IMG/VR virus record: IMGVR_UViG_3300028805_000047 | DNA from: a virus | Lineage: Duplodnaviria; Heunggongvirae; Uroviricota; Caudoviricetes | Direction: 5' to 3' (one strand) | Length of the DNA stretch: 19,076 bases | Shown here: piece by piece, positions 1 through 19,076 of the stretch | Numbering within the stretch: the stretch's first letter is position 1 | How the letters are laid out: every line of letters begins with the position of its first letter | Program-made: the position numbers and the translations under genes | The notes under the pieces: model-generated | What the model was told of the DNA's origin: nothing | What the model saw: the letters and a program-made list of their open reading frames with translations, nothing else | Databases searched by the model: none

Positions 1-3000
1 TACGAGACTTATATAGGTTATAATTCAACATTTTTGTAAGGTTTTCTACAAAATCTGTATTGTTGATTATATAGTCAGTCAATCTGTTATTAAATAAGAA
101 GAATAATTGTACTTGATTGTCATTTTCTATATAAAGCAAGTCCTTATAATCTATTTTATAAAGTAGGTCATTTACATCAGATGCTTTTATTTCCAAACTA
201 CCAAGACTGAAATTGTCAATATATATTTTATCAGGAATATTTACAATTCTTGATGAAAAATATGCTGATGACTCTTTCATATCAATATTAATTGTCTGAT
301 TTTCAAAAACTTTTGATTTTGATGATACAAAATTTGTAGTACGAATAAAGTAATCATTATCAAAATTACTATGAAGTATGTTTATTTGTCTGAAATCAAT
401 TGGATATTTTTCTTCAGTGTAATATCTTGTATCAATGTCAATCTTTGTAGTTCCATTAATAAGTCTGTGATAACCTTCACTAATCATAAATGGAAAATAT
501 ACTTCTGTTGGACGAACAACAAGGTTTATAAACGTATTTGACTTACATAAGAATTTTGTAGGATTCGAATTGGATGAATTTGTAAAGAAAATAATATCCT
601 TTGCTTGTGGTTCGTATTCACCATTATATCTTTTTATGTTAATCAATGAAGGTAATTCTTTTTTCTGTATGTCACAATATGTATATACGTGGTTGTTTGT
701 AGTAGCCGTCTTACTACAAGGTTCGTAAAAATCATTGATTATTATATCCTGAGGATATTCTATTGATATGTCAAGGACTGGTGCTTCTTCAGTCCCTCCA
801 ACAGAATACATCAAAAAGTCTTTCGTATTGATTCTACTTACAAAGTTGTATGCGTTCTTATGGAAATAGGACTGAGTATACAAACTTGATGTTGATGGAG
901 TATTTGTAAAATAAAATTCAGCAGATATTATGTCATCTGTTATTTCATCTGATATTGTAAGCGAGAAGTAATTATTTTCAATTTTTTTGAAAAGACACTT
1001 ATCTGGATCATCAATTACAGTACCGTTTGAAAGATTAAGTTTTATAGATACTTCATCAGTACCATTTTGATTTTTATTAAGATATGCGCTGAACATATAA
1101 TTATCAATGGTACTGAATACATGCTCTGAACCATCTTTAATTTTGTTTATATCTACTTTTAACAACATTTCAAGTTCAGTTCTTGAAAGCTTTTGAATGT
1201 TTTTAGGTATATAGAATATATTATTTGACTTATGTGCAACCATGTATATCAGTGTCCTTGTAAAATTATATTCATTAAACTGAATATTGTATGAAGGATC
1301 TTCTGATGACTCTGATTCAGAATCTTCATTCCATGTCTGCAGAATTTTAAAGAATTGGAGGAATAAGACATATTTTTTATCATGATTGACAATACAAATA
1401 GGTGTATTAAAGTCTATTGAGTTATCAGTATTGAATATAGGTATGTTAAGTATTGTCAATTTATAGTTTAAGAAATAGTCTGAAAGTTCGCTTATTGTTT
1501 GTTTATCATCTATTGTCTTTTGTTTAACAATGAATTTCAAACCTTTTAGCAGACATTCAAGATTGTTTCCAGATTTTATGATAAGCTTATAGAAATCATT
1601 ATACAAATATTCAGGATATTCTTTTTCAAATAAGTCATAATAAATGTCTTCATCTGCAGTGAATAAATCTACCCAATCTTCAATTGACAAGAATTTCCAA
1701 GAAAAATCATCTTCTGAATCGCTAAGTAATTTTGTAGTTGAAAAATGTTTTGAAGCATTTATATATAATCTATTTTGTTTATTATATTTGTTAAGATAAA
1801 AACCTACGTCATGAGTATAATCATATAAAGATGTGTCATTCATGTCAAGGTTTTGACAAATATTATTATGTCTGAATATTTTTGAAAAGTTCAAATTTAT
1901 ATTATACATCAAAGCATCAAGGCTTCTGTCTTTATATGAAAATAATGTAATTGCCTTTGCTGTTTTATTTGTAAATGACAGTTCAGGTATTGCAAGCTCT
2001 TCAAAAAAGTTATATTCAGAATTAAGACTTTTATTGTTTGTATCAAGTAATTGATTGCAATATGCAGATGATTTTATTTCATCAGCATTCATAATAAGGT
2101 TTGATGACAAAACAACCTTTTCTTTATCAGCTAAATCAAGTGTTGCAAGCAGGTAATAATCTTGATCAATTAAATATGGCCTAGTCTGTTTTATATCAGA
2201 ACCATATCTCTGATCTATATCATTATTATTATACTTAATTTCTATTTTCTCTGTTTCAGGATTTTCAGTATATCCATGTGGTATTGAAAATTTTAAATAT
2301 GTCGGTTCATTTGATAAATTTGAGTTATCAATTAAAATTGATGTATCAGTTACTACTGGATATGACTCAATAATATCCTGTTTTAATGATGGTGATAATA
2401 TAGATGTGTCTATATCCTCAACATGATTTTCATTTATTTGATTATCTATATTCAGTACTGTATCAATTTCAGTTTTTAAAGCCGTATCATTACAGACTTC
2501 TGAAATTATGTAATCATTAAATGAAAAAATATCTCTTACAGGCATAAAACTCAGCATACCTGAATAAGGATAAAATTTTGAATAAATTTTTATTTGGTCT
2601 TGATTTTCAAGAATTGGTGATTCAAGCTCGAGGAATAAATAATGAGCAAGTTCTTGTCTGTCATTGTAATTTTCATTAGTTTCAAACATATCCATATTAT
2701 ATTCCATATTAGGAACTAATACAGGAGTATCATTTATTGAAACATATGAATTAAGAATTTTTACATATTCTCCATTAACATTGATATATTTTTCTTCTGA
2801 TTTAAGGTTGTCGAAAATATGTAATAAATCTATATTGACAATTGCTGTTTTCAGTCTGTCATCGGTGCCTCCTACAAAATTTAGCAATAACCCAGATTCA
2901 AGGATACTATAAGAAGATGTTCCTATAATTTCAGCATTGTCTAAAAAATTTTTACTTGTTATTACTTGTATTGATTTATGCTTGCTGTCATTTATATTTC

Positions 3001-3457
3001 TTATACAGACTGTTATATTTTCTCCGTCATCATAATAGAAAACTTTTATCCAAGATTCAGAACTGTTTACAGCATCGACAAAATGCGGAATATCGTAATT
3101 TGTAAGGTTTTCAATGTTCAATGTCATATATTCATCTTCAGATTCTTCATATAAAGAATCACAAACTTTTATATATGCATTGTCTGAAAAAATATAGTCA
3201 GAATTTACTTTGAAACAAAATACGTCGTGTGAAGGATTTTGTAGTTTGAATCTTATTGATGCCGATATTGTTTTATGCTGCATCGATACAAATTTTTCAA
3301 TATCAACAGATTTTTCCTTAAAGGTAAAAGCTTTGCCTATAAGACTGCTGCCTAAACTGTCAAGAGTCTCAACTTCATGTAAGTTTCCATCTTTATCTGT
3401 TAAAGTATAAAAACCTTTATTTATAGTATCTTTTTCTTTAAGGTAATCCATTGTCAT
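1..3457 (-). CDS. Large probable virion structural protein, 3'-partial (>1152 aa, runs off window edge)
   Basis: Hand translation of the minus strand from ATG at 3457 (MTMDYLKEKDTINKGFYTLTDKDGNLHEV...) stays open to the window edge (...NYNLYKSR). It is absent from the ORF track, probably because no stop lies in the window. The structural role is inferred from size and from co-orientation with the baseplate-hub-like gene. Confidence 0.8.
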   Translation of the reverse strand, partial: MTMDYLKEKDTINKGFYTLTDKDGNLHEVETLDSLGSSLIGKAFTFKEKSVDIEKFVSMQHKTISASIRFKLQNPSHDVFCFKVNSDYIFSDNAYIKVCDSLYEESEDEYMTLNIENLTNYDIPHFVDAVNSSESWIKVFYYDDGENITVCIRNINDSKHKSIQVITSKNFLDNAEIIGTSSYSILESGLLLNFVGGTDDRLKTAIVNIDLLHIFDNLKSEEKYINVNGEYVKILNSYVSINDTPVLVPNMEYNMDMFETNENYNDRQELAHYLFLELESPILENQDQIKIYSKFYPYSGMLSFMPVRDIFSFNDYIISEVCNDTALKTEIDTVLNIDNQINENHVEDIDTSILSPSLKQDIIESYPVVTDTSILIDNSNLSNEPTYLKFSIPHGYTENPETEKIEIKYNNNDIDQRYGSDIKQTRPYLIDQDYYLLATLDLADKEKVVLSSNLIMNADEIKSSAYCNQLLDTNNKSLNSEYNFFEELAIPELSFTNKTAKAITLFSYKDRSLDALMYNINLNFSKIFRHNNICQNLDMNDTSLYDYTHDVGFYLNKYNKQNRLYINASKHFSTTKLLSDSEDDFSWKFLSIEDWVDLFTADEDIYYDLFEKEYPEYLYNDFYKLIIKSGNNLECLLKGLKFIVKQKTIDDKQTISELSDYFLNYKLTILNIPIFNTDNSIDFNTPICIVNHDKKYVLFLQFFKILQTWNEDSESESSEDPSYNIQFNEYNFTRTLIYMVAHKSNNIFYIPKNIQKLSRTELEMLLKVDINKIKDGSEHVFSTIDNYMFSAYLNKNQNGTDEVSIKLNLSNGTVIDDPDKCLFKKIENNYFSLTISDEITDDIISAEFYFTNTPSTSSLYTQSYFHKNAYNFVSRINTKDFLMYSVGGTEEAPVLDISIEYPQDIIINDFYEPCSKTATTNNHVYTYCDIQKKELPSLINIKRYNGEYEPQAKDIIFFTNSSNSNPTKFLCKSNTFINLVVRPTEVYFPFMISEGYHRLINGTTKIDIDTRYYTEEKYPIDFRQINILHSNFDNDYFIRTTNFVSSKSKVFENQTINIDMKESSAYFSSRIVNIPDKIYIDNFSLGSLEIKASDVNDLLYKIDYKDLLYIENDNQVQLFFLFNNRLTDYIINNTDFVENLTKMLNYNLYKSR

Positions 3458-3468
3458 GTCATATAATT

Positions 3469-4551
3469 TTAGTCCGCAAGAATTGTCACTCTTTTAGCAT
3501 TGTCATCTTTAGAATTTACTATATAGCTTGAACTTAATTTGTCTGAATTAAGTGATTCATCACATTTAAAATTTACAATCTTGAATCCTGTGTTATATAT
3601 TGGATCAGTACTTACAAAATTATTCTTCCTAATAGAAAGTTTCTCAAATTCAATATTATTACAGTACATCGCGAAATATCTATTTACTTCAAAGTCATCA
3701 GCATTTTCATCGTCAAACATTATTTCAATATTTAAGATATTAGCCAATACCATATTGTTTGAATAGAACAGTTCTGAAAGACGTCCATTTTCTACATTCA
3801 GGCATAAGTCATTTCTAATAATCGTAGATATATCAACTTTTCTTGACGACATGCTTCCAGAAAGGTAATCAATGCCTCTGATATAAATGTAAGGTTGGTT
3901 GACAAGAAGAGGTGAATCATAAAATTCTTTTTGATTTACATATCTTCTTATATACCTGCCAAACTTTGTATTGTCTGTAATGTTTATTGTTTTGACAATT
4001 TGCATTTGTCTTACAATTTCTTTATTTGACATTGTGTATATTCCTGTTTCAGAACTTTCTGAATCTTCAGAATTTTCATAATTATAGTTAGTGTTGCAGG
4101 CACCTGGAATCTTAAAAATTACGATATATTCAGGAAGTTGTTTTTTCAAGTATATTGGAGCTTCGACTGATATTCCTGCACCGTATACTGACTTATTTAC
4201 AAGTGAGCTTTTCATAGCGTAAAATCTTTCAAACTGATTATATGCTCTTGATGTAAATTGACTGTTTGCCGATACCTGTTTAAGCTGGTATGCAATCGTA
4301 TTCGGCAGTAATGATTTATTTTGAGTATAAAATTCATATAGGTCCTCATTATAGTAAGATGTTTCAGCATTGACACCATAATATGAGTACATTGTTTTTG
4401 ACAATGTTGGATTTGCCTGATATGACCTTAAAAATACTGAATCATTTTCAGCATTGTATACAAGCTTTATATTTGTTGTCAATCTAGGATTTGTTCTTAA
4501 AATCATATAAGAACTTGAATCGTATATTTTATCGTAATTTTCAGTATTCAT
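3469..4551 (-). CDS. Hypothetical, probable virion protein (360 aa); possibly the N-terminal part of the downstream large protein
   Basis: ORF track protein (MNTENYDKIYDSSSYMILRTNPRLTTNIKL...VNRYFAMYCN...). A TATAAATA box lies 25 nt upstream. Its 3' end overlaps the open frame of the next ORF by 25 nt. Confidence 0.75.
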   Translation of the reverse strand: MNTENYDKIYDSSSYMILRTNPRLTTNIKLVYNAENDSVFLRSYQANPTLSKTMYSYYGVNAETSYYNEDLYEFYTQNKSLLPNTIAYQLKQVSANSQFTSRAYNQFERFYAMKSSLVNKSVYGAGISVEAPIYLKKQLPEYIVIFKIPGACNTNYNYENSEDSESSETGIYTMSNKEIVRQMQIVKTINITDNTKFGRYIRRYVNQKEFYDSPLLVNQPYIYIRGIDYLSGSMSSRKVDISTIIRNDLCLNVENGRLSELFYSNNMVLANILNIEIMFDDENADDFEVNRYFAMYCNNIEFEKLSIRKNNFVSTDPIYNTGFKIVNFKCDESLNSDKLSSSYIVNSKDDNAKRVTILAD

Positions 4552-4575
4552 TTATATATAAAGATAAACCTTTAT

Positions 4576-4583
4576 TATTTATA
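4576..4583 (-). promoter_or_regulatory. T4-type late promoter candidate (TATAAATA)
   Basis: Plus-strand tatttata at 4576-4583 reads TATAAATA on the minus strand. It overlaps the stop of 4579..6039 and lies 25 nt upstream of the ATG at 4551. It matches the T4 gp55 late consensus, but the 8-mer is not rare in AT-rich DNA. Confidence 0.5.
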
Positions 4584-6039
4584 ACTGAAATTTTACAGAC
4601 GGTTTCATTTCACGTCTGTTAAGTATGAGTTCCTCTTTCATAATGCCGTTATTACTATTGTATAATAATTTTATGCCTGTAACGACATACCAGCCTGAAA
4701 GAGATTCATTATATACCTGCATATTTTTATCCGTTGATGATTCCAAACCTTCATCTATACTTGTCAGCCTTACTGTTTTATCATCATTGTCATCTTTATC
4801 TGTTGATTTGGTTGCAGACACAAGAGCAGAGTTTGTGTCATAAAGGTCAACATATAATTTTGAATATAATGTTATTGCGGGATTATAACTTGATAAACGG
4901 ACCTTAAGCCCGAATGATTTACAGAAAGACAGGTTAAAATTATTTTGAACACCTGCAAAATGATAATTCTTGTGGACGTTATCGCATAAAAATCCGAAAT
5001 CCGTAAAAGCGATATTGTCATCCCTTAAATTGTCTTCTACTTCAGAGTTTACAAGTCTCGATTTCGAAATCGGAATCATCGTTTCTGAAGCATTTGTTAT
5101 AGGGTCGACATATTCAGAAATAAATTCATTGCTGTCATAATCGTAGTATTGCACATATTTTTTATATCCTTCGGATGTTTGGTTCCTCATTATTGTCTCA
5201 TATTTTTCGAAATAGTTGTTCCAAATATCTTCTGATATTTTATTTGTAATCATGTACTCCACTTCTTTTGTCTGATCAGATTCTTCAAATATTTTGTCAA
5301 CAGGTATTTGTGTCTTGAATACCTTCATAGTTTTATTTGTTTTTCTGTCAGTCTGTTCAAACAATCTGTTTACCTCTACATAATTCAAATCATAAAAATA
5401 ATCAATAAATCCTGTTATAAATGAATTGTCGTCTATATAAGAATGATTTAAAGTATTTTCTATAAACGAATCGCAGTTCGCATTTGAGTTTATCCAAATC
5501 TGTTCATCATTTGAGCTTTCAACATTTGAAGAAAATCCAAGCTTATATTTTCTTGCAATAGATGCAAGGGCATTAAAGCTCGTATCTTTTATACTTTCTG
5601 ATGTCCTCTTCATAAAATCAGGAACTCGAAGCTTGCCGTTTACGCTTCTTACCCTCATAGTTGAATGTTCATAAGTATATGTCCTCAATACTGTACACGA
5701 GGTTACTGTAAAATCGCATCTAATCGGCAATAGGTCATGTGATGTCTGAGGTGCTATATAAATTGAGATTACAGAATCATTCGTAATCATATAATCACTA
5801 TCGAATGTATTTTGTAAATCTTTGAATTCTATCTTTACAGTAGGTATGAATGACGAACAGGACAATTCAAATATATTAATATCAGTATTCGATAAAGTAA
5901 TACCGTTTATTGATATTATTGGAAGAATAGCCGACGCCGTAACCTGACTGTCTGTTGATGTCAGCTTGTCAGGCACTGAAAGGTCTCTTAATTTTAAAGT
6001 TGAAGCAAATATTTGAACAATATCGTAAGAATTTGTCAT
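4579..6039 (-). CDS. Probable baseplate hub protein (T4 gp27 / P2 gpD-like), 486 aa
   Basis: Beta-rich N-terminus (PIISINGITL...IFEL..SSFIPTVKIEFKD) and C-terminal LSGWYVVTGIKLLY...ELILNRRE, which resembles the SGxY[LV][IV]xx[IV]xH end motif of baseplate hub proteins. Size is compatible. Recognised by eye only. Confidence 0.5.
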   Translation of the reverse strand: MTNSYDIVQIFASTLKLRDLSVPDKLTSTDSQVTASAILPIISINGITLSNTDINIFELSCSSFIPTVKIEFKDLQNTFDSDYMITNDSVISIYIAPQTSHDLLPIRCDFTVTSCTVLRTYTYEHSTMRVRSVNGKLRVPDFMKRTSESIKDTSFNALASIARKYKLGFSSNVESSNDEQIWINSNANCDSFIENTLNHSYIDDNSFITGFIDYFYDLNYVEVNRLFEQTDRKTNKTMKVFKTQIPVDKIFEESDQTKEVEYMITNKISEDIWNNYFEKYETIMRNQTSEGYKKYVQYYDYDSNEFISEYVDPITNASETMIPISKSRLVNSEVEDNLRDDNIAFTDFGFLCDNVHKNYHFAGVQNNFNLSFCKSFGLKVRLSSYNPAITLYSKLYVDLYDTNSALVSATKSTDKDDNDDKTVRLTSIDEGLESSTDKNMQVYNESLSGWYVVTGIKLLYNSNNGIMKEELILNRREMKPSVKFQL

Positions 6040-6050
6040 TGCTTATAAAA

Positions 6051-7016
6051 TTAGGTTAATAATAATGTTCTACGTTTTTTAGGCTGTGAAATACTGTCGT
6101 TATTCACATCATTGAAAATTTGTACTTCTGATTCTGAAGATTCTACAATGTCATTATCACATATAATTTGTAATTCTGATTCTTCATCAGCTGCAGCATA
6201 TTCAGATTCTGTAATTATTTCTGATTCTTCAATGAGTTCTGATTCTTCAATGAGTTCTGATTCAGATTCTTCATTTGTAATATATTCTGAATCTTCTGAC
6301 TCTTCAGTTGTTTCAGAGTCTTCAATAACCTCTGATTCTTCAATAAGTTCATATTTTTCAGAATCTTCTTCAAAGGTTTCGGTTATTTCGGAATCTTCAA
6401 TATCTTCTGATTCTTCAACTGGTCGTTTTCCTAATGACAGTATTACCTCCTCAATATTAGTCAATCTTTGTTCGATACTAGAAAATACTGAACTAAAATT
6501 AGTTGTATTTGGTTTTTCCTGAATTGGTTCGACAGGTTTTTCCTGAATAGTTTCAGAAGGTTCTTTATCATCATTTACAATAATGCTTCTTGCGACAGCT
6601 GTAAGCAATAAAGTAACAATTGGAAGAATTGCGCCTGAAATATATGCAATAAATACTTTTTGTGACTGTACATCAATATCAGTAAAGAATATACTTACAA
6701 TACTTTGTGTGAACGCAAGCATTTGGCCTTCTGAACTATTTTGACAAATATACAAATAGCATGAATAAACATTACCAATAACCTGTATTAGAGTGAATAT
6801 TGTCAGCAACATCCAAGCAACTACATTTTTATTGTTTTTTAATATAGTCAGCAATGTCGCTGCAAGCCCGATTTCAAATGTAGCAGCAAGTATATAGGTA
6901 AGAGCTGTGGAATTTGAAATGATGAAAAAATCTATCGCATGTATTAAGCTGACAGACATTGTACATATGTACAACAGAATAAATAATATAACTAATGGTT
7001 GTTTAAAATTTTTCAT
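6051..7016 (-). CDS. Multi-pass membrane protein with Glu/Ser-rich repetitive C-terminal tail (321 aa)
   Basis: About four hydrophobic segments in residues ~7-145 (LVILFILLYICTMSVSLIHAIDFF; LTYILAATFEIGLAATLLTIL; VVAWMLLTIFTLIQVIGNVY; VFIAYISGAILPIVTLLLTAVA), a short coiled coil, then E/S/I repeats and a basic tip KKRRTLLLT. Confidence 0.75.
   Translation of the reverse strand: MKNFKQPLVILFILLYICTMSVSLIHAIDFFIISNSTALTYILAATFEIGLAATLLTILKNNKNVVAWMLLTIFTLIQVIGNVYSCYLYICQNSSEGQMLAFTQSIVSIFFTDIDVQSQKVFIAYISGAILPIVTLLLTAVARSIIVNDDKEPSETIQEKPVEPIQEKPNTTNFSSVFSSIEQRLTNIEEVILSLGKRPVEESEDIEDSEITETFEEDSEKYELIEESEVIEDSETTEESEDSEYITNEESESELIEESELIEESEIITESEYAAADEESELQIICDNDIVESSESEVQIFNDVNNDSISQPKKRRTLLLT
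6219..6263. repeat. 18-bp in-frame tandem repeat (TTCTGATTCTTCAATGAG x2.5) within a longer degenerate array
   Basis: Exact copies at 6219-6236 and 6237-6254, partial copy at 6255-6263. Degenerate TCTGATTCTTCA-like units occur across about 6125-6420. Encodes (E)SELIE repeats on the minus strand. Confidence 0.85.
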
Positions 7017-7050
7017 ATATATTGTTTTTTATAATAAATTCATTCAAATA

Positions 7051-7058
7051 TATTTATA
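7051..7058 (-). promoter_or_regulatory. T4-type late promoter candidate (TATAAATA) in the divergent intergenic region
   Basis: Plus-strand tatttata at 7051-7058 reads TATAAATA on the minus strand, 35 nt upstream of the first minus-strand gene (ATG at 7016). Confidence 0.55.
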
Positions 7059-7067
7059 GATAAAGTC

Positions 7068-7277
7068 ATGGATAAAAAATATGTAGTTAAGTCAAATGCG
7101 GGTATAAATCTTTGTGTTGGAACACTGAGAGAATGTGTTGCATTTATGAATAACAGCGGAAATTGTACAAAGGTGGAAGATTCAGAAGAGGTGAAATACA
7201 TGCTTACCGACCTTATAAAGTCTAAAAATAAGCTTATCAATATTGGAGAGTACTGTTATTTACAACCTTTTAAGTAA
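7068..7277 (+). CDS. Hypothetical protein (69 aa)
   Basis: ORF track; first gene of the plus-strand cluster; tightly packed with the next gene. Confidence 0.65.
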   Translation: MDKKYVVKSNAGINLCVGTLRECVAFMNNSGNCTKVEDSEEVKYMLTDLIKSKNKLINIGEYCYLQPFK

Positions 7278-7278
7278 T

Positions 7279-7632
7279 ATGAGCGATATAGTTATTACAG
7301 ATGAAGAAAGAGAAAGAGCGATGTCCATTATTGAAAGATATCGTTTTTTTGATGAAAAATTTGAGGAACTTCATAAACGTACAAATAGTTATCGTGAAGA
7401 ATTATTAGCTTTGAAGGAATCTCCAGACAATGAAGAAAGTAATAAAAAAGCTGATGAATTGCAGGCAAATTTGAAAATAACAATGGATGAATATGATTCA
7501 GTTTTAATTGAATTCACAGAAGTAATGAATGAAGATGAGAAATTTGAAAAGGAACTTGTTGAAAAATACGGACCTAAAATCCTCGATGCGAATTATCTGA
7601 AATTAAATATTTTTAACAAGTTGTCATATTAA
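7279..7632 (+). CDS. Hypothetical coiled-coil protein (117 aa)
   Basis: ORF track 7243..7632. Start moved to the ATG at 7279 (MSDIVITDEE...), 1 nt after the upstream TAA, which removes a 35-nt overlap. Charged helical composition. Confidence 0.7.
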   Translation: MSDIVITDEERERAMSIIERYRFFDEKFEELHKRTNSYREELLALKESPDNEESNKKADELQANLKITMDEYDSVLIEFTEVMNEDEKFEKELVEKYGPKILDANYLKLNIFNKLSY

Positions 7633-7704
7633 AAGCTAAATAAGAAAAATTATAATTAGCTTTGGAGGCATTAAAGCTAAATAAGAAAAATTATAATTAA
7701 CTTT
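7632..7704. repeat. 32-bp direct repeat x2 (period 41) with internal inverted arms; candidate tandem promoter or hairpin element
   Basis: AAAGCTAAATAAGAAAAATTATAATTAGCTTT at 7632-7663 and a copy with one mismatch (…TTAACTTT) at 7673-7704. AAAGCTAA and TTAGCTTT are reverse complements. Confidence 0.85.
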
Positions 7705-7725
7705 AACATATTAAAAATTAAAATT

Positions 7726-8013
7726 ATGGAAGTAAAGACAAAATTTAATATCGGTGACAAAGTGTATATTCTTTGTTCTGGTTCCATTTTTAAAGCCATT
7801 ATTTCTGAAGTTATTATCAATTGTAAGCATTGTAGCAATTCAATACGTTACAAAGTATGTATTTTTGACAGTATTGAAGGAGCTGTAATCTTGGATGATC
7901 TGTATAATGAAAATTCAATATATGATTCTATTGATAACTTATGTAAGGCTTTGGAAGATAATGCTACTATAATGAATCCAGAAGAATATCAATCTTGTAA
8001 AACAAAAATATAA
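7726..8013 (+). CDS. Hypothetical small phage protein (95 aa), TKFNIGDKV N-terminal motif, CxxC
   Basis: ORF track; A-rich leader TTAAAATTATG; MEVKTKFNIGDKVY resembles a common small phage protein start; contains CKHC. Confidence 0.7.
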   Translation: MEVKTKFNIGDKVYILCSGSIFKAIISEVIINCKHCSNSIRYKVCIFDSIEGAVILDDLYNENSIYDSIDNLCKALEDNATIMNPEEYQSCKTKI

Positions 8014-8017
8014 ATTT

Positions 8018-8974
8018 ATGGGTACGACATATAAAAAATTATCAGAAATTGAACACGTCCTTGAAAGACCTGGAATGTATATCGGTTCTACAACTACTGA
8101 AAGAGCTACAAAATTTGTATATGATTCAAGCATTAAAAAATTTCGTAAGAAAGAGGTTGATTGGAATGAGGGTTTCATGAAAATTTATGATGAAATCGTA
8201 ACAAACTCATTTGATGAATCTAAGAGGAACGGAAAACTTAAAGTAATTGAGGTGACTGTTAATAAGTCAGAAAATACAATTTCTGTTTATGATGACGGCG
8301 GAATAAGGATTGACAAGTTTGATAAGACAGATAAACGATATATTCCAGATGTGATATTTTCAAGCCTCAGGGCAGGCTCTAACTTTAATGATGATGAAGT
8401 ACGGCTTGGTGCGGGTACTAATGGAATTGGCAGTGTCTGTACAAATATATTTTCTAAAAGCTTTACGGTAGAAACAGCTGATTCTTCAAAGATGTTCAAA
8501 GTGACATACTTGAATAATTTATCAGGAAAAACTGAGCCTGTTGTCAAGCAAAGTAAAAAGCATTTTACAAGAATTACGTATGTTCCTGATTTAGAACGAT
8601 TTGGAATGTCTGAAATTAGTGATGATTTTATTGACCTGATGAAATCAAGATTGATAAACATTGCTTCTCAGAATTCAAACCTTACAGTAAAGTTCAATGA
8701 TGACAGTTTTCATTTTTCAAAGTTTCAAGAGTATGCAAGTCTGTATCTACAGGAATTACCAAATCATTTAAAGAATATTGAAGATACTTCAGATGACATT
8801 GAAGAAAATAATTCAAATGATTCAGAAACAGAAAATGTCGTTGAAAATCAGGTAGAAGAAATTAAAGAACCTGAACAAAATGTATCTGAGAATAAAGAAG
8901 AACAGACTAATACGGTTGAAGACGGTTTTGATATAGATTCAATAGGCTCAGATGAACCAATTCCGTTATTTTAG
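8018..8974 (+). CDS. Type II DNA topoisomerase ATPase (GHKL) domain only, T4 gp39/GyrB-like, with ~75-aa acidic C-terminal tail
   Basis: Motifs EHVLERPGMYIG, DEIVTNSFDE, DDGGI, IFSSLRAGSNF, GTNGIGSVCTNIFS, TRITYVPDLERF. Homology appears to stop near FQEYASLY (aa ~243). No transducer or TOPRIM motifs follow. Confidence 0.9.
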   Translation: MGTTYKKLSEIEHVLERPGMYIGSTTTERATKFVYDSSIKKFRKKEVDWNEGFMKIYDEIVTNSFDESKRNGKLKVIEVTVNKSENTISVYDDGGIRIDKFDKTDKRYIPDVIFSSLRAGSNFNDDEVRLGAGTNGIGSVCTNIFSKSFTVETADSSKMFKVTYLNNLSGKTEPVVKQSKKHFTRITYVPDLERFGMSEISDDFIDLMKSRLINIASQNSNLTVKFNDDSFHFSKFQEYASLYLQELPNHLKNIEDTSDDIEENNSNDSETENVVENQVEEIKEPEQNVSENKEEQTNTVEDGFDIDSIGSDEPIPLF

Positions 8975-9023
8975 GTAGAAATAACAAAAATATTGTTTAT
9001 TATTAGAAACAAATTTATATTTT

Positions 9024-10358
9024 ATGGATATAAACGATTACATTAAATTTATTTCAGAGAATAAAACTGAAAGAGAATGCGTTTCAGCAGCTGAAGAAAT
9101 TCTTAAAGCATCTGGTTTTAAGGAACTTGAATTACAATTATATAATTCATTAAAACCTGGTGATAAAATTTATTTTAAGAATAAGAATAAAAATATCGCA
9201 GCTTTTGTAATTGGAAATAACCCAAGATTAAATCTTTTAGGAGCACACATCGACAGTCCAAGACTTGATGTAAAGTCAATGCCTTTGTATGAAGACACGA
9301 ATATGGCATATTTCGATTTGCAATATTATGGAGGAATTAAACAGTATCAATGGGTTACAAGACCTCTTGCAATACGTGGTGTTGTTTATACAATGGAAGG
9401 TGATAAAAAGTATATAAACCTTGGTGACTATGATGATGACTTCACATTTTGCATAACAGACTTGTTGCCACACCTTGATAAGACGAGGGATAAGAGAACA
9501 GCTTCTGAAACCGTCAAGAGTGAAAATCTAGATTTGCTTTTGGCTGCAGAAGTTCATACAAATAGTGAAAGAATTGATCCTGTTAAAAGTAACATACTTG
9601 ACATTCTTAATAAAAAGTATGACATATATGAAGAAGACCTTTTGTCTGCTGAACTTGAAGTAGTGCCTGCAGGAAAAGCATCTTTTGTAGGACTTGACAG
9701 ACAAATGGTTGGAGGATATGGACAAGATGACAGAGTTTGTGCTTGGACGTCTTTAATGGCTTTAAAAGATCTTGCCGACAATTATCCAATTCCTTCAAAA
9801 ACTTGCGGATGTATTCTTGTTGACAAGGAAGAAATCGGTTCAACTTGCGCAACTGGCAGTAATTCAAGATGGCTTGAAGACGTATTAAGAGTTGTTGTAT
9901 TCTCTCAGGGATCACAAGATGAAATAACATTTGCAAATATTTTGTCAAATTCAAATATGCTGAGTTCTGACGTGACTGCAGCTTATGACCCATTATATGC
10001 TGACGTATCTAACAAATCGATGTCGGCAAAACTTGGTGGCGGGTTCACGCTTAGAAAATATAACGGAGGACGAGGAAAATCAGGAGGAGCTGACGCGAAT
10101 CCTGAATATATTGCGACAATTCGTGCGATATTAAACCGTTCAAATGTTACATATCAGTTTGACACAATGGGTAAAGTTGATGTTGGTGGTGGAGGTACAA
10201 TTGCTTCAATAGTATGTCAACTTAATATAAACGTACTTGATTCAGGTGTTCCTGTACTTAATATGCACAGTCCGTTTGAAATAACTCACATAGTCGATAT
10301 TGAAAATGCCTACAAAGGATATTTGGCATTCCTTCAATCAAATGAAGATATTTATTAG
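9024..10358 (+). CDS. M18 family metalloaminopeptidase (aminopeptidase 1 / ApeA-like), 444 aa
   Basis: GAHIDSPRLDVK, YYGGIKQYQW, GQDDRVCAW, DKEEIGS, SSDVTAAYDP, GKVDVGGGGTI, GVPVLNMHSPFE. The expected His/Asp/Glu/Asp/His dinuclear-metal ligands appear present, and the protein is full length. Confidence 0.92.
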   Translation: MDINDYIKFISENKTERECVSAAEEILKASGFKELELQLYNSLKPGDKIYFKNKNKNIAAFVIGNNPRLNLLGAHIDSPRLDVKSMPLYEDTNMAYFDLQYYGGIKQYQWVTRPLAIRGVVYTMEGDKKYINLGDYDDDFTFCITDLLPHLDKTRDKRTASETVKSENLDLLLAAEVHTNSERIDPVKSNILDILNKKYDIYEEDLLSAELEVVPAGKASFVGLDRQMVGGYGQDDRVCAWTSLMALKDLADNYPIPSKTCGCILVDKEEIGSTCATGSNSRWLEDVLRVVVFSQGSQDEITFANILSNSNMLSSDVTAAYDPLYADVSNKSMSAKLGGGFTLRKYNGGRGKSGGADANPEYIATIRAILNRSNVTYQFDTMGKVDVGGGGTIASIVCQLNINVLDSGVPVLNMHSPFEITHIVDIENAYKGYLAFLQSNEDIY

Positions 10359-10360
10359 TT

Positions 10361-10570
10361 ATGTCAGGAGAAACTTGTAAAGTTGGAAGATATTGGCTGT
10401 TAGGAGCTCAAAGAAGAGGTGGCATTTTAGCAGGTGTAAATGGTGAGTATATAAACTTTTATATCATAAAAGGCAGTCAACTTGACAATGAGGAAAACCT
10501 GAAAATATTTAGAGAGTTTCTTAAAAACAGATATTCATATACATTAAAAATAGCTTACAAACAATTATGA
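10361..10570 (+). CDS. Hypothetical protein (69 aa)
   Basis: ORF track; starts 2 nt after the peptidase stop; ATGA overlap with the next gene. Confidence 0.65.
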   Translation: MSGETCKVGRYWLLGAQRRGGILAGVNGEYINFYIIKGSQLDNEENLKIFREFLKNRYSYTLKIAYKQL

Positions 10571-11019
10571 CTATGGATAAGGAAAGTATTAATCAAATTA
10601 AGATTCTTAAAAACATATTGTCTAAATTTACTAAACAAGTAAATGAAATTCAGCAAAAAATTCTTGAAATTGAATCAAGTAATGATGAGACATTTGATAA
10701 AGAAAGCATAGAAGAAGATGTACTTTATAATGCTTATCAGAATTGGTTTGTAAGTAAAAGGTCTGCTATACCGTATATTGCAAAATGTAAGGATTTGTCA
10801 TATAAGATTGATTCTGTTGTTATGTTTCAAGGTATGGTAAACGATTATAAGACATTTAAGACATTACTTTCTGAAATTATGAAAGAAAATGAATTAAAGC
10901 TTATATACCTGCCTTCTCCAAAATATCCAGATGTATTTAAGACATCACTTGATGGTGTAGAACAAAACCTTGATTTCGACAGGTTCTTTAAAAAATTTAC
11001 AAGTAAGCCTAAAGATTAA
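10567..11019 (+). CDS. Hypothetical protein (150 aa), N-terminal coiled coil
   Basis: ORF track; translationally coupled by ATGA overlap. Confidence 0.7.
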   Translation: MTMDKESINQIKILKNILSKFTKQVNEIQQKILEIESSNDETFDKESIEEDVLYNAYQNWFVSKRSAIPYIAKCKDLSYKIDSVVMFQGMVNDYKTFKTLLSEIMKENELKLIYLPSPKYPDVFKTSLDGVEQNLDFDRFFKKFTSKPKD

Positions 11020-11024
11020 ATATT

Positions 11025-11357
11025 ATGAAAATTAAATTTAAAGACTGTAATATTACTTTGACAAGGAATAACTTGATAAAGATTTCAGAAGAAATTGGTG
11101 AAAGATTTTATGCAAAGACAATTCAGACAATAACTCATAAAAATTCTTGGGATAAGAAATATGACTCAGTAACAAACAGGGTCGAGCCGATTAATGTTCG
11201 TAAAACTAGTAATGGACATATTGTTATTAGAAGTCATGATTTTGATTATACAGATTGTGTATTTGAAAATAATGACCTTATAAAAAAGACTGTAATTGTA
11301 GGTTTATGTCCTATTGAATTTGGTGTAAACGAAAATGAATGGAAAATTAATTTTTAA
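11025..11357 (+). CDS. Hypothetical protein (110 aa)
   Basis: ORF track; 5 nt after the upstream stop; its TAA is the first triplet of repeat cassette 1. Confidence 0.7.
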   Translation: MKIKFKDCNITLTRNNLIKISEEIGERFYAKTIQTITHKNSWDKKYDSVTNRVEPINVRKTSNGHIVIRSHDFDYTDCVFENNDLIKKTVIVGLCPIEFGVNENEWKINF

Positions 11358-11441
11358 AATTTTTTAATTTTTTGATCCAACTTTCAAAAAAGTCGTATTA
11401 TATTTACCTCAACAAATTAACATTAAAATTAAACAGAGATG
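11355..11441 (+). promoter_or_regulatory. Repeated promoter/leader cassette, copy 1 (sigma70-like early promoter)
   Basis: TAA, A/T tract, TTGATC (11372-11377), 18-nt spacer, TATTAT (11396-11401), ATTTACCTCAACAAATTAA...TTAAAATTAAACAGAG, ATG. Near-identical to copy 2. Confidence 0.8.
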
Positions 11442-12059
11442 GAAAAGAATGTAGAAATAAAGAAACTAGTTTGTAAATCATTATTGGAAATGATTGAAAA
11501 CGGTTGTACTGTAGAACAGTTTAAAGAAGAACTTATTAAAAAATGTCAGCAATATAATCTTGATTTATATTTGTCAAGACCTATTTTTGTTGCAGGTCTG
11601 ACAAGTATTGAATACTTAGAAAAACTCACAGATGATGTAAAAGAATTGTCACTTTCCTATAATTTGACTGAAGATGCTAAAATAACCCTCATATTTTCTG
11701 AACTTGGATTTGAAAATATGCGCCGTGGGGAAGTCTGTAGAATGTTTAATATCGATGATATTGGAGAATTTTCAGACGGTTATCATACATTTAATTCTTT
11801 GTATGAACAAAGATGTGTCTTATTTGCAGCACTTGTTAAAGCCTACAAGGATAAGACCTGGAAATCAAGAAGACATTCAGACGGTGAAAAATGTTTTGAT
11901 GGAAACTGGTTTATAGTCGGTATTGAAACACCTGAAGGACAATATACATATCATTATGAAAATAAAGATTGGGAATTGTTTGATTGTAAAGAGATTGAAC
12001 GTGCTCATGAATGGGACGGACATACTGACAAGGATGTTAAAAGGCTTTTAAGTTTGTAA
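11439..12059 (+). CDS. WDGH-motif phage domain protein (206 aa) with extra N-terminal helical domain
   Basis: The C-terminal ~100 aa carry SDGYHTFNSLY..R, WKSRRHSDG, WFIVGIETPEGQYTYHY, WDGHT, a pattern I recognise as a widespread phage domain of unknown function. Confidence 0.75.
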   Translation: MEKNVEIKKLVCKSLLEMIENGCTVEQFKEELIKKCQQYNLDLYLSRPIFVAGLTSIEYLEKLTDDVKELSLSYNLTEDAKITLIFSELGFENMRRGEVCRMFNIDDIGEFSDGYHTFNSLYEQRCVLFAALVKAYKDKTWKSRRHSDGEKCFDGNWFIVGIETPEGQYTYHYENKDWELFDCKEIERAHEWDGHTDKDVKRLLSL

Positions 12060-12149
12060 AATTTTTCAAAATTTTGATCCAACTTTCAAAAAGTTGTATT
12101 ATATTTACCTCAACAAATTAATATTAACGTTTAAAATTAAACAGAGATG
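12057..12149 (+). promoter_or_regulatory. Repeated promoter/leader cassette, copy 2
   Basis: TAA (stop of the upstream gene), TTGATC (12074-12079), 17-nt spacer, TATTAT (12097-12102), ATTTACCTCAACAAATTAA...TTAAAATTAAACAGAG, ATG at 12147. Confidence 0.8.
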
Positions 12150-12746
12150 GAAGTAATACCTAAAAAACAGATTAGTACAAATTCTGAAAAGAAAGCAAAA
12201 ATCATTTATTATGTAGCCGTAAGAGAAGGTAAGCGATTTTTAGAGGCATTCAAAATGAATGATGAAATTTACTATGTAAGAAGAATCAAGCTTGAAAGAG
12301 GAAAAGTAACTTTCACAGTTGGAAAGTATTTCATCTACAAATTCAAAAATTTCGATGTTTCAAAATTGGAAGTTTATTACGAACCGAAGTACTGTGATGA
12401 AACTTTGAAACAATGGCTTTTGTATCAGAAAAATGTTGTTTTGACTGACAATACAAACAAACAAGTAAAAAGTGAAGAACCAGAAAAAACAAATAATTCG
12501 CTATTTGAGGATTTTGAAAATATTCAAGAACCTGAAATGATTGATCTTCCATTTACAGGTCAGGATAATAAAATTGAACCTGATGAAGTAGAAACTACTG
12601 AAAACAAGTCACAGACTGCAAAGGATTCAGACTTAAAAAAAGAAAAAATCAAGGAAATTTTTACAGCCGGCTATATGATGGCTTGTCAAAAAACTTGTGA
12701 AGCAGCTTTTGAATCTTGGTATAAATTCAATCAAAATGTTTATTAA
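12147..12746 (+). CDS. Hypothetical protein (199 aa) with acidic low-complexity linker
   Basis: ORF track; basic/aromatic N-terminal domain, acidic linker (aa ~105-160), short C-terminal helix. Confidence 0.75.
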   Translation: MEVIPKKQISTNSEKKAKIIYYVAVREGKRFLEAFKMNDEIYYVRRIKLERGKVTFTVGKYFIYKFKNFDVSKLEVYYEPKYCDETLKQWLLYQKNVVLTDNTNKQVKSEEPEKTNNSLFEDFENIQEPEMIDLPFTGQDNKIEPDEVETTENKSQTAKDSDLKKEKIKEIFTAGYMMACQKTCEAAFESWYKFNQNVY

Positions 12747-12763
12747 CATTAAAACTTAAAATT

Positions 12764-13234
12764 ATGGCAAACGTAAATGAACAATCAAGCAAGCAGGAAA
12801 TCTTGAAAGAAATAGATGAACTTGAAAAAAGAAGAAACTCTATTTCAAAAGAGAGCGAAGAATTATCTGCTAAAATTCGTAAGTTGCACCTGCAATTATT
12901 TGACAGTAGACAAAGAGAATTTATAGAAAAATTACTTAGTTTTGAAGGTAAATTCGTTTTAATAGAGGACGATCGAAATGACAAGAAAATAATTGTCAGA
13001 GCTGATAGTATTTTTGAAAATCCACAACCTTCTCCAGATGGTTATACTAAGGAATTTTTTGTAAAAACTATTGGTACTTGTCCACCGATTTATTGTTGGA
13101 AGGAAGGTTATTTTGACAGAATAAACAGTGACAGAGTTCTTGTAAACTGCTATTTTGAAGTTAGTTCAATTTCCCGTAAGAAGGCACTTTCACTTATCAA
13201 TGAATGGATAAGTCATTCTTTTGATAATAAATAA
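12764..13234 (+). CDS. Hypothetical protein (156 aa), N-terminal coiled coil
   Basis: ORF track; preceded by the leader remnant TTAACATTAAAACTTAAAATTATG. Confidence 0.75.
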   Translation: MANVNEQSSKQEILKEIDELEKRRNSISKESEELSAKIRKLHLQLFDSRQREFIEKLLSFEGKFVLIEDDRNDKKIIVRADSIFENPQPSPDGYTKEFFVKTIGTCPPIYCWKEGYFDRINSDRVLVNCYFEVSSISRKKALSLINEWISHSFDNK

Positions 13235-13280
13235 GATTTAAAAATAATAAATAGGATATAACCTTAAATATATAGAAATA

Positions 13281-13490
13281 ATGAAACTGATTTTTATAAT
13301 TTTAATTATTTTACTTATTGTAACCGTAATTCTTTTATGGAATGTCAATAACAGATTTAATAATGCCTTATATAATAGTGTATCATTCAGAAAAGATATG
13401 ATAACTATGCTTAAAGCTGAATTTTATGTTTTATCTGTTTCTGAAGGTGCTATAATAATATCATTGATTTATTTGGCACAGTTCCTATAA
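13281..13490 (+). CDS. Small two-transmembrane-helix protein (69 aa)
   Basis: Hydrophobic segments LIFIILIILLIVTVILLW and FYVLSVSEGAIIISLIYLAQFL. Confidence 0.6.
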   Translation: MKLIFIILIILLIVTVILLWNVNNRFNNALYNSVSFRKDMITMLKAEFYVLSVSEGAIIISLIYLAQFL

Positions 13491-13512
13491 AATCTCGATA
13501 ATATCTGGAATT

Positions 13513-13551
13513 ATGTTGGTTTCTAAGTATAAAAGTCTTGGAAACCAATAT
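13513..13551 (+). terminator. Stem-loop, candidate intrinsic terminator
   Basis: TTGGTTTCTAAG (13516-13527), 9-nt loop, CTTGGAAACCAA (13537-13548): 12-bp stem with one G-U pair, extendable outward by about 3 bp. Lies just before cassette copy 3. The downstream U-tract is weak. Confidence 0.45.
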
Positions 13552-13567
13552 GTTATATAAAAAATTT

Positions 13568-13658
13568 TAAAATTTTTCAATTTTCTGATCCAGATTTTGA
13601 AATATTGTATTATATTTACCTAAACAAATTAGTATTAACATTAAGACTTAAAATTATG
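13568..13658 (+). promoter_or_regulatory. Repeated promoter/leader cassette, copy 3
   Basis: CTGATC (13585-13590), 17-nt spacer, TATTAT (13608-13613), ATTTACCTAAACAAATTAGTATTAACATTAAGACTTAAAATT, ATG at 13656. Confidence 0.75.
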
Positions 13659-13895
13659 GCAACTATTAAGAAAGTATATTTCTTCTATATCATTAAGAAT
13701 GAGGTAGATGTAGAGTCAGAAATTGTAGAATATTCGTCATGTGTTTCAATGACTGTACTTGGAAATACGTTAATCCATGCATCTGAGAATTATTCAACAA
13801 TTGAAGAAGCATTAGATGCACGAGACAATGAAGAAAAAGATCACGAAAAATATTATACATACTCTCCAGTAATGGAAGGTTGGATAAGAGAATAA
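13656..13895 (+). CDS. Hypothetical protein (79 aa); apparent paralog of the N-terminal domain of 15786..16220
   Basis: ORF track 13605..13895. Start moved to the ATG at 13656 because the upstream extension is the promoter cassette itself. Confidence 0.75.
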   Translation: MATIKKVYFFYIIKNEVDVESEIVEYSSCVSMTVLGNTLIHASENYSTIEEALDARDNEEKDHEKYYTYSPVMEGWIRE

Positions 13896-13909
13896 ATTAA
13901 AGAAATAAG

Positions 13910-13938
13910 CAAATTAGTATTAACATTAAGACTTAAAA
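13910..13938 (+). repeat. 29-bp leader-only repeat identical to 13625-13653
   Basis: CAAATTAGTATTAACATTAAGACTTAAAA occurs at 13625-13653 and 13910-13938, directly upstream of two consecutive start codons. Confidence 0.9.
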
Positions 13939-13941
13939 GCC

Positions 13942-15252
13942 ATGATAGAGTTAATAGGAAAATATACGACAGCAAAAATTTATGCTGAGACAGTAGAAGA
14001 AGGTGTATATCAACAAGTATATGATATAATCAATTGTCCTGCATTTGAAAATCAAAAAGTAGTTTGTATGCCTGATGTGCATGTCGGTGCATCAGGACCT
14101 TGTGGACTTGTCGCTACAATTGGTGACTATGTTTGTCCTGAACATATCGGAGTCGATATTGGGTGTTCTATTTCTATGCTGGTTCTTGATAAGAATATTC
14201 CTGAAGATTTATTTGCAGATTTTGAACATAAGATAAAAATGCAAATACCTTTTGGTATGAATATTCATAAAAAGACAATGTTTGATGAAAAAGACTTTTA
14301 TAAGTTCTTGACAACCAATTTCAACAAATATCGTAACTGCTGGCCTGAAATGCTTAAAGATCTTCCTGATTCAGTAAATGAATCATGGGTTATCAGCCAG
14401 TTAAAACGTCTGAATATGGATCCAGCTGTTTTTTATCATTCAATTGGTACAGTCGGAGGTGGAAATCATTTTATTGAATATGATGAAACAGATGACAAAA
14501 ATATTGCAGGTATCACACTACATTTCGGTTCTCGAAATTTCGGCGTCAAGGTTTGCAAGTATTGGATGTCAAAAACAACTTCCCCATATTCAAGTCAGGA
14601 AATGAAGGAGCTTGTAGGTGAATTCAAGAAAGATTATATCTCTAAGCATAAGGATATGAAAGATTTTCAAAATGCTCTTAAAGAATATAATGAGCATCTT
14701 ATGAAAAACCATATTAACGGATATTTGACAGGCGAAAAGCTTAAAGGATATTTAATGGATATGTGTTTCGCACAACTTTATGCAGCATATAATCATAAAA
14801 CAGTAAGCAAGATTATATCAGATATTTTATTGAAATATGGTATAAAGGTTAAAGAAACAATTATGACAACTCATAATTATATTGACTTGAAAGACCATGC
14901 ACTTAGAAAATCTGCAATTTCTGCATATTTAGACGAAACAATTCTTGTACCGTTCAATATGCGTGACGGTGTTGCTGTCTGTAAAGGAAAATCAAATTCT
15001 GAATGGTTGAATTCATGCTCACATGGTGCAGGTCGTAAAATGTCCCGTTCACAGGCTAAGAAAAATATCTCGATTCAGGAATTCAAAGATTCTATGAAAG
15101 ACGTTTATTCAACAACTGTATGTGAAGGAACTATTGACGAATCCCCACAGGCATATAAGGACACTGACGAAATCAAGAACTTGATTACTCAGACTTGTAC
15201 AATTCAATATATGATGAAACCAAGAATTAACATAAAAGCAACTGAATCGTAA
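13942..15252 (+). CDS. rtcB: RtcB-family RNA ligase (3'-phosphate/2',3'-cyclic phosphate to 5'-OH), 436 aa
   Basis: MPDVHVG, GVDIGCS, GTVGGGNHFIE, HFGSRNFG, THNYID, SCSHGAGRKMSR, DESPQAYKD. The metal-binding Asp/Cys/His residues and the guanylylated His motif appear intact. Confidence 0.95.
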   Translation: MIELIGKYTTAKIYAETVEEGVYQQVYDIINCPAFENQKVVCMPDVHVGASGPCGLVATIGDYVCPEHIGVDIGCSISMLVLDKNIPEDLFADFEHKIKMQIPFGMNIHKKTMFDEKDFYKFLTTNFNKYRNCWPEMLKDLPDSVNESWVISQLKRLNMDPAVFYHSIGTVGGGNHFIEYDETDDKNIAGITLHFGSRNFGVKVCKYWMSKTTSPYSSQEMKELVGEFKKDYISKHKDMKDFQNALKEYNEHLMKNHINGYLTGEKLKGYLMDMCFAQLYAAYNHKTVSKIISDILLKYGIKVKETIMTTHNYIDLKDHALRKSAISAYLDETILVPFNMRDGVAVCKGKSNSEWLNSCSHGAGRKMSRSQAKKNISIQEFKDSMKDVYSTTVCEGTIDESPQAYKDTDEIKNLITQTCTIQYMMKPRINIKATES

Positions 15253-15300
15253 AAATTGTTTATTATATTAAGTGTTAACATTAAAATTAAGTTTAAGATT

Positions 15301-15783
15301 ATGAAAAATAATAATGTAATGATTCCTCTAAAAGAGGCTAAGAAATGGATTAAGGACAATATTCAAATTAAATCATTTGATGTCGCTGAATCTTTTTATA
15401 AAGATATGAATGAAAAATTCAATCCTGACAAAGAAGATTCTGAAAAACCAAGTACAGTAACATCACAACAAGCATTTCAAGAAGAATGCGGTGTTGATGC
15501 AAGCAAGTTAATTGCTTTAGGTGATTTGAATTATATTGTTCAGGCAGATATATTTAAAGATGACGAAGGCATTGAACATATTGAATATGATCAATATCAG
15601 CCACGTAGAAACAGAGTATGGCATGGCTATGATGACATAACAAAAGAAGAACTGTTTAAAAATATTGCTGACACAAAAGAACGCATGAAAATGGCAATGA
15701 ACCTTATTGACAAATTTCTTGACGGAGAAATCACTTTTCTATACTATTGGGACGAAACATCATTAAAAAATAGGGAGGACTAA
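15301..15783 (+). CDS. Hypothetical protein (160 aa)
   Basis: ORF track 15256..15783. Start moved to the ATG at 15301 because the upstream part is a degenerate cassette leader (TATTATATT...GTTAACATTAAAATTAA). Confidence 0.7.
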   Translation: MKNNNVMIPLKEAKKWIKDNIQIKSFDVAESFYKDMNEKFNPDKEDSEKPSTVTSQQAFQEECGVDASKLIALGDLNYIVQADIFKDDEGIEHIEYDQYQPRRNRVWHGYDDITKEELFKNIADTKERMKMAMNLIDKFLDGEITFLYYWDETSLKNRED

Positions 15784-15785
15784 AA

Positions 15786-16220
15786 ATGAGAAAAGTCTAT
15801 TACTATTTGTACAAGTCTTCATTTAATGAAAGACTTCTTACATCGGAATATTTTGATGACATTTCAAAAGCGAATGAATCAAGAAATGAACACATCAAAA
15901 ATAATCCTGATGATATGGTTTTACCAATTTCAGAAGGATTTGTAGAATCATCTGTAAAATTTGTGTCATATACAGGAGAATGGCCTTGTCTTTGTGGAGG
16001 TGACTTACATCTCGAAATTGAAGGAAAACCTGTTGTATTAAAACATGTTATACATTCAAATGGCAGTGTCTTTCAAAGGGGAGGTGATTATGTTGTTACA
16101 AAAGGAAAATGGAAAGTTGATATTGATTATTTGCCTGATGAGTATAAAAAATATGCTAAAGTGATTGAAAATCTTGCAAATAAGTATATCGAAAAGGGTT
16201 GTTGCGGTGGTTGTATCTAA
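15786..16220 (+). CDS. Two-domain protein with Cys-rich candidate metal-binding domain (PCLCGG...GCCGGC), 144 aa
   Basis: ORF track; Cys at 68, 70, 139, 140 and 143. Confidence 0.75.
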   Translation: MRKVYYYLYKSSFNERLLTSEYFDDISKANESRNEHIKNNPDDMVLPISEGFVESSVKFVSYTGEWPCLCGGDLHLEIEGKPVVLKHVIHSNGSVFQRGGDYVVTKGKWKVDIDYLPDEYKKYAKVIENLANKYIEKGCCGGCI

Positions 16221-16305
16221 AAATTTTTCAATTTTTTGATCCTAATTTTGAAATATCGTATTATATTTACCTAAGCAAATTAGTATTAACATTAAAATTA
16301 ATATG
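16218..16305 (+). promoter_or_regulatory. Repeated promoter/leader cassette, copy 4
   Basis: TAA (stop of the upstream gene), TTGATC (16236-16241), 17-nt spacer, TATTAT (16259-16264), ATTTACCTAAGCAAATTAGTATTAACATTAAAATTAAT, ATG at 16303. Confidence 0.8.
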
Positions 16306-16518
16306 GTTATGAAAGTAGCACTAATGATAGATGAATCTAATTCGCGTCCGTATAAAAAGCTATTAACAAGAAAACCTGTTGATACTAATACATTAAGGAC
16401 ATTGGCTGTTGAATATAATAGACAAATTTCAAATGAATTGGGTTATGGAGCTTATTACATTGTAATCATCGATGAAGCTAAAGTCCCTAAAAACATACCA
16501 TCTAAATTTTTAGATTAA
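16303..16518 (+). CDS. Hypothetical protein (71 aa)
   Basis: ORF track; starts at the end of cassette 4. Confidence 0.7.
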   Translation: MVMKVALMIDESNSRPYKKLLTRKPVDTNTLRTLAVEYNRQISNELGYGAYYIVIIDEAKVPKNIPSKFLD

Positions 16519-16535
16519 CTTAAAATTATATAGCA

Positions 16536-16868
16536 ATGAAGAATAATACAAAATTTGATATTGACTGGTTAAGACAGAAAGGATTTGTCGGTAATTTGGA
16601 TACAGGTGATGAGATAGATCCTGCGGATCCGAAAAAATCGGATAGATTTTGTTATCGGGAAATAATGGATTATAAAGGTTGTAAAGAAATAAAAATCCTT
16701 ATAATAATTGACCTTTTAATTCCGTCAGCAAGTAATATTACATATCATTTTATCCCTCATGGTTCATTAAAAACTAGAGAATACAACGGTGATATTATAT
16801 CTCCTGAAATGCTTATTAAGCTATTGGAAATAATCTATCCTGAATTAGCTACAAAATTTAATGATTAA
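16536..16868 (+). CDS. Hypothetical protein (110 aa)
   Basis: ORF track; co-oriented and tightly packed. Confidence 0.7.
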   Translation: MKNNTKFDIDWLRQKGFVGNLDTGDEIDPADPKKSDRFCYREIMDYKGCKEIKILIIIDLLIPSASNITYHFIPHGSLKTREYNGDIISPEMLIKLLEIIYPELATKFND

Positions 16869-16888
16869 CAAATAAATGTAAGACTGTC

Positions 16889-17086
16889 ATGACAAAAGAA
16901 GAATTTTCAAGATTGCCGTTAGAGATGCAATTCAAATTAATAAACGAATACGCAAAAGAAGTATTCAAAGAAGGTGAAGAAGCAGCAAATGCTTTCGAAT
17001 ACGGTCGTTCTTGTGAAACAGAGCCTACCACATTTGAAGGTTATATTAAAGGAGTTCAATACTGTGAAACAGTTCAAAATAATTAA
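16889..17086 (+). CDS. Hypothetical protein (65 aa)
   Basis: ORF track; co-oriented and tightly packed. Confidence 0.65.
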   Translation: MTKEEFSRLPLEMQFKLINEYAKEVFKEGEEAANAFEYGRSCETEPTTFEGYIKGVQYCETVQNN

Positions 17087-17241
17087 AGACTTGTAAAATC
17101 ATGAAAAACTGGTTGAAAGATATTGATATACATAAGAAAGAACTTAGTTTCGATAGCAAACATGCCTGACAGACCAACTGGTCTAATAACAACTGGTTTT
17201 GAATTCATATATAAAGACTGAACAAATAAATTTTTTGAAAT

Positions 17242-17640
17242 ATGAAAAACAGAATAACAACATCAGTAACACAGAGTATGAAACTACGTGAGATAGGTAT
17301 TAGTGTTAACACTGCTGATATGTATTGGTCTCATGTAGTTGTAGGCACGAGAGTTATTTATGAACCAAGAGTTATTACCGGAATACTACACGAACCTGAA
17401 AACATTCCTTGTTGGAGTCTGTCAGCCTTGTTAGAACAAATACCTTCTGACATAAAAACTAAAGATGGCTGTAATTATACATTAGAAATTGAAAAATCTG
17501 ATGCTGAACATCTTCCATGCGGTTTGAGTTATCATGATAGATGGGGTAGAGGTGATGATATTATAACTCATTACTATGATAATTTTATTGACGCTTGTTA
17601 CGAAATGATATTGAAGTTACACGAACTAAAAATGTTATAA
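17242..17640 (+). CDS. Conserved-looking hypothetical phage protein (132 aa)
   Basis: TxxxQSxKL...TADMYW...PCWSLSALL..IP...IDACYEMI pattern resembles a family I associate with Bacteroidota phages (recall, not a search). Confidence 0.7.
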   Translation: MKNRITTSVTQSMKLREIGISVNTADMYWSHVVVGTRVIYEPRVITGILHEPENIPCWSLSALLEQIPSDIKTKDGCNYTLEIEKSDAEHLPCGLSYHDRWGRGDDIITHYYDNFIDACYEMILKLHELKML

Positions 17641-17642
17641 CT

Positions 17643-18203
17643 ATGGAAAATATTAGTGAAATAGAAAAATTAAATAAAGAGCTTAAAAATCTCAAAGAAA
17701 AGCACGACGAGCAAGATCAAAAGTTTTATGAAAAAGAAAGAGAATTACGTGATAAAATAGAGTCTTTGAAAGATGATGAAGCAAAGAAGAAACTTGGTGG
17801 AAAATTCCATAATGAAGTAGTGCATATAACTGAGACGATACCGTATTTTGGAATCAGCAAACATTATATTGGTGTGATAAATTCAGACACTGTATACTCA
17901 GAAGGGTTTTACATGCGCAAAAACACGTTGTATGTGCGAATGACTGATAATAATGTAGATAGTGTTAGTTTAGGAGAATGCGATAACTTTTACAGTGTAG
18001 GTGCAGACTCGTATAAATTATTTAAAAATGAAACTTTCGTATATGGTGATAACTCTCCACATAATGAAAAACACATAATTACAATAAAATTAGCATCAAA
18101 AGATGACACAGATTTTATACAGCAAATGTTTGAAACAAAAAAGAACCAAATCATTGCTGAAATAGACAAAACAAGAGATTTTTGCATTTCGATGTTAAAA
18201 TAA
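17643..18203 (+). CDS. Hypothetical protein (186 aa), N-terminal coiled coil
   Basis: ORF track 17595..18203. Start moved to the ATG at 17643 (MENISEIEK), 2 nt after the upstream stop. Confidence 0.7.
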   Translation: MENISEIEKLNKELKNLKEKHDEQDQKFYEKERELRDKIESLKDDEAKKKLGGKFHNEVVHITETIPYFGISKHYIGVINSDTVYSEGFYMRKNTLYVRMTDNNVDSVSLGECDNFYSVGADSYKLFKNETFVYGDNSPHNEKHIITIKLASKDDTDFIQQMFETKKNQIIAEIDKTRDFCISMLK

Positions 18204-18215
18204 AAATCTAACAAA

Positions 18216-18542
18216 ATGGACATAAAAGATTACGAAGAATATATTAAGTTCACTAAGAATTTCTTAGATACTCTTGACATTAGTAGCTACATCAAAAAAG
18301 ATGGAAGAGTCTATGACACTATCAGACAGATAGAAGACAGTGACTTTAGACTTTATAAATCATTTTGTGAAAAAGCTCATACAGAAGGTACTCTTCCTAA
18401 GATAGTTGAAGAAGAAGATCCTAAATTCTGTGAGATTTTCAATGTAATGGATGAGTCAGACTTTATCGACTATATTGAGAAACGATATGGTAAATCCATG
18501 TCATACGAAGTCACAACTGTGACAAACCATTGGAAATATTAA
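18216..18542 (+). CDS. Hypothetical protein (108 aa)
   Basis: ORF track; A-rich leader. Confidence 0.7.
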   Translation: MDIKDYEEYIKFTKNFLDTLDISSYIKKDGRVYDTIRQIEDSDFRLYKSFCEKAHTEGTLPKIVEEEDPKFCEIFNVMDESDFIDYIEKRYGKSMSYEVTTVTNHWKY

Positions 18543-18563
18543 ATTTTAAAATAAAAGTAAATT

Positions 18564-18908
18564 ATGAAAGGAAACATGGAAGAAATTGACAATTCAAGAA
18601 TGCAAATACCAGAAGACATATCAGAAAGACCAAAAGAACAAGAGTCATTAGTAGCTGAAAGATGCTGGCTCGTTGGAGAGATAGAAAACGCAGCATCTCG
18701 AAACGCAGACTACTTACAGGTGAAATATAAAGTCAATGGAGTTATCTGCAAACGCACAGTTGACATCAACAAATGGAAACACGACAACATTATGAAGCGT
18801 TGTGAAGTTATTAAAAATGCATTAAATGTCCTGAATTTTGAGGAGTTTGTAAAAGATGAGGACTTAGTGGAATTGATTTATGTTAAACCTATAAAAATAA
18901 AGATATGA
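18564..18908 (+). CDS. Hypothetical protein (114 aa)
   Basis: ORF track; A-rich leader; ATGA overlap with the next ORF. Confidence 0.7.
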   Translation: MKGNMEEIDNSRMQIPEDISERPKEQESLVAERCWLVGEIENAASRNADYLQVKYKVNGVICKRTVDINKWKHDNIMKRCEVIKNALNVLNFEEFVKDEDLVELIYVKPIKIKI

Positions 18909-19076
18909 AAACGAAAATTAAAGAAATTATTAAGGAGGTAGATAATCTACGTCATTTATTAACATTTTCTCAATTCACAATAGATTTGATTGAAGAATTT
19001 AGCGAATCAGTAGAAGAAACTGATGTAAATGAAGAAACTACAGCTGGTGCTATTTGCTATAAGATTGATACAGTCC
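18905..19076 (+). CDS. Hypothetical protein, 3'-partial
   Basis: ATG at 18905 overlaps the upstream TGA; the frame is open to the window end (MKTKIKEIIKEVDNLRHLLTFSQFTIDLIEEFSES...). Confidence 0.65.
   Translation, partial: MKTKIKEIIKEVDNLRHLLTFSQFTIDLIEEFSESVEETDVNEETTAGAICYKIDTV

What the first reader, a model, noticed from the sequence alone, without database searches (positions are those of the whole stretch)
8018..8974. Stand-alone topoisomerase II ATPase domain cut at the GHKL/transducer boundary
Seen: all GHKL nucleotide-binding motifs are intact, but homology ends at about aa 243 (FQEYASLY). An acidic tail and a TAG stop follow, and the next gene is an unrelated peptidase; I found no continuation nearby in other frames. 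Established: in GyrB, T4 gp39 and eukaryotic topo II the GHKL domain is followed by a transducer domain that supplies the QTK-loop lysine needed for efficient ATP hydrolysis, and the known T4 split (gp39/gp60) falls later, within TOPRIM. Inference: this is a new split point of a multi-subunit phage topoisomerase, or a repurposed ATP-binding/dimerising module such as a decoy, dominant-negative inhibitor of host gyrase or anti-defence protein. Intact motifs argue against simple decay.
Basis: partly seen in the sequence, partly recalled or inferred. Interest (0 to 1): 0.75.

Follow-up and report, generated by a model that had tools for sequence, protein, structure and literature searches.

The report
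Phage topoisomerase II with detached ATPase
This rumen jumbo phage makes the ATP-binding head of its DNA-untangling enzyme (topoisomerase II) from a separate gene, 13 kb from the gene for the rest of that subunit; this natural cut point was not described in the papers I could search, and it recurs in related uncultured phages.

Summary
Window 8018-8974 encodes a 318-aa protein whose first ~245 residues are a complete GHKL ATPase domain of the phage topoisomerase II large subunit. A 75-aa acidic tail and a TAG stop follow.

- **Partner genes:** the same genome carries one complementary transducer-TOPRIM gene (373 aa, QTK loop and TOPRIM acidic residues intact) 13 kb away. A gp52-like cleavage subunit lies 55 kb away.
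- **Selection:** all three genes are under strong purifying selection between two strains (dN/dS 0.011, 0.003, 0.039).
- **Relatives:** 80 of 80 IMG/VR relatives are fused. At least five other metagenomic lineages have the identical cut: two with a Hef-like homing endonuclease between the halves, others with 12 nt, 367 nt or a 69-aa ORF.
- **Complex model:** it places the two halves as in fused enzymes (0.81, best control 0.00), which may reflect likeness to solved structures.
- **What is special here:** the halves are dispersed, and the tail is a variable acidic spacer with a conserved tip, SDEPIPLF.

The decoy/inhibitor reading is unlikely. This scan noted the same cut before on other DNA (e1-5391581). 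Verdict: a new variant of a known kind (T4 39/60-type genes-in-pieces).

The parts
8018..8974 (+). Gene for the stand-alone GHKL ATPase subunit of topoisomerase II (318 aa, protein P0001)
   Evidence: ORF. PHROG 543 E 3.7e-66 over profile 26-293. 1pvg 3.6e-46. Whole-gene dN/dS 0.077 against strain L100.
8018..8746 (+). GHKL (Bergerat-fold) ATPase core, aa 1-243, including the N-terminal dimerisation strap
   Evidence: AF2 pLDDT above 90 over most of 1-245. dN/dS 0.011, 38 synonymous against 2 non-synonymous changes. Invariant columns listed.
8192..8206 (+). N box: catalytic Glu59 to Mg-binding Asn63 (DEIVTN)
   Evidence: E59 and N63 are invariant in alignment A2. They align with FDEILVN of yeast Top2.
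8291..8305 (+). G1 box D92-D-G94-G95-I96 (adenine-binding Asp)
   Evidence: G94, G95 and I96 are invariant and D92 is at least 90% conserved. P97R and H101F are unusual substitutions just after it.
8414..8431 (+). G2 box / ATP lid G133-T-N135-G136-I-G138
   Evidence: G133, N135, G136 and G138 are invariant. The lid region 120-135 has low pLDDT, as expected for a mobile lid.
8720..8770 (+). Last helix of the GHKL domain (aa 235-251, SKFQEYASLYLQELPNH), predicted to dock on the transducer beta-sheet of the partner protein
   Evidence: Confident contacts of residues 235-251 with partner residues 10-30 and 71-75. Other split GHKL proteins end here: P0003, P0006, P0009.
8747..8947 (+). Acidic, disordered, fast-evolving spacer (aa 244-310)
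   Evidence: Whole tail net charge -21. pLDDT below 50 from residue 262. All 13 amino-acid differences in the tail between strains fall here, with no indels. Tail dN/dS 0.36. Absent from all relatives.
8948..8971 (+). Conserved C-terminal tip SDEPIPLF (aa 311-318)
   Evidence: Two synonymous and no non-synonymous changes between strains. It ends in Pro-x-Phe after acidic residues. The resemblance to SSB C-terminal tips is recalled from memory and was not tested.
8972..8974 (+). TAG stop codon. The next start (M18 peptidase, 9024) is in another frame
   Evidence: Reading through TAG would add only 23 codons before a TAA (read).

Best explanation
The gene encodes the ATP-binding and dimerising (GHKL) module of the phage's own type IIA topoisomerase as a separate polypeptide. 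The enzyme is made from three dispersed genes:

- the GHKL subunit (window 8018-8974);
- a transducer-TOPRIM subunit (373 aa, G000:C1:24089-25210, same strand, 13 kb away and outside the window, just upstream of a DnaB-like helicase gene);
- a gp52-like cleavage subunit (449 aa, C1:66018-67367).

Inferred mechanism. The last helix of the GHKL protein packs non-covalently on the first beta-strands of the transducer. This rebuilds the usual ATPase region, and the QTK-loop lysine (K88 of the partner) reaches into the ATP site in trans. ATP-driven dimerisation of two GHKL subunits closes the N-gate. The signal passes across the non-covalent joint to the TOPRIM/gp52-like DNA gate, giving a probable 2+2+2 hetero-hexamer.

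Inferred origin. A cut in the variable GHKL/transducer linker of the kind made by free-standing homing endonucleases, since Hef-like genes still sit in this cut in two relatives. The endonuclease was then lost and the genome rearranged.

The 75-aa tail is most likely a flexible acidic tether. Its conserved tip, SDEPIPLF, would dock on a partner. That partner is unknown; the rest of the enzyme or a replisome protein are candidates. The tether could compensate for the lost covalent link and for separate expression.

Shown: the gene content, the cut point, conservation and recurrence. Inferred: assembly, activity, origin and the tail's role.
For: - **Complementary halves:** the PHROG 543 profile hits exactly two places in the 131.7-kb record, positions 12-292 and 271-645. 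The second is a 373-aa ORF with DNA_gyraseB, Toprim and TOPRIM_C domains. tblastn finds no other copy of either half.
- **Third subunit:** gp52-like gene, PF00521 1.3e-85 and PHROG 551 2e-132, with the catalytic R115-Y116.
- **Catalytic residues kept:** E59, N63, D92 and the G loops in the GHKL protein; Q86-T87-K88, E171-G-D-S-A and D247/D249/D251 in the partner. The joined sequence departs from the consensus at 16 of 118 columns that are at least 90% conserved, within the range of fused homologues (Lak phage 21).
- **Purifying selection** between two strains (dS 0.2-0.34): GHKL core 0.011, partner 0.003, gp52-like 0.039.
- **Same cut elsewhere:** L005/L006 and L097+L103 have a Hef-like homing endonuclease between the halves. 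L096 has a 12-nt gap. L111 has a 367-nt gap. L008/L009 have a 69-aa ORF. L105/L106 carry a stand-alone partner gene with no GHKL gene nearby.
- **Phylogeny:** the window's enzyme sits in a well-supported 18-row clade with 6 split and 12 fused rows.
- **Complex model:** score 0.81 against a best control of 0.00. The mark was reached by 58 of 80 solved complexes and 2 of 110 mismatched pairs. The runs agree in at least 26% of contacts, and the partner's pLDDT is at least 72. The interface is GHKL 214-219 and 235-251 plus ATP-site residues 55-69, against partner residues 1-30, 71-75 and 87. Fused ATPase domains have been solved, so this pass may come from memory: it shows likeness, not binding.
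- **Precedent:** the T4 39/60 split by mobA assembles into an active enzyme, and extra residues at that cut are thought to help assembly (PMC11461880, PMC2988022).
Against: - No biochemical or expression data exist. The RNA run held only short contigs, which show nothing about transcription.
- The record is a fragment (131.7 kb; CheckV 43% complete). I could not search the rest of the roughly 255-kb genome for a fused paralogue.
- No homing endonuclease or remnant of one lies next to either half here, so the origin is inferred from relatives.
- The tail made no confident contacts in the complex model, and its middle evolves fast (dN/dS 0.36), so a docking role rests on 8 conserved codons.
- Acidic low-complexity stretches are common in this genome, for example ORF 6051-7016.
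- P97R and H101F replace residues conserved in at least 90% of relatives next to the G1 box.
Confidence: 0.85

Rival explanations
1. Repurposed stand-alone ATP-binding/dimerising module. The protein no longer serves the phage topoisomerase. It would act as a decoy, a dominant-negative inhibitor of host gyrase or topo IV, or an anti-defence factor, with the acidic tail acting for example as a DNA mimic.
For: The gene lies away from the replication genes, among small early-type ORFs, a peptidase and RtcB. It carries a unique 75-aa acidic tail. It has two unusual substitutions next to the G1 box.
Against: The genome has exactly one GHKL-less transducer-TOPRIM gene under very strong constraint (dN/dS 0.003), and that gene would then have no ATPase. 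The residues that contact the transducer in fused enzymes are kept. Relatives with the same cut keep the two halves adjacent, next to the gp52-like gene, and have no tail. The protein is only distantly related to bacterial GyrB (E about 1e-13 to 1e-15, against 1e-46 for Top2-type enzymes).
Confidence: 0.08
2. Decaying remnant. The large-subunit gene was broken by rearrangement, and the two pieces are non-functional leftovers on their way to loss.
For: 80 of 80 IMG/VR relatives and all cultured or huge phages inspected have a fused gene. The window's joined sequence sits on a long terminal branch (0.83 against a median of 0.17).
Against: dN/dS is 0.011 for the GHKL core and 0.003 for the partner at dS about 0.3. 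There are no frameshifts or stops in two strains, and all catalytic motifs are intact. The same cut persists in several independent lineages.
Confidence: 0.03
3. The halves are re-joined after translation or transcription (split intein, trans-splicing, ribosomal bypass), so the mature protein is a normal fused subunit.
For: T4 gene 60 uses translational bypass, and inteins are common in phage replication genes (PMC11461880 and PMC3322345).
Against: The partner ORF starts directly at the first conserved transducer strand (MISIENNDWKV), leaving no room for a C-intein. The tail has no Cys or intein blocks, and the only Pfam hit on the protein is a weak HATPase_c match. The genes are 13 kb apart, with opposite-strand structural genes between them. 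A terminator-like hairpin precedes the partner gene.
Confidence: 0.02
4. Assembly chimera or sequencing error near 8745 created a false stop and tail.
For: None found. The window comes from a metagenome assembly.
Against: A Logan contig, whose sample may or may not be the window's own source, is identical over 11.4 kb. A 2.8-kb contig from another study spans 7999-9300. A 93.5%-identical strain has the same 318-codon ORF without indels.
Confidence: 0.01

Closest known systems
Phage T4 topoisomerase II, genes 39 / 60 / 52 (large subunit split by the mobA homing-endonuclease insertion)
   Same: It is a three-polypeptide type IIA topoisomerase of a T4-related phage, and the large subunit is cut in two where relatives have one gene. 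A free-standing homing endonuclease is associated with the cut (here seen in relatives). Extra non-homologous residues at the cut ends are suspected to help assembly (PMC11461880, PMC2988022).
   Different: T4's cut lies inside TOPRIM, so gp39 keeps GHKL, transducer and part of TOPRIM. Here the cut lies in the GHKL/transducer linker, so the ATP site is completed by a QTK-loop lysine from another polypeptide. T4's pieces are adjacent; here they are 13 kb apart with no endonuclease. PMC11461880 describes T4 as the sole type IIA topoisomerase with three subunits.
T2/T6 gp39 and the fused large subunits of jumbo and huge phages (PDB 8ylu; Xanthomonas phage BUDD, Ralstonia phage RsoM2USA, Lak phages, LR756502)
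   Same: Same family (37-51% identity over the GHKL part), the same catalytic motifs, and the same gp52-like partner.
   Different: Those are single polypeptides of 605-660 aa carrying GHKL, transducer and TOPRIM. None has the acidic tail.
Genes-in-pieces made by homing endonucleases: Aeromonas phage Aeh1 nrdA split by mobE, and gene 43 of phage 25
   Same: An essential enzyme gene is cut into two ORFs that must re-assemble. Function is retained in the studied cases (PMC2988022). Relatives L005 and L097+L103 show the same architecture with a Hef-like endonuclease.
   Different: A different enzyme. In the window's genome the endonuclease is gone and the pieces are dispersed.
Campylobacter phage CP220 topoisomerase II pieces
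   Same: In a cultured phage the two pieces of the large subunit lie far apart: 3896-5350 and 158311-158883, about 23 kb across the start of the circular record.
   Different: The cut is the T4 type: profile positions 27-518 and 478-643, inside TOPRIM.
Acidic C-terminal tails with a terminal aromatic residue on replication proteins (bacterial SSB tip D-D-D-I-P-F; T7 gp2.5 and gp4), recalled from memory
   Same: A disordered acidic tail ending in Pro-x-Phe. The tip is conserved while the spacer varies.
   Different: The tip reads PIPLF, not IPF. It sits on a topoisomerase ATPase module. No binding partner was identified or tested.

Membership tests
Type IIA topoisomerase ATPase module, phage large-subunit family (T4 gp39 / PHROG 543) | Significant profile match to the family | tested here: met
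   PHROG 543 E 3.7e-66. PDB 1pvg 3.6e-46 and T6/T4 gp39 1e-28.
Type IIA topoisomerase ATPase module, phage large-subunit family (T4 gp39 / PHROG 543) | Bergerat-fold motifs: N box (Glu, Asn), G1 (DxGxG) and G2 (GxxGxG), plus the N-terminal strap | tested here: met
   E59, N63, D92, G94, G95, G133, N135, G136, G138, L8, H13 and R17 are all present at invariant or at least 90%-conserved columns.
Type IIA topoisomerase ATPase module, phage large-subunit family (T4 gp39 / PHROG 543) | Transducer domain with the QTK-loop lysine on the same polypeptide | tested here: not met
   Homology ends at profile position 293. The transducer, with Q86-T87-K88, is in a separate 373-aa gene 13 kb away.
Type IIA topoisomerase ATPase module, phage large-subunit family (T4 gp39 / PHROG 543) | TOPRIM domain (E-G-D-S-A, DxDxD) on the same polypeptide | tested here: not met
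   TOPRIM lies in the partner gene: E171, D247, D249, D251.
Type IIA topoisomerase ATPase module, phage large-subunit family (T4 gp39 / PHROG 543) | Cognate gp52/GyrA-type subunit with the catalytic Arg-Tyr in the same genome | tested here: met
   PF00521 1.3e-85 and PHROG 551 2e-132. R115-Y116 aligns with the RY of solved Top2 cores.
Type IIA topoisomerase ATPase module, phage large-subunit family (T4 gp39 / PHROG 543) | ATP-dependent strand passage by the assembled enzyme | not testable with these tools
   Only a complex model is available: 0.81 against a best control of 0.00, and the pass may come from likeness to solved structures.
Genes-in-pieces created by a free-standing homing endonuclease (T4 39/mobA/60 type) | The gene is contiguous in related genomes | tested here: met
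   80 of 80 IMG/VR loci and the cultured or huge phages inspected are fused, 604-705 aa.
Genes-in-pieces created by a free-standing homing endonuclease (T4 39/mobA/60 type) | A homing endonuclease gene lies between the two halves | tested here: not met
   None lies next to either half in this genome. One is present at the identical cut in relatives L005/L006 and L097+L103.
Genes-in-pieces created by a free-standing homing endonuclease (T4 39/mobA/60 type) | Both halves are retained, intact and under purifying selection | tested here: met
   dN/dS 0.011 and 0.003.
Split intein / protein trans-splicing | N-intein at the end of the first piece and C-intein at the start of the second | tested here: not met
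   The tail has no Cys, and the only Pfam hit on the protein is a weak HATPase_c match. The partner starts at the transducer with no extension.
SSB-type C-terminal interaction tip | A disordered acidic tail ending in a conserved hydrophobic tip with terminal Phe that binds partner proteins | tested here: inconclusive
   The tail is acidic (net -21), mostly modelled as disordered, and its tip is conserved between strains. The sequence is PIPLF rather than IPF. No SSB or gp32 gene lies in the record for comparison. Binding was not tested.

The most novel reading that the evidence does not exclude
The detached GHKL module is a regulated, exchangeable subunit. Its flexible acidic tail ends in an SSB-tip-like motif (SDEPIPLF). 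This would tether the module to the transducer-TOPRIM/gp52-like core or to a replisome protein, so that ATP-dependent strand passage is switched on only where and when the ATPase is recruited. It would be a natural type IIA topoisomerase whose ATP site is completed in trans, and whose allosteric coupling runs across a non-covalent, peptide-tethered joint.
Probability: 0.2. Interest if true: 0.7.

Novelty: new variant of a known kind. Interest (0 to 1): 0.5.

Why it matters
Type IIA topoisomerases couple ATP binding in the GHKL domain to DNA-gate opening through the transducer. The transducer's QTK-loop lysine touches the gamma-phosphate. A natural enzyme cut exactly at this joint implies two things: the ATP site can be completed by another polypeptide, and the coupling can cross a non-covalent interface. 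That gives structural and single-molecule workers a ready-made system for separating ATP binding, dimerisation and signal transmission.

It also corrects the view that T4 is the only three-subunit type IIA topoisomerase (PMC11461880). The series of states seen here is: fused gene; endonuclease in the cut; adjacent halves without an endonuclease; dispersed halves with a new tail. It illustrates how selfish endonucleases can turn one gene into a lasting multi-subunit enzyme.

For annotation, stand-alone proteins of about 250-320 aa with only a weak HATPase_c hit in jumbo phages should be checked for a distant transducer-TOPRIM partner before they are called hypothetical or repurposed.

Tried and rejected
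- **Promoter scans:** sigma-70-type scans around both genes found no more sites than shuffled sequence (22 against 18.6; 16 against 18.7). They say nothing about timing. Only the terminator-like hairpin before the partner gene was kept.
- **RNA run X10:** it held only short contigs touching the gene. This is no evidence for or against transcription.
- **Tail contacts in the complex model:** none were confident. This is not evidence that the tail does not bind.
- **Tail against the Hef-like endonuclease of L005:** no similarity.
- **Remnants in the genome:** tblastn of the partner, the endonuclease and the tail found no remnants or extra copies.
- **SSB (PF00436) and gp32 (PF08804):** no match in the 131.7-kb record, so the tip could not be compared with the phage's own SSB.
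- **The 337-aa ORF after the stand-alone partner gene in L105:** I suspected a permuted GHKL gene, but it is unrelated.
- **L110:** this looked like another split, but the GHKL and partner ORFs overlap by 23 nt. It looks like a frameshift rather than this cut, and was left out.
- **Campylobacter phages:** I suspected this cut from PMC3322345, but CP220 has the T4-type cut instead.
- **Direction of change:** whether splitting or re-fusion occurred cannot be decided from the tree. It needs at least 4 changes of state.
- **Cultured phages:** the roughly 2000 phage records with a homologue were not all screened for this cut.
Full report
**1. The observation**

Window 8018-8974 (+) is an ORF of 318 codons ending in TAG. 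Its product (P0001) matches PHROG 543, the phage topoisomerase II large subunit, at E 3.7e-66, but only over profile positions 26-293 of 661. The Pfam HATPase_c match is weak and below the curated cut-off.

Against solved structures, the best matches are the ATPase regions of yeast and human Top2 (1pvg 3.6e-46, query residues 4-256) and T6/T4 gp39 (about 1e-28). Bacterial GyrB is far weaker.

The nucleotide-binding motifs are all present at invariant or nearly invariant alignment columns:
- E59 and N63;
- D92-G94-G95;
- G133/N135/G136/G138;
- the N-terminal strap residues L8, H13, R17, G23.

Conserved sequence ends at about residue 246. A 75-residue tail follows, with net charge -21. AlphaFold2 models residues 1-245 with high confidence and residues 262-318 with pLDDT below 50. 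The downstream gene is an M18 aminopeptidase. tblastn finds no transducer remnant nearby in any frame.

**2. It is not an artefact**

- A Logan contig is 100% identical to window 1-11416. Its sample may or may not be the window's own source.
- A 2.8-kb contig from another study covers 7999-9300 with scattered substitutions and no indel inside the gene.
- A strain from a further run (L100, 93.5% nucleotide identity) has the same 318-codon ORF, tail, stop and neighbours.
- The runs that hold the stretch are sheep and goat gut metagenomes. An earlier scan note describes the genome as a roughly 255-kb T4-related rumen phage.

**3. The rest of the enzyme is in the same genome**

The window lies in a 131.7-kb IMG/VR record.

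- **Two complementary pieces.** The PHROG 543 profile hits that record exactly twice: the GHKL piece (positions 12-292) and a second piece (positions 271-645) at C1:24089-25210 on the same strand.
- **The partner gene.** It is a 373-aa ORF beginning MISIENNDWKV, the first conserved strand of the transducer. It carries DNA_gyraseB, Toprim and TOPRIM_C domains. It keeps Q86-T87-K88, E171-G-D-S-A and D247/D249/D251. A terminator-like hairpin precedes it, and it lies directly upstream of a DnaB-like helicase gene.
- **The third subunit.** A gp52-like gene (449 aa; PF00521 1.3e-85; catalytic R115-Y116) lies at C1:66018-67367.
- **No extra copies.** tblastn finds no other copy of either half and no endonuclease of the relatives' family.

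**4. The pieces are under selection**

I compared the window's strain with the second strain, which supplied L100, L101 and L102 from a single run. The Nei-Gojobori estimates are below.

| Gene or region | dN/dS | Synonymous / non-synonymous changes |
|---|---|---|
| GHKL core (aa 1-243) | 0.011 | 38 / 2 |
| Transducer-TOPRIM gene | 0.003 | 62 / 1 |
| gp52-like gene | 0.039 | 50 / 9 |
| Neighbouring M18 peptidase | 0.056 | 51 / 13 |
| Tail (aa 244-318) | 0.36 | 9 / 15 |

The tail keeps its length. Its last eight codons (SDEPIPLF) show two synonymous and no non-synonymous changes.

Joined together, the two halves deviate from the consensus at 16 of 118 columns that are at least 90% conserved. 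This is within the range of fused homologues, and none of the deviations is in a catalytic motif. P97R and H101F next to the G1 box are the oddest.

**5. Relatives**

All 80 IMG/VR loci found with P0001 (37-51% identity) encode one fused large subunit. The same holds for Xanthomonas phage BUDD, Ralstonia phage RsoM2USA, Vibrio phage Bakedbeans, a Lak phage and the huge phage LR756502.

The identical cut, between ...F-x-D/E-Y-x-x-x-F/Y and the transducer's N-x-W-x-V strand, recurs in metagenomic contigs:

| Locus | Arrangement |
|---|---|
| L005/L006 | GHKL 248 aa, Hef-like homing endonuclease 400 aa, partner 381 aa, gp52-like |
| L097 + L103 | Same endonuclease (73% identical) between the halves |
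| L096 | 12-nt gap between the halves |
| L111 | 367-nt gap; the partner's cluster has 50 member sequences |
| L008/L009 (a distant lineage) | 69-aa Cys-rich ORF between the halves |
| L105/L106 | Stand-alone partner gene flanked by a 5'-3' exonuclease gene and an unrelated ORF, so the halves seem dispersed here too |

In the tree, the window's enzyme falls in a strongly supported 18-row clade holding 6 split and 12 fused rows. The split state needs at least 4 changes, so the cut has been gained or lost repeatedly. The same clade also contains genes broken inside TOPRIM, as in T4 (P0002, P0010, P0021, P0028). None of the other split GHKL proteins has a tail.

**6. Assembly model**

I folded the GHKL protein with the partner protein using family alignments.
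- The score was 0.81, against a best control of 0.00.
- The mark was reached by 58 of 80 solved complexes and 2 of 110 mismatched pairs.
- The runs agree in at least 26% of their contacts, and the partner's pLDDT is at least 72.
- The confident interface is GHKL residues 214-219 and 235-251 plus ATP-site residues 55-69, against partner residues 1-30, 71-75 and 87 (the QTK loop). This is the intramolecular interface of fused enzymes.

Fused ATPase regions have been solved, so this pass shows likeness, not binding. The tail gave no confident contacts.

**7. Interpretation**

The simplest reading is a three-gene type IIA topoisomerase whose ATPase head is a separate subunit. The rivals are unlikely:
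- **Decoy or inhibitor.** This would leave a highly constrained, GHKL-less partner without an ATPase.
- **Decay.** This is excluded by the dN/dS values.
- **Intein, trans-splicing or bypass.** The partner's start, the tail's composition and the 13-kb separation across opposite-strand genes all argue against these.
- **Misassembly.** This is excluded by the other contigs.

The origin by homing-endonuclease insertion is inferred from relatives and from the T4 39/mobA/60 and Aeh1 nrdA/mobE precedents (PMC2988022). The tail's role as a tether with a docking tip is inference from its pattern of conservation.

**8. Comparison with what is known**

- PMC11461880 calls T4 the sole type IIA topoisomerase with three subunits. 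It places T4's cut in TOPRIM, with about 70 extra residues at the cut that may aid assembly.
- The reviews and phylogenomic papers I searched do not describe a GHKL/transducer cut (PMC9752973, PMC7824862, PMC2988022).
- Campylobacter phage CP220 shows that split pieces can be dispersed in a cultured phage, but at the T4-type cut.
- This scan has already noted the endonuclease-bearing form of the present cut on another genome (e1-5391581), and my independent loci agree with it.

The finding is therefore a new variant of a known kind. Its particular features are dispersed halves and an added acidic tail with a conserved tip.

**9. Limits**

- There is no biochemistry.
- Only about half of the genome could be searched.
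- The dN/dS values come from one strain pair.
- Cultured phages were not screened exhaustively.

Noticed in passing
L014 (LR756500.1, 462-kb uncultured huge phage) 3956-7655: The large-subunit gene is interrupted inside TOPRIM by about 1.7 kb that holds a 387-aa ORF. The partner-type match splits into residues 8-172 and 150-369. This looks like a T4-like 39/60-type cut or an intein/endonuclease insertion in a huge phage.
   Followed up: partly
P0002, P0010 (81-kb contig), P0021, P0028: These gp39-like proteins of 526-540 aa keep GHKL and transducer but break off inside TOPRIM with a non-homologous end. They lie in the same clade as the window's enzyme, so this clade is a hotspot for cuts at two different sites.
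   Followed up: partly
L108/L109 (Campylobacter phage CP220, FN667788.1: 3896-5350 and 158311-158883): The T4-type pieces of the large subunit (profile positions 27-518 and 478-643) lie about 23 kb apart across the start of the circular record. The second match has two TAA stops inside it.
   Followed up: partly
L008 7107-7316 and L009 6039-6248: A 69-aa ORF with CxxC...CxxC spacing (zinc-ribbon-like) sits exactly in the GHKL/transducer cut of a distant T4-like lineage, where other phages have a homing endonuclease.
   Followed up: no
L110 2-1988 (DRR595517 contig): A GHKL ORF and a 446-aa transducer-TOPRIM ORF overlap by 23 nt in different frames. This could be a frameshift, whether an error, a programmed shift or a recent break, rather than the linker cut.
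   Followed up: no
window 9024-10358: A full-length M18 aspartyl aminopeptidase (PF02127, 2.2e-82) is encoded by the phage directly after the GHKL gene. It is under purifying selection (dN/dS 0.056). This is an unusual phage cargo gene.
   Followed up: partly
window 13942-15252 and 11439-12059: An RtcB RNA ligase (PF01139, 1.3e-54) and a WDGH-domain protein (PF25311, 2.6e-43) lie in the same plus-strand block of small genes.
   Followed up: no
window 6051-7016 (-): A predicted membrane protein has a long acidic Glu/Ser-rich repeat tail. Acidic low-complexity tails are common in this genome, which tempers any special reading of the topoisomerase tail's spacer.
   Followed up: no
G000:C1:69225-70442 (L099 7226-8443, -): A UvsX-like recombinase ends in an acidic tail with a terminal aromatic residue (...DDVAEVDEELEY). 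It is a second replication/recombination protein of this phage with that kind of C-terminus.
   Followed up: no
window 18973-19076: The last 104 bases of the window lie beyond the end of the 131.7-kb IMG/VR record that holds the rest of the window, so the window was cut from a longer version of the contig.
   Followed up: no
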